From: Nitrospirota bacterium
GTDB lineage: Bacteria; Nitrospirota; UBA9217
Length of the DNA stretch: 64,000 bases
Assembly: GCA_963840455.1 (NCBI GenBank)
Contig: CAWIYV010000010.1
Location: 416,001 to 480,000, forward strand
Direction of reading: 5' to 3'
Part shown: one piece after another, positions 1-64,000 of the stretch
Position numbering within the stretch: position 1 is the first letter of the stretch
Layout: each line of letters begins with the position of its first letter
Position numbers and translations under genes: made by a program
The notes under the pieces: generated by a model
Seen by the model: only the letters and a program-made list of their open reading frames with translations
What the model was told of the DNA's origin: nothing
Databases searched by the model: none

Positions 1-287
1 ACTACCGCCCTGCTTTCCCGAACCTTTCCCAGAAACTCTGCGACTTTCACATGCTCAGGATGCCTCATATATAAGGAAAGGTCTTTCTCATCCTGAAACT
101 CTGAATAAATGGCGATGTCATACGCCGCATCGGACGGAATGCTGTTGATGCCGACCTCGAGACACCGGACCTGTGGTATCTTCTTGGCGAGGGCCTCCAG
201 CGCCTCCTTCGCCTTCCCGGCGTTCTCCGCCTTTCCCGCGCCTTCCGCATGTTCCTTCAGTTTGAACAGCACGATGTGTTTAAGCAT
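1..287 (-). CDS. Dabb family (stress-responsive A/B barrel) protein, runs off the window edge
   Basis: Manual translation from ATG at 287: MLKHIVLFKLKE...IPQVRCLEVGIN...YDIAIYSEF...YMRHPEHVKVAEF, matching the Dabb HIVLF and HPxH pattern. Not in the ORF track because it is truncated. Confidence 0.85.
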   Translation of the reverse strand, partial: MLKHIVLFKLKEHAEGAGKAENAGKAKEALEALAKKIPQVRCLEVGINSIPSDAAYDIAIYSEFQDEKDLSLYMRHPEHVKVAEFLGKVRESRAV

Positions 288-310
288 GTCAGCCGCCCCG
301 TTCCCTTCTG

Positions 311-742
311 CTATTCGAGAATCGATACCAGCTCGATGTCGAAGGTAAGGTCCCTCCCCGCCAGCGGATGGTTGGCATCGAGCGTGAGCGTCGAGTCGGT
401 CTTTCCGATGACCGTGACCAGCACGACCTCGTCGTTCTCCTGCGTGATCTCGAGCCGCTGACCGATCTGGGCGTCCAGATTTGGCGGCAAGTGTTTCCGT
501 TCCACCTCCACCACCGAGGCTTCTTGCCGCGGCCCGTACGCCTCGGCAACGGGGATCACCACCGTCTTCTTGTCGCCCGCTGCCATGCCCAGTACGGCCT
601 TCTCAAAGCCTGCGATCAACTGGCCCTTTCCGAGCGTGAACTGCAACGGATGCCGGTCAAGCGATGTATCGAAGATCGTCCCGTCATGCAGCTTCCCCGT
701 GTAGTTAACCTGAACCGTATCACCCTGCTTTACTTGTGCCAT
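311..742 (-). CDS. FKBP-type peptidyl-prolyl cis-trans isomerase (SlyD/FkpB-like, no His-rich tail)
   Basis: VQVNYTGKLHDGTIFDTS...PLQFTLGKGQLIAGFE...AYGP...DANHPLAGRDLTFDIEL. GGAGGAG RBS precedes ATG 742. Confidence 0.92.
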   Translation of the reverse strand: MAQVKQGDTVQVNYTGKLHDGTIFDTSLDRHPLQFTLGKGQLIAGFEKAVLGMAAGDKKTVVIPVAEAYGPRQEASVVEVERKHLPPNLDAQIGQRLEITQENDEVVLVTVIGKTDSTLTLDANHPLAGRDLTFDIELVSILE

Positions 743-902
743 GACTCCTCCTTGCAATGCTATTGCTTCCTGAATATCCGGTCGTTAAGGACGCTCTTGA
801 CATACTCATGCCCATCTGTGGCATATTGTCTCCGCTGTTAAAGACTCCTCATCCCACGCAGCAGTCCCCTGGCGGGCTATGAACAGTCCTTTTCGCAGAA
901 CG

Positions 903-1379
903 CTAAGGCTCTTGCTGACGTTCCTGTATGACCGCGTCGCTGCCCAGATAGGGTTCGAACAATTTCTTCAGCCGGGGAAGCTGATCGGCCAGCCAGATGA
1001 GCTGTTTCGAATTCTCCACGGTGACCCCGTCGCGCTCCTCTCCGATGGGAAGGTCGGTGCTCTTCAAACGGTCATTGGTGGCCCGCAGCTTCGAGGCCTG
1101 TGCATACAGCTTGTCGATATAATCCGTTATCTCCTGGCCGAAGAGGAATGCGCCTTCCTGGGTCTTTGCCCGGAACTCCTGCAGGCTTTGGCGAGAAATA
1201 TCCCCGTCGCGGGTGATGGTGCTGAGGAGCTGTACGATCTCCCGGTATATGCGCAGGCGATTTTCATACAGATCGCCGTTCGCTTGCGCTTTGTCCTTCC
1301 GATAATATTGATAGGCGATGTAGGTCGTGCTGGCCGCAATGACGAGCAGGAGAAGCGTATCAAGGATGTTCGTGACCAT
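903..1379 (-). CDS. Hypothetical protein with one N-terminal transmembrane helix
   Basis: Clean ORF in the same direction as its neighbours. Hydrophobic LLLLVIAASTTYIAY segment followed by a helical soluble domain. Confidence 0.65.
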   Translation of the reverse strand: MVTNILDTLLLLVIAASTTYIAYQYYRKDKAQANGDLYENRLRIYREIVQLLSTITRDGDISRQSLQEFRAKTQEGAFLFGQEITDYIDKLYAQASKLRATNDRLKSTDLPIGEERDGVTVENSKQLIWLADQLPRLKKLFEPYLGSDAVIQERQQEP

Positions 1380-1444
1380 GACCAAGCTCTGTCTTTCTCC
1401 GCAGAACACTGCGCCTGCCCGTGATCAGGCATGCGATGCCGCGG

Positions 1445-4400
1445 TTAGTTTTCCCTCTCGCACCATTCCCGGGCGTTCTGGAACATCCGGAGCCAGGGCG
1501 ACGCCGCAAGCGTCCTCTTCATCTGCTCCGGCATCCAGCCCCACTGCCAGGGGAGCACCACACGCTCGGGGTGCGGCATCATGGCAAGATGCCTGCCGTC
1601 AGGCGAGCACAGGCCCGCGATGCCTGCAGGTGAGCCATTGGGATTGAACGGGTAGTCTTCCGTGATCGCGCCGTTATCATCGACATAGCGGAGTGGAGCA
1701 AGACCGAACTCCGCTTCATTGTATATGTCTTTCTCGGGAAAATAGGCCATACCCTCACCATGGGCGACCCAGATGCCGAGCGCCGAGTTCTCCATGCCTT
1801 GGAACATGATGGCCGGGCTCTTCAGGACCTTCACGGTGGAAAAGCGGGACTCGAAGCGGCCGGACCGGTTGTGGATGAAGCGCGGCTGCAGCTCGTCGGC
1901 AATGCCCCGCCACGGCACCCAGCCGAGCAGCGCCATGAGCTGGCAACCGTTGCACACGCCGAGACTGAAGGTGTCGGGCCGGTGATAGAAGCGCTCGAAC
2001 TGTTCCCAGACCTTCTTGTTGAACCGTATGCTCGCCGCCCATCCCTTCGCCGAATCGAGCACGTCGGCGTAGCTGAACCCGCCGACGAACACCACGCCGC
2101 GGAATCCGTCGAGCGTCGCCCGGCCTTCGAGAAGGTCCGTCATCATCACGTCCCAAGGCTCGAAGCCCGCGAGGGCGAAGGCCGAGACCATCTCGCGGTC
2201 GCCGTTGCTCCCCTCTTCCCGGATCACCGCGACCTTCGGCTTGTCCTTCCGCGCGAGCGCGGACGCAGGCGTCGGCTCAGGTTTGAAGGGAACGATAAAC
2301 TGCGGTCCTTTCCGGTCATAGTTATTCTTCCGTTCTTCGCGGATGCTGTCCGGGTTCCGCTGGAACAGGTCGAGGCGGTGGCTCGTCTCTTCCCAGATGT
2401 CGCGAAGCACGCGCATGTCCTCGTCGAGCACGCTCTTCCAGCCCAGGTCCACCTTGATGCGCTTCTCCTGCACGGTCTTTCCGATCATAAAGAACGGCAC
2501 CTCGGCGCTGCTCAGGACCCGAAAGATCGCAGCTTCGCATGTCGGCAGGTATTCAACGACCAGCCCGGCTTCTTCGGAGAAGAGCGTCGCGATCGGATCG
2601 CTGCTGTGAACGCTCTCGCTCGGCAGGTTGATGTCGATGCCGCAGTTCCCGGAGAAGGACATCTCGAGCAGCGTCGTGATGATGCCCCCGTCGGAGCGGT
2701 CGTGGCCGGCGAGAATGAGGCGCTTGCTGATCAGCTTCTGTACAGCATTGAAACCGCGCTTCAGCAGTTCGGCGTCCTCGATGTCCGGCGACTCGTTCCC
2801 TGTCTGGCCGAAGACTTGCGCCAGGGCCGAGCCGCCAAGGCGGTTCTTGCCGCTCGAGAGATCGATGAACAGAAGATTGCTCCGTCCCGGCATCTTGAGG
2901 TCAGGCGTGACCGTCTTGGTAATGTCGGGGCAGGTGACGTAGGCGGAGATGACGAGCGTGCCCGGTGACTTCACCGTTTCGTGCGATCCGTCGGCGTTCG
3001 TCACTTTCGCTGCCATCGAAAGACTGTCCTTCCCGCCGTCGACCGCGATGCCGAGCTTGATCATGATGTCCCGCATGGCGACGGCGGCATCATACAACCG
3101 GCTGCCTTCGCCCGGGAGCTTGGGCGCCCACATCCAGTTGCCGGAGCATCGGATGTCCCCGAGCCCGCTCACTTCGGCCCAGATAATGTTCGTAAGCGCT
3201 TCGGCGATGCTCATCCTTGCCATGGCAGCCGGGTCGAGTAGCTCCTTCACCGGCTGCTCGCCGATGGAACAGGCTGCACCGGTGGTGCCGAAGTGGGACT
3301 GGGCGATGACCGCGACGTCGGACACGGTAAGCTGCAAGGGGCCTGCGCACTGCTGACGCGCGATGAGGCCGGTCACGGACCGGTCGACCTTGTTCGTAAG
3401 AAAGCGTTTCGATCCGACCGAAAGAAGCCTCAGCACACGGTCAAGGGCCTTCCTGACTGTCAGATCAGGGGGAAGTTCAAGTGGCTTGAGCGCTGATTTC
3501 CTGCGGTCGAGCGTGAAGGTCTTTTGCGGCATGTCGCCCAGCACTTTCGACAGCTCGAGGTTCACCGGCGTGGAACCGTCGCTCGCGTCATGAAGAACGA
3601 TATAGCCGTCGCCGGTTACCTGGCCGATGAACGCTACCGGCACCTTCTCCCGCGTACAGAGATCCTCAAAGAGCGGCGCATGCTCCGGCTTCAGCAGCAG
3701 CGCGTTCTGCTCCTGGTATTCGGCGCCCCAGATCTCGAGCGCCGACAGGGTCTCATCACCCACCTGGATCTTCCGGATCTCGATCTTCGCGCCGGCAGGG
3801 TGAACGATCTCTTTCACCACGTTGCAGTTCCCGCCCGCACCCTGGTCGTGGATGCTCACAATCGGGTTCTTCTCGCCCAATTCCACGCAGGCTCGGATCA
3901 CGCGGTTCATCTTTTGCTCCATCTCGGCGTCGCCGCGCTGGACAGCGTTGAAGTCGAGCTCCGCTATATTCTCGCCCTGGATCATGGACGAAGCAGCACC
4001 ACCGCCCATACCGATGCGGTAGGCGGGGCCGCCCACCTTGACCACGAGCATCCCCTTCTGGGGCTCCGATTTCGACCTGTGGCGGCTGTCCATCTGGCCG
4101 ATGCCGCCGCTGAACATGATCGGCTTGAGCCACTCGCGCCGCTCGCCGTCGGGGAGACGCAAGCCGAAGGACCGCGTGAACCCCTGAATGAGCGGCTCAC
4201 CGAACTTGTTGCCGTAGTCAGACGCACCATTGCTCGCCTCAACCTCGATCTGAAGCGGCGACGCGAGGTTCGAGGGATACACGAAGGACGCGTCCTCCCA
4301 TGGCAACTCGTACCCCGGAATGCGGAGGTTCCCGACACAGTAGGCGGCCGTGCCGGCCACGACAAGTCCGCCGATACCCGTGGCCTGCACGTCGCGGATG

Positions 4401-5398
4401 CGGCCGCCGGTCCCGGTCTCGGCGCCCGGGAAGGGGGCCACGCCCGAGGGGAAATTGTGCGTCTCGGCGGTGAAAATGATGTCGTGCCTTCGCTTCGCTT
4501 TCTTAAAAGGAGACGGGCTACCGGGGGTCTCAGGGATTATCGTGGTAATATCGTAGCCCCGGATGGAGCTTGAATTATCGCTGAAGGCGATGATGCTGTT
4601 GTTCCGGTTCGCCTCGTACGTCGCCTTCACGATCTTCATCAGCGTCTCGGGGACCTCCCTGCCGTCCACAATGAGCTTGCCGCGGAAGAACCAGTGGCGC
4701 GAGTGCTCGCTGTTCGACTGGGAAAGATCGAAGCACTCCACATTGGTGGGATTCCGCCCGATGTCCTTCACAAAGAGACTGGTATAGTAATCAAGGTCCC
4801 AGTCATCCATGCCCAGCCCCATAGCGCGATTGATCTTCTCGAGCGCCGGCCTGCCTTCTTCCATGAGCGGGATAACGCGGACCGGCTCAGGATTCACGCC
4901 GGTCTCAAAGGTTGTGAGCGGCTCCGGATAGGGGCACTCGGTCATGCGGTCGTGTACCAGCGACAGGAATGCGGCCCGCTGCCCCCGGCTCAGCGCCACC
5001 TTCCCAGCAAGGACCAGCACATAGCGGCGCGAGCGCTCGATGCGCGTGATCTTCCTGAGCCCGCAGGCATGGCAGACGGACACAGCGTTCGTGGACCAGG
5101 CCGTGGTGAAGCTCATGCGAGGACCGACCTCGAACAGGATGTACGGCCGCGGGTGAGAGGCATCGGCAGCGAGAAAGCTCCTTGCCGAGAACTTCTCCGG
5201 TTCGAAGGTCTCGGCAAGGAGCCACCGGAGGAGAAGCATCTCATCCGCGGACAGCGATGATAACGCGGCAATGTTATAGCAGAACTCGGTCTCGATGCCA
5301 TGGACGCCGCGAAAGACCTCCTGCCGCACGGCATGGAGGAGGCCGTCGGTCTGGAACGAGGAGAGTGCAGGGGTGCGGTAGAGACGAAAGAGGACCAT
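1445..5398 (-). CDS. purL: Phosphoribosylformylglycinamidine synthase, large single-chain type (fused PurS/PurL/PurQ)
   Basis: SNSEHSRH, AETHNFP, GAETGTGGRIRD, HDQGAGGN, GGFSYADVL, GVCNGCQ (catalytic Cys) and MMPHPER motifs. Confidence 0.97.
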   Translation of the reverse strand: MVLFRLYRTPALSSFQTDGLLHAVRQEVFRGVHGIETEFCYNIAALSSLSADEMLLLRWLLAETFEPEKFSARSFLAADASHPRPYILFEVGPRMSFTTAWSTNAVSVCHACGLRKITRIERSRRYVLVLAGKVALSRGQRAAFLSLVHDRMTECPYPEPLTTFETGVNPEPVRVIPLMEEGRPALEKINRAMGLGMDDWDLDYYTSLFVKDIGRNPTNVECFDLSQSNSEHSRHWFFRGKLIVDGREVPETLMKIVKATYEANRNNSIIAFSDNSSSIRGYDITTIIPETPGSPSPFKKAKRRHDIIFTAETHNFPSGVAPFPGAETGTGGRIRDVQATGIGGLVVAGTAAYCVGNLRIPGYELPWEDASFVYPSNLASPLQIEVEASNGASDYGNKFGEPLIQGFTRSFGLRLPDGERREWLKPIMFSGGIGQMDSRHRSKSEPQKGMLVVKVGGPAYRIGMGGGAASSMIQGENIAELDFNAVQRGDAEMEQKMNRVIRACVELGEKNPIVSIHDQGAGGNCNVVKEIVHPAGAKIEIRKIQVGDETLSALEIWGAEYQEQNALLLKPEHAPLFEDLCTREKVPVAFIGQVTGDGYIVLHDASDGSTPVNLELSKVLGDMPQKTFTLDRRKSALKPLELPPDLTVRKALDRVLRLLSVGSKRFLTNKVDRSVTGLIARQQCAGPLQLTVSDVAVIAQSHFGTTGAACSIGEQPVKELLDPAAMARMSIAEALTNIIWAEVSGLGDIRCSGNWMWAPKLPGEGSRLYDAAVAMRDIMIKLGIAVDGGKDSLSMAAKVTNADGSHETVKSPGTLVISAYVTCPDITKTVTPDLKMPGRSNLLFIDLSSGKNRLGGSALAQVFGQTGNESPDIEDAELLKRGFNAVQKLISKRLILAGHDRSDGGIITTLLEMSFSGNCGIDINLPSESVHSSDPIATLFSEEAGLVVEYLPTCEAAIFRVLSSAEVPFFMIGKTVQEKRIKVDLGWKSVLDEDMRVLRDIWEETSHRLDLFQRNPDSIREERKNNYDRKGPQFIVPFKPEPTPASALARKDKPKVAVIREEGSNGDREMVSAFALAGFEPWDVMMTDLLEGRATLDGFRGVVFVGGFSYADVLDSAKGWAASIRFNKKVWEQFERFYHRPDTFSLGVCNGCQLMALLGWVPWRGIADELQPRFIHNRSGRFESRFSTVKVLKSPAIMFQGMENSALGIWVAHGEGMAYFPEKDIYNEAEFGLAPLRYVDDNGAITEDYPFNPNGSPAGIAGLCSPDGRHLAMMPHPERVVLPWQWGWMPEQMKRTLAASPWLRMFQNAREWCEREN

Positions 5399-5514
5399 AT
5401 TTATCTTAATACCAAGGCCCGGGATGTGCCGTGCGAGCACCTGGTACGAGAGGGGGCCATGGTGTCATCCTGGAAACCATGCTCTGCTGCCGCAAGTGTT
5501 CGATCTAGCTGAGG

Positions 5515-5916
5515 TTACTTCCGTTCGGCCAGGGAGACGACCTTCTGATCGGATGATTTTTTCTGGCTGGCCATCTCGCACTTGCCGTCGAAAGTCACGC
5601 CTTCTTCGATAATGAGATTCGGGGTCTTGATGTTCCCTTCGATGATGCCCGGAGCGAGGATATGCACTCTCTGGCTCGCATTGACGTTGCCGACGATCTT
5701 CCCGCTCGAGATGATCGTCCCGATGCTGATCTCGCCCTGGAGGTGGGCCTCGTCGCCGGCGATCAAGGTGTCCTTCGAGAGGACTTCTCCTTCCACCCTG
5801 CCGTCGACCCGGATGGTCCCCTCGAAACTGAGCACGCCCTTGAACTCGGTGCCCTTGCCGAGGAACGCGGTGATCTCCGCATGTTCCGCTGATACGCCCG
5901 AAGCTTTTTTCAACAT
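5515..5916 (-). CDS. Bactofilin (polymer-forming cytoskeletal protein, CcmA family)
   Basis: TAFLGKGTEFKGVLSFEGTIRVDGRVEGEV...IEGNIKTPNLIIEEGVTFDGKCEM beta-helix pattern. Confidence 0.93.
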   Translation of the reverse strand: MLKKASGVSAEHAEITAFLGKGTEFKGVLSFEGTIRVDGRVEGEVLSKDTLIAGDEAHLQGEISIGTIISSGKIVGNVNASQRVHILAPGIIEGNIKTPNLIIEEGVTFDGKCEMASQKKSSDQKVVSLAERK

Positions 5917-5956
5917 GGATGAATCCTCCTCAGGAAATTCTTAGAAAGATCTTCGT

Positions 5957-6040
5957 CACAGAGGTCACCGAGAGCACAGAGAAGAGCCATTGCAAAAACC
6001 CCTCTCGTCTCCCTTCGTGTCCTCCGTGTGCTCTATGGTA
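5957..6040. repeat. Imperfect short-unit tandem/inverted repeat (CACAGAG...CTCCGTGTG type) in an intergenic region
   Basis: CACAGAGGTCACCGAGAGCACAGAGA faces CTTCGTGTCCTCCGTGTGCTCTATGG. A similar element lies at about 31508-31573. Confidence 0.55.
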
Positions 6041-6056
6041 CTATCTTGATCGATAC

Positions 6057-6902
6057 TTACCCGATCGTTTCCAGGATGCGCTCCAGCTCTTCGTTGGAAT
6101 AGTACTCGATGATGATCTTCCCGCCCTTGGCCTTGGCTGCGATGCTCACCTTCGTGCCGAGGGATTTTCTCAGCCGATCCTCAATAGCCTTGAACTCGGC
6201 TCCCGCTCGCGCCTTCTTCTCCTTCACCGGATTCTTGAGCCGGGCCGCAAGCGCCTCGGCCTCACGGACCGAGAGCGCCTTCTTCACGATCTGGTTCGCT
6301 GCGAACATCTGGTCGCGCAGCCGTTCAAGGGAAAGGAGGGCCTTGGCATGACCCATATTGAGCGTGCCCGCTGCCAGGTGCTGTTTTATCTCCTTCGGCA
6401 GTCCGAGAAGCCGCAGGAAGTTGGTGATCGTGGAGCGCTCCTTGCCCACGCGCTTTGCGAGGTCCTCCTGGGTCAGCTTGTATTCGTCTTGGAGCTGCTT
6501 GAACGCTTCCGCTGCTTCGAGCGGGTTCAGGTCCTCGCGCTGGATGTTCTCGATGAGGGCCTGCTCGATGAGCTCCCGCTTGCTGGCCTCCCGGACCAGC
6601 GCCGGGACCGTCTTAAGGCCGGCAAGTCGCGCAGCACGCCAGCGGCGCTCGCCGGCGATGAGGCCGAAGTTCGTGCCGATGCGGTGCACGATGATCGGCT
6701 GGATGACGCCCTGAATTTTGATCGACGCGGCAAGTTCCTTGAGTTTCTCGTCGTTGAACACCTTCCGGGGCTGATATTCGTTCGGGACCAGCTTGTCCAG
6801 CTCGATCTCCAGGATGCCGAGGGATTTCCGCTCTTTTTCATCAAGGGCAGAAAGGTCGGGGATCAGCGCGCCGAGCCCCTTACCGAGCGCCTGTTTTTGC
6901 AT
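6057..6902 (-). CDS. parB: Chromosome partitioning protein ParB/Spo0J
   Basis: ALGKGLGALI, PNEYQPR, IAGERRWRA, ENIQREDLNPLE and an HTH region. Confidence 0.97.
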   Translation of the reverse strand: MQKQALGKGLGALIPDLSALDEKERKSLGILEIELDKLVPNEYQPRKVFNDEKLKELAASIKIQGVIQPIIVHRIGTNFGLIAGERRWRAARLAGLKTVPALVREASKRELIEQALIENIQREDLNPLEAAEAFKQLQDEYKLTQEDLAKRVGKERSTITNFLRLLGLPKEIKQHLAAGTLNMGHAKALLSLERLRDQMFAANQIVKKALSVREAEALAARLKNPVKEKKARAGAEFKAIEDRLRKSLGTKVSIAAKAKGGKIIIEYYSNEELERILETIG

Positions 6903-7656
6903 GGCTCAGAACCTCCCTTGCGAGATCGAGATAGCTCTGCGCACCTTTCGAGCGTATATCATAGAGAATGACGGGTTTGCCATGGCTGGGTGCTTCGCTC
7001 AACGTCACATTCCGGTTGATCACCGTATTGTAGACCTTGCTGCCGAAATACTTGCGCACCTCGCTGGCTACCTGGTCCGCGAGATTGTTCCGACTGTCGT
7101 ACATGGTCAGGAGCACGCCTTCGACGACCAGCTCCGGGTTCAGATCCTGCTTGATGAGCTTCACGGTGTTCATGAGCGCTGACAATCCCTCGAGTGCATA
7201 GTACTCGCACTGGACCGGGATCAGTACCCCGTCGGCCGCGGTCAGGGCGTTCACCGTCAACAGACCTAGCGATGGCGGGCAGTCTATGAAGATGTAATCG
7301 TAACTGTTTCGATACGGTTGGAGCGCCTTCTTGAGCACCCGCTCGCGGGAGATCATCTGGATAAGCTCGACCTCCACCCCGACGAGGTCGATCCGGGAAG
7401 GAACGACCTCGAGCCAGGAAAAATGCGTCGCCTTTTTAATCTCTTCAAGGGAACGCTTGCCGGTAAACAGGTCGTACGTGCTACCGACCACGTCCTGCCG
7501 GTCGATCCCCATTCCGCTTGTGGAATTGCCCTGGGGGTCGGAGTCGATGAGCAATACCTTCTTTTCCGCTGCGGCAAGCGAAGCGGCGATGTTCACTGCG
7601 GTCGTCGTCTTGCCGACACCGCCCTTTTGATTGGCAATGGCAATGACCCTGCCCAT
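6880..7656 (-). CDS. parA: Chromosome partitioning ATPase ParA/Soj
   Basis: IANQKGGVGKTT, DSDPQGN, DCPPSLG, PVQCEYYALEG and LSEAPSHG. Confidence 0.97.
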   Translation of the reverse strand: MGRVIAIANQKGGVGKTTTAVNIAASLAAAEKKVLLIDSDPQGNSTSGMGIDRQDVVGSTYDLFTGKRSLEEIKKATHFSWLEVVPSRIDLVGVEVELIQMISRERVLKKALQPYRNSYDYIFIDCPPSLGLLTVNALTAADGVLIPVQCEYYALEGLSALMNTVKLIKQDLNPELVVEGVLLTMYDSRNNLADQVASEVRKYFGSKVYNTVINRNVTLSEAPSHGKPVILYDIRSKGAQSYLDLAREVLSHAKTGAR

Positions 7657-7953
7657 GAAACCTCCGGCACAGCCTTTAAAAAAACCGGGTTACTTTACCA
7701 TAGGAGGAGGATAAAAGGAAGAAAAAATTCATCTTATCGCTTCGAATGGGACCAAAATGAAGAGAGGAATATTCTTAGTATTTTGAATGAATAAAGGTCA
7801 GAGAAAGGGTCGCTGAGACGTTCAGTCCTGCTTATTTGGATGAACCACGGTATCAGCTTATTGGGCGTCCTTCGTCATGATTGCGGTGTCCGCTGTGGTT
7901 AAAACAAACTGGAATTTCCATTACCTGTCGTGCGCGCAGCTCAGCGCCTCCGA

Positions 7954-7969
7954 TGTTCCACGTGGAACA
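7954..7969. promoter_or_regulatory. parS centromere-like site
   Basis: Perfect palindrome TGTTCCACGTGGAACA matching the parS consensus, located beside parAB. Confidence 0.93.
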
Positions 7970-9037
7970 TTACCACTGTCCCAGCTCGCTCCCTGCGGGA
8001 TTGACCCGGAGCGATCCCAGAGCTATATGCCGGACCGCGGCCACATCCCGGAGCGGGGTTATGACGCGCAGGATCAGCTCTTTCAAATCCAACTCCCGGA
8101 CAATGCCCAGTCCGAGGCAAAGGTTCCCGTCATCGCTTAGGCCGACCAGAAGATAGTCGAGCTCGGACCTCTTTACGACAGAGATCTCCCTGACGCCGTA
8201 CCGCTCTCTCGCCGTGTACTGCTCCTCCTCCGAGTAGTCTCCATCGGTGATCACGAACAGCCGGTCTGCTGAAAGCTCGGCATGGACCACGATGCTATTC
8301 AGGACCTTTGACAGATGGTTGATATCCCGGAACCCCAGCCGCTCCCCGGTCCCGAGTCCGGGGCCGTGAACACCCATGTCGCTCAATGCGATATCCTGGA
8401 ACTCGGCGCCGCGAAAATACTCCTTAAACCTTTGCTCGCGGCCAGCCTTGCGCGCCTCACTGGTCGAGATCCGGGCGTCAGGCGAGACTGGCAGCCGCAG
8501 GATCAGCAAACCAGCCCGGTGCGAGTGCGGCGAGACCAGGTGCTCGACCTCGTTCTTCTGCTCGATGGCGACAACATAGCGCGGCGCGATCATGTCGATC
8601 TCGTGATACTTGAGCTCCCGGGCAGCACCTCCGTTCACCAGGCCGCAGGTATTGATGATGACCAAATCTGGAGCAAGGGACAGCGCCCGGTTATAGAGCT
8701 TCTGAATGGCCGTGACCGCGTCGAGGAGATGGCCGACCGGGCTTGTGTTGCCGATAAAGCCCATGACGAGCGGCGCCTTCCGCTTGAGCAGTTCACCGGC
8801 GTCCGCGTAAAGGCCGAGCGAGTAAGCCGCAGGCGGGCCGATGAACGGCTGGCCGGGATCAGCATCAATCCAGGCAACACGCCTGCCCAGCCTGCAGAAA
8901 TATCCTGCAAGGTACAGGCAAAACGTGGTCTTGCCAGAACCTGGCGCGCCGATGACCATGACCGGACCGCCCTGGGCAGCGATCTCCTCTGCCGACGCCC
9001 GCCATTCAGGCGGGATATGGAATGTACTTTCTGACAT
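7970..9037 (-). CDS. Clp1/Grc3(Nol9)-family polynucleotide 5'-hydroxyl kinase
   Basis: Walker A GAPGSGKTT, Walker B IDADPGQ, clasp-like INTCG, lid-like EARKAGREQRF and a C-terminal CLGLGIV segment typical of prokaryotic Clp1. Confidence 0.85.
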   Translation of the reverse strand: MSESTFHIPPEWRASAEEIAAQGGPVMVIGAPGSGKTTFCLYLAGYFCRLGRRVAWIDADPGQPFIGPPAAYSLGLYADAGELLKRKAPLVMGFIGNTSPVGHLLDAVTAIQKLYNRALSLAPDLVIINTCGLVNGGAARELKYHEIDMIAPRYVVAIEQKNEVEHLVSPHSHRAGLLILRLPVSPDARISTSEARKAGREQRFKEYFRGAEFQDIALSDMGVHGPGLGTGERLGFRDINHLSKVLNSIVVHAELSADRLFVITDGDYSEEEQYTARERYGVREISVVKRSELDYLLVGLSDDGNLCLGLGIVRELDLKELILRVITPLRDVAAVRHIALGSLRVNPAGSELGQW

Positions 9038-9125
9038 GTGCGTATTCGGAATCCGGAATCCCGGGACCAAAAGAAAATCTTGTGCCTTGGTCGCTCTTCT
9101 GACTCCTGACTCCAGTTATATTAAT

Positions 9126-9141
9126 TGTTCCACGTGGAACA
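9126..9141. promoter_or_regulatory. parS centromere-like site
   Basis: Second perfect TGTTCCACGTGGAACA, directly after the rsmG stop codon. Confidence 0.93.
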
Positions 9142-9786
9142 TCAGTCCTTCTTCTGAAACACCCAGAGTGCGCGGGGGTCGCCGGAGCCCGGGAGGATTA
9201 TTTCGTGCTGCGCCTTGACCAGCATGCCTTGCTCCGCAACCGTATCATCGCTGACCGTTTCGGCAGGTCCCCTGCTCAGAATCATGAGCCCGCCCGGCTT
9301 CAGGAAGAGAGATCCCTCCTTGAGAGCAGTTCCCATGTCTGCAAAGGCCCGGGCCGTTACGACGTTATACCTCGCATGATGCTCCGGGAGGAGTGCGTCT
9401 GTCCTAGCATCGAGGACCTCCACACCTTCAAGCCGGAGGGTCCTGATGATATGCCGGAGAAAGGTCCCTTTCTTCCGGACCGACTCCACCATGATCACCG
9501 AAAGGGCAGGAGCAGCGATCTTGATGGGCAGGGCCGGGAAGCCTGCACCGGAACCCATGTCGAGCAGCGTCATGCCCGGCCTTGGTTTGAAGCCCCTCAG
9601 ATAGGAGAAAGAATCGATGAAGTGCTTGGTGACGATCTCTCGCCCATCGCGGATGGCGGTCAGATTGAACTTCCGGTTCCACTTTTCGAGCTCAACAAGG
9701 TAGACCATGCATGCATCAGCCTGCTCGTCGGTCAGGCCGAGCCCGAACGCGGCTGCTCCAGCAATGAGGGTCCTCCGGAGCGTCAT
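9142..9786 (-). CDS. rsmG: 16S rRNA (guanine527-N7)-methyltransferase
   Basis: KWNRKFNLTAI, HFIDS, DMGSGAGFP and TARAF. Follows mnmG. Confidence 0.95.
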   Translation of the reverse strand: MTLRRTLIAGAAAFGLGLTDEQADACMVYLVELEKWNRKFNLTAIRDGREIVTKHFIDSFSYLRGFKPRPGMTLLDMGSGAGFPALPIKIAAPALSVIMVESVRKKGTFLRHIIRTLRLEGVEVLDARTDALLPEHHARYNVVTARAFADMGTALKEGSLFLKPGGLMILSRGPAETVSDDTVAEQGMLVKAQHEIILPGSGDPRALWVFQKKD

Positions 9787-11666
9787 CCTGCTGCCTTTCC
9801 CCGCTTTCGCTTCTCCAGGGCGACCATGAGCAGCGAAATGGCCGCCGGCGTAATCCCGGAGATACGCGAGGCCTGGCCAAGCGAGACAGGCCTTACCTGT
9901 TTGAGCTTCTGCTTAACTTCCGAACCGAGCCCGGTGATGGCCTCGTAGTCCAGGTCAGGGGGAATGGCCTTCTGCTCAAGCCCTGCATAGCGCTTCACCT
10001 GGTTCATCTGGCGCTCGATGTATCCTTCGTACTTGACCTGGATCTCCACCTGCTCTGCTGCATCAGGCTTGACCGGAGCAGGCGGCGGGCTGATCTTTTC
10101 AATGTCCCCGTAGCTGAGCTCGGGCCGCTTAAGCAACTGCTCCAGCGACGCCTCTGCCGAAAGTGGCGATGAGCTCCTGCGCTGGAGGTCCGCATTGATC
10201 TGCGGGGACGGCTTGATCAATGTCCGCTTGAGCCTGCCGAGTTCCTGCCCCACAGATTCCTTCTTCTCGAGATACTGATGATAGACCTCATCGGACACGA
10301 GCTTGATCTCCCTGCCGATGTCCCGAAGCCTCATATCGGCGTTGTCCTCCCGAAGGATAAGCCGATACTCCGCACGGGAAGTGAACATTCGGTACGGCTC
10401 TTCCGTTCCGCGCGTCACAAGATCGTCGATCATCACGCCGATATAGGCCTGCGATCTTGCGAGTACGAGCGGTTCCCTTTTTTGTACTTTCAGGCCTGCA
10501 TTGATGCCCGCCATCAGGCCCTGTGCCGCCGCTTCTTCGTATCCCGATGTGCCGTTGATCTGGCCGGCAAAGTAAAGACCTTCGATGAGTTTCGTCTCTA
10601 GGGTATGCTTGACCTGTGTCGGCGGTGCGTAATCATACTCGATCGCGTAGGCAGGCCGCATAATCTCGACATCTTCCAGTCCCGTTATCGAGCGGTAGAG
10701 CTTTGTCTGCACGTCGACCGGCAGGCTGGTAGAAACACCATTGGCGTAATACTCCTCCGTTTCGAGGCCCTCAGGTTCCAGGAAAACCTGATGCCTCTCC
10801 CTCTCAGAGAAGCGCATGACTTTATCTTCGATTGATGGACAGTACCTCGGCCCTATTCCTTTTATCACACCAGCATATAGTGGGGACTGATGAAGATTAT
10901 TTCTTATAATTTCATGTGTAAGTGGGTTGGTATATGTTAAATAGCAGGGTAATTGAGGTAATGGATGGCTATTTTCAGTGAACGAAAAGATCGGCGCAGG
11001 TTCGTCGCCTGGTTGGATCTTCATTTTTCTGAAGTCAATCGAGCGTCCGTTGAGCCGGGCAGGCGTTCCGGTCTTCAGCCTGCCGAGCTCAAAGCCGAGC
11101 TGACTCAGGTTGTCCGACAATCCCACAGACGGGAACTCTCCCGCTCTCCCTGAAGGATAATGTGACAGTCCAATGTGGATCAGCCCCTTCAGGAATGTAC
11201 CGGTCGTGATGATCACTGCAGATGACCGATATTGGACGCCGATGTTCGTCTCTACGCCTTCGACGCGGCCTCCTTCTACGATGAGCTTTTCCACCTGTCC
11301 CTGTTTCACATCGAGACCCTGCTGCTTCTCGAGCGTTTCCTTCATCGCTATGCGGTACCGTTGTTTGTCCGCCTGCGCGCGCGTACCCCGCACTGCCGGC
11401 CCCTTGCTCTTGTTCAGGACGCGGAACTGGATGCCTGTGCGATCGATGCACTTCGCCATCTCTCCGCCCAGCGCGTCGATCTCTTTCACCAGATGGCCCT
11501 TGGCAAGGCCACCGATGGCGGGATTGCAGGACATCTGTGCGATGGTGTCCAGGTTCATCGTGAGCATGAGCGTGGAACAGCCCATGCGCGCCGACGCCAG
11601 TGCTGCCTCACACCCCGCATGCCCGGCGCCTATGACGATGACATCATATCTGTCCTGGTAAGACAT
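9783..11666 (-). CDS. mnmG: tRNA uridine-5-carboxymethylaminomethyl synthesis enzyme MnmG (GidA)
   Basis: GAGHAGCEAA, SCNPAIGG, GPRYCPSIE and AGQINGTSGYEEAAAQG. Confidence 0.98.
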   Translation of the reverse strand: MSYQDRYDVIVIGAGHAGCEAALASARMGCSTLMLTMNLDTIAQMSCNPAIGGLAKGHLVKEIDALGGEMAKCIDRTGIQFRVLNKSKGPAVRGTRAQADKQRYRIAMKETLEKQQGLDVKQGQVEKLIVEGGRVEGVETNIGVQYRSSAVIITTGTFLKGLIHIGLSHYPSGRAGEFPSVGLSDNLSQLGFELGRLKTGTPARLNGRSIDFRKMKIQPGDEPAPIFSFTENSHPLPQLPCYLTYTNPLTHEIIRNNLHQSPLYAGVIKGIGPRYCPSIEDKVMRFSERERHQVFLEPEGLETEEYYANGVSTSLPVDVQTKLYRSITGLEDVEIMRPAYAIEYDYAPPTQVKHTLETKLIEGLYFAGQINGTSGYEEAAAQGLMAGINAGLKVQKREPLVLARSQAYIGVMIDDLVTRGTEEPYRMFTSRAEYRLILREDNADMRLRDIGREIKLVSDEVYHQYLEKKESVGQELGRLKRTLIKPSPQINADLQRRSSSPLSAEASLEQLLKRPELSYGDIEKISPPPAPVKPDAAEQVEIQVKYEGYIERQMNQVKRYAGLEQKAIPPDLDYEAITGLGSEVKQKLKQVRPVSLGQASRISGITPAAISLLMVALEKRKRGKAAG

Positions 11667-11699
11667 CGTTACGCTCGGATCTTCTTATATAACTTTTGT

Positions 11700-13070
11700 T
11701 CACTTGCCGATGCAAAAATCATTGAATATCCTCTCCAGGATATCGTCGGTGTATGTCGCGCCGATGATCATGCCAAGGTGATCAAGCGCGTCGCGCAAAT
11801 CAAGGGCGATAAGCTCGGGCGACAAACTCACTCCCGCTGTCTCGAGCGCCCGCTCTACTGCAGCCCGCGTCAGCTCCAACTCGCGCCGGTGGCGCTCGTT
11901 TACCGCCCAGCCGTGTTCAGCAACAACAGTCCCGTCCTTGGTGACCATGCCGGCAATCATTTCCCGGAGCGCGTCCAGTCCCGCGCCGCTCGCGCACGAA
12001 ACCTCGACCTTCTGAGCTGCATCATTGATCGGCCCGATCCTGCGCGGCAGGTCCACCTTGTTGATCACGATGATCCTGTTCTTGCCGCTGACCTCCCGCA
12101 GGACCCGCTTGTCCCCATCGTGCAGGGGCACTGATCCATCGAGCACGGTGATCGCGATGTCCGCATCTTCAATGGCCGCGAGGCTCCTCTTTACTCCCTC
12201 CGTCTCCACCATGTCATGAGTGTCCCGAATCCCCGCTGTATCAATGATCCTGACCATCACGCCCGCGATGTTCAGGCTTTCCTCAATCACATCCCGCGTC
12301 GTGCCAGGGATGGCAGTGACGATGGCCCGGTCCTGCCGGAGCAGCGCGTTCATGAGCGACGATTTGCCGACATTCGGCCTTCCCACGATTGTCGCCGCCG
12401 CGCCCTCCCGCAGGATCCTTCCGAACGTGTGGCTCCTCAGAAGCTGGTCAACATCCTCCAGAGCGCGCTGCAAAGCGTCGCGCAGCGTCCCTCCCGTTGG
12501 CGTCTCGATGTCCTCGTCGGGAAAATCGACCCCCGCCTCCACTCCGGCAAGAATGCCGACGATCTGTTCCCGCACCGTATCGATCCGCTGTGAAAGCCCG
12601 CCCTTCAGCTGCTCATTCGCCGCGCGCAGGCTCAGCTCCGTCCGGGCCCGTATGAGGTCCATCACCGCCTCGGCCTGCACCAGGTCGATCCTTCCGTTCA
12701 TGAAGGCCCGCTTCGTGAACTCCCCCGGCTCTGCCTGGCGCGCTCCCGCCGCGTTCAATAGGCGGACCGTGCGCCAGAGCGGGGCAAGGCCTCCGTGGCA
12801 GTTGACCTCCACAACGTCCTCACGGGTGTACGTGGCTGGAGCGCGCATGACCGAAAGGAGCACCTCATCGACCGTGTCGCCGTCCTCAGGGTCAACGATG
12901 TGGCCGTAGTGGATCCGGTGGCTCTTCGCAGCGCGGATATCCCCGCCCTGCTTCGGCCTGAAGAGACGTGCCGCGATATCAATGGCATCCCTCCCGCTCA
13001 CGCGGATGATGCCGATGCCCCCTTCGCCGACCGGCGTCGAGACTGCACAGATGGTATCCTGTTCAGACAT
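11700..13070 (-). CDS. mnmE: tRNA modification GTPase MnmE (TrmE)
   Basis: DTICAVST, PGEFTKRAF, GRPNVGKSS, GTTRD, DTAG, NKVD and C-terminal FCIGK. Confidence 0.98.
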   Translation of the reverse strand: MSEQDTICAVSTPVGEGGIGIIRVSGRDAIDIAARLFRPKQGGDIRAAKSHRIHYGHIVDPEDGDTVDEVLLSVMRAPATYTREDVVEVNCHGGLAPLWRTVRLLNAAGARQAEPGEFTKRAFMNGRIDLVQAEAVMDLIRARTELSLRAANEQLKGGLSQRIDTVREQIVGILAGVEAGVDFPDEDIETPTGGTLRDALQRALEDVDQLLRSHTFGRILREGAAATIVGRPNVGKSSLMNALLRQDRAIVTAIPGTTRDVIEESLNIAGVMVRIIDTAGIRDTHDMVETEGVKRSLAAIEDADIAITVLDGSVPLHDGDKRVLREVSGKNRIIVINKVDLPRRIGPINDAAQKVEVSCASGAGLDALREMIAGMVTKDGTVVAEHGWAVNERHRRELELTRAAVERALETAGVSLSPELIALDLRDALDHLGMIIGATYTDDILERIFNDFCIGK

Positions 13071-13214
13071 TGGCGTATATTACCATAAAGACCATGGCTG
13101 CAGAACAGGTTCTTTTCCCCCGTTCTGCCGGGGATGCCGGATAAATTGTTTTATGATAGAATATCGGCAACCGTAAGAAAAAACATGCTCCCGGCTTGTC
13201 ATACAGGAGAATCC

Positions 13215-14808
13215 ATGAACAGCGAAGGCCCTTTGGGAACGGTATCAGCACCATCTTTGTGTTTGTCCCTCCATCGGTATGCAGCTCGACATCAGCAGGA
13301 TGGGTTTTCCCGACGACTACCTCCCGCGTATGGAGCCTGCCATACAGAAGGCTTTTCATTCCATGGCGCTCCTCGAGGCAGGCGTCGTGGCGAACCCGGA
13401 CGAGAACCGCATGGTCGGCCACTATTGGCTCAGGAGCCCCGATCGCTCCCCTTCTCCGGAGATCCGGCGCGAGATCGAGCATACGGTCAAGGCCATCCTT
13501 AAATTTGTTCATGCTATTCACACGGGTTCGATCAAACCGGAGAAACGCGCGCGTTTTACCCGCCTGCTTTGCATCGGTATCGGTGGCTCTGCACTCGGCC
13601 CGCAGTTTGTTTCTGATGCCCTTGGTACTTCCCATGACCGCCTTAAGCCGTTCTTTCTCGACAACACTGATCCCGATGGCATCGACCGCGTTCTTTCTGA
13701 GATAGACAACGACCTGGCTGAAACGCTCACGATCGTCATTTCGAAAAGTGGTGGAACAATCGAGACCAGGAACGGGATGGTGGAGACAGCAGAAGCATAT
13801 CGAAAGAAAAAACTGAAATTTGAAAAACACGCAGTAGCAGTAACCGGGGTGGGAAGCAAGTTAGATATTCATGCTATTAATGGAAAATGGATAACAAGAT
13901 TTCCGATGTGGGAATGGGTTGGTGGGAGAACCTCTATTACATCTGCTGTTGGACTTCTCCCAATGGCACTACAAGGTATTGATATAATTGATTTTATAAG
14001 CGGCTCTTCACTTTGCGACACCTTTACGAGAAATACGATTACCTCTATCAATCCTGCTGCTCTTCTCGCCTTAATGTGGCATTATGCGACAGACGGGCGC
14101 GGCAAACGGGATATGGTCATCCTTCCTTACAAGGACCGGCTCCATCTCTTTGCCAAGTATCTTCAGCAGCTCATCATGGAATCGATCGGCAAGGAGAAGG
14201 ACCTGCAGGGCAAGACCGTAAATCAGGGCATCACGGTCTACGGCAACAAGGGGGCGACAGACCAGCACGCCTATGTCCAGCAGCTGCGCGAGGGAGTGAA
14301 CAATTTCTTCGTGACCTTCATCGAAGTGCTCGAGGACCGTGCCGGCCATTCCATTGAGGTCGAACCCGGCGTGACCAGCGGCGACTACCTGAACAGCTAT
14401 CTCCAGGGTACGCGCAATGCCCTTTACGAGAACGGCCGCCATTCCCTTACTATCACGATCGACCGTCTCGACGCACGATCGATCGGCGCACTTATCGCTC
14501 TCTACGAGCGCGCGGTCGGGCTCTACGCCTCGCTCGTGAACATCAACGCCTACCACCAGCCCGGTGTCGAAGCAGGGAAAAAAATGGCCGGCGCCGTCAT
14601 CGCAATCCAGAACCAGGTCCTTGCGTACCTGCACAAGAATCCCGGCCAATCGTTCACCGCGGAAGAGATTTCCAGAGCCATCAACGCGGAAGACAGCGTT
14701 GAGATAATCTTCAAGGTCCTGCTGCATGCCAGCGCAAACAAGGACCACAAGATCAAGAAGACCGCAGGGAAGGACATTATTTCTTCAAAGTACGAATCTT
14801 TGCGATAG
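13215..14808 (+). CDS. pgi: Glucose-6-phosphate isomerase, with an apparent +1 frameshift near 13224
   Basis: [30 protein letters not shown] and [18 protein letters not shown] plus ATG at 13215 is one base out of frame with KALWERY...MQLDISR (long ORF 13279-14808). Confidence 0.92.
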
Positions 14809-14830
14809 AGCGTCTTGACGCCCTGCTCGA

Positions 14831-15966
14831 TCACATCAGCCCGTCGATAGCCTCAAAGAGCCTTTCAATATCGGATTCGATGTTGTAAAAATGCGGTGAC
14901 ACACGCAAACCCCCGCCCCGGACGTTGACCATGATCCCCTTCTCCCGAAGTCCGATTCTGACCGCCTCCTGATCGAAATGCCCCCTAAACGTTACGTTGC
15001 CTCCTCGTTCGCGGCGCTCCCTCGGCGTCAGAATTTCGAATCCCCTTTTGTCCGCTTCTTCGATTATCTCATCGCCTAGATCGAGCACGTGCTGTTCGAT
15101 ATCCCTATGCTGGCTTCCAGGAGCAGCTCTACTGCCGCCCCGAGGCCGAAGACCCCCATCAGGTTCATGGATCCCTCCTCGAATCGCTGTGCATCTCGCT
15201 TCAGTACGAGGTGCGGCTGATCGAAATCGAACTCGTTCTGAACGCTCTTCCAGCCGATAAGCGATGGGGCAATGCGTTCGGTTAGCTCCTTTCTGCAGTA
15301 GAAGATCCCGATCCCTTCGGGGCCGAGAAGCCATTTGTGCGCATCTGCAGAAAGAAAATCCACGTTACACGCCTGCACATCCATCGGGATCATGCCCAGG
15401 CTCTGAATGGCATCAACACAGAGCAGAATGTTCCTATCGCGGCACAGACCGCCCAGCCGCTTCAAATCGATCCTGAACCCGTTGGAGAACTGGACCGAGC
15501 TGACTGTTACCATACGCGTCCGGCTGTCCATGAGCCTCTCAATGTCTTCGATCTGAACCCTCCCGTTCCTGAAAGGAACCGGTCTCGCTTCGACACCTTT
15601 TCTTTTGAGGTTCTGCCACGGAAATATATTTGAGGGGAATTCCCGTTCATAGAACAAAATGTTCTCCCCGGCTTTCCAATCAATACCCTCCGCAACAAGG
15701 GAAAGTCCATGCGAAGTGTTCTTAACAAAGGCGATTTCATCTGCTTCTGCGTGAATGAGACGGGCGCAGCTTGTTCTGACCTCATTGACCCTGTGTGCCC
15801 ACGCGGGATAATGGAACGCCCCGCCTTCTGATGATTCCCGAAGAAAAACCTCGACGGCAGACTTCACGCGCACGGAGGCCGGCGCAACGCCCGCGTGGTC
15901 GAGGTAGATATAGTTCTCCACCACAGGAAATTCCCGTCGGTATTTTTCTATCGTTTTATCGTCCAT
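14831..15966 (-). CDS. Class V PLP-dependent aminotransferase / cysteine desulfurase-like protein, frameshifted near 15104
   Basis: YLDHAG, NTSHG, VDAIQS, SADAHKWLLGP and RFEEGS in 15076-15966. The C-terminus LRVSPHFYN is in another frame, and adding one base to the G-run at 15103-15105 joins them. Confidence 0.88.
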
Positions 15967-16226
15967 GGCTTTCGTATATACACCTCTTTATCCGCGCGCG
16001 ACAGCCTCTTGATCGCATGCTCCTTCTTCAGCGCATCCGACCTCCCCCTGCACGTTTCATGGTGCACCATCCTGACCGGCAGTCTGCTTCTCGTATATTT
16101 CGATGCGGTCCCGTTCCGGTGCCTCTCGAGACGCCTCGGCAAATCCACGGTTATCCCGGTATACAGCGTCCTGTCGCCGCACTTTAGTATGTACAGGCTC
16201 CACTTCTTTTTTATCGTTTTCGGCAC
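15948..16226 (-). CDS. Small GIY-YIG nuclease (YhbQ/UPF0213-like)
   Basis: WSLYILKCGDRTLYTGIT.DLPRRLERH...SKYTRSRLPV...ALKKEHAIK. Confidence 0.9.
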   Translation of the reverse strand: MPKTIKKKWSLYILKCGDRTLYTGITVDLPRRLERHRNGTASKYTRSRLPVRMVHHETCRGRSDALKKEHAIKRLSRADKEVYIRKPWTIKR

Positions 16227-16304
16227 GCGGAAATTGTAATGAAACTGCCCTGTAATAGCAAGATGATTGTAGACAGTACCCAAGAAAGACGTTATTATTT
16301 CGGC

Positions 16305-16739
16305 ATGAAAAAAGGCATTGACTACATCGGTGTCGGAACCGGCGCGATTATTTTCAATAAGGACGGAGCCCTCTTTCTAGCGAAACGCGGAAAAGAAGCG
16401 CGGAACGAGAAGCACAAATGGGAGTTCCCCGGTGGCAGCGTCGAGTTCGGTGAGACCTTGGAAAATGCCCTCGTGCGGGAAGTGCGGGAGGAATTCGGGT
16501 TCGTGATCAAGGTGATTCAGCTTCTTGATGTGGTGAACCACATCCTACCCAAGGAAAAGCAGCACTGGGTCTCCCCGACCTATCTATGCAGTTACATGAG
16601 CGGCGAGCCCTGCATCCTGGAACCACACAAATGCGAAGAGATCGGCTGGTTCAGCCTTGACAAGATTCCGGTGAACGATTTGACCATGGCCTCTCAAAAA
16701 AGCCTGGGTAGTCTGAAGAAATATCTTTCTGCTAACTGA
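16305..16739 (+). CDS. NUDIX hydrolase
   Basis: Nudix box GGSVEFGETLENALVREVREEFG. Confidence 0.9.
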   Translation: MKKGIDYIGVGTGAIIFNKDGALFLAKRGKEARNEKHKWEFPGGSVEFGETLENALVREVREEFGFVIKVIQLLDVVNHILPKEKQHWVSPTYLCSYMSGEPCILEPHKCEEIGWFSLDKIPVNDLTMASQKSLGSLKKYLSAN

Positions 16740-16970
16740 TCCGTAGCATTTATGTGATTATGCATGAACCATTATCGTTCTTTTCCCGCCGATGTCTGTG
16801 CTCCTGAAATTCGGTGTTCTGCTGGCTTCTGAAACGACCCTCCCCCGGCAGGAGCCGGGGGTTTTCTGCGGCTCAATAATCTTGGAGAAAATTATACGGG
16901 GTAAGATGATGTAGTCGTTCATGTTGTCACCACAACAACCACAACGGTCGACATGTCCGATCAAAAACAC

Positions 16971-17546
16971 TCATCGCTTACCGCCGGTGATCCACCAGTC
17001 ACCTTTATCACTGAACCACCATAACGATGAATCTGTTTCTAGGATGGTCCTCGCGAGCTCTTTCGCGCTTTCGGTCTGGAGCCTCTTCATCGAGAAACCA
17101 AGCCATTCGTCAGCATACTTGTTCCCGAGATCCTTGTACTCCTTGAGTGCGAGGATCATTTCCAGCTGGTCTGCATCCTTTGCCAATCGTGCTTCTTCGG
17201 TCATTCCCTCCTCATATTCACTGATCAGTCCCTGGATCTCGTTGCCGAATGGAAGCGTCTCTACAAGGTCCTTAACAGCCTTTTTTTCATCCGCAGTGAC
17301 ATATTTCTTGTTAACATAATTAAGATCACCAGTCCTCGCTTCCGGCAGGTCATGGAAAAGACACATCTTGATCAACCTGTCAACATTGATCCCCGTTGCC
17401 GATTGTCCGAGTGCATATCCAATATATGTCGTTCTGAAAATGTGTTCTGCGACCGATTCTGCTCCGGTCCCGAGGAATTGAAAACCGCTTCGTGGCGTGC
17501 GCTTCAGCATGCCTGCTTCGAACAAAAAGTTTGCGATATTTTTCAT
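16971..17546 (-). CDS. HD-domain phosphohydrolase (YfbR/HDDC2-like)
   Basis: LKRTPRSG, ESVAEH, HDLPEARTGD and DADQLE. Confidence 0.9.
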   Translation of the reverse strand: MKNIANFLFEAGMLKRTPRSGFQFLGTGAESVAEHIFRTTYIGYALGQSATGINVDRLIKMCLFHDLPEARTGDLNYVNKKYVTADEKKAVKDLVETLPFGNEIQGLISEYEEGMTEEARLAKDADQLEMILALKEYKDLGNKYADEWLGFSMKRLQTESAKELARTILETDSSLWWFSDKGDWWITGGKR

Positions 17547-17642
17547 GGGATCTCTTTGTGGTATTATCGCAATAGCGATTCAGCTGGCATCCGGTGCTTT
17601 CTTCCGGGTTGTCCTGCTGATCAGTACCCGCGTGACCTGTGC

Positions 17643-17852
17643 TTACAATACCGTTATCATCCTTCCCTCATATTCCACAATCTGACCCTTGCGGATCTTG
17701 CTCCTTTTTCTCAACTCCACAATTCCATCAACCTTTACAAGACCTTCTGCAATTGCTGTTTTTGCGGCACCACCCGTGGAACAGAGACCCTTGACCTTCA
17801 AAAGATCGTGCAGTTCTATGAACTTCTGATCCGTTATCTCGAATACTTCCAT
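17643..17852 (-). CDS. S4-domain RNA-binding protein (YbcJ/YaaA-like)
   Basis: IELHDLLK...TGGAAK..I.EGLVKVDG..ELRKRSKI..G. Confidence 0.88.
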   Translation of the reverse strand: MEVFEITDQKFIELHDLLKVKGLCSTGGAAKTAIAEGLVKVDGIVELRKRSKIRKGQIVEYEGRMITVL

Positions 17853-17929
17853 ATTTCATCCTTCCCGGATTTTCCTTTAGACCGCCCCCGCAGCTTTTTC
17901 AATCGTATTGTTATGACGCTTTCAGAATA

Positions 17930-18320
17930 AACACGAGCTCTTTGTTCTCCACAATCTCTTCGGTAAATATATTATCAGTGATCAAGAGAAAGAAAGATAC
18001 CACGCTGGTGACAGAAAGCCAATGAATTTTTTATTCCAGTATGTTTTTTTTCGATTGAAAATGATGACGCGGAAAATGTGTTCTCTATAAGATTATTATT
18101 ACTATACTATATAAATAAAATTAGTAGTAGTAGTAGTAGGTCGTGTTGAAATGTTAGGATGAAACGCAACGATAGGAAAAGGAATGAAAATTCTTGAAGG
18201 ATAAGGCTGATGACATCGGAACCATGCTGATGGGATTTGTGTGGAAGAAAAAGCGGATAAAGGAATCCACAGGGTTGTGAGTACGGAATCAACAGGGATG
18301 CGTTGAAAAGATGGTAAGTC
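17930..18320. other. Candidate oriC: DnaA-trio repeat, AT-rich unwinding tract and degenerate DnaA boxes
   Basis: (TAG)6 at 18122-18139 with an AT-rich tract on the left, and GTCG plus box-like TGTTGAAAT (18144-18152) on the right. Further box-like 9-mers at 17945 (TTCTCCACA), 18240 (TGTGGAAGA), 18263 (GAATCCACA) and 18286 (GAATCAACA). Confidence 0.75.
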
Positions 18321-18324
18321 CTTG

Positions 18325-18678
18325 TTATCCTGGAGGCCACGAAAAAGCTCGTCCCGATAACAAGTGAAGATGGATATGAAAGACCGTCTGTCCGGCATTA
18401 CGGCCGTTGTTGATGACCATCCGATAGCCACCATTATTGAGCCCGCGCTTTTCTCCAAGCGTTTGCGCAACGAAGAACAAATGCCCGATGAGCTCGCGGT
18501 CTACGTGTTTAATACTGTGAATGTCCTGGATATGCTTTTTCGGCACGATCAGAATATGGATCGGCGCCTGAGGGTTGATATCCTCGAATGCGACGGCATG
18601 CTCGTCTTCGTAGACCAGTTTGGCGGGCACCTTTTTTTCGATGATCTTGCAGAAGATGCAGTTTGGGTCGTGACCCAT
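18325..18678 (-). CDS. Histidine triad nucleotide-binding protein (HinT)
   Basis: CIFCKII...FEDINPQAPIHILIVPKKH...GQTVFHIHLHLLSGR...WPPG. Confidence 0.95.
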   Translation of the reverse strand: MGHDPNCIFCKIIEKKVPAKLVYEDEHAVAFEDINPQAPIHILIVPKKHIQDIHSIKHVDRELIGHLFFVAQTLGEKRGLNNGGYRMVINNGRNAGQTVFHIHLHLLSGRAFSWPPG

Positions 18679-18689
18679 TTTACGTCCCC

Positions 18690-19016
18690 CTATTCCCGTG
18701 CAAAGCTTCGGAAGAAACAGCTCTTCTCTCCCGTGTGGCATGCTGGCCCCGTCTGGTCCACTTTGATGAGCAACGTGTCTAGGTCGCAGTCATACAGGAT
18801 GTCCTTCACCTTCTGGACATGGCCGGACGTCTCCCCTTTTTGCCAGAACTTCTGCCGCGAACGGCTCCAAAACCAGGTGAATCCCGTTTCTACGGTTTTT
18901 TTTACAGACGCAGCGTTCATGTAGGCAACCATGAGCACGTCACCGCTTTTCCAGTCCTGGATTACAGCGGGAATCAGGCCTTTTTCATCGTACTTGAGGT
19001 CTGCCGGAATTTTCAT
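18690..19016 (-). CDS. hisI: Phosphoribosyl-AMP cyclohydrolase
   Basis: [28 protein letters not shown] and ACHTG..SCF. Confidence 0.95.
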
Positions 19017-19062
19017 GCCGGTCTTTTATCATAAATGCAGTGAAATGTCCAGTGGAAGCAAC

Positions 19063-19098
19063 AAAAAACCGGTCTCGCATGGTAGTACGAGACCGGTC
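19063..19098 (-). terminator. Rho-independent terminator after the dsrE2-like gene
   Basis: ACCGGTCTCG...CGAGACCGGT hairpin with an A-run on its left, which reads as a U-tract on the minus strand. Confidence 0.65.
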
Positions 19099-19125
19099 AT
19101 CAAAACTCTTCAGGACGTTCTTTTT

Positions 19126-19599
19126 TTAAATAAATAGGTTGACCTGGGAATCTGCGGCAGCATCCAGCCACATTGCGGCGCCGCCGAATTCAACGCCATC
19201 GATGATGTCCGTTTGCTTGACACCCATGACATCCATGGTCATCTGGCAGGCGATGAGCTTGACGCCGCTTTCCTTCGCCATGTCGAGGAGTTGCCCGATA
19301 GTGGCGACGCCGTGTTTTTTGAACATGGACTTCATCATGGCTGTTGCCATGGCCTCCATTCCGGGAAGCGAAGAAATAAGAGTCGGGATGGGTACCGGCA
19401 TTGGCATTGCGGGATTCCCGAGCGGCGAGACCTTGAGGCTGTCGGCCTTCCCTTTCTTGATAATGTCGAGTCCGTAGAATGTGAAGAAGATTGTTACATC
19501 CAAGTCCATCGCAGCGGCAGTGGTTGCGAGAATGAGTGGTGGATAGGCCATGTCAAGCGATCCCTTGGACGCAATGATGGTCATTTTTTTCTTTGCCAT
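19126..19599 (-). CDS. DsrE2-like sulfur-trafficking protein (DsrE/DsrF/DrsH-like family)
   Basis: KGSLDMAYPPLILATTAAAM...FFTFYGL...ACQMTMDVMG, with the conserved Cys. Confidence 0.88.
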   Translation of the reverse strand: MAKKKMTIIASKGSLDMAYPPLILATTAAAMDLDVTIFFTFYGLDIIKKGKADSLKVSPLGNPAMPMPVPIPTLISSLPGMEAMATAMMKSMFKKHGVATIGQLLDMAKESGVKLIACQMTMDVMGVKQTDIIDGVEFGGAAMWLDAAADSQVNLFI

Positions 19600-19612
19600 G
19601 GTGATAAGCCCC

Positions 19613-19855
19613 CTATGTCGTTTTCTTGATATAGAACGTGAACGTCCCCGAGCCTTCTTCGACCTTCAGGATCTCATTACCGGTCCTTTTGGCCCACGAC
19701 GCCATATCGTTCTTTGATCCGGGGTCCGTGGTCTCGACCTTCAAGACCTGGTCTTTGGAAAGTCCTTCGATGGTTTTCTTGGTCTTTAAGATCGGGAGAG
19801 GACAGCTCATCCCTTTTGCATCGAGCAACTGGTCAAATTTGATGTCTGCTGACAT
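19613..19855 (-). CDS. tusA: Sulfurtransferase TusA family protein
   Basis: LDAKGMSCPLPILK...TTDPGS..D...W. Confidence 0.92.
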   Translation of the reverse strand: MSADIKFDQLLDAKGMSCPLPILKTKKTIEGLSKDQVLKVETTDPGSKNDMASWAKRTGNEILKVEEGSGTFTFYIKKTT

Positions 19856-20099
19856 ATAGCTACCCCCTTCTTGTCATAAGATGATAAAAATATTCCTGTG
19901 CAACAAGTGTTTTATTATAGCCGCCAATAGTTTCAAAGTCAAGCAATTTTGCATGAATTGTTTGTAATGACGATGCAAACTTCCGTATCCGGTAAGCATG
20001 AAAAGAAAAATACCTTGCCAGAGATTAGTCGTTCTGGTATAGTTCCGCCTCTCTCATTGCATTGAATTATAGAGTCAGCAAGAACCATGCTTGGACTGG

Positions 20100-20225
20100 T
20101 TTTTCACGCGCTTGTGAAAAGCAGCAATCATAGGGCCGGAAAAAGCGGATAGATGACATCCCCGCAGCCAAATAACTATTTAATAATACAAACGTTTTTG
20201 GCTTATTAACAGGTGTGGATAAGCA
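20100..20225. promoter_or_regulatory. DnaA boxes in the dnaA upstream region
   Basis: Perfect TGTGGATAA at 20214-20222. One-mismatch boxes TTATTAACA at 20203-20211 and TGTGAAAAG at 20113-20121. Confidence 0.75.
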
Positions 20226-20259
20226 TGTTTGTAACCACCAGCTTTTTTTGAGGTAACGT

Positions 20260-21594
20260 ATGGATTTGGCAGGGGTTTGGGAAGAGATCCTTTTCCTGAT
20301 AGAAAACAAGATGTCCCGTCAGGGCTATGATACGTGGTTTGCTCAGTCAAGGCTCGTTTCTTTCGATGGCCAGAAGATAGTCATTCAGGTCCCGAGCAAG
20401 TTCCACCGTGACTGGATCCGGGAACACCATCATGACGTCCTTAGTGATGTCATCAGGGAAGTGACCAAGAAGGACACCATCGAGATAGATTTCTTCGTTG
20501 AGCCCCAGGAGCCTCCAAAAAAAGCCGCCAAAACCTCCAAGGACGAAAAGAGAGAGGACCGACAGCAAAAGACCAGTCTTCTTCATGATAGAAAATACAC
20601 CTTTAACTCTTTTGTTGTTGGCCCAAGCAACCAGTTCGCCCACGCTTCGGCAAAAGCCGTAGCAGAAGCACCCGGCAGAGCATATAATCCGCTTTTCATA
20701 TACAGCGGGGTAGGGCTTGGCAAAACCCACCTGGTCAACGCCATTGGCCATTTCGTCCAGAGCAAGAATCCTCGTGCAAGAGCAGCCTATCTCTCTTCCG
20801 AACAGTTCACGAATGAACTGATCAGCCACTTGAGCCACAAAACGATGGATGCGTTCCGCATGAAATACCGGAATATGGATATCCTGATCATTGATGATAT
20901 TCAGTTCATGGCCGGAAAAGAGCGGACTCAAGAGGAGTTCTTTCATACCTTCAACACGCTGTATGAAGCGCAGAAGCAAATCGTGCTCACGAGCGACCGC
21001 CAGCCGAAGGAGATCCCCGACATCGAGGAGCGCCTTCGTTCTCGTTTCGAAGCCGGTCTTATTGCCGATATTCAGCCTCCTGACCTTGAGACGCGCATCG
21101 CGATCCTGAAGAAGAAGGCGGACCTCCAGAATATCCGGCTTCCCGATGATGTCGCGGCATATCTTGCCACAATCCTCAGGAACAACATCCGGGAACTGGA
21201 AGGGGGACTTATGAGGCTCGGTGCGATTGCGTCCCTCACGAACACCGAGATCACTGTTGACCTCGCCAAGGCCGAAATGAAGCATTTGGTCGACCTACGG
21301 GAAAAGGTGATCACGAACGAGCTCATCCAGAAGCTGGTCGCAGAGTCGTTCGGCGTGAAGCCCATAGAACTTAAGTCGAAACGGCGCACGCGAACGGTCG
21401 TCCTGCCACGCCAGGTGGCCATGTATCTCTGCAGGCATCTGGCCGGTTCGTCGCTTCCGGAGATAGGCCAGTTCTTCGGAGGAAAGGACCACAGCACGGT
21501 GATCCATTCCTGCAACACCATCGAGGAAAAGAAGGAAAAAGACCCCGAGCTCAAGGCCCGGATCGAAGCGCTTACAAAGCAGCTAAAATCTTGA
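20260..21594 (+). CDS. dnaA: Chromosomal replication initiator DnaA
   Basis: YTFNSFVVG.SN, YNPLFIY.GVGLGKTHL, IDDIQF, RLRSRF, PRQVAMYL and KDHSTV. Confidence 0.99.
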   Translation: MDLAGVWEEILFLIENKMSRQGYDTWFAQSRLVSFDGQKIVIQVPSKFHRDWIREHHHDVLSDVIREVTKKDTIEIDFFVEPQEPPKKAAKTSKDEKREDRQQKTSLLHDRKYTFNSFVVGPSNQFAHASAKAVAEAPGRAYNPLFIYSGVGLGKTHLVNAIGHFVQSKNPRARAAYLSSEQFTNELISHLSHKTMDAFRMKYRNMDILIIDDIQFMAGKERTQEEFFHTFNTLYEAQKQIVLTSDRQPKEIPDIEERLRSRFEAGLIADIQPPDLETRIAILKKKADLQNIRLPDDVAAYLATILRNNIRELEGGLMRLGAIASLTNTEITVDLAKAEMKHLVDLREKVITNELIQKLVAESFGVKPIELKSKRRTRTVVLPRQVAMYLCRHLAGSSLPEIGQFFGGKDHSTVIHSCNTIEEKKEKDPELKARIEALTKQLKS

Positions 21595-21681
21595 TAGTTT
21601 TAGGTTTTTCAAGATATATTTATATTGCTATTTACCAGGCTTTCTGATAATATTGGCGAATATCCGAGGGAGGCTTTCTGA

Positions 21682-22797
21682 ATGAAACTGAAGATCAAGA
21701 AAGACGAAATCCTCAAGGGTTTGCAGCGGATCCAGGGCGTCGTCGACAAGAAGAACACGATGCCCATCCTTTCCAACATGCTCTTGATTGCCGATGGCAA
21801 GGGTGTCGAGATCATTGCAACAGATCTTGAGATAGGCCTGCGAGGACGCTATGTCGCGGAGGTAGAAAAGACCGGCGCAGTAACCGTATCGGCCAAGAAG
21901 ATGTTCGAGATCGTGCGAGAGCTTCCCGAGGAAAACATTCAGATACGCGTGGAAGACGGCAATTGGGTGAAGATCGTTTCCGGCCGCTCCCAGTTCAAGC
22001 TCGTCGGCCTTCCGAAGGAAGAGTATCCCAGCATGCCCGATGTGGCCGAAGAGGGGATGATCACCATTGCCGGGGATACGCTCAGGGACATGATCAAGAA
22101 AACCCTGTATGCAGCCGGTGAGAACGATGCACGGTACGTGCTGAACGGGCTGTTCGTGCATCTCACGCCGGGCAAAGGCGGCATCAATATCCGCATGGTT
22201 GGCACCGACGGTCACCGTCTGTCCATGATCGACCGCAGCGTGGAGGCAAAGCATAAGGAAGAGAGCGTCATCGTTCCGAAGAAGGCCATGATGGAGCTCC
22301 GCCGGCTGCTGGAGGAAGATGAGTCGCAGGAGGGGTTCCAGATCGGTTTCAGCAAGAACCACGCCCTGTTCAAACGGGGAGATCTTGTGATGGTCTCAAA
22401 GCTTATTGACGGCAATTACCCGAACTATCAGCAGGTCCTGCCTGCTCAGAGCACGAAAAAAGTCACCGTCTCCAAGGACCAGATCACCCATGCGGTGAAG
22501 CGTGTTTCGATTCTGTCCAAGGAAAAGACCAATGCCGTAAAGCTCCAGCTCGAGAAGAACGCGCTCCTGTTGTCTACGAACAATCCTGAGGTAGGGGAGG
22601 CGAACGAAGAGCTCGAGATCGTCTATGGGGGCGACAGCCTTTCCATCGGATTTAACTCGCGTTATCTGATGGACGTGCTTATGTCCATGGACGGCGGGAA
22701 CATAACGCTAGAGCTCAACGACTCGCTCAGCCCTTGTCTTATCAAGGAAGAGGGGAACGATTCATACAAATGCGTCGTGATGCCGATGCGGGTGTAA
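21682..22797 (+). CDS. dnaN: DNA polymerase III beta sliding clamp
   Basis: MPILSN, ATDLE, TDGHRL, LIDGNYPNY, GFNSRY and C-terminal VVMPMR. Confidence 0.98.
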   Translation: MKLKIKKDEILKGLQRIQGVVDKKNTMPILSNMLLIADGKGVEIIATDLEIGLRGRYVAEVEKTGAVTVSAKKMFEIVRELPEENIQIRVEDGNWVKIVSGRSQFKLVGLPKEEYPSMPDVAEEGMITIAGDTLRDMIKKTLYAAGENDARYVLNGLFVHLTPGKGGINIRMVGTDGHRLSMIDRSVEAKHKEESVIVPKKAMMELRRLLEEDESQEGFQIGFSKNHALFKRGDLVMVSKLIDGNYPNYQQVLPAQSTKKVTVSKDQITHAVKRVSILSKEKTNAVKLQLEKNALLLSTNNPEVGEANEELEIVYGGDSLSIGFNSRYLMDVLMSMDGGNITLELNDSLSPCLIKEEGNDSYKCVVMPMRV

Positions 22798-22917
22798 ACG
22801 TCCTTCTTCATACGGACGAATAAGATCTGCAGATTGGAAATGCATACTTTAAAGCAAGCAAAACAGCTTCCAATCTCCCTGTTCCAAGGCATAATCTTCA
22901 ATTCAGTACTGGTGTGA

Positions 22918-25368
<2,451 letters not shown>

Positions 25369-25399
25369 CCGCGTATACGGGAAGCTCCTTATATTGCAG

Positions 25400-25640
25400 G
25401 CTGCAGAGCGGGCTCATCTGGTATAACAAGCCTGCTATACCGCGCTCCTGAGGGACCGTGAAGCCGCCATCCAGGGCCTGTTGCAGGCGAACTTACGGGA
25501 ACAGCGCAAGAAACACGAAACGCAGGGAAAGCCGCACCTGAACATCCTCCGGGAAGACCATGAGTTTATGAAGATCGTCGAGCAGCACGTCGAGCCGGAC
25601 AGCGGGACCATAACGAGACCATGGAACAACAGGAAATAAA
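25400..25640 (+). pseudogene. Degraded TPR end-of-group-like fragment between gyrB and gyrA
   Basis: With one indel it reads WYNK(A)CYTALLRDREAAIQGLLQA...[15 protein letters not shown], resembling the WYNxAC..AL...F..LR.DPRF module. Confidence 0.45.
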
Positions 25641-28104
25641 ATCCCAGATCAACATCGAGCAGGAGATGAAGACCGCCTATCTCGACTACTCGATGAGCGT
25701 AATCGTGGGGCGCGCCCTGCCGGATGTGCGCGACGGACTGAAGCCGGTACACCGCAGGATCCTGTACGCCATGTTCCGGGAAGGCCTCCTGCACAACAAG
25801 AAGTACTCGAAGAGCGCCGGCGTCGTCGGGGAAGTGCTCAAAAAATATCATCCCCACGGCGACAGCGCCGTCTACGACACCATGGTGCGCATGGCCCAGG
25901 ATTTCAACATGCGGTATCCGCTTGTGGACGGCCAGGGGAACTTCGGGTCCATTGACGGCGACTCCGCAGCAGCCTACCGGTATACTGAGGCGCGCCTGAC
26001 GAAGCTCGCTGAGGAGCTGCTCGCCGACATCGACAAGGAGACCGTGGAGTTCGTCCCGAACTTCGACGACACGACCGTCGAGCCGTCGGTACTTCCCACG
26101 CGCGTGCCGAACCTCCTGATCAACGGCTCGGCGGGCATCGCCGTGGGCATGGCTACGAACATCCCGCCGCACAACCTCGGCGAGGTCGTTGACGGCCTCG
26201 TAATGATGATCGACAACCCCGAGGTGACGATCCCGGAGCTCATGACCTCCATCAAGGGCCCGGACTTTCCGACCGCGGGCTTCATCCACGGCTACGAGGG
26301 CATCCGCCAGGCCTATATGACGGGCCGGGGGATCGTCCAGATGCGCGCGCGGGTCACCATTGAGGAAGGGAAGGGCGACCGGGAGAGTATCGTCATCACG
26401 GAGCTCCCGTATCAGGTGAACAAGGCCCGCCTGCTCCAGAACATCGGCGAGCTCATCCGCGACAAGAAGATCAACGGGATCGCCGAGCTTCGGGACGAGT
26501 CCGACCGTCAAGGCATGCGCGTCGTGGCAGACCTCAAGAAGGGCGAGATCGCCAATGTCATTCTGAACCAGCTGTACAAGCACACTGCGCTCCAATCGAC
26601 GTTCGGCGTCATCATGCTGGCGCTGGTGAACAATCAGCCCCGGGTGTTGAACCTCAAGCGACTTCTGTCGAACTTCCTGCAGCACCGGCGCGAAGTGGTC
26701 GTCAGGCGGACCAAATATGACCTCCGGAAGGCCGAGGAACGCGCACATATTCTCCTGGGCCTCAAGATCGCCCTCGAGAACCTTGATGCCGTCATTGCGC
26801 TCATCAAAGCGTCCAGGAATCCTGAAGAGGCGAAGGCCGGTCTGGTTCGCGAGTTCAAGCTCTCGGAGACCCAGGCCCAGGCCATCCTCGAGATGCGGCT
26901 CCAGCGGCTCACAGGCCTTGAGCGGGACAAGATCATTGCCGAGTACGAGGAGACGCTCAAGGAGATTGCGCGCTTGAGCGAGATCCTGGCCTCCGATGCC
27001 CTGGTCATGAAGATCATCCGCGACGAGCTCTTGGCGCTCAAGACCGAGTACGGCGACGCCCGGCGTACCGAGATCCTGGCCCAGACCTCGGAGATCGGCA
27101 TCGAGGACCTCATTAAGGACGAGGAGATGGTGATCACCATCTCGCATGCCGGCTATATCAAGCGGAACCCGCTTACGAACTATCGCGCCCAGCGCCGCGG
27201 CGGCAAGGGCAAGGTAGGCATGGAGACCCGCGAAGAGGACTTTGTCGAGCGGCTGTTCATGGCGACCATGCACAGCTATATCCTCTTCTTCACGAACAAG
27301 GGGCGCGTATACTGGCTCAAGGTGCACCAGATCCCTGAGGCGGGTAGGCAGGCCAAGGGCAAGGCCATAGTGAACCTGCTGCAGATCGGCCAGGACGAGC
27401 GGGTCACTGCGGCCCTGCCGGTTCGTGAGTTCACGCCGGATCACTTCATCCTCATGGCAACCAAGCAGGGGATCATCAAGAAAACAGAGCTCGATGCCTA
27501 CAGCCACCCGCGGCCATCGGGTATCATCGCCATCACGCTCGAGGAGGGCGACGATCTGATCGGCGCAGAAGTGACCGACGGTAAACGCGACGTGTTCCTT
27601 GGAACGAAGGATGGCCTCTCCATCCGGTTCAACGAGGAGGACGTACGCGAGATTGGCAGGACTGGAAAGGGCGTCATCGGCGTACGGCTCGACGAGGGGA
27701 ACGAGGTCGTGGGCATGGAGATCGTGCGCGATGATTCAACGATCCTCACCGTCACGGAGAACGGATTCGGAAAGCGCAGCTCCCTCGAGGACTACCGGAG
27801 CCAGAGCCGGGGCGGCAAGGGCATCATCACCATCAAGACCACAGCGAAGAACGGCAGGGTCGTTGCCATCGCCCAGGTGTCCAAGGACGATGAGATCCTG
27901 CTGATCACCGGGAACGGGAAGATCCTCCGCACCCGGGCGAAGGACATCTCGGTGCAGGGACGGAACACCCAGGGCGTGCGGCTTCTTGAAACCGAAGAAG
28001 GCGACAAGGTAAAGAGCCTTGCAAAGGTCGTGGAGCGCGAGGAGGAGAAAGAGGTCGGGACCGAAAAGGACCTCCCCGCTTCACCGGTGACCGGGAACGC
28101 GTAA
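25621..28104 (+). CDS. gyrA: DNA gyrase subunit A
   Basis: [27 protein letters not shown] (catalytic Tyr) and GyrA-box QRRGGKG. Confidence 0.99.
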
Positions 28105-28105
28105 C

Positions 28106-28906
28106 ATGAGAAAGAGGCTGATGCTGATGCTCGTTCTCGGTGCGGCCCTTGCGGGGTTGGCCGGGTGCGAGCTCTTTGATAAACAGGCAACGCTCGAGTA
28201 CGAAGCGGCGACCAAGCGCTGGTACGCCGGTGACTACCCGGCGGCGGTATCGATGTATATCAGCCTGGTGAAGAACCATCCCTACAGCCCCCATGCGGAT
28301 AATGCGCTCTACTGGATCGGGGTCACCCAGTTCCTGTACCTGGGCGAGACCGAGAGGTCCCTGCAGACCTTCCGGCTCCTCCTGAAAAAATATCCGAGCC
28401 GTGACATGGCGCCTGCAGCACAGCTCTATATCGCCGAGATCTACGAGCTGGGCTACAATGACTATGTTCGTGCCATTGAAGAATACCGGAAGGCGACCCA
28501 CTATTCCGACAAGGATGTGCGCGAGCGGAGCCTGTACAGTCTTGCTGACAACCTGTTCCGGGTCGGCAAGATTGACGACGCGCGGAGCACATGGAAGACC
28601 CAGGTTAAGGAGTTTCCCCGCGGCAGCAAGGCCGACCTGGCGCTCTACCGGCTGGGGACCACGGCGTTCTCTAAAGGCCAGATCGAGGAAGCGGAAAGCT
28701 ATTACCGCAGGTCGCTTGAGGTGAGCAAGGACAAGGAGACCGTGGTCAAGGCCAAGTTCGCCCTTGCCCAATGCCTTGAGGCTTCGGAAAGCCTGAAGGC
28801 CGCCTTGGAGATCTACCAGGAGCTCGAGCCACTGTACCAGAACAAGGAAGCCATCCGGATCAAGATCAAGGCCCTGGAAACGCGGATCATCAAGAAAAGC
28901 TATTGA
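28106..28906 (+). CDS. TPR lipoprotein (CpoB/BamD-like)
   Basis: Lipobox LAGC and repeated YP.S..A..A.Y TPR units. Confidence 0.8.
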   Translation: MRKRLMLMLVLGAALAGLAGCELFDKQATLEYEAATKRWYAGDYPAAVSMYISLVKNHPYSPHADNALYWIGVTQFLYLGETERSLQTFRLLLKKYPSRDMAPAAQLYIAEIYELGYNDYVRAIEEYRKATHYSDKDVRERSLYSLADNLFRVGKIDDARSTWKTQVKEFPRGSKADLALYRLGTTAFSKGQIEEAESYYRRSLEVSKDKETVVKAKFALAQCLEASESLKAALEIYQELEPLYQNKEAIRIKIKALETRIIKKSY

Positions 28907-28933
28907 CATCTCACAGGGGGCGTGTTACTTTTT

Positions 28934-30226
28934 ATGCTCGATTTAAGGTTCGTCAGGGAACATTCGGAAGAGGTCAAGGCGGGGATCCGCAGACGCGGAA
29001 CCGAGCTTGACCTCAGCGAGTTCCTCGCGCTGGACGAAAAACGGCGCAAGGCACAGCAGGAAGTGGACGATCTCCGGAGAAAGCGGAACGAGGTCTCCGA
29101 AGAGATCGGCAGGCTCAAGAAGGCAGGCCAGCAAGCCGACGACAAGGTCATCGAGATGCGCTCGGTCGGGGACTCCATTGCCGCGATCGAGGCGGTGGGC
29201 CGCGAGGCAGAAGAGGCCCAGCGGAACATCCTGCTGAACATCCCGAACCTGCCGCACGCGTCCGTTCCGGACGGCAGGGACGAGACTGGGAATGTGGAAG
29301 TGAAGCGGTGGTCGCCTGAAGGGACCGAACCGCGGAAGCTCTCCTTTGAACCCAAGCCGCACTGGGACCTGGCGGAATACCTCGACATCATCGATTTTGA
29401 CCGGGCTGCCAAGATCACGGGAGCCCGATTCGCTCTTTATAAAGGCATGGGCGCAAGGCTCGAGCGGGCGCTCATCAATTTCATGCTCGACCTCCATACG
29501 ACCGAGCACGGATATCTGGAGGTCCTTCCCCCGTTCATGGTGAACCGGACCAGCATGACTGCCACGGGACAGCTTCCCAAGTTCGAGGAAGAGCTCTTCC
29601 GCGTGGAGAACGGGACATACTACCTGATCCCCACGGCAGAGGTCCCGGTGACGAACATCCCCCGGGACGAGATCCTGGCCGATGAGGTCCTGACGCTCAA
29701 GTACACCGCGTACACGCCGTGCTTCCGCCGGGAGGCGGGTTCCTATGGCAAGGACACGCGGGGGCTCATCCGCCAGCATCAGTTCAATAAGGTGGAGCTG
29801 GTGAAGTTCGCGCGGCCTGAGGAGTCCTACCGGGAACTGGATGCGCTTCTGGCCGATGCCGAAGAGGTGCTCAAGCGGCTCGGCCTGCCCTACCGGGTCA
29901 TCACGCTTTGCGCTGGCGATATGGGTTTCTCTGCGGCGAAGACCTACGACATTGAGGTCTGGCTTCCGGCGCAAAACCGCTACCGAGAGATCTCGTCGTG
30001 CTCCAACTTCGAGGACTTCCAGGCCCGGCGGGGCAATATCCGGTACAAGCCTCAAGGCAGCAAAAAGACCGAATACGTGCACACCCTGAACGGCTCCGGA
30101 CTTGCCGTCGGGCGGACGGTCGTTGCGATCCTGGAGAACTATCAGCTGCCTGACGGCACCGTGGAGGTGCCGGAAGTGCTCAGGAAATATATGGGTGGTG
30201 CGGAAACGATCGTGCCCAGGAAGTAA
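28934..30226 (+). CDS. serS: Serine--tRNA ligase
   Basis: [36 protein letters not shown] and [12 protein letters not shown]. Confidence 0.98.
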
Positions 30227-30297
30227 GCGCGGAACAGCAGGGAATACTTGATGGTCAATGGCAACGCACGATGCGGCGGGAATGAGTTTTCAGGAAC

Positions 30298-30383
<86 letters not shown>

Positions 30384-30501
30384 TACAATAATAGTTCTGA
30401 GTCCATGGTACAGAGTTCAGATTTCAGAAAAGCAGAAGATAAAACGTTAGCAGATTCTGAGCTTTGAACTTAGAACGTTGAACTGTACACTGAAGTTAAA
30501 C

Positions 30502-30591
30502 GGAGAGGTGGCCGAGAGGCTGAAGGCAGCTGCCTGCTAAGCAGTTGTGGGGGTAACTCCACCCCGGGTTCGAATCCCGGCCTCTCCGCCA
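30502..30591 (+). tRNA. tRNA-Ser(GCT)
   Basis: Anticodon loop CTGCTAA, long variable arm, GTTCGAATC and CCA. Confidence 0.97.
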
Positions 30592-30658
30592 GTTATGACC
30601 GCGAGTGAGGAAATACAGACTCTATCATCGAATATCAAGAAGAAGGAGGAAGAACACA

Positions 30659-31168
30659 ATGAAGAGGATCGTAGCAGCAGTATTGGTCGCCGGTATGCTC
30701 GTATCGTTCGCCGGCTGCAAGAAAAAAGAGGAGAAGCCGCAGCTGCCGGCCGGCCATCCCAGCACGGAAGGCGGTATGCCGCAGGCGGGCATGCCTGATA
30801 TGCCGAAGGTCGACCGCACGGTCGTGGTGCCGAAGGAGGTCGCGGCAAAGTGGAAGTCGGTCAAGATTACGATCGAGGACAAGGCGGCGAAAGGCTCCAA
30901 GGAATATACCATCGCGGTAGGCGCCGAGCAGGCTATCCCGAACACGACCATCAAGGTGAAGGTGCTTGCGTTCCTGCCGGACTTCAAGATGGGCGAGAAG
31001 GAAATCACCTCGACATCCGACAAGCCGAACAATCCGGCAGCCCAGGTGTCAGTGACCGACGGCGGCAAGGAGGTCTGGAAAGGCTGGCTCTATTCCATGC
31101 ATCCCGGTGTCCATCCGTTCCAGCACGAAAAGATCGGCCTGACCCTGATTGGCGGCGTTTCCAAGTAA
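30659..31168 (+). CDS. Lipoprotein, DUF2155-like
   Basis: Lipobox FAGC, LPAGHP, FLPDF, NPAA.V and GWLYSMHP..H.F.H. Confidence 0.75.
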   Translation: MKRIVAAVLVAGMLVSFAGCKKKEEKPQLPAGHPSTEGGMPQAGMPDMPKVDRTVVVPKEVAAKWKSVKITIEDKAAKGSKEYTIAVGAEQAIPNTTIKVKVLAFLPDFKMGEKEITSTSDKPNNPAAQVSVTDGGKEVWKGWLYSMHPGVHPFQHEKIGLTLIGGVSK

Positions 31169-31231
31169 ACAGCGAACAATCGAACGAAATGATGCACAGG
31201 CGTGAGGGCAGCGCCTGTGCATCCTATTTTT

Positions 31232-31308
31232 GCGCCCATAGCTCAGTTGGATAGAGCGACGGACTACGAATCCGTAGGCCAGAGGTTCGAATCCTCTTGG
31301 GCGCGCCA
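31232..31308 (+). tRNA. tRNA-Arg(ACG)
   Basis: GCGCCCA acceptor, anticodon loop CTACGAA, GTTCGAATC and GCCA. Confidence 0.98.
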
Positions 31309-31322
31309 TTTTTCATATTTTG

Positions 31323-31496
31323 GTCACACGTGCTTGCCGGGCCGAAAGGCCCGGGCAGCGTATGAACCTCTGACCAAGGGGTCCTCGGGGAAAGATTCCC
31401 CTAGGCTTTGGAGGCGATGCCAGGGAGGGCGGGCACCCTCTGGGGAGCCACGCGCGGGCGACAGGTCATGAGGGTCAAATCCTCTCAGGCACGCCA
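31323..31496 (+). ncRNA. Unclassified tRNA-like structured element (acceptor-like stem, T-arm-like hairpin and CCA end around a multi-hairpin core)
   Basis: GTGCTTG (31330-36) pairs with CAGGCAC (31486-92), followed by GCCA. T-arm-like GAGG-GTCAAAT-CCTC. Internal CCGGGCC-GAAA-GGCCCGG and other stems. No D-arm or anticodon arm. Confidence 0.55.
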
Positions 31497-31581
31497 TGTT
31501 TGTTGATCACTGCCAGGAGCGGAGCGTGCGCGGACGAACGTCAGGGAGGAGTGGCTCGGCGTGCTCTGCGGTGACCGTATT

Positions 31582-32049
31582 ATGAGCGACCTGGTGCGCA
31601 GGACCGATGAAGACCATATGCGGATGGCACTGGCGGAAGCCGAGAAGGCAGCCGCTGAGGGCGAAACGCCGATCGGCGCCGTGCTGGTTATCGGGGATCA
31701 GGTCATCACAACCGCGCATAATATGCGCGAAACGTGGCAGGACCCGACAGCGCATGCTGAATCCATCGTTTTGCGGGACGCGTCTGAACAGCTCGGCAGA
31801 TGGCGTCTTCCTGATGCCACGGTCTTTGTGACCATGGAGCCGTGCCTGATGTGCGCCGGAGCCCTGGTCCTCGCAAGGGTCGGCAGACTGGTCTACGGCT
31901 GCAGGGATCCCCGGGCAGGCGCGTTGGGCTCGGTCTATGATGTCGTGAGGGATGGCAGGTTGAACCATGTGTACCGTATAACGCCGGGAGTGCTCGAGGC
32001 GGAATGCCGGTCGGTCCTTCAAGGCTTCTTTGAGAAGCTGAGAACATGA
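31582..32049 (+). CDS. tadA: tRNA adenosine(34) deaminase
   Basis: GETPIGAV, DPTAHAE, EPCLMCAGA and LNH. Adjacent to tRNA-Arg(ACG). Confidence 0.96.
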   Translation: MSDLVRRTDEDHMRMALAEAEKAAAEGETPIGAVLVIGDQVITTAHNMRETWQDPTAHAESIVLRDASEQLGRWRLPDATVFVTMEPCLMCAGALVLARVGRLVYGCRDPRAGALGSVYDVVRDGRLNHVYRITPGVLEAECRSVLQGFFEKLRT

Positions 32050-32085
32050 TGATGCATCGCAGGGAAGCATTATCCGGTTTCATCG

Positions 32086-32175
32086 GGAGAGGTGGCCGAG
32101 CGGCTGAAGGCGGCAGTCTCGAAAACTGTTGTGGGGGTAACTCCACCGGGGGTTCAAATCCCCCCCTCTCCGCCA
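32086..32175 (+). tRNA. tRNA-Ser(CGA)
   Basis: Anticodon loop CTCGAAA, long variable arm, GTTCAAATC and CCA. Confidence 0.97.
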
Positions 32176-32269
32176 GTAAAAGAGAAGTGCAGAGTACCGA
32201 GTAAAATAAGCGTCAAGATGTGAGGCTTTGCTCTGAACTCTACACTGTGTCCTTTGTCCTGAAGTCAAC

Positions 32270-32357
32270 GGAGAGGTGGCCGAGCGGCTGAAGGCGCACG
32301 CTTGGAAAGCGTGTTTAGGGAAACCTAACGTGGGTTCAAATCCCACCCTCTCCGCCA
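32270..32357 (+). tRNA. tRNA-Ser(GGA)
   Basis: CACGC-TTGGAAA-GCGTG anticodon arm, long variable arm and CCA. Confidence 0.97.
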
Positions 32358-32366
32358 TATTACGTA

Positions 32367-32435
32367 TTGCGGATTTTGGAATGCAGATTGCGGAATGAAA
32401 ATCCGAAATCTGAAATCTACAATTCGAAATTGAAA
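32367..32435. repeat. Heptamer tandem-repeat hairpin (ATTGCGG...AAATCCG type)
   Basis: TTGCGG ATTTTGG AATGCAG ATTGCGG facing AAATCCG AAATCTG AAATCTA CAATTCG. A similar unit lies at 35477-35541. Confidence 0.7.
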
Positions 32436-32438
32436 CGC

Positions 32439-32550
32439 GCTCATGGGCCCGGGTCCTGCGCAACCACGTCCTGTGAACCCCGTCAGGTCCGGAAGGAAGC
32501 AGCGGTAAGCGGGAGCCGGGTGTGCCGCAGGGAAACCCGGGAACATGAGC
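32439..32550 (+). ncRNA. ffs: Signal recognition particle RNA (small bacterial type, 4.5S)
   Basis: Conserved core GTCAGGTCCGGAAGGAAGCAGC in a long hairpin closed by GCTCATG/CATGAGC, followed by a T-run, upstream of dnaX. Confidence 0.95.
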
Positions 32551-32605
32551 TTTTTTTTCGCCGTCAGCGAGCGGGAGTTCATTGCAGAGAGCGTCGTGAG
32601 GGACC

Positions 32606-34213
32606 ATGAGCTACCAGGTGTTTGCACGTAAATGGCGGCCGCAGGTGTTCGAAGACGTGATCGGCCAGGGCCATATCACGCGAACGCTGCAGAACGCCAT
32701 TGCCACGAACCGCCTGGCCCACGCGTTCCTTTTCTCCGGTCCCCGGGGCGTCGGAAAGACCACGACAGCGCGCATTCTCGCCAAGGCCCTGAATTGCAAG
32801 GAGGGGCCGACCCCCACGCCGTGCGGCAAGTGTGATTCCTGCCTGGAGACCGCGGCAGGAACGTCCGTCGATGTCATCGAGATCGACGGCGCCTCGAACC
32901 GCGGCATTGAGCACATTCGTGAGCTCCGTGAGACCGTGAAGTACGCGCCCGTCGGCGGAAAGAACAAGGTCTACGTGATCGACGAGGTCCACATGCTCAC
33001 GAACGAGGCGTTCAATGCGCTCCTCAAGACCCTCGAAGAGCCGCCGCCGCACGTCATCTTCATCTTCGCGACCACGGAACCCCAGAAGATCCCGGCAACC
33101 ATTCATTCCCGCTGCCAGCGCTACAGCTTCAAGCGGATCGCGCTTCATGAGATCGCCGCAAAGCTCCGGGAGATCACGGACAAGGAGGGTATCAAGGTCA
33201 GCGACCAGGGCCTGGCGATGATCGCCCGGGCCGCTGAGGGCAGCATGCGGGACTCCCAGAGCCTCCTTGACCAGGCCGTGTCCTACAGCGGCATGGAGAT
33301 CAGGAACGAGGACCTCCAGGCGATCCTCGGCGCGATCGGCCAGGAAACCCTGCGCTCCTTGGCAGACGGGCTCCTTGCCCGGGATTCCGCCGGACTGCTC
33401 AAGCAGATCGATTCGCTCCTGGAGCAGGGCCAGGACCTGCGGCAGCTTACGGCAGGGGTGGTGGAGCATATCAGGAACCTGATCGTTTCGCTGATCGCGA
33501 AGGAACCTGGAAAGATCGTCGAATTGCCGGCAGCGGACCTGGATGCGCTGAAACAACAGGCAGCAGGGACCGATGCAGAGCGGCTCATCATGCTGTTCGA
33601 CAGCCTGTCCCGGACGCTCGATGAGATGCGATGGTCGCCCCATCAGCGCTTCACCCTCGAGGTTGGACTGGTGAAGGCGTGCAGTCTGGCCCCGTTGAGA
33701 CCGCTTGGGGAGGTCCTTGAGCGGATGAGAGCGCTTGAAGCGAGGCTAGGTACGGGCGGCAAGAGCGTCGACTCCCGTAGCGAAGCGGTCCGCGAGCGCG
33801 CTTCCGGCTACGCGGCATCCCATCCGGTGCCGGCTCCAGGCGCCGGCCACAGCGACTCCTGGGGAAAGATCCTGGCGGCGCTCAAACAGAGGAAGCCGAA
33901 CCTCGGCTCGGCCCTTCAGAACAGCAGGGTCGTGGAGAGCACGGATGAGGCACTGGTAATCGGGATCAAGGGGTCTTCGTTCCAGGTGGAGCTCGCGGAC
34001 AAGAAGGAAAGCCGCGACATGATCGAGCAGCTTGCGGCCGAGGTCCTGGGAAAGCGCGTTCAGATAACCTTCCGGCTTCTGGCCACTGAAACCAAGCCTG
34101 AGCCCAAGTCTGCTGTGTCGAAGAAAACCTCTTCTGGAGAGCAGGACCCGTTCGTACAGGAAGCACTCAGCATCTTTAAGGGAAAGATCGTCGAACCCGA
34201 GAGCCAGGAATAA
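32606..34213 (+). CDS. dnaX: DNA polymerase III subunit gamma/tau
   Basis: ARKWRPQ.F, GPRGVGKTT, Zn-binding Cys residues, IDEVHML, LLKTLEEPP and SRC. Confidence 0.98.
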   Translation: MSYQVFARKWRPQVFEDVIGQGHITRTLQNAIATNRLAHAFLFSGPRGVGKTTTARILAKALNCKEGPTPTPCGKCDSCLETAAGTSVDVIEIDGASNRGIEHIRELRETVKYAPVGGKNKVYVIDEVHMLTNEAFNALLKTLEEPPPHVIFIFATTEPQKIPATIHSRCQRYSFKRIALHEIAAKLREITDKEGIKVSDQGLAMIARAAEGSMRDSQSLLDQAVSYSGMEIRNEDLQAILGAIGQETLRSLADGLLARDSAGLLKQIDSLLEQGQDLRQLTAGVVEHIRNLIVSLIAKEPGKIVELPAADLDALKQQAAGTDAERLIMLFDSLSRTLDEMRWSPHQRFTLEVGLVKACSLAPLRPLGEVLERMRALEARLGTGGKSVDSRSEAVRERASGYAASHPVPAPGAGHSDSWGKILAALKQRKPNLGSALQNSRVVESTDEALVIGIKGSSFQVELADKKESRDMIEQLAAEVLGKRVQITFRLLATETKPEPKSAVSKKTSSGEQDPFVQEALSIFKGKIVEPESQE

Positions 34214-34435
34214 GGCGCCCGGGAACGCAACCCGGCCATTTATTTTTCTTATATCGCCATAATCCGCCCGTTTTCTCTTGCAAAAGAACCCGGATTTTTT
34301 TACTATAGTATTCCTTTTGCCCCGCTATTGGCAGAGCGTCAGCGACTTGCCGGAAGCAGAGGAGATCTTCCCGTGGGCGAGCGGCCATCATGGCTGCGGT
34401 AAACGGATGTTTTCATTCCAAGGGAGCTTAACGCT

Positions 34436-34756
34436 ATGTCCAAGAACCTTCTGAATAATTTGATGAAACAAGCGCAGCAGATGCAGGAGCAGGTGAAGAA
34501 GCTCCAGGCAGAGGCCGGGAACAAGACCGTCGAGGCTTCCTCCGGCGGCGGCATGGTGACGGTAGTCGTCAATGGACGTCAGGAAGTGCTTTCCATCAAG
34601 ATCGACCGGTCGGTGGTCGATCCGAACGACATCGACATGCTCCAGGACCTGGTTGCAGCTGCCGTGAACGAGGCGCTCCGCAAGTCCCAGGAGCTCATGA
34701 AGGATGAGATGGGCCGGCTGACCGCTGGCATGGGACTCCCGCCGGGACTGCTTTAG
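34436..34756 (+). CDS. ybaB: YbaB/EbfC nucleoid-associated protein
   Basis: MKQAQQMQ...SGGGMVTV...DIDMLQDLVAAAVNEA. Sits in dnaX-ybaB-recR synteny. Confidence 0.95.
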   Translation: MSKNLLNNLMKQAQQMQEQVKKLQAEAGNKTVEASSGGGMVTVVVNGRQEVLSIKIDRSVVDPNDIDMLQDLVAAAVNEALRKSQELMKDEMGRLTAGMGLPPGLL

Positions 34757-34762
34757 GTGACC

Positions 34763-35473
34763 ATGGGAAGGGAGCCGAACGGACAGGACAGGACAACGGC
34801 GGTGAAGGAACACGATGCCTCGTCACCGGAGCCTTTGCGTACGAAAAAGCGTGAAAAGGCCGGGGACCAGGACGGGAAGATCTCCGGCAAGGCCCTGGGA
34901 CGGACCGTAGAAGCGTTCATGCGGCTCCCGGGCATCGGCAGGAAGAGTGCGGAGCGTCTCGCATTCGCAGTGCTCGGCATGCCGAAGGAAGAGGCTGCAG
35001 GCATCGCCCAGGCGATCGTGGACCTGAAAAACAGCAGCCGCTACTGTTCGGAATGCAACAACATCACCGAGGAAGAGATCTGCGGCATCTGCCGCGATGA
35101 GAAGCGGGACCGCACCGTGATCTGCGTGGTCGAAGAGCCCAGCAACATCCTGGTCCTCGAAAAGACCGGCACCTTCCGCGGACGGTACCACGCGCTGCTG
35201 GGAGCGCTCTCTCCCCTCGACGGTATCGGTCCGGAGGACCTGAAGATCGACGGCCTCATGCAGCGGCTCAAGGTTGGCGGAGTGAACGAGGTCATCATTG
35301 CCACGAACCCAACGGTAAAGGGCGAGACAACGGCGATGTACCTTGCGAAGCTCATCAAGCCCCTTGGCATCAGCGTCAGTCGCATTGCCTACGGGCTTCC
35401 GGTCGGCGGCGACATCGAATACGCCGATGAGAACACGGTCCAGCGGGCGCTCCAGGGAAGACGGGAAATGTAA
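34763..35473 (+). CDS. recR: Recombination mediator RecR, with an N-terminal extension
   Basis: LPGIGRKSAERLA, C4 zinc finger, ICVVEEP, IATNPTVKGE.TA and GLPVGGDIEYAD. Confidence 0.96.
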   Translation: MGREPNGQDRTTAVKEHDASSPEPLRTKKREKAGDQDGKISGKALGRTVEAFMRLPGIGRKSAERLAFAVLGMPKEEAAGIAQAIVDLKNSSRYCSECNNITEEEICGICRDEKRDRTVICVVEEPSNILVLEKTGTFRGRYHALLGALSPLDGIGPEDLKIDGLMQRLKVGGVNEVIIATNPTVKGETTAMYLAKLIKPLGISVSRIAYGLPVGGDIEYADENTVQRALQGRREM

Positions 35474-35556
35474 ATAATTGCGGATCTCGGATTTTTATTT
35501 CGGATTGATAAATCCGCATTGCGCAATCTCAATCAGCAATTGAGTGGGAGGTTACC

Positions 35557-36132
35557 ATGGCAGAAATGATCGAGATAAGATGGCATGGACGGGGAGGGCA
35601 GGGGACCGTCACCGCGGCCAAGGTGCTCGCGGACGCGTGCCTCTCCGGGGGCCGCAACGTGCAGGCCTTCCCGGAATACGGCCCGGAACGCGCAGGCGCC
35701 CCGCTCCGCGCCTATAACCGCATCAGCGATAAGGTCCTCCGGATGCACTGCCCGGTGCTGAATCCCGGCGTTGTATGCGTTGTGGACGCGACGCTGCTGG
35801 ACGCCATCAACGTCGCCGAAGGGGCGAAGGATGATGCTGTGTTCGTGGTCAACACGAGCAAGGACCCGAAAGAGGTCCGCGAGAAGCTGAAAGCAAAACC
35901 GTCCCAGAAGGTCTTCGCCGTGGATGCGACGAAGATCGCCATTGAAACCATCGGAAGACCCATGCCGAATTCGTCCATGCTCGGCGCGGTGAACAAGGCC
36001 ACGGCGATCGTGACCATGGAAGTGCTGCTCGATGATGTAAAGGGCAGTTTTGGAAAAAAGTTCGCCCAGAAGATCATCGACGGGAATCTCGCCGCCGTGA
36101 AGCGCGGGTACGAGGAGGTAAAGCAGGGATGA
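35557..36132 (+). CDS. porC: Pyruvate/2-oxoacid:ferredoxin oxidoreductase gamma subunit
   Basis: EIRWHGRGGQG.VTAA, AFPEYGPERAGAP and PN..MLGA. Confidence 0.93.
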   Translation: MAEMIEIRWHGRGGQGTVTAAKVLADACLSGGRNVQAFPEYGPERAGAPLRAYNRISDKVLRMHCPVLNPGVVCVVDATLLDAINVAEGAKDDAVFVVNTSKDPKEVREKLKAKPSQKVFAVDATKIAIETIGRPMPNSSMLGAVNKATAIVTMEVLLDDVKGSFGKKFAQKIIDGNLAAVKRGYEEVKQG

Positions 36133-36422
36133 AACAGATGAAATGGAACGAGCTGCCCCACGCCGGGACGATCCTGAAGGCCGGCAATGCGAACGAATAC
36201 AAGACCGGATCGTGGCGCACCTATAAGCCGCGATGGATCGAAGAGAACTGCATCCAGTGCCTCTTCTGCTGGATCTACTGCCCCGACTCGGCGGTCATGA
36301 CGAAGGACGAGAAGATGACCGGCTTCGATTACGATCACTGCAAAGGCTGCGGCGTCTGCGCCATGGAATGCCCCGGGAAAAAAGGCAACAAGGCCATCGT
36401 CATGGAAGAGGAGGGCAAATAA
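36129..36422 (+). CDS. porD: Pyruvate/2-oxoacid:ferredoxin oxidoreductase delta subunit (2x4Fe-4S)
   Basis: KTGSWR, CIQCLFCWIYCPD and YDHCKGCGVCAMECP. Confidence 0.93.
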   Translation: MKQMKWNELPHAGTILKAGNANEYKTGSWRTYKPRWIEENCIQCLFCWIYCPDSAVMTKDEKMTGFDYDHCKGCGVCAMECPGKKGNKAIVMEEEGK

Positions 36423-36423
36423 C

Positions 36424-37612
36424 ATGGCTATAACCTCAACGAAGACCGTTGCCGTCACCGGCAACCAGGCGGTGGCCGAGGCGCTCCGTCAGCTGAATCC
36501 CGACGTGATGCCCGCCTATCCTATCACGCCGTCGACGGGCATCATGGAATCGTTCACCTCGTTCGTCTCGAACGGCAAGGTAGACACCGAGATGATCCTG
36601 GTGGAGAGCGAACACAGCGCCATGAGCGCCGGGATCGGCGCAGCGGCGGCAGGCGGCCGGGTGGCGACGGCCACCAGCGCCCAGGGCCTCGCGCTCATGT
36701 GGGAGATGCTGCACATCGCCTCGGGCTACCGCCTGCCGATCCTGATGGCGCTCGTGAACCGCGCACTGTCCGCGCCGCTCAATATCCACGGCGACCACTC
36801 CGACGGCATGGGCATGCGCGACTGCGGCTGGATCCAGCTGTTCTCCGAGAACGCCCAGGAGGCCTATGACAACACGATCATGGCCTACCGCATCGCCGAG
36901 CACAGGGACGTGCGCCTGCCCATCGCGGTCAACATGGACGGGTTCATCATCAGCCACTCCATCGAGAGCATGCAGTACATCGCCGACGCCGACGTGAAAA
37001 AGTTCGTCGGTGAGTACATCGCCGTCGATCCGCTCCTCGATATCGACAATCCCAAGAGCATCGGCGCCCTGGTGCTGACGGACTATTATATGGAGCACAA
37101 GCGCGCCCAGCACCAGGCCATGATCAACGCGAAGAAGGTCATCCAGGACGTTTCTACGGAGTTCGCGAAGCTCTTCGGCAGGAAATACGAGATGTTCGAA
37201 ACGTACCGGCTCGAAGACGCCGACGTCGTCCTGGTCGCCCTCAACTCGGCCGCCGGCACGATCAAGGACGAGGTGGACCGCTACCGCGAGAAAGGCGTCA
37301 AGGCCGGCCTGCTGAAGCCCCGGGTCTTCCGCCCCTTCCCGTACGAAGAGGTGCGGGCAGGCGCTCAGGAACGCCAAGGCTATCTGCATCATGGACCGGG
37401 CGGACTCTTACGGCGGGTTCGGCCCACTCTTCATGGAGATCGCGTCGGCTGTCGCGCCGCTCAAGGGCCCCGTGCTGTTCAACAAGATCTACGGCCTCGG
37501 CGGCAGGGACCTGATGCCGCTCGATGTGGACCAGGTGATCGACGAGACCATCGAGGTCGCGAAGACCGGCAAGGCGAAGATGCTGAAGGATTATCTGTCG
37601 GTCAGGAGCTAA
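36424..37612 (+). CDS. porA: Pyruvate/2-oxoacid:ferredoxin oxidoreductase alpha subunit, frameshifted near 37356
   Basis: AYPITPS, VESEHSA, TATSAQGL and FRPFP. Removing one G from CGGG at 37354-37357 continues into ALRNAKAICIMDR...YGLGGRD, ending at 37612. Confidence 0.9.
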
Positions 37613-37714
37613 TACGAACGTGTCAACTACGGAGACCATTCGACAGGCTCATGGTAGAGAGCACGGTCGAACGACACAGGGACACGGAGAATACGTGACC
37701 TGTCCAAGGAGAAG

Positions 37715-38680
37715 ATGATAATGAGCGCACCGACTGAAGCAAAACCCATGACCCTGAAATCCCTGACGCACAAGAAAGACAACCTTTCCGGCGGGCACCG
37801 CATGTGCTCCGGCTGCGGCGCCCCGACCATCGTGCGCCAGGTGCTTCTGGCCGCCGACGAGCCGGTGGTCATCGCGAACGCCACGGGCTGCCTCGAGGTC
37901 TCGACCTGCCTCTTCCCGTACACGGCGTGGAAGGTGCCGTGGATGCACAGCGCCTTCGAGAATGCCGCGGCCACGGCTTCGGGCATCGAGACCATGTACC
38001 GGTCGCTCCGGAAGCAGGGGAAGCTCAAGAAGGAAATGAAGTTCATCGCCTTCGGCGGCGACGGCGGTACCTATGATATCGGGTTCCAGGCACTTTCCGG
38101 CGCCATGGAGCGGGGCCACCAGCTGCTCTATATTTGCTACGACAACGGCGCGTACATGAACACGGGCATCCAGCGTTCGAGCGCCACACCTTTCGGCGCG
38201 GACACGACCACCCAGCCGGTGGGCTCCCAGGTCCAGGGCAAGACACAGCGCAGGAAGGACCTCACGCGCATCATGGCGGCCCATAACGTGGCCTACGCCG
38301 CCCAGGCCTCGCCCCACAACTGGAAGGACCTGATGACCAAGGTCAAGAAGGCGCTGGCCACGAACGGTCCCGCTTACCTGGGCGTCGTGGCCCCCTGCAA
38401 CCGCGGCTGGCGCACCCAGACCAACGACTCCATCCTGCTCTCCCGGCTGGCCGTGGACACCTGCTACTGGCCTCTCTACGAGGTCGAGGCTGGAAAGTGG
38501 ACCATCAACTACGACCCCAAGGAACGGAAACGGCCGATCACCGAGTGGCTTAAGCCCCAGGGAAGGTTCAAGCATCTGTTCGCGCCGGGCAACGAGGGGA
38601 TGCTCGAGAAATTCCAGAAGCTCGTGGACGACGACTGGGAAAGCCTCCAGAAGATGGCGGGAGCGTTCGGGAAAAAATAG
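37715..38680 (+). CDS. porB: Pyruvate/2-oxoacid:ferredoxin oxidoreductase beta subunit (TPP-binding)
   Basis: GHRMCSGCG, ATGCLEV, GGDGGTYDIG and YDNGAYMNTGIQRS. Confidence 0.93.
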   Translation: MIMSAPTEAKPMTLKSLTHKKDNLSGGHRMCSGCGAPTIVRQVLLAADEPVVIANATGCLEVSTCLFPYTAWKVPWMHSAFENAAATASGIETMYRSLRKQGKLKKEMKFIAFGGDGGTYDIGFQALSGAMERGHQLLYICYDNGAYMNTGIQRSSATPFGADTTTQPVGSQVQGKTQRRKDLTRIMAAHNVAYAAQASPHNWKDLMTKVKKALATNGPAYLGVVAPCNRGWRTQTNDSILLSRLAVDTCYWPLYEVEAGKWTINYDPKERKRPITEWLKPQGRFKHLFAPGNEGMLEKFQKLVDDDWESLQKMAGAFGKK

Positions 38681-38756
38681 CTCGGACAGTTCAAGGCAGC
38701 ATCTACGCAGCCGGGAGTTGTTGACCCGGCTGTGTTCGTTTCCCGGCCGACCAGCA

Positions 38757-38916
38757 TTGAAGCTCCCTGCAGCAAGCTGCAGGGAATCTTCGATCCTCCA
38801 GGAACTTTTATTATTCTAATCGCTCGCTAATCCCCTGCACTCGCGGTTCCCCTCGTAAACGCTGGGGGCAAGACCCTGCAGCAAACTACGGGGAATGCGC
38901 CCGCTCCTGCATTCAA
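38757..38916 (+). mobile_element. Non-autonomous dispersed palindromic element, copy 1 (160 bp)
   Basis: TTGAAGCTCCCTGCAGCAAGCTGCAGGGAATCTTCGA...AATCGCTCGCT...GGAATGCG..CGCTCCTG.ATTCAA, homologous to an inverted copy at 41036-41152. Confidence 0.7.
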
Positions 38917-39008
38917 AAAAACCCTTGAAATCTCGTCATTACTGTGGTTAAATAGCACTCTATATCGGGCAAAACGGCTTTTTTTCAACAGTTACGAGGA
39001 GATAAGCG

Positions 39009-39503
39009 ATGATCGGTTCCGATCTGGTGATGTACGACGAGGAGTTCAAGCTCATTGATGCCGAGCTGCAGCGGCTCCTGGCGCAGTCCAATGCAAAGGT
39101 CGTGTTCCTGGTCGACAAGAACGGTCAATTGATCGCCGCCACCGGCGAAACAGAGAATCTGGACACCACTTCGCTCGCCTCCCTCACCGCAGGCAACATC
39201 GCCGCGACCGGCGGCATGGCCAAGCTCCTCGGGGAAAAAGAGTTCTCCATCCTTTTTCACGAAGGCCAGCGCGACAACATCCACATTTCCATCATCGGCC
39301 AGCGCGTCATTCTCGTGGTGATCTTCGACCAGCGCTCGTCCCTTGGGCTCGTGCGGCTTAGGGTCAAGAAAAGCGCCGAAATCCTGGGGAACATCTTCAA
39401 CCAGCTCCTCCAGAAGGTCGAATCCGGAAAGGGCCCGGCCAAGGGCGCCGACTCACCGTTCGCCGAGATCACCGACGAAGACATCGACAAGCTCTTTGGA
39501 TAA
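39009..39503 (+). CDS. mglB: Roadblock/LC7 protein MglB (GAP for MglA)
   Basis: [12 protein letters not shown]...[18 protein letters not shown]...FHEG.RDNIHIS...[10 protein letters not shown]...ITDEDID.LF. Confidence 0.95.
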
Positions 39504-39541
39504 CCCGGCCGCGAACGTGCCAGGAGAGGAATTACCGTACT

Positions 39542-40138
39542 ATGTCGTTCATTAATTATTCATCGCGCGAGATCAATTGCAAGATCGTCTACTACGGCCC
39601 TGGCCTCTGCGGAAAGACGACGAACCTGCATTACATCTACAAGAAAACGAATCCCGACAGCAAGGGGAAGATGATCTCGCTCGCCACCGAGACGGAGCGG
39701 ACGCTCTTCTTCGATTTCCTGCCGCTCGCCTTAGGCGAGATCCGGGGCTTTAAGACCCGGTTCCACCTCTATACGGTGCCCGGCCAGGTGTTCTATGATG
39801 CGAGCCGCAAGCTCATCCTGAAGGGCGTGGACGGCGTTGTCTTCGTCGCCGACTCCCAGGTGGAGCGCATGGAGGCGAACGTCGAGAGCGTCGAGAATCT
39901 CCGGATCAACCTGGCCGAGCAGGGCTACAACCTCGATGCCATTCCCTACGTTATCCAGTACAATAAGCGGGACCTGCCGAACGTGGTTCCCGTGGCCGAG
40001 ATGAAGAAGGCTCTGAATCCCCGCGGCGTGCCGGACTTCGAGTCCGTGGCCTCGGAAGGCGGCGGCGTGTTCGACACGCTCAAGTCCATCGCCAAGCTGG
40101 TCATCATGGAGCTGAAGAAAGGCCAGGAGGGCGGGTAG
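39542..40138 (+). CDS. mglA: Small Ras-like GTPase MglA
   Basis: [42 protein letters not shown] and NKRD. Confidence 0.97.
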
Positions 40139-40235
40139 GAGAACAGGACACGGAACGAAATAACCCGTTGACAGGACTGGCGTTCTATGGTAATTTGCCG
40201 GCCTGCAATCGGCACCTTTCCAGCAAAAAACATAT

Positions 40236-40311
40236 TCCCGGATAGCTCAGTCGGTAGAGCGGGTGGCTGTTAACCACCATGCCGCAGGTTCGAGTCCTGC
40301 TCCGGGAGCCA
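40236..40311 (+). tRNA. tRNA-Asn(GTT)
   Basis: TCCCGGA acceptor, GGTGG-CTGTTAA-CCACC, GTTCGAGTC and GCCA. Confidence 0.98.
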
Positions 40312-40320
40312 GTTCGATGC

Positions 40321-40352
40321 GCCCTGCCTCTTAACTAGAGGCAGGGCTTATT
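40321..40352 (+). terminator. Terminator-like hairpin after tRNA-Asn
   Basis: GCCCTGCCTC-TTAACTA-GAGGCAGGGC followed by TTATT. Confidence 0.6.
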
Positions 40353-40504
40353 CATGGCGAGCCTGTCGAAGCATATGTGGTGAACTGCATCGAACTATGA
40401 AAAAAGGGCGTGCATCGAACTGCCCTGAGCACAGTCGAATGGCCAATACAAAGCAGAATTTCTCCGAGAGAGGTTCTGCTTTTTATTGGGGAGCTTGCCT
40501 GGGT

Positions 40505-40600
40505 TATGCGGTGTATATTCTCCGCATGCAAAACAGCCGTTACTATGCGGGCCTGATCAAGAGCCCTGCTCGTCGAGCGCAGACCTCATACCTTTCTACA
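40505..40600 (+). pseudogene. GIY-YIG nuclease N-terminal remnant
   Basis: YAVYILRMQNSRYYAGLIKSPARR resembles YVYIL...YxG.T..L.RR and then degenerates. Confidence 0.5.
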
Positions 40601-41035
40601 CCGATCTCATCCTCAGGAAGCCTTGACCGACACCTTTTCAAACTGCAAGTTCCTCTGTCTGATATACTTTCGCCGGCTTTCGGTCAATAAAATAGCTTGC
40701 CGGGAATTTTCCTTCATGTTATTGTATTGACAGCGAAAAAGCGGCTGGATACACTTTTTTCAAACCACATAGGGCACGTGCAACCTCCCTTTCGCAATGA
40801 TAGCCATCAATAATAATATAGGTGATATTTCAGCATCGCATACAAAGATCGTCGCGCCTGAATTAAGGGCGTGATCGATCACCGCAGCGAAGCGTTGCTG
40901 CCTGTCTTCGATGTTTCAGATCAAGGAATGCGCAGGGCCCGGACAGCGGGCAGCAACCAGGACACACCTGTACGTGTTTGTGCTCGAGACGCCATCCCGG
41001 TAACAGGCATAACTGAGCAGGTCCGCACGAGGTCC

Positions 41036-41152
41036 TTGAATCCAGGAGCGAACGCATTCCCTGCATCCTGCTGCGGGATCAGCGAGCGATTAGGATGACG
41101 AGGCTCACTTGAGGGTCGAAGATTCCCTGCAGCTTGCTGCAAGGAGCTTCAA
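41036..41152 (-). mobile_element. Non-autonomous dispersed palindromic element, copy 2 (117 bp)
   Basis: Reverse complement reads TTGAAGCTCCTTGCAGCAAGCTGCAGGGAATCTTCGA...AATCGCTCGCTGATCCC...GGAATGCGTTCGCTCCTGGATTCAA. Confidence 0.7.
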
Positions 41153-41366
41153 CACTCGGGATGGACGCTCGTTCCCTGCATGCGGCCGCCAAGGGAAGGT
41201 CATCAAGAGCTTCGAAATCGCCGGATCGAGCCTGCTGTTCTACGCAGATAGTCTGCGCCACAGCTTGCCTGCTGCAGCCTATCGATCATCACGAACTCCT
41301 GACGGCATGACCATTTGAGGATGTTGACACCCTTTGTGCGTCAGGGTATCATGACATCGATTTGCC

Positions 41367-42419
41367 ATGGCAAGACAGAATACACCATATCGAGACAGGT
41401 CCTTGACGGCATTCCCCGGGCTGTTGCATTCGCAGGGCAGCTCCGGTCCCCGAAGCAGGATTGCTCCTGCCTTCCGGGCCATTCGATCCATCCCTCCGCG
41501 CCCGCTCAGCATATATTTTTTTGCAGGACTGGTCTTCCTGAGCAGCATGCTCGTTGCCGGGTGCAACAAAGAACGTGCCGGGGCTTCCCGACCGCAACAA
41601 CAGCGGCAAACCCTTCACCTCGGGCTGGTGCCCGAACAGAGCATCTTCAAGCAGATCCATCGCTATGAGCCGCTTGCGGATTATCTCTCGCGGCAGATGA
41701 ACGTGAACGTCAGCCTCTCGGTCATGCCCGGCTATGACAAGGCCCTGAGCAGCTTTACGGCAAAGAAAATGGACGCGGCTTTTTTCGGAAGCATGACCTA
41801 TGTTCTCGCTCATGCCAGGCTCGGCGTGGAGCCCATAGCGCGACCGGTGAACCTGGACGGGACCTCGACCTATTATGGCGTGATGTTCGTTCGAAAAGAC
41901 AGCAACATCCGGTCGGTCCGGGAGATGAAGGGAAAGCGCCTGGCCTTGGTCGACAGGAACACGATGGCGGGATACCTCCTTCCCCTTGCGTATTTCAAAA
42001 AAGCGGGTGTCGATTATACGACCTATCTCAAGGAGTTCTATTTCTCCGGCACTCATGAGGATGTCATCCATGATGTTCTCGACCGCAAGGCCGACATCGG
42101 TGCGGCCAAGAGCACGGTATTGATGCGGCTCTCAACAGACGATGCCAGGGTAAAGAACGACCTTCTCATCCTGGCGCGAACCCCTCTCGTGCCCGAGAAC
42201 TGTCTTGCCGTGCGACGGGACCTCAGCGCGACCCTTAAAGACCGGCTCAAGTCCGTGCTGCTGAACATGGACAAAGACCAGGAGGGGATCCGAGTCCTGC
42301 AGGAATTCAAGATCCGCAAGTTCATTGAAACGAGTGACAGCGATTTTAACTCCGTCTACTTCTTCGCACGGGAGCTCGACATCGATCTGAAAGCCGGGTT
42401 CGATGCAACGGTACGATGA
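41367..42419 (+). CDS. PhnD/phosphonate-type periplasmic substrate-binding protein with no transporter nearby
   Basis: VAGC lipobox-like segment, LGLVPEQ, AFFGS, NTMAGYLLP, GTHEDV...ADIGAAK. Start codon uncertain. Confidence 0.85.
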   Translation: MARQNTPYRDRSLTAFPGLLHSQGSSGPRSRIAPAFRAIRSIPPRPLSIYFFAGLVFLSSMLVAGCNKERAGASRPQQQRQTLHLGLVPEQSIFKQIHRYEPLADYLSRQMNVNVSLSVMPGYDKALSSFTAKKMDAAFFGSMTYVLAHARLGVEPIARPVNLDGTSTYYGVMFVRKDSNIRSVREMKGKRLALVDRNTMAGYLLPLAYFKKAGVDYTTYLKEFYFSGTHEDVIHDVLDRKADIGAAKSTVLMRLSTDDARVKNDLLILARTPLVPENCLAVRRDLSATLKDRLKSVLLNMDKDQEGIRVLQEFKIRKFIETSDSDFNSVYFFARELDIDLKAGFDATVR

Positions 42420-44251
42420 AGATCAAGCTCATCATATTCCTCAGCATTTCCATTCTTCTCGCCGTGGTCGGCGGAAGCTACCTCCTGGTAATGAGCGAGC
42501 GACGCATAGCTGATTTTGACTATTTGATCATGCTGCACGAGGTCGAGATCCTGCGAAACCAGCTTTTGCTCAGCGTACGGACCGTAGAGGCGGACCTCTA
42601 TTCGCAGCGATCTCGCCTTCCGGCAGGTGTTGATGAGATCGTAGGACATGTGAGCAAGATGGAAAGCACGATGAAATCGTGCTTCGAGTGTCATCACGAG
42701 GAGAGCGTGAATGCGCGGCTCAATGACCTCGATGACCAGGTCGGCGATTTCGGCCATTCGCTGAGCAGGATACTGACCCTTCGGGCGAACAGGAAACGAT
42801 ATGAAGCCGAGGTGGAAAAGGCCCACATCATCGCGGATTCGCTCGTGAGCAAGATCAACACCATGATCATCCTGACTGGCACGAAGCTCAACGAGAAGAC
42901 GGAGATATCCCTTCGGAACGTTGCCAGGACAAAACTGATCATGGTCGTTCTCGTCGCGGCCGGTCCCGTGATGATCGCCATTCTGGGGCTGACAGCGCTC
43001 GCGGGCTTTACGAAGCCGATCAAGGTCCTGCTGGAAGCCACGCGAAAAATGAAGGCAGGCAATCTGGACATACGGACCGCAGGCCTGAAAAACGAGTTCG
43101 CGGAGCTGGGCCAGGCCTTTGACGACATGGCGATCTCGCTGCAGAAGCACACGCAGATAATTGAAGAGAGCGAAAAACGCTATCGGCATCTGTTCGAAAG
43201 CGCCGCTGACGCCATCTTTATTCTGAGCGTTGAGGAAAATACGGCCGGCGAAATCCTGCAGGCAAATCAGGCTGCAGCCAGAATGCATGGCTATACCGTG
43301 GAAGAGCTCATGACGATGAACATCCGGGACCTCGATACGCCGGACGCGGCGTTGGGGATCCCGATACGCATTGACCGGATGCTGAGAGGGGAACGGGTGA
43401 GAACACAGATCAACCATCAGACACGGGACGGCACCATATTCCCGGTCGAAGTCAGCGCCAGCATTTTTGAGGTCGGGAACCATAAGTATATCCTGGCGAT
43501 CGACCGCGACATCACCGAACGCAAACAAACGGAAAATGCCCTTCAACGGGCACAGCAGATACGGGTCGCGGGAGAGATGGCCACGGGCCTTGCACACGAG
43601 ATCAAGAACCCCCTTGCGGGCATCAAGGCCGCGATGGAGATGCTTTCCCGCGAAACCTACTTTCCGGAAGAAGACCGGATCGTCCTGAACAAGGCCATTG
43701 ATGAGATCAAGCGGATCGAGTATTTGATGAAGAGCCTGCTGAACTTTGCCCGGCCGCCGAAGCCGCAACTGGTCAGGACCGACGTGAACGCGGTCCTGGA
43801 AACCGTCCTCGGCTCGGTCCTGAAAGACCCTGCCTACGCGCGGGACGCATCGCGTGCCATTGAAATTCAAAAGAACTACGACCTCCATCTCCCGGCGGTC
43901 ATGGCAGACCCCATGCAGCTTCAGCAGATCTTCATGAACCTGCTCCTGAACGCAGCTGATGCCATGCCTGAGGGGGGCATCCTGGTCCTCGAAACAATGT
44001 TCGATCACGGGCTCGGGATGCTGCAGATCAAGATCTCCGATACCGGCACGGGCGTTGATGCCGCGGTCATCAACAACATATTTCAACCGTTCTTTACGAC
44101 AAAGGCCAAGGGGACCGGTCTTGGCCTGGCCATAACCAAACGATTAGTCGAGGAAAATGAAGGGCAGATCAGCATCGAAAGCAAAGCGAACGGCGGAGCA
44201 GTGTTCATCATAACACTTCCGGCTTTGCACCAAGGAGAATCGCAGGCATGA
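42416..44251 (+). CDS. Membrane sensor histidine kinase (periplasmic CxxCH, HAMP, PAS, HisKA, HATPase)
   Basis: Two TM helices, SCFECHH, HAMP NEFAELG, PAS domain, H-box AHEIKNPL, N-box NLLLNA and GTGLGL. Confidence 0.93.
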   Translation: MKIKLIIFLSISILLAVVGGSYLLVMSERRIADFDYLIMLHEVEILRNQLLLSVRTVEADLYSQRSRLPAGVDEIVGHVSKMESTMKSCFECHHEESVNARLNDLDDQVGDFGHSLSRILTLRANRKRYEAEVEKAHIIADSLVSKINTMIILTGTKLNEKTEISLRNVARTKLIMVVLVAAGPVMIAILGLTALAGFTKPIKVLLEATRKMKAGNLDIRTAGLKNEFAELGQAFDDMAISLQKHTQIIEESEKRYRHLFESAADAIFILSVEENTAGEILQANQAAARMHGYTVEELMTMNIRDLDTPDAALGIPIRIDRMLRGERVRTQINHQTRDGTIFPVEVSASIFEVGNHKYILAIDRDITERKQTENALQRAQQIRVAGEMATGLAHEIKNPLAGIKAAMEMLSRETYFPEEDRIVLNKAIDEIKRIEYLMKSLLNFARPPKPQLVRTDVNAVLETVLGSVLKDPAYARDASRAIEIQKNYDLHLPAVMADPMQLQQIFMNLLLNAADAMPEGGILVLETMFDHGLGMLQIKISDTGTGVDAAVINNIFQPFFTTKAKGTGLGLAITKRLVEENEGQISIESKANGGAVFIITLPALHQGESQA

Positions 44252-45636
44252 AAATACAGGGTAGGATCTTTCTGGTTGATGATGATGAGCTGATCAATTC
44301 CATGCTCTCACGGATGTTGAAAAGCAGCGGATACGAGATCCGCACGTCGACCAGCGCCATCGATGTTGTGAGCAAGATCAAATCCTGGTCTGCCGACATC
44401 GTACTGCTCGATATCAGGATCGGCGACCGGAGCGGTATTGATGTGCTGACGGAGCTTGTCAAACAGGAAATCCCGGCGCAGGTCGTCATGCTGACCGCGG
44501 ATGACACCGCGGAGTCGGCGGTAAAAGCAATGAAGCTCGGCGCAGCGGACTACCTGACGAAGCCTTTTAATATCGATGAAGTGAAGATCGTGCTCCAGAA
44601 CATCATGGAACGGGGCAAGTTGAAGCAAGAGGTCGTCTATCTGAGAAAAGTTCAGTCAGAGGTCTTCGAAAAGGAGATCATCGGCAAGTCGAAGGAGATC
44701 CAGGATGTAAAGACCAAGATCAAGAGGATGGCCGATGCTGCGGTCTCAACGATCCTGATCACCGGCGAGAGCGGTACCGGCAAGGAGCTGTTCGCACGGT
44801 ATGCTCACCGTCTGTTCCATGATGTCACCCAGAAAGGATATGCGCCGTTCATCAAGATCAACTGCGCGGCCCTCCCGGAGACGCTGCTCGAGTCGGAGCT
44901 CTTCGGGCATGAAAAAGGGTCCTTTACCGATGCAAAAGCGGATAAAAAAGGACTGTTCGAGCTCGCTCAGGGGGGCTCGATCCTCCTGGACGAGATCGGC
45001 GATATGAAGCAGAGCCTTCAGGGGAAGCTGCTCCGGGTGCTGGAGGAACGAACGGTAAGGCCTGTGGGGGGAAGCGAGGAGATCCCGATCGATGTTACGG
45101 TGATCGCAACGACCAATACGGACCTGAAGAAAGCAGTGGAGAATGGCGAGTTCAGGATGGACCTCTTCTTCCGGTTAAGCGCGTTCCATCTGCACATACC
45201 GCCTCTTCGGGAGCGGAAGGTGGATGTCCCGGTCATCATCGGGCACTATCTGTCCTCCTTCGTCATGCAATATAAACGGCCGACCACGACGCGCATCTCT
45301 CCCGAGGCGGAGAAGATCCTGATGGCCTACGAATGGCCGGGCAATATCCGGGAGCTGAGAAACCTGCTTGAACGGCTTGTCGTCCTCGAAGGGGCGGAAG
45401 AGATCCTGCCCGAGCATCTGCCGAGCTGGCTGACCAGCAAATCAGGCATTGCGACCACGGCTTCCCGTGACCGGATCACGCTGCCGGAACAGGGCGTTTC
45501 GCTCGAGGAGCTGGAAAAAGACCTCATCATGCAGGCACTGGAGCGTACACATCATAATAAGACCCAGGCAGCCAAGCTCCTGAGCCTCAGTTATGATGCG
45601 TTCCGTTACCAGGTGAAAAAGTTCGGACTGGAATAG
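44248..45636 (+). CDS. Sigma54-dependent NtrC/AtoC-family response regulator
   Basis: REC domain (VDDD, LLD, KPF), GESGTGKE, ESELFGHEKGSFTDA, LDEIGD, WPGNIREL and a Fis-type HTH. Confidence 0.95.
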   Translation: MKIQGRIFLVDDDELINSMLSRMLKSSGYEIRTSTSAIDVVSKIKSWSADIVLLDIRIGDRSGIDVLTELVKQEIPAQVVMLTADDTAESAVKAMKLGAADYLTKPFNIDEVKIVLQNIMERGKLKQEVVYLRKVQSEVFEKEIIGKSKEIQDVKTKIKRMADAAVSTILITGESGTGKELFARYAHRLFHDVTQKGYAPFIKINCAALPETLLESELFGHEKGSFTDAKADKKGLFELAQGGSILLDEIGDMKQSLQGKLLRVLEERTVRPVGGSEEIPIDVTVIATTNTDLKKAVENGEFRMDLFFRLSAFHLHIPPLRERKVDVPVIIGHYLSSFVMQYKRPTTTRISPEAEKILMAYEWPGNIRELRNLLERLVVLEGAEEILPEHLPSWLTSKSGIATTASRDRITLPEQGVSLEELEKDLIMQALERTHHNKTQAAKLLSLSYDAFRYQVKKFGLE

Positions 45637-45830
45637 CCTCGTGCAACGGTCGCATCCAATCTTCATGAACCGATAATGTGTAAAATCTTACTGAATGTTA
45701 TGGGGGAAGGAGACGATAGTTAGCTGTATTTCTTTCACTGGCGCCATCGGCAATTATAGTGATAGCCTAATTTCCTGTTGACGAAATCCGAATTCGCCTT
45801 ATCGGTCAGCGGGTCTTTCCGTCGCTCCGC

Positions 45831-46562
45831 TTACTGCAGGAAGTGGTTTATATTGTTCATGGAGTTGACGAACTGTATGCCAACATGATGAGCTTCCGGA
45901 GTCCCCGATCGAGCACTCCAGCGGACCACTCCTTCGCACTGGACCTGGGCGTCACAAAGTTTCAGGATATAACCAGGGTCCAGCCCGCAATCTGTTCGAA
46001 TGCGCATGCCCCCCTCACTGATATCGAGGATGTCTGCAGTGAGGACGTCAGGGGTGTTTTTTTCATGAAAAGGGAATGCGACGTAATTGATTTTTCTGGC
46101 AACGGGTATGCGTTTATGTTTGCGGCAGCCATCGGCAAACCACGTTACAAAAGAATCCACATCGTCTTTCAGCGCGCTGCTTACATCACTATATCCAAGC
46201 TTGCCGGTCGTAAGAATCTGGTCAACAAAGGCCCTGAGGCGGTACAGATCAAAAGGCTTCGCTATCAGAAGAACTGCATTTTCCTGAATGTCACGCATCA
46301 TCGTTTCCGATATCTCGCTTCCCGTCATAATGATGATCTTCATCCAGGGAGAAGCCGGGCCTAACTTTTTCATGATCTCAAGGCCGCTCATATCGGGGAG
46401 ATGAATATCAAGGATGCATAGATCAAACCGGTTTTCGCTGAAGGCCTTCAATGCGGATTTCCCGTCCGCTGCTGATATGACTTCTGTATTCGCATCCTTA
46501 AATATTGCGGAAAGTGAATAGAGAATCAGATGTTCATCGTCAACAATAAGGATTTTTTTCAT
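45831..46562 (-). CDS. Response regulator receiver plus PilZ domain protein
   Basis: KILIVDDE...ILDIHLPD...KPF, then PilZ motifs RKHKR and DISEGG, G.VRW and GIQF. Confidence 0.85.
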   Translation of the reverse strand: MKKILIVDDEHLILYSLSAIFKDANTEVISAADGKSALKAFSENRFDLCILDIHLPDMSGLEIMKKLGPASPWMKIIIMTGSEISETMMRDIQENAVLLIAKPFDLYRLRAFVDQILTTGKLGYSDVSSALKDDVDSFVTWFADGCRKHKRIPVARKINYVAFPFHEKNTPDVLTADILDISEGGMRIRTDCGLDPGYILKLCDAQVQCEGVVRWSARSGTPEAHHVGIQFVNSMNNINHFLQ

Positions 46563-46650
46563 TTTATTGGTAAATGAGAGAGAGACTTGATTTTTCGTTT
46601 ATCTCGCGACATTTTCTATCGTTAAAATCTTCGTAACCATTTAAAATTAA

Positions 46651-46666
46651 AGCAATTTTCATACCA
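46651..46666 (-). promoter_or_regulatory. Sigma54 (-24/-12) promoter for the REC-PilZ gene
   Basis: Minus strand TGGTATGAAAATTGCT has exact GG-N10-GC spacing, about 90 bp upstream of ATG 46562. Confidence 0.7.
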
Positions 46667-46817
46667 TTATCAACTTCAAGCAGGAGTTCCTTGTTTTCTA
46701 GGCAGTTATATATATATTCTTGCTAAAGCATAAAAAAATTCCTGGGAAAAATTCCTTAAGTCTGGTGAATTAACGGCACTGACATGGAATTTTCCACTAT
46801 TAATATTATGCTGTGCC

Positions 46818-46851
46818 AAGATGCCCCGCCCCTTGGGGCGGGGTGGTTCAC
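46818..46851 (+). mobile_element. Isolated IS200/IS605-type right-end remnant
   Basis: AAGATGCCCCGCCCC-TT-GGGGCGGGGTGGTTCAC is a subterminal hairpin ending in TCAC. No tnpA or tnpB is nearby. Confidence 0.6.
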
Positions 46852-47769
46852 TCTTCTCAGGCTGTTTTTTTGAATATTCGAAACCACGAAGATTTTTTAT
46901 TCTTTAAATTTTTTTTAGTATAGTAAACTTTGCCTAAATTGTCCAGCATTACTGACTTTAAATTTCATTAACTATAAATTAGCTATAATCTTGCGCCTTG
47001 TTATTGAGTTGTGGAATATAATGAGATGCTCTCGCAGACCGTATATTTTGGGTTTATGATCGGCGGGATCAGCTGTCCGTCGAAAGATTTCAAGGACGTG
47101 TTCTCGATCAATTTCCGCGGAGCGTCAAGTACGGATCCGGCGTCCTCGCCACTTCGTTGAGATTTCAGCGATGGGGTATCATGCACTCGTCGATCTTCGA
47201 TACCAGGGGAAGAAGCTGGGATGGGAGTAACGAGGGCTCAGCTTCACGGGAAGGATTTTTACAACAGCCTGCTAATGCCGGAGCCCGTTCTAGGCGGTCT
47301 CATCCGTCACACGCTGGGTTCCCGCCCGGTAAGCTTCCGCCGGGCCTCCGCTCATGCACCACCGGACGCTTCCCGTTCGTTCTGTGCGCCACGCTTTTTC
47401 CCTTCCCCTCACGTTTCAGGCCGTTACGACATCATCCCTCCTGTTGAGTTTACTTCCCGATATTCCGGCTATTTCACGGAGCGTAATGGTTATATGACCG
47501 TTTTGTAAGACTTACGATGGATAAAGCACGTTGAATAATACCGTGTGAAATAGCTTGTTCCCGGCGCTTAATACCTTGATAAAAAAACAAGTTTCTGTCT
47601 CGACCAGCATATTGTTGAAAAAATAAACAAAAGAGGTTGGCCTGAATCTTGCTCTTGCCAGAGATTAAAACCCATCGTGTGGCGAGGCATTGCAATTCGC
47701 ATTCGGGAGCAATGCTGATATCGAGCGCGGCAACCCGACAATTGATCTGGGGTTTATCAGGAGGAGAAC

Positions 47770-50700
47770 ATGAACACGCTGTTGATCTGGCTGGCTACTT
47801 GCTTGCTGAAAAAAGGTGTTCGTTCTCTAATAATTGTATTTGCGATCGTGATGGCAGTCAGCCTGTCAATACGGTCTCTTCCGGCCAATGCGGAGGAAGG
47901 GGGCAATGATCATTGCGCCGCACCTCCGATATCCACGATTACCTCTCCTCTTGCCGGCGCTCAAATCGGCGGCGTTACGACGTATACCATCACGGGCACG
48001 GCGAGCAGCGCGGGAACAGGCGTACTCAAAGTAAAGGTTTCCACGAATGGCGGCAAAAACTGGCATTTGGCCACCGATACCTCGGGCAATGCGTCCTGGA
48101 CTACCTGGAGCTTCACCTGGAAAATGATTTCCAACAAGGCTGATAATGACGGAGATATCGATCCTGATGAGAAAAACGTACTCAAGGACGGCAGCTATGT
48201 CATCAAATCGCGCGCCAAGAGCCACTCCGGGTGCGTTGAAACCGCCGGCCCGGGGGTGACCGTGACCGTAGATAATACCGAGCCCGTCACCGCGGCTTCT
48301 GCCGCCGGTTACGTTTTCGGCAGTCTGACGGCGACCAGCCCGGTCAGCGTGATACTTTCCGCAAGTGACGGCGCCGGCTCCGGTGTGGCAGCCGGCTATC
48401 CAAAGTATTGCGTCGACACGGCCAATACGTGCGCGCCGAATCTTGCATACAGTTCGGCAATCAACGTTACCTGCGCCCCCGGCTCGACATGCACCCAGTA
48501 TGTGCGGTACTATTCACTCGATCGGGCGGGCAACAGCGAGGTCGTACAGAGCTCCATGGTCAAACAGAATGTTCTGGACCTGCTGGCGCCGGTGACCACG
48601 GCGTCCCCGGCGGGCGGAAGGTCCAGCAACTTGCAGACGGTGACGCTCAGTTGCGATGACGGCGCGGGTTCGGGCTGTGCGAGAATCTATTACACTACGG
48701 ACGGCTCGACGCCGACAACGAACTCAGCCGTGTATGCCGGGCCGATCTCCATTTCAAAGACCTCCACTGTAAGTTTCTTTGCCGTCGACCATGCGGGAAA
48801 CAGCGAGGCGGTAAAATCGATTGCCTACATCATTACCTACCATGTCACCACAGACGCGGGAGCACACGGCAGCATATCATGCGGCCCGGTAACGGTGGAC
48901 TATAACGCAAACTCGCTGTGCACGATTACGCCTGATGCCGGATATCACATAGCGGGTGTGTCGGCAGGCCTGACCGGCGGGGCCTTGAATCCGGTAGGAG
49001 CGGTCACTTCCTATCTCCTGGCCAATGTCACGGCCGACATGACCATTGCGGCCGCGTTCGCGATCAATACTTTCACGGTAACGCCTTCGGCGGGACCGGG
49101 AGGCAGCATCAGTCCGAGCACGCCCCGGACTGTGGACTACAACGGTGCGGCTCTGTTCAGCGTGACACCTGACACCGGACATCACCTTGTGGCGGTCACG
49201 GGCTGCAACGGAACATTGTCCGGGAACACCTACACCACGGGGGCCATCTCGGGAGACTGTACCGTGTCGGCTGCGTTCGCGATCGATACTTTCACGATCA
49301 CGATGAATACGGGGACCCATGGGAGCGCCTCCTGCGACCCCACCATGGTGACCTACAATGCGGCCTCCACGTGCGTAATAACGCCCGATGCCGGATATCA
49401 CGCCTCGGTCACGGGCTGCAACGGAACATTGTCCGGGAACACCTTCACCACGGGGGCAATCACGAGCGACTGTACCGTGTCGGCGGTTTTCGTGATCGAT
49501 ACCTTTACAGTCACGCCGATGGCGGGCGCAGGCGGGAGCTTCGCTCCGAACGCCCCGCTGACCGTGAACTATCATGGTACGGCGACGCTCACCGCAGTTC
49601 CGGATGCCGGGAATCACGCAACGATCACGGGCTGCGGCGGCACGCAGTCCGGAAACACCTTCACGATCACGGCCGTCAAAGAAAACTGCACGGTGTTTGC
49701 GACCTTTGCCAACGGCGCGCCGAGCATGCCGGAGATCGACTTTCCTCTTCCGGCGAGCCAGACGGGTTTGACCCCGTCTCTTGAGGTCAAAGCCTCCACG
49801 GACCCCGACGGCGACGCGCTCACCTACACGTTCGAGATTTATTCGGACCCGGAGCTCAGTGAAGGTGCGCGCGTGGCCCAGGCCGCGACAACGAGCGCGA
49901 GCTGGGTAGTCCCGTCCGCCGCGCTCGCAGACAACACCATGTATTACTGGAGGGCCAAGGCCGCCGACGGATATCTATCGAGCGATTGGATGCCCACGGC
50001 CAATTTCTTCGTGAACACGGCCAACGACAACCCCACCACCCCGAACATCAGTTCGCCCCAGGATGGCGTACAGGTGACGACACTTGCACCCGCCCTCAGC
50101 GTCACAAACGCTTCGGACGTGGATTTCTACGACGCATTGAGCTATGACTTCGACGTCGCTACGGACGCCGGCTTCACGAATATCGTAGCGAGAACATCCG
50201 GTATCGCCAAGGGCGCGGGGGGCGCCACGTCCTGGATCGTGATGCCGGCGCTGTCTGAAAACAGTCTGTATTACTGGAGGGCCAGGGCCAAAGACACGAA
50301 TGGCGGGGAAAGCGTATGGGTGAGCGCCTCCTTCTTCGTCAATACGGCCAACGATTCGCCGACCGCTCCGGTGATCAAGACGCCGTCCGACGGCGGCGAA
50401 GTTGCGACATTTACACCAACGCTCGTCATGAACAACGCGACGGATCTCGACAGTCACTTCCTTATGTACACATTCGAGCTCGACACAGTCAATACGTTCG
50501 ACAGTCTAAACAAGCAGGCCTCCGGACTCATCGCGGAAGGTGCAGACACCACGGCCTGGACGCCGGCGGCCCTCACCGAGAACACCACCTACTACTGGCG
50601 GGCGAAGGCCGGCGACGGCCAGGCGGACAGCCCCTGGGTCACGGCGAGCTTCTTTGTAAACACGGTCAACGAGACCCCGAGCGTGCCTACGCTGCATGGG

Positions 50701-53700
50701 CCCGCGAACAACAGCTGGGTCACGGTTTTGGCGCCTTCGCTCCAGGTCAACGCCTCCATTGACCCGGACAACGACGGCGTCACCTATGCGTACGAGGTCT
50801 ATTCCGACAGCGCCCTTACTTCCAGGGTGATGGCTTTCTCCGGCGCGGGGACCAGTTGGACCATCAACAGGAACCTCATCGACAACACCTGGTACTGGTG
50901 GAGGGCGCAGGCGAAGGACGAGCACGGGGCCGTAAGCGGTTGGACAACGGCAAGCTCGTTCTTCGTAAACGATAAGGGGTATAACGATCCTCCGGGCATC
51001 ACCATCATCAAGCCGGGCGCTTCGGATTCAACGAACGCCGCGGGTTACACCATCGCATGGACGGCGTCCGATCCGGACAGCGACCCTGTGGTCACGCTCT
51101 TCTACGACACGACCGGCTCCGGATTCAGCGGCGTCCAGATCGCAACCGGGATGCGCCTGTCCGACCCCGTAAGCAGCTATGTCTGGGACATCTCCGGTCT
51201 TGGCGGCGGAACCTACTATGTGTACGCCAAAATCGACGACGGGACCACGGCTGTGTATGCTTACTCAGGACCGCTGACCATCGTCAGGGTCCCGACCTAT
51301 GACGTAACGGCCACAGCGGAGGCCACCGGAAGCATCACTCCGTCGGGCACGATAAGGGTGAACCAGGGAGACAGCCTGACCTTCAAGGTCACGCCGAATG
51401 CAGGATACGTGGTGCGGTCATTCTGGGTCAACGGCGCGCCGAAGACATTATCACCCGACGGCGTCTATACCTTGAGCAACATCCAGGCGAGCGCCACTGT
51501 CCAGGCTTTCTTCAAGGTGATACCGTATACCATCACGTCCGCGGTGGTGCCGGCAAACTCGGGCAAAATAACCTCACAGGGCGTGAACGCCCTCGGCACC
51601 TACACGTATTATATCTATAGCCCCGACAAGACCTACGACCTTGCCCCGAACGCGGGCTACCACCTTTTGGATGTGCTTGTTGACGGCGTATCCCGGGGGT
51701 TGGTGACCTCGTACACCTTCGTAAACGATCAGGCAAACCACACCATCACGGCTCTCTATGAGCAGAACCAGCCCTACATCATCGCCGCCCATGCAGGGCC
51801 GAATGGCTCCCTATCGCCGTCAGGCGACGTATCGGTGATCGGCGGCACCAACCAGACGTTCACCTTCACGGCCGCCGCAGGGTACCGCGTCCTCGACGTG
51901 CTCGTTGACGGAACCTCGGCGGGCGCGATGAACTCCTACACGTTCGTCAACGTCCAGGCAGGCCATACGATCAGCGCCACCTTCACGCCCGACGTCTATA
52001 CCATCACGGCCGCGGCGGACGTGAACGGGAGCATAGAGCCCTCGGGCGCATTAACGGTGAACAAAGGCGCAAGCCAGACATACACGATCACACCGGCTGA
52101 CGGCTACCAGGTGTCGTTCGTGATCGTCGACAACGCCCAGAAGGGGGCGATAACGACGTATACCTTCGCGAACATCGCGGCGAACCATACCATTAATGCG
52201 TACTTTAAGGTGAAGACCTACAACATCATAGCCAGTGCGGGAGCCGGGGGCAACATAACGCCCTCGGGCACGGCCACGCGGAACATCGGCACCGACCAGA
52301 CCTACACCATCACTCCGTCGCCGGGATACCACATAGCCGATGTCGCTGTCGACGGCCTGTCGCAGGGCGCGGTGGCTACGTATACCTTTGCCTCGCTATC
52401 GGCCGACCACACCATTACGGCAACATTCGCGCCGAACCCATCGTATACCCTTATTGCAAGCGCGGGGCCCAATGGAAGCATATCGCCGACCGGCCAGATA
52501 TCCGCGCTCGGCGGCACCAGCCGGACCTTTTTGATCGTCCCGGCCGCGGGGTACCGCGTGGCTGATGTGACCGTAGACGGAGCGTTACAAGGCGCGGTGA
52601 CGGCCTATGTCTTTACGAACATTGCGGCCGACCACACCATTTCGGCCACATTTGCCTTGATCCAATATTACGACATAACCGCGGGCGCGGGGCCGAATGG
52701 AAGCATATCGCCCTCGGGTACGGTTTCCGTGCCGGAGTTCACCAACACGACCTACACCATCACCCCGGCTCCGGGGTACCGCGTGTTGGACGTGCTGGTT
52801 GACGGCGCATCCGTAGGCGCGAGGATATCCTATACATTCTCTAGCGTCCAGGCGGTCCATACGATCAGCGCAACCTTCACGCCGGATGTCTATACCATCA
52901 CGGCCTCTGCCGATGTCAGTGGAGGCATCGCGCCGGCGGGTACGATAACGGTGAGCAAGGGAGACAGCCTGACCTTCACGATAACACCGGATGCGGGATA
53001 CGAGGTGCGGAGCTTGATCGTTGACGGCGCCAACAGGGGCGCTGTAACGACCTATACCTTCGCGAATATTGCGGCGAACCACACCATCAGCGCCTACTTC
53101 AAGATTATTACCTACACCATCACGGCTGCAACGGACGCCAATGGGACCATCAGCCCTGCGGGCGTCAGCTTCGTGAACATCGGCGCCGGCAAGACCTACA
53201 CCATTACGCCAAAACCGGGGTACCACACAGCAGATGTCCTTGTTGACGGGACATCAGTCGGCGCAGTGGGTACGTATGTCTTTACCAATGTAACGTCGAG
53301 CCACACCATCACGGCGACATTTGCGGAGAATCCTGCATACACTATCACAGCCCCTGATGATATGGATTTTGCGGGGATGCACGGCAGCATCTCGCCGGCG
53401 GGCATCAGCACCGTGCTGGGCGGCACCAACAAACGGTTCGATATCATCCCGGATGCTGGGTACCGCGTGGACAATGTGCTGGTAGACGGCGCTTTAGTCG
53501 GCGCGGTGACCTCCTACACGTTCTTCGACATCCAGAAGAACCACACGATCAGCGCAACGTTCACGCCAGATGTCTATACGATCACGGCGACGGCTGGCAT
53601 CAACGGGAACATCACCCCGGCGGGCGCGATAACGGTGAACAAGGGAGACAGCCTTACGTTCACGGTCACACCGGATGCAGGGTACACGGTGTTCAGCGTG

Positions 53701-53790
53701 ATCGTCGACGGCGCAAACAAGGGCGCCATAGCGGCCTACACCTTCACCAACGTCACGGCGAACCATACCATCAACGCCTACTTCCAGTAA
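47770..53790 (+). CDS. Giant secreted/surface protein (2006 aa) with Ig-like, Fn3-associated, four YYWRA Fn3-like and many InlB B-repeat-like domains
   Basis: AGGAGGAG RBS and N-terminal signal/TM segment. IYYTTDGSTPT, four ~100-aa units with Y[YW]WRA[KRQ]A, and many ITA.AG.NGSISP.G...TPDAGY.V.DV.VDG...Y.F.NV...HTI.A.F units. Thr-rich. Confidence 0.92.
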   Translation: MNTLLIWLATCLLKKGVRSLIIVFAIVMAVSLSIRSLPANAEEGGNDHCAAPPISTITSPLAGAQIGGVTTYTITGTASSAGTGVLKVKVSTNGGKNWHLATDTSGNASWTTWSFTWKMISNKADNDGDIDPDEKNVLKDGSYVIKSRAKSHSGCVETAGPGVTVTVDNTEPVTAASAAGYVFGSLTATSPVSVILSASDGAGSGVAAGYPKYCVDTANTCAPNLAYSSAINVTCAPGSTCTQYVRYYSLDRAGNSEVVQSSMVKQNVLDLLAPVTTASPAGGRSSNLQTVTLSCDDGAGSGCARIYYTTDGSTPTTNSAVYAGPISISKTSTVSFFAVDHAGNSEAVKSIAYIITYHVTTDAGAHGSISCGPVTVDYNANSLCTITPDAGYHIAGVSAGLTGGALNPVGAVTSYLLANVTADMTIAAAFAINTFTVTPSAGPGGSISPSTPRTVDYNGAALFSVTPDTGHHLVAVTGCNGTLSGNTYTTGAISGDCTVSAAFAIDTFTITMNTGTHGSASCDPTMVTYNAASTCVITPDAGYHASVTGCNGTLSGNTFTTGAITSDCTVSAVFVIDTFTVTPMAGAGGSFAPNAPLTVNYHGTATLTAVPDAGNHATITGCGGTQSGNTFTITAVKENCTVFATFANGAPSMPEIDFPLPASQTGLTPSLEVKASTDPDGDALTYTFEIYSDPELSEGARVAQAATTSASWVVPSAALADNTMYYWRAKAADGYLSSDWMPTANFFVNTANDNPTTPNISSPQDGVQVTTLAPALSVTNASDVDFYDALSYDFDVATDAGFTNIVARTSGIAKGAGGATSWIVMPALSENSLYYWRARAKDTNGGESVWVSASFFVNTANDSPTAPVIKTPSDGGEVATFTPTLVMNNATDLDSHFLMYTFELDTVNTFDSLNKQASGLIAEGADTTAWTPAALTENTTYYWRAKAGDGQADSPWVTASFFVNTVNETPSVPTLHGPANNSWVTVLAPSLQVNASIDPDNDGVTYAYEVYSDSALTSRVMAFSGAGTSWTINRNLIDNTWYWWRAQAKDEHGAVSGWTTASSFFVNDKGYNDPPGITIIKPGASDSTNAAGYTIAWTASDPDSDPVVTLFYDTTGSGFSGVQIATGMRLSDPVSSYVWDISGLGGGTYYVYAKIDDGTTAVYAYSGPLTIVRVPTYDVTATAEATGSITPSGTIRVNQGDSLTFKVTPNAGYVVRSFWVNGAPKTLSPDGVYTLSNIQASATVQAFFKVIPYTITSAVVPANSGKITSQGVNALGTYTYYIYSPDKTYDLAPNAGYHLLDVLVDGVSRGLVTSYTFVNDQANHTITALYEQNQPYIIAAHAGPNGSLSPSGDVSVIGGTNQTFTFTAAAGYRVLDVLVDGTSAGAMNSYTFVNVQAGHTISATFTPDVYTITAAADVNGSIEPSGALTVNKGASQTYTITPADGYQVSFVIVDNAQKGAITTYTFANIAANHTINAYFKVKTYNIIASAGAGGNITPSGTATRNIGTDQTYTITPSPGYHIADVAVDGLSQGAVATYTFASLSADHTITATFAPNPSYTLIASAGPNGSISPTGQISALGGTSRTFLIVPAAGYRVADVTVDGALQGAVTAYVFTNIAADHTISATFALIQYYDITAGAGPNGSISPSGTVSVPEFTNTTYTITPAPGYRVLDVLVDGASVGARISYTFSSVQAVHTISATFTPDVYTITASADVSGGIAPAGTITVSKGDSLTFTITPDAGYEVRSLIVDGANRGAVTTYTFANIAANHTISAYFKIITYTITAATDANGTISPAGVSFVNIGAGKTYTITPKPGYHTADVLVDGTSVGAVGTYVFTNVTSSHTITATFAENPAYTITAPDDMDFAGMHGSISPAGISTVLGGTNKRFDIIPDAGYRVDNVLVDGALVGAVTSYTFFDIQKNHTISATFTPDVYTITATAGINGNITPAGAITVNKGDSLTFTVTPDAGYTVFSVIVDGANKGAIAAYTFTNVTANHTINAYFQ

Positions 53791-53819
53791 TGCCTCGGTC
53801 AGTTTTGCAAGGCTGTGCA

Positions 53820-53848
53820 GGCCGGACCTGATGGTCCGGCCTTTTTTG
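53820..53848 (+). terminator. Rho-independent terminator
   Basis: GGCCGGACC-TGAT-GGTCCGGCC followed by TTTTTT. Confidence 0.85.
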
Positions 53849-54049
53849 TGAAAATTTCGTGCCAAGGTCCCGGAGGTGAACGGACAAGAGCGGAAAAACC
53901 CCTGTCGCGGTGCAGCGGCCGGGCTCTCAATAAAGCCGGTTTGGCGCGGTTGAGTTCCGCCTGTCGCAGTGGTATAATCACCCGGTTGCGAAGAGACAAG
54001 GAAAGCATAGCCATGCAAGGCAAGCGCAGAAGAGAGGAATGGCCAACGC

Positions 54050-54586
54050 ATGCGTTTTTTTGTTTTAGAAATCACCTATCTCATGTTTTTTTTATCCGGC
54101 GCGGCAGCGCTGATCTACCAGGTCGTGTGGGTCCGATCACTGACCCTCATTTTCGGCGGGTCCCAACCGGCTGTCACGGCGGTCCTTTCCATATTCATGG
54201 CCGGCCTGGCAATCGGCGGGTGTGTGATCGGGAAGTATGTGGATACCGTCAAGAAGCCGCTACTGCTCTACGGTCTGTTTGAGCTTGGTATCGCTCTTTT
54301 CGCCGTCATCTTTGTCGGTCTGATGAACCTCTATCCTTCGATCTCTATCTTCCTTGCCCGGGGGAGGGATGATTCTCCGCTGTATCTTTCGTTCATCCGC
54401 ATCCTCTTTTCCGTCCTTGCCCTGATCGTTCCGACAACCTTGATGGGTGGAACACTTCCCGTGCTGTCCCGATCCCTCTCTCATAAAACGCAAAATCTGA
54501 GAAATCACCTGTCGTTTCTCTATGGTTTCAATACCCTTGGAGCGGTACGGGGAGCGACAACGGCGGGCCCCCGGGCAAAAACCTGA
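54050..54586 (+). pseudogene. Truncated N-terminus of a fused MFS/spermidine-synthase-like membrane protein
   Basis: FFLSGAAALIYQVVW.R, FMAGLAIG, PTTLMGGTLP and LYGFNTLGA, then an abrupt stop at 178 aa. Full-length family members are much longer. Confidence 0.75.
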
Positions 54587-54640
54587 TGATCTTTCGGAAT
54601 TTTCAGACGGAATCCAGCCTCTACCGGTCAAAGTGCATCG

Positions 54641-54817
54641 ATGCCGCTGTCGAATGACATAAGACTGTTCCGGATATTCCCGGTCATCATAGTCATCGCA
54701 GTGTGTTTCGTGGTCAATGGGAACGCGCTTAGCAACGGATTTGTCTATGACGACATCCCCCAGGTGGTTCATAATTCCCGGATCAGGGATTTCCGGATTG
54801 CAGGGAATTATCAATAA
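54641..54817 (+). pseudogene. N-terminal fragment of a TMTC-like protein
   Basis: NALSNGFVYDDIPQVVHNSRIRD is paralogous to NTLRNGFVYDDIPQIVQNPWIRD of 56424-58274 and stops after 58 aa. Confidence 0.7.
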
Positions 54818-54829
54818 CAAGGAGGAGGA

Positions 54830-55579
54830 ATGCTTCACCAGAAGAAGATTGTTGTGGTCATGCCGGCCTACAATGCCTCCAAGACCCTAGAGCTGACCTA
54901 CAACGAGATCCCGATGGACATCGTTGATGATGTGATCCTGGTCGACGATGCGAGCAGGGACGATACAGCCGAAAGAGCAAGGGAGCTTGGCATTAATACC
55001 ATCATCCACGTAGAGAACCGCGGATACGGCGGCAACCAGAAGACGTGCTACCGCGAGGCATTGTCAAAGGGAGCTGACGTGGTAGTCATGCTCCACCCCG
55101 ATTACCAGTATTCTCCCCGTTTGATTACGGCCATGGCATCCATGATCATATCCGGACATTATGATCTTGTGTTGGGATCGCGGATCCTTGGTGGCCAAGC
55201 ACTGAAAGGTGGGATGCCCCTGTATAAGTATGTCGCGAACCGGCTACTTACTTTTGTAGAGAACATGGCTATCGGAGCCAAGCTGTCGGAATACCATACC
55301 GGATACCGGTCATTCAGTCGCCAAGTCCTGGAAAACCTCCCTTTGGAAGCGAATTCCGATGATTTTGTATTCGACAACGAGATGCTTGCCCAAGCAGTGT
55401 ATTTTGGGTTCCGGATCGGAGAGATAAGCTGTCCAACGAAATATTTTGATGATGCCTCCTCGATCAACTTCCGGAGAAGCGTCGCATACGGGTTCGGAGT
55501 ACTCGCAACATCCCTACAATTCCTGCTGCAAAAATGGGGAATAAAAAATTCGCCTCTGTTCAAAAAAATGAAAAAGTGA
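54830..55579 (+). CDS. GT2 glycosyltransferase (DPM1/polyprenol-phosphate sugar synthase-like)
   Basis: [31 protein letters not shown] and EYHTGYR. AAGGAGG RBS. Confidence 0.92.
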
Positions 55580-55655
55580 AAACGGCGGTCTGAACCGCAT
55601 AGATTTCTGTGCTGAAAGAGCGGCCGCCCGTGCAGCACAAGTGAACAAATGGACC

Positions 55656-56174
55656 ATGAACAGGGCTGCCGCTGATTCTGCCAGCCTGGCACATGCGCGC
55701 TTCCTGAAAAGTGCATACGAAACACAGGAATTCAAGAAACTGCTTGAAGAACTTGGCACACAGTATCCGTGGTTTGCGCCGGGACGGTTTCTCAGGAATG
55801 AGTACCTGGCGTAGTCCATGTTGCAGCCATCGCTCATCCGGAGGAGCGCATTCCTGCTCTTTCATGAAAAGGGACAGAGTATCACGAAGGAGATCGCTAC
55901 CGTTCTCGTGCCGATCAGTCCGGAGCGGGCATCTGTTGTTTTTGTCGATTATGCTGCGAAAAAGGTCTATGGTCAGCGGTATTTCTCCGGCGCTGACCGC
56001 GATACGGAGATCAATCGTTTTGCCCAAGATGTCGCGGCCGCGCTTGAAGCCGCATACCGAAAAGAAGCCTATCACGCCCGCAGCCGGGGGAATCAGCTCC
56101 AACCTGCAGAGTCAACGCTTCGGAGAATGCAGGATATCATTATTTTGAAGGTTCAGGAGGCCCGGGATTCATAG
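55656..56174 (+). pseudogene. Hypothetical protein interrupted by an in-frame TAG at 55812-55814
   Basis: MNRAAAD...FLRNEYLA*SMLQPSLIRR... lies in one frame, continuous with ORF 55818-56174. Confidence 0.45.
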
Positions 56175-56423
56175 TATCGATGCGCCGCCACTGACCATGT
56201 CGAGGACGGAAGGCCAAGGTCGACTCTCTGGATATAGGCCTCTTTCGAGCAATCTGACCCAGCAGAGGACGCTGTTTCCCAGGCCCGTGCCGGGAGGTTC
56301 GGACGGGCCACCACCGCAGAGTGCCCGAGGATCATGAGTATTTCTTCCAGCCACATACGCTCAGGGGCTGCTGATCCTTCTGTGGCGGGACCAAAAGCAC
56401 GAACGCTTGCCGCGTGAGCAGAC

Positions 56424-58274
56424 GTGCAGGGTCGGGAGCAGGAAACGATGATATTCATACCCAACGCAGTGACAGACGCACCTCGCACAAAAATAGAGCA
56501 ACCATCGCAGTGGTCTTATCTCAGAATCCCTTTGCTGTTCCTGATGGCGGTCATCATTGCGTCTTCCGGGGTCTATGTGAACACCCTCCGCAACGGATTC
56601 GTGTATGATGACATCCCGCAGATAGTGCAGAACCCTTGGATCCGGGATGTCCGGTTCCTTCCCGAGATTTTTTCCACCAATGTCTGGGGATTTCAGGGCA
56701 TAAGCACCAACTACTACCGGCCCTTTTTACACGTCATCTACCTGCTGAGCTACCAGCTTTTTGGCTTGGCACCCTGGGGATTCCATCTCGTCAACATCGT
56801 TCTGCACGTAGGCGTGACCTTGCTGGTGTTCCTGCTCTCATCCCGACTTTTCCAGGCGGCCTCTCCTCGAGCCGCTTCCGCTTCATCGATCTTACCGTTC
56901 ATCGCGGCAATGCTATTTGCCGTTCACCCCATCCATACCGAGGTCGTTGCTTGGGCAGGAGGGGTCACGGACCTCTCCTTCACCCTGTTCTTCCTTCTCG
57001 CCCTTTATCTCTATATCCTCTCCACCGATAGGGGTGTCCATCAGAAGGGCTTCTACCTTCTTTCCGTAGCGTGCTTTTTTTTCGCAACCCTTTGCAAAGA
57101 GCCGGCCCTGACCTTCCCGGTCATCCTTGCAGCCTACGACTACGCCTTCAGCAGGGAGACGCTCCGACCCCTTGATTATCTGAAACGATATTCCCCCTAT
57201 CTGGGAGTTGCAGCCGTCTACTTCATCCTGAGGGTCAACGCCCTCGGCGGTTTTGCGCCGGTCAGCCGCCACAGCGAGTTAAGCGCTTATGAATACCTGA
57301 TCAATGCTTTGCCTCTTTTCCGGCAGTATCTGGGAAAACTTCTTCTCCCGACTCATCTCAATGTTTACCATGTTTTTTCACCGATCTCCTCCCTCCTTCA
57401 GCCGAACGGTCTGCTTTCCCTGGCCGCCACCGTGGTCTTTGCCATCGCCGTTCTGCTGGCCTTGAAAAAGAGCAGGCAGGTCTTTTTCGCCCTTGCCCTC
57501 GTGCTGGTGCCCTTGCTGCCGGCCCTTTACATTCCGGGGGCCGGCGAAAACACTTTTGCCGAGCGGTACCTCTATCTTCCGTCCTTCGGCTTCGTACTCT
57601 TTATCGCCTTCCTTGCGGATCAGGTGGTGCTCTATATGCCGCGCTGGTCCGTTCCCTTGGCCGCGGCATTCGCACTCGTCGCCGTTCTCTACGCCTTCGG
57701 CACAGTGCAGAGAAACGTTGTCTGGAAAGATGATGAGCGCCTTTGGCGAGACGTGGTGGAAAAATCGCCTGCCAGCGCCGTTTCCCACTATAACCTTGCC
57801 TGTATATTGAGTACCCGAGGTCAGAACGACGAAGCGATAAGGGAGTTTCGGACCGCGATCCGCCTGCAGCCGGCTGCCACGGCTTACAAGCGCCTTGGTG
57901 TGGCCTACCAAGCCAAGGGACTCATCGGCGAGGCTATTGAACAGTACCAGCTTGCCATACGGCTGCAACCCGGCGATAGCGATGCCCACGCCTTGCTTGC
58001 GGCTGCGTATGCCGATTCAGGATCACTGGACAAGGCGATTGAGCATTTTCGCATCGTCGTGCAACTACAGCCGGATTCCGCTAATGCCCAGTATGATCTG
58101 GGGAGGGCGTACCTCGAAAAGGGGCGACCGGCGGAGGCCATACCTCATTTGGAGGCCGCCGTGCTGCTCAATCCTTCTGATCCGTTGTTCCGCAGCACCC
58201 TGAACAGGGCGTTATCGATGAAGGCACCTGCCGCGAAGAACGATGGCAGGACCGGCAGCAGGAGAGATCGGTAG
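56424..58274 (+). CDS. TMTC-like GT-C membrane glycosyltransferase with C-terminal TPRs
   Basis: FVYDD, YYRP, FHLVN..LH, FAVHPIHTEVV.W, CKE, AERYLYLPS.G and RN.VW.D...LW, then TPRs. Confidence 0.88.
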   Translation: MQGREQETMIFIPNAVTDAPRTKIEQPSQWSYLRIPLLFLMAVIIASSGVYVNTLRNGFVYDDIPQIVQNPWIRDVRFLPEIFSTNVWGFQGISTNYYRPFLHVIYLLSYQLFGLAPWGFHLVNIVLHVGVTLLVFLLSSRLFQAASPRAASASSILPFIAAMLFAVHPIHTEVVAWAGGVTDLSFTLFFLLALYLYILSTDRGVHQKGFYLLSVACFFFATLCKEPALTFPVILAAYDYAFSRETLRPLDYLKRYSPYLGVAAVYFILRVNALGGFAPVSRHSELSAYEYLINALPLFRQYLGKLLLPTHLNVYHVFSPISSLLQPNGLLSLAATVVFAIAVLLALKKSRQVFFALALVLVPLLPALYIPGAGENTFAERYLYLPSFGFVLFIAFLADQVVLYMPRWSVPLAAAFALVAVLYAFGTVQRNVVWKDDERLWRDVVEKSPASAVSHYNLACILSTRGQNDEAIREFRTAIRLQPAATAYKRLGVAYQAKGLIGEAIEQYQLAIRLQPGDSDAHALLAAAYADSGSLDKAIEHFRIVVQLQPDSANAQYDLGRAYLEKGRPAEAIPHLEAAVLLNPSDPLFRSTLNRALSMKAPAAKNDGRTGSRRDR

Positions 58275-58361
58275 CGACAACGAAGAGGCCGAGACCGGAA
58301 AGGGCGGGCAGACAGTGAGATGTCCTGCCCCGCGAACGCAGAGGCCGACCAACGGTTTTCT

Positions 58362-59507
58362 ATGGCAAAGCTCAACCTGAAAGAGTTCGTCGTTTTCATA
58401 AAATATTCTGCCGTGGGCGTTACCGGAACGGTGCTGGATGTAGGATCGCTCTATATTTTTGTCGACCTGTTGCACATCTCTGTTCTCGTTGCCGCAGCGA
58501 TGTCCTTTACTCTCGCCGTTGTCAACAATTTTATCCTGAATAAGTTCTGGACGTTCCGGAATGCCGGTCGCAATATAAGAAAACAATTCATTAAGTTCGT
58601 CATTGTTTCTGTCGTCGGGCTCGCCCTTACGGAATTCTGCATGGCGGTCTTTGTGTTCCTTTTGGGCATCTGGTATATTGCGTCAAAACTGATCACGTCG
58701 GTCGTCGTGTTGACATGGAATTTTCTTGCGAATAAAAATTGGACATTCACCGAGACCATCCGCCCTCTTTCAGTGGCCGATCGATATGATTATGACCTTA
58801 CGATAATTATTCCAGCTTTTAATGAAGAAAAACGCATAGGAAGTACGCTCGACGTCATTCATAGGTATTTTGACCAGAAAAGCATGACACGGGAGATTAT
58901 TGTTATCGATGACGGCAGCAATGATGATACGGCCGGAGTCGTGAACGCAATGAAAAGGCGGATACACGACTTGCGTTGCATCCGCTCTCTTCCCAATCGC
59001 GGCAAGGGATATGCGGTCAAGGCCGGCGTGGAACAGAGCAGAGGAGAATACGTCCTGTTTACTGACGCGGACAACTCTACGCCGATCGAGGAATTTGAAA
59101 AATTTCATCCTATCTTGCCTCACGCAAAAGTTGTTATCGGTTCCCGCTATATGGCCAAAAGCTCCGTGGTCATCAGACAGCCATACTACCGGATCCTCCT
59201 CGGACGACTGGGCAATTTTCTCATCCGGGTCTTTCTCTTCGATGATATCAGGGACACCCAATGCGGATTTAAAGCCTTTCAGCACCGTGCGGCCCGGGAG
59301 CTGTTCAGCCGCATGAAGGTCAACCGGTTCGGGTTCGATATCGAGCTGTTGTCCATCGCGCATCTGTTAAAGTATTCCGTACGCGAGGTCCCGGTAAGCT
59401 GGTATAATTCACCCCTGAGCAGGGTCAGGCCGATAAAGGACGCTTTGCGTACGTTTGCTGATCTGATCTACATAAAACTCAATCTTCTGAGCGGACGATA
59501 TGAATAA
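58362..59507 (+). CDS. GtrA-like flippase domain fused to an ALG5/DPG-synthase-like GT2
   Basis: N-terminal four-TM GtrA pattern (NNFILNKFWTF...WNFLANKNWTF). C-terminal IIPAFNEE, DDGS.D, NRGKG.AV, FTDADNST, DTQCGFK and FGFDIE. Confidence 0.9.
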   Translation: MAKLNLKEFVVFIKYSAVGVTGTVLDVGSLYIFVDLLHISVLVAAAMSFTLAVVNNFILNKFWTFRNAGRNIRKQFIKFVIVSVVGLALTEFCMAVFVFLLGIWYIASKLITSVVVLTWNFLANKNWTFTETIRPLSVADRYDYDLTIIIPAFNEEKRIGSTLDVIHRYFDQKSMTREIIVIDDGSNDDTAGVVNAMKRRIHDLRCIRSLPNRGKGYAVKAGVEQSRGEYVLFTDADNSTPIEEFEKFHPILPHAKVVIGSRYMAKSSVVIRQPYYRILLGRLGNFLIRVFLFDDIRDTQCGFKAFQHRAARELFSRMKVNRFGFDIELLSIAHLLKYSVREVPVSWYNSPLSRVRPIKDALRTFADLIYIKLNLLSGRYE

Positions 59508-59618
59508 GGGCGGTCACCGAGAAAACACGGTATGCCCTCTGGAAGGCGCCGCCTTTTCTCGAAAGCATTATTCCACGCGCAGGGACCAGAGAATCGTCGG
59601 TGCAGCAGAGGAGAAAGC

Positions 59619-60566
59619 ATGATGCATCAGGAAACGGGACAGGAGACCGAAGGGCGCCGCATTCTGCCTTTGAGCGTCTTGATCCTGTTGCTGGCGGCTG
59701 CATCGTTCGCACGGAACGGCATCTATCACGAGGACCTGCGCTTGTGGCAGGATGTGGTGGAAAAAAGCCCTGCAAAGGCCCGGCCCCGCTATCAACTGGG
59801 TTTCTATTACGATAAGCGGGAACACCACGAAGAGGCAGTACGGGAATATCGGGCAGCGATCCGGCTCGGCCCTCCGGGTCCCGTTGTCGACCGGGCGCAT
59901 AATAATCTCGGGAACCTTTACGGAAAACAAGGCCGCTTTGAGGAGGCGATAGAGGAATTTCAGGCAGTCCTCCGGTATGATCCTAGGGATAGTGTCGCCC
60001 GTGCAAACCTCGGGATCATCTACGCCAAGCAGGGGAGAGTGAGTGAGGCTCTCCATGAGTTCCAGACCGCCATTGAGGCCGATCCCGGCAATACCATGGC
60101 ACATTACAATCTTGGCAATGCATACCAGGAACAGGGAAGGCTCGGAGAGGCAATCTTGGCATACCAGGCGGCCCTGCGGATGGACCCCGCCCATGCCGAC
60201 GCGCGTAATAACCTCGGATTGCTGTACGGGGAGCAGGGACGTTTTGCAGAAGCGATCCAGGAGTTTCAGGAGGCAATAAAAAGCCAGCCCGAGAGTGCAG
60301 AGGCATACAACAACCTCGGGATCGTCTTCGCGAAACAGGGCCGATATGATGAAGCGATCCGCGCGTTTCAACGGGCTCTCCTGCACGGGCCTGAAAGCGC
60401 CGAAGTGCACAAAAACATCGGCATAGCGTACAGCTACCAGGGGCGCCTCGAAGACGCCATACGGGAATTCCAGACCGCGCTCCGGATCGATCCGGGACAT
60501 GCCGGCGCCCGCCACCATCTGGAGAGCACGTACAAGAAATTAAGGGATAATCGCGGCGTCAAATGA
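59619..60566 (+). CDS. Membrane-anchored TPR protein resembling the C-terminal half of a TMTC-like protein
   Basis: One TM helix, RNGIYHEDLRLWQDVVEKSP.KAR, then about 7 TPRs (AHNNLG...A...F..A). Confidence 0.88.
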   Translation: MMHQETGQETEGRRILPLSVLILLLAAASFARNGIYHEDLRLWQDVVEKSPAKARPRYQLGFYYDKREHHEEAVREYRAAIRLGPPGPVVDRAHNNLGNLYGKQGRFEEAIEEFQAVLRYDPRDSVARANLGIIYAKQGRVSEALHEFQTAIEADPGNTMAHYNLGNAYQEQGRLGEAILAYQAALRMDPAHADARNNLGLLYGEQGRFAEAIQEFQEAIKSQPESAEAYNNLGIVFAKQGRYDEAIRAFQRALLHGPESAEVHKNIGIAYSYQGRLEDAIREFQTALRIDPGHAGARHHLESTYKKLRDNRGVK

Positions 60567-60624
60567 TACTATTCTTCGAGGCGGTATCCCACGGAATGAT
60601 TTGCTGCGGTAGCAACTCTGACCA

Positions 60625-61719
60625 ATGAATAGACAAATAACAACAGTCATTGCGTTCTGTCTGCTCTCCTTGTTCTGTGGCACCGGCCATGCAGAAGAAT
60701 ACGTATGGCATTTTGACAAGGGCGCTGATGCGTTGCATTGGAAGGCTCTCAATGCGGCTCCCGAGAACACGGCCGACGGGTTTTCCCTTGTCCGGCAGGA
60801 TGACCCGTTCTGGTTCGTTTCACCGCCGAACCTCAATATTTCTCCCGAGCTTTCGTATGCAGAGTTCAGGCTCAAGACCCCTGAAACCTATCTGCGCGGG
60901 TATCTCGTTGTGAAAACACGCGATGCCAGAAGTTGGGAAGAGGAATTTACCCTGGGTCTGCCCGATACGTACCATGTGTACCGGATCAATATGCAAAAGG
61001 GCAACGTGACCGGATCCCCGGTTGACGCGGTCGCATTCTCGTTCGGCGGCGTTGACCGGGTTTTCCTTGACTACGTCAAGATCTATCAACCATCTTTTCT
61101 TCAACTCCTGGGAGTGTATTGGGGAGAGTTCTGGAGCGTACCGTTTACAAGTTCGACAACCGTTAATTTCGTCGATACTCCTCTGATAGGCGATTATCCG
61201 TTCCTGGCCCCCCTGTATATTCTTCTCCTGGTCATCGTGGTCTGCATGGTCGCCCTGCTGAGACCGGTTACCAGGCAGTCCGTCGTGAGATCCCTGCTCC
61301 TGTCCTGCATGGCGGCGGGGGCGTTGTTCGCCGTGCGTATGGATTACACCTGGTATATGCAGTGGAGAGCGGACCGGTCATCGCTGGGGCAGAGAAGTCT
61401 TGATGAACGGATAGCCCGGGTGGACGGTACAGGAGCGTATACTTTCGCTCAGGGCTTGAAAAAGGTCATCCCTCCCGGCTCGACCGTAAGGATCTACGCC
61501 GGCATTCTTGAGGGTAAGGTGAGATACTACCTCCTGCCTGTAAAAGTATCTGCTCGGGCACCGTATATCGCGGTTTTTAAGGACCCCGCTATTTCCCATG
61601 ACCCAGTCAATAAATTGCTGCAGAGAGATCACGAGATCGTGGCCCGGAACGTCCAATTGATCATGGCTATTGGAAAAGACGGTTTTCTCTACAAATCCTC
61701 CGAGGACGGCCACCCATGA
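60625..61719 (+). CDS. Hypothetical exported/membrane protein
   Basis: Signal peptide (GHA-EE), beta-rich soluble domain and two TM helices. ATGA-coupled to the next gene. Confidence 0.75.
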   Translation: MNRQITTVIAFCLLSLFCGTGHAEEYVWHFDKGADALHWKALNAAPENTADGFSLVRQDDPFWFVSPPNLNISPELSYAEFRLKTPETYLRGYLVVKTRDARSWEEEFTLGLPDTYHVYRINMQKGNVTGSPVDAVAFSFGGVDRVFLDYVKIYQPSFLQLLGVYWGEFWSVPFTSSTTVNFVDTPLIGDYPFLAPLYILLLVIVVCMVALLRPVTRQSVVRSLLLSCMAAGALFAVRMDYTWYMQWRADRSSLGQRSLDERIARVDGTGAYTFAQGLKKVIPPGSTVRIYAGILEGKVRYYLLPVKVSARAPYIAVFKDPAISHDPVNKLLQRDHEIVARNVQLIMAIGKDGFLYKSSEDGHP

Positions 61720-63156
61720 CGATCATGATGCTCGCATATGCTTTGGCTGTGCCTTCGGTGTCCGGATTCCTGTTCGTCACCTGGTGCACCCGTTCAGACC
61801 TCAAGCAGAGCTTTTTTGAACGGTTCTTTCTCGGCTTTGGCATCGGCACAGGGATTATCACGTTCGAGATGTTCCTCCTCGGGCTGTTCAGAATACCGTT
61901 GAACACTGGTGGCGATCTCTATCATGCCGATCGCAACAGCGATTCTTCTTGGGTATCTCCTGTACCGGTCAGGAATACCATGGCGACAGATCTTCAGCCA
62001 AGCGGCAGAAGATACTGATGTGTCACCGGTAAAGGCAGCGTATCTCAAAAGGTTCATTGTCTTTGTCCTCATCGCATGGATCCTTGCAAAGGTCCTGTTT
62101 GTCCTGTATGAAGGGTTTTTCCTGCCTGAGCACACATCGGACAGTTGGGAACACTGGAGTTCAGGCGCTAAATTCATTTTTTATGAAAAAGGTCTTGCAC
62201 TCGATCCTGCGAACGAGCACTTTTTTGGAGCGGGCTACTTGAAAGTGCAGCGATATCCGCTGAATGTTCCCCTCATGCAGGTCTGGATCTCTCTCTGCAT
62301 CGGGGAGGCCCATGAAGTGTACATGAAGGTATGGAATGCCCTGTTTTTCATCAGCATGGTAGGCCTGCTGTTCTTTGCTCTCCGCAGGAAAACGACGCTC
62401 ATGACCGCACTCCTTGCCGCCTTTTTCCTCTCGACGGTTCCGCTGCTCACCTATCATGCGCTTACCGCATATGCGGACCTGCCGTTAAGCGCCTACGCTC
62501 TGGGCGCCATGGTCTGTTTCTGGAACGCGATCGAGGCTCTGAAGAGCGGACGCGCCGGCCATGCCACAGGCCTATTCGTGCTCATGGGTGCCTGTGCGGC
62601 GCTGTGCGTGTGGACCAAGATGGAGGGCTTGTTTTTCGCAGCAGCCTTTTCCGCTTCGTTGGCGCTTTATTATCTGATGAAAAAAATTTCATTCACACAG
62701 GTGATGGCCTTTCTCGCCCCTCTCGTTCTCGTCTCCGTTCCGTGGTATGTTTTTTTGATGAGCATTGGCGTTCCGATAAGTTATGGCAAGGCGGAGTTGC
62801 CGGGAGCAACGATGACCGCGGGAATTCATTTCCAGGTGCTGCCCGTCATAGCTGAGCAGATCCTGTTCTCGGCGAATTTCAACCTGATCTTTTTGTTCCT
62901 GTTCCTGCTGGTCATCGCTGGATACAGGCGGATCCGGGAGTCCGGCCTCGGATACCTTTACGCGGTGTTGCTCTCCGTCATGGCGATGTTTCTTGTGATG
63001 TATCTGGGCACGGATACGTACCGGTGGGTTATGAACCTGACAGCGGTCAACCGGAATATCCTGACCTTTATCCCGATGATGTATTATGTGTCGGCATTGA
63101 CCGCCGGCAGGCTTCTCGAGGGGGATGTGGTCACGGACCGCCGGCCGCATCGATGA
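61716..63156 (+). CDS. Multi-TM GT-C (ArnT/PMT-like) glycosyltransferase candidate, frameshifted near 61908
   Basis: DSWEHW...AK, YPL.VP, AYADLPL and WTKMEG motifs in 61909-63156. The N-terminal TM part (61716 onward) joins after removing one G at 61908-61909. Confidence 0.7.
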
Positions 63157-64000
63157 GGTCCCGACAAGGGGGATCCCATGCCATCAAAAATATTCTGATC
63201 ATGCCACGGAGAGGCCGGACCGGCGATATGCATACCCAACTGCGGAACAATGCTCGACAAGCGGATTCTCGATGGCTGCCGTATTTCAAAAGCCCTTTCG
63301 TCCACGGCGCCCTGATCATCATCCTCTGCCTTGCCGCCTATTCCAACACCTTTCACGTGCCGTTCCAGTTCGATGACCCGCGCAGCATCAGCGAGGTGCC
63401 CTATGTCAGGGACATGCACCAATTTCCGAATCCCATAACGCTGCAGCGGGCCGTCGGCTTCTTTACGTTTGCCCTGAACTATCGGCTCCATGGTACTGAC
63501 GTTGTCGGTTACCATATCGTCAACCTCGTTATCCATATCATAAACGCGTTCCTCGTATACGCATTTATTGTCCTGACCTTCCGGACGCCGGTCCTGCAAA
63601 GGTCTACGCTAAAGAAGCATGCGAAGCTCATAGCCCTTTTCAGCGCCCTTCTCTTTGCGGGTCATCCGATACAGACCCAGGCGGTCACCTATATTGCCCA
63701 GCGCTTCGCCTCGCTTGCGACGCTCTTTTTCCTTCTGAGCCTCGTCGCCTATATCAGGTCGAGGATTCCGGCCGTTGCGAACCCGTCGAACCGTCGGTCC
63801 TTCATCTGGTACGGTGTTTCCCTTCTCTCCGCCGTGTTTGCGATGAAGACCAAGGAGACAGCGTTCACCCTCCCGGTCGTCATCGCCCTGTACGAATTCC
63901 TGTTCCTTGAGGGAGCGATCAGAAAGAGGCTCCTGCTGCTGCTGCCCTTTCTGCTCACGATGACCATCATTCCTCTGAGCCTTCTTGGCACAGCCAAGCC
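63153..64000 (+). CDS. Second TMTC-like GT-C membrane protein, runs off the window edge
   Basis: Manual translation: AYSNTFHVPFQFDD...TFALNY...GYHIVNLVIH...LFAGHPIQTQAVTYIAQR...AMKTKE. The start could be 63153, 63201 or 63228. Confidence 0.85.
   Translation, partial: MRSRQGGSHAIKNILIMPRRGRTGDMHTQLRNNARQADSRWLPYFKSPFVHGALIIILCLAAYSNTFHVPFQFDDPRSISEVPYVRDMHQFPNPITLQRAVGFFTFALNYRLHGTDVVGYHIVNLVIHIINAFLVYAFIVLTFRTPVLQRSTLKKHAKLIALFSALLFAGHPIQTQAVTYIAQRFASLATLFFLLSLVAYIRSRIPAVANPSNRRSFIWYGVSLLSAVFAMKTKETAFTLPVVIALYEFLFLEGAIRKRLLLLLPFLLTMTIIPLSLLGTAK

Follow-up and report, generated by a model that had tools for sequence, protein, structure and literature searches.

Genes and features at the tRNA-Arg(ACG) locus

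The window, that is, the whole 64,000-nucleotide stretch of Nitrospirota DNA that was analysed, contains an intact tRNA-Arg(ACG) gene directly followed by a folded stretch that carries no gene, and then by tadA. Upstream of the tRNA and the element lie serS, a pair of tRNA-Ser genes and a small ORF. Downstream, tadA is followed by two further tRNA-Ser genes, the SRP RNA and dnaX. The parts of the locus, with the evidence for each, are as follows.

31232..31308, + strand: intact tRNA-Arg(ACG) (ARAGORN; Rfam tRNA, 73.1 bits)
31276-31308, + strand: DR1, first copy of the repeated tail, the last ~33 nt of tRNA-Arg (direct repeat)
31309..31363, + strand: trailer or spacer, without conservation across genera (trailers unalignable between genera)
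31330..31336, + strand: anti-acceptor heptamer GTGCTTG, partner of 31486-31492 (sequence pairing)
31364..31375, + strand: antisense arm (AS) GAACCTCTGACC, complementary to tRNA positions 45-56 (inverted repeat; start of the covariance-model match; duplex energies)
31376..31462, + strand: conserved core, in the order H1 (31383-31405), G-rich joint, H2 (31420-31443), GGAG, H3 (31447-31459), GAC (match to model R1; pair counts on 32 copies; core tree)
31463..31496, + strand: DR2, second copy of the variable loop, T-arm, 3′ acceptor strand, discriminator and CCA (family alignments; direct repeat)
31561..32049, + strand: tadA, encoding the deaminase for A34 of tRNA-Arg(ACG), the next gene and given as context only (NCBIfam NF008113, 159.4 bits, cut-off 150)

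A first-pass annotation had described positions 31323-31496 as a tRNA-mimicking RNA or element just behind a tRNA-Arg, and both ARAGORN and Rfam indeed place this tRNA at 31232-31308. The proposed kinship between the 3′ part of the stretch and the tRNA tail is borne out by a direct repeat: the tail at 31282-31313 recurs 188 nt downstream at 31470-31501 (32 nt, 81% identity). DR2 of the window copy has diverged. Its acceptor strand, CAGGCAC, differs from that of the tRNA at 3 positions, and a canonical T-arm (5-bp stem, TTCRANY loop) is absent, the loop reading GTCAAAT and the stem being irregular. An inverted repeat that recurs throughout the family relates the variable loop and T-stem of the tRNA (31272-31288) to 31364-31380 (17 nt, 82%). 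The arm is accordingly directed at the variable loop, the 5′ strand of the T-stem and TTC of tRNA-Arg.

The 174-nt stretch folds at -85.8 kcal/mol as compared to a shuffle mean of -73.3 (z = -2.76), and none of 200 shuffles folded as well. The hairpins quoted in the annotation are all present, at 31337-31354, 31383-31405 and 31420-31443. The GAAA-loop hairpin at 31337-31354 lies within the non-conserved trailer and is confined to the window copy and its one ortholog, in the same genus. A 10/15 inverted repeat between 31323-31337 and 31448-31462, on which a MITE-like alternative had been based, was absent among the six inverted repeats detected.

Searches for known RNAs and for coding capacity were negative. 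At gathering level, Rfam 15 gave no match to 31309-31497. At E ≤ 10, it returned chance-level fragments only, of 11.5-18.7 bits, with no ribozyme or intron family among them. ARAGORN found nothing on the element. As the annotation had supposed, 31323-31496 thus contains no known RNA. It is not a tmRNA, having no G3-U70 pair, no tag reading frame and no Rfam match. Nor is it a group I intron: the core measures ~90 nt, no intron family is matched in Rfam at E ≤ 10 and the tRNA is uninterrupted. A coding role was rejected, the 57-aa ORF on the reverse strand at 31324-31497 being broken in other copies by loop indels of 1-2 nt; no ORF is kept across copies. No integrase-like ORF lies beside the window copy. 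A promoter scan of 30950-31750 found none, and the sole terminator-like hairpin in that interval sits upstream of the tRNA.

A family of elements behind tRNA genes

The first copies in relatives were found by DNA search, behind tRNA-Arg genes of four anticodons, and a covariance model, R1, was built from 14 copies. R1 matches the window copy over 31364-31497 with 94.1 bits (E = 2.7e-26). The same genome holds two stronger matches, C14:158037-158171 (141.8 bits) and C14:158878-159009 (125.2 bits), and a weaker fourth, a Leu-type copy behind tRNA-Leu(CAA). Among 64 genomes of the same family, 53 match at E ≤ 1e-3 and 47 at E ≤ 1e-6, 17 having no match at the latter threshold. The six weakest of the 53 are probably tRNA-only matches.

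In a sample of the phylum, 34 of 151 genomes match at E ≤ 1e-4. Outside the home family, copies were inspected in five genomes belonging to two other Nitrospirota families. They lie behind tRNA-Gly(CCC) and tRNA-Ser(GGA, CGA), and one triple tandem lies behind tRNA-Gly(GCC). We take several weak matches outside the family, 49-50 nt long, to be tRNA tails. Altogether, at least 12 tRNA species (Arg, Gly, Leu, Ala, Ser) serve as hosts in the home family and the two others.

The position of the element with respect to the tRNA is very regular. All 43 hits of one set lie behind a tRNA on the same strand, 39 of them at 26-62 nt and the remaining 4 as second tandem units. In another set this holds for 30 of 34 hits, the other 4 following a partial tRNA-Ala tail. 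A core-pattern scan of wider genome contigs was dominated by an unrelated Bacteroidota hairpin repeat; two of the 80 loci inspected were real (L111, L116), and the scan was uninformative beyond Nitrospirota. In viral contigs, four pattern matches were obtained, none of them a real copy and none with a tRNA.

The stretch in the window is a diverged member of a family of gene-less folded elements located directly behind many tRNA genes in these Nitrospirota. The comparison of relatives with their flanks, as proposed in the annotation, did recover copies, nearly all of them behind a tRNA; the idea of a lone tRNA mimic did not survive it.

Common anatomy: arm, tail copy and junction

The anatomy of the family was established from 66 distinct copies having a tRNA less than 90 nt upstream. 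All follow a common plan. Behind the tRNA comes a trailer, then an antisense arm of 12-18 nt that matches the T-arm of that tRNA, next a core whose three hairpins are connected by G-rich strands, and last a tail copy ending in CCA. The trailer is 26-74 nt long, evolves fast and is unalignable between genera. Across the family, the tail copy corresponds to the last 18-33 nt of the tRNA, CCA included. Two types can be distinguished. In the Arg/Gly type, the arm complements tRNA positions 45-56 and the tail copy is ~32 nt long. In the Leu/Ala/Ser type, the arm complements positions ~52-67, the tail copy is ~20 nt long, and the trailer contains a terminator hairpin with a U-run that is repeated after the tail copy. 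The T-arm of Arg/Gly copies has a 1-nt bulge in the 5′ strand of its stem, a strand that Leu/Ala copies do not possess.

The arm is matched to the tRNA behind which it resides. The duplexes that it forms with the cognate tRNA have a median energy of -25.1 kcal/mol, as compared to -16.5 kcal/mol for non-cognate tRNAs (the other 12 types), and in 41 of 66 copies the cognate tRNA comes out on top among the 13 types. Arm and tail also track idiosyncrasies of the tRNA, an example being the TCCGA T-loop in L060 and L062. The duplex of the arm with the true tRNA is more stable than that with its own tail copy in 62 of 66 copies. The distance between the arm and the tRNA segment that it complements is 50-70 nt. 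This preference for the true tRNA could mean that the arm acts on the tRNA or its gene, or that quasi-palindrome correction takes place during replication, and as such it counts against insertion. In the arm helix, symmetric scoring gave 19 G-U cells versus 10 A-C cells; folding as RNA and folding as DNA are both compatible with this ratio.

The junction of the tail copy is sharp. In the Arg/Gly type it falls between T-stem positions 51 and 52, and exactly 25 identical nt, starting from G52, were found in 14 of 38 copies, with an extra pyrimidine preceding them in 13 of these 14. Four copies have 26 identical nt and 13 have shorter runs, the window copy among them, which we attribute to later changes. 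In the Leu/Ala/Ser type, the junction lies within the T-loop, and 18 of 28 tails show 17-20 identical nt. Immediately 5′ of the junction, the element carries a short imitation of tRNA sequence; beyond it stands the tRNA's own tail, letter for letter. Therefore, the tRNA gene is intact, and the tail found at the other end of the element is a displaced or duplicated one. The 30 nt that follow the tRNA were also compared with the 30 nt that follow the tail copy: at 18 of 66 loci their resemblance lies above the 95th percentile of non-cognate pairs, and the duplication therefore often extends into the trailer. The arm is complementary across the junction, giving a flawless helix with the intact tRNA, and a helix with a one-base bulge or tandem G-A with its own tail. 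Since it spans the junction, the arm can align the end of the element with the cut site of the target.

Structure and conservation of the core

The three hairpins of the core were evaluated on 32 Arg-type copies. Standard pairs occupy 97.4% of the 767 pair cells, as compared to a shuffle mean of 93.4%, and compensatory changes are seen in 8 of 24 pairs. None of 500 shuffles reached the observed pairing values, a count that is no probability because the copies are related. When partner columns were slid, pairing fell to 33-66%. Helix H2 contains 15 G-U cells and 8 non-standard cells, in which A-C is not split out.

The core, ~90 nt long, is 97-99% alike across genera whose trailers are unalignable, and is about as conserved as a tRNA. 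Such near-invariance implies selection, either on the propagation of the element or on a host function. Conserved cores beside diverging trailers would fit selection at the level of the host, acting on an RNA, equally well, which also counts against the insertion reading. Of the 11 Arg(TCG) cores, 9 group together in the core tree, in a supported clade spanning five genera, a pattern suggestive of descent at this site. At its own Arg(TCG) site, one genome of the window's genus has a core of another lineage, so that two lineages are present in one genus.

The window copy is more diverged than other members of the family and has the longest branch of the core tree (0.43 versus a median of 0.081). 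Its ortholog in G003 has lost hairpin H1 and CCA, which indicates that this lineage is decaying. The window copy is now poorly matched to its own tRNA and is probably old, partly decayed and inactive.

The acceptor-like stem

The annotation had drawn attention to a pairing between GTGCTTG (31330-31336) and CAGGCAC (31486-31492), followed by a discriminator and CCA. All seven pairs form, one of them G-U, and G31493 and CCA (31494-31496) follow. Compared to the acceptor stem of tRNA-Arg, the stem shows three compensatory changes and one G-U, exactly as described there. A full 7-bp partner for the 3′ heptamer arose by chance in 569 of 20000 shuffles of the 55-nt trailer (2.8%). Taken alone, the pairing is suggestive and not decisive. 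Compared to the G003 ortholog, the stem shows 1 compensatory change, 2 one-sided changes that keep pairing and 1 break. A strain variant in one DNA run has G31336 replaced by A, and no change of its partner is found among the changes listed.

Of 57 family copies, 5 have a complete 7-bp partner in the trailer. The best partner in each copy is equalled, on average, by a share of 0.56 of the shuffles, and across the family it does no better than shuffled sequence. In copies at Arg(TCG), a comparable motif complementary to the acceptor strand, (A/G)CGYYCGG, is kept 17-23 nt downstream of CCA, at the distance of the window's heptamer. Thus, of the proposal that the element is a tRNA-like RNA with an acceptor stem of its own, what stands is the stem in this copy and its covariation with G003; as a family-wide feature it does not hold. 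We read the heptamer as a putative second, outer piece of the antisense arm, real in some lineages and not defining the family.

Turnover, neighbouring islands and candidate enzymes

The tRNA-Arg(ACG)-tadA arrangement is common to the family. The locus was compared in 20 genomes, that of the window included. Between the two genes, five are occupied, one holds a possible remnant and 14 are empty, 3 of these empty sites being in the window's own genus. Two further ACG-type copies came from the family search. Tandem units of 2-3 occur in the family. Many tRNAs, tandems and presence or absence at one site fit the annotation's second proposal better, that of a non-autonomous element targeting tRNA genes. 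The MITE form that it gave to this proposal fails: there are no fixed terminal inverted repeats, the arms are rewritten for each tRNA, and the interior is a strongly conserved folded core.

Classical islands were found in two relatives. They carry 6.5-9.6 kb of cargo (FeoB, Fur, aldo-keto reductases and others) behind an intact tRNA-Ala(GGC) and end in a 45-nt repeat whose start falls within the anticodon loop; the elements follow this repeat. In a third such stretch, a similar partial tail and repeated motifs are present, and there is no tRNA within its 16 kb. The four copies without a nearby tRNA are explained by this arrangement, because ordinary islands have split tRNA-Ala ahead of the elements. 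The idea that copies far from a tRNA mark the ends of cargo islands was ruled out, since the classical islands that split tRNA-Ala lie upstream of them.

None of the copies has a recombinase, reverse transcriptase or other gene linked to it. Y1 (HUH) transposases were considered as a partner and rejected for their lack of co-distribution: they occur in 99 of 151 genomes of the phylum, element-free families included, and in none of 7 genomes from the family in which the triple tandem is found.

Sequencing data covering the window copy

All four sequencing runs consisted of assembled contigs, from which transcript ends are unreadable. DNA contigs from two studies contain the element in place, spanning 31251-32175 (5 differences, 1 gap) and 31249-32175 (12 differences, 6 gaps). 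Among the joints listed, 12 fewer than the total, none skips the element, and neither an excised form nor an empty allele appears. Contigs from RNA libraries, in two runs of one study, cover 31345-31604 and 31425-31546 at a depth of 3.4-5.7 and run past CCA; they may represent DNA carry-over.

Interpretation of the family

We tentatively interpret the family as gene-less insertion cassettes of ~190 nt that would be aimed at the 3′ part of tRNA genes in Nitrospirota. This reading of the sequences fits better than a lone tRNA mimic because the tail and trailer are duplicated, the junction is fixed, units stand in tandem, the element is present or absent at a given site, and at least 12 tRNA species are occupied with rewritten arms. 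The arm would serve as a splint or guide at insertion, acting in an RNA or in a single DNA strand that folds. The core may be a platform for a trans-acting enzyme, or may itself be the catalyst. Tandem arrays would arise from repeated insertion at the regenerated tRNA site. Precedents exist in the folded attC sites of integron cassettes, in the folded attachment site of phage CTX and in the guide sequences of group I and group II introns. The lack of a linked gene, of co-distribution with Y1 transposases, of an excised form among the joints listed and of a copy in viral contigs, together with the weak G-U/A-C contrast (19:10), counts against insertion. We consider it rather unlikely that the family represents a new class of programmable mobile element without a protein gene. 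Such an element would consist of a ~100-nt conserved RNA or folded single DNA strand with a rewritable 12-18-nt T-arm guide and a spare tail. It would cut and join at a fixed position of the T-arm, by its own catalysis or by recruiting a universal host enzyme, and so insert behind tRNA genes and leave them unharmed.

As the main alternative, the element could be a structured RNA selected in the host. It would be released by RNases from tRNA operon transcripts as a rod or as a tRNA-like molecule with CCA, and would act on or with its own tRNA in processing, in quality control or as a decoy. That the core is conserved about like a tRNA across genera as the flanks drift, that helices show compensatory changes with 15 G-U cells in H2, and that arm and tail follow tRNA idiosyncrasies such as the L060 and L062 T-loops would agree with a host RNA. 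So would the acceptor-like helix of the window copy, kept by compensatory change with respect to both the tRNA and G003, and the coverage by RNA-library contigs. However, those contigs have low depth, run past CCA and may be DNA carry-over. In addition, the Leu/Ala type places a terminator hairpin and U-run between the tRNA and the element, the promoter scan was empty, and 17 of the 64 genomes of the family lack a match at E ≤ 1e-6. The duplicated tail and trailer, tandem stacking and empty sites in close relatives would also be left unexplained, and we regard a host RNA as possible at a low probability. Less probable still would be an RNA that cuts and joins itself, a small ribozyme of a new kind, perhaps with a retro-copied DNA stage. 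Its arm would bind the tail strand, the bulge or tandem G-A would be the scissile site, and unit RNAs would be cut from tandem transcripts as in viroid-like satellites and retrozymes. A four-helix junction of ~100 nt with invariant purine-rich joints would suit such a molecule. The helix irregularity falls exactly at the sharp junction and disappears in the duplex of arm and true tRNA, the genome holds tandem units of one RNA length, and the Leu/Ala-type unit ends at a terminator. Nevertheless, no Rfam ribozyme family is matched even at E ≤ 10, and neither cleavage, circles nor a reverse transcriptase is in evidence; on balance, we judge a ribozyme improbable.

Two explanations remain. Template switching at hairpin-prone, heavily transcribed tRNA genes might leave a functionless by-product, its arm kept complementary by quasi-palindrome correction. 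The arm does lie 50-70 nt from its tRNA segment and matches it better than the farther tail copy in 62 of 66 cases, and the weak G-U tolerance of the arm helix (19 to 10) points the same way. But such a process cannot account for a ~90-nt core that is 97-99% alike across genera and present in 12 tRNA species, nor for junctions at the same position in independent tRNAs, which makes it very unlikely. Finally, the stretch could be the scar of a classical integrase-borne island or prophage, with attL and attR left and the interior lost, or a leader regulating tadA. A direct repeat of the tRNA tail (81% here, exact over 25 nt in canonical copies) is the classical signature of an attachment site, and the window copy stands just upstream of tadA. 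Yet the 153-nt interval is homologous at every site and contains no gene remnants, integrase or unrelated island DNA. Real tRNA-Ala islands in relatives differ in their 45-nt repeat and 6.5-9.6 kb cargo and lie upstream of the elements. As for tadA, most copies are located inside tRNA arrays, not ahead of this gene. These data contradict both ideas, which we hold to be scarcely credible; a classical attachment-site scar is excluded by an interior that is conserved everywhere.

If the insertion reading is true, tRNA genes are trailed by tiny undescribed gene-less cassettes bearing guides. They would add to the known mobile or RNA-level elements a new kind, whose guide is natural, re-programmable and directed at a universal target, and their study could bring to light a new ribozyme or a host enzyme put to a new use. 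For annotation, the units are a source of tRNA-like pseudo-hits and, in island predictors, of false attachment sites, and in metagenome-assembled genomes they show up as conserved intergenic RNA without explanation. The family is directly testable, as canonical copies are found in the complete genomes of relatives (G115, G163).

Comparison with known systems

A folded gene-less unit that combines antisense and sense copies of the tail of its own tRNA fits no described RNA family or mobile element. A full-text literature search, with subscription journals outside its coverage, found no description.

Among RNAs, the tRNA-like domain of tmRNA and the bacterial Y-RNA-like YrlA share with the element a T-arm-like hairpin, a CCA acceptor strand and a larger structured domain. 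The element differs by the lack of an Rfam match, of G3-U70 and of a tag frame, by a 5′ acceptor strand present in only 5 of 57 copies, and by its multiple copies at many tRNAs. Among small mobile elements, a MITE differs in that the arms of the cassette are copies of the target, specific to each tRNA; the duplication comprises 18-33 nt plus trailer, and there are no family-wide terminal inverted repeats. Derivatives of IS200/IS605 (PATEs) and REP elements, moved by Y1 HUH transposases, are likewise small gene-less hairpins that move in trans and whose cleavage sites are read by base pairing with internal guide bases. However, they are not known to make a target duplication and their guides measure 4-5 nt, and Y1 is not co-distributed with the cassette family.

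Integrative elements and islands whose attachment site is the T-loop or 3′ end of a tRNA gene, with their gene-less, cis-mobilisable derivatives, resemble the cassettes in the 3′ tRNA target, the restored gene, the tail repeat and the patchy distribution. In contrast, the cassettes have neither integrase nor cargo, measure less than 250 bp, share a folded core and have an arm rewritten for each tRNA; the real islands of their relatives use a 45-nt repeat starting from the anticodon loop.

The attC sites of integrons and the attachment site of phage CTX are similar in their imperfect two-arm hairpin with an extrahelical base, in a crossover within one arm and in gene-less stacking. A crossover inside one arm means that the sequence beyond it comes from the target. 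The arm-tail helix has a 1-nt bulge or tandem G-A, which may correspond to the extrahelical base, in an element whose interior is sequence-conserved. Unlike attC, the cassette has no integron integrase or attI nearby, its target is a tRNA gene, and its 'loop' is a conserved core of three hairpins as opposed to the variable middle of attC.

Group I introns, known from bacterial tRNA genes, and group II introns are alike in their conserved structured core, in a guide (IGS, EBS) that pairs with flanking sequence and covaries with the insertion site, in residence at tRNA genes for the former and in patchiness. The core of the cassette, at ~100 nt, is far under intron size, no Rfam intron family is matched and the tRNA is uninterrupted. 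The cassette would need no splicing because it carries a spare tail.

The tRNA-Arg(ACG) neighbourhood

In the window and in loci L011-L028, tadA lies directly downstream of the single tRNA-Arg(ACG) gene (window 31232-32049), a pairing common to nearly all the genomes of the family that were looked at. This tRNA is edited by the product of tadA. On the other side of the tRNA gene, only 8 nt upstream of it, the following element was observed:

31191-31223, terminator-like hairpin whose 12-nt arms pair perfectly, with a T-run, ending the small ORF 30605-31168

No sigma-70-like promoter for tRNA-Arg was found within window positions 30950-31750.

Stacked, truncated and interrupted units

In the window's own genome (G000), the canonical cassette behind tRNA-Arg(TCT) is immediately followed by another insert, roughly 170 nt long (C14:158172-158340; about 473-640 of locus L029). 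The interior of this insert differs from that of the preceding cassette. It contains a short segment antisense to the T-stem 3′ strand and ends with the last 20 nt of tRNA-Arg(TCT), CCA included. The insert may represent a different family of cassettes that shares tRNA-Arg(TCT) with the first as a stacked unit.

Altered units were also observed in relatives. At 1442-1591 of locus L229 (G048:C106), an Arg(TCT)-type cassette is truncated after hairpin H1 and directly abuts another complete tRNA gene, which suggests that rearrangement within tRNA arrays occurs at cassettes. In a second Ala-type unit (L212; L231:10762-10884), hairpin H2 is interrupted by roughly 60 inserted nucleotides, which form a GC-rich hairpin of their own.

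Islands at tRNA-Ala(GGC)

In three relatives, tRNA-Ala(GGC) carries islands of 6.5-9.6 kb without integrase:

L231:949-10530, island
L232, 900-7275, reverse strand, island
L233, island

Their 45-nt repeat starts within the anticodon loop. Close to both ends, TTGTGCAG/TTGTGCTA motifs recur. Among the cargo genes are those for FeoB, Fur, a PccH cytochrome, a DUF4143 ATPase and three aldo-keto reductases.

A hairpin repeat of Bacteroidota

The core-pattern scan of genome contigs (L074-L153) was swamped by a hairpin repeat, about 28 nt in length, that is dispersed in many genomes of Bacteroidota (Chitinophagaceae, Ferruginibacter, Prolixibacteraceae and others) and frequently located at gene ends. 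It has the form CTCCCC-CTTC-GGGGAG followed by TTGGAGGGGGC and is unrelated to the tRNA-trailing cassette family of Nitrospirota.
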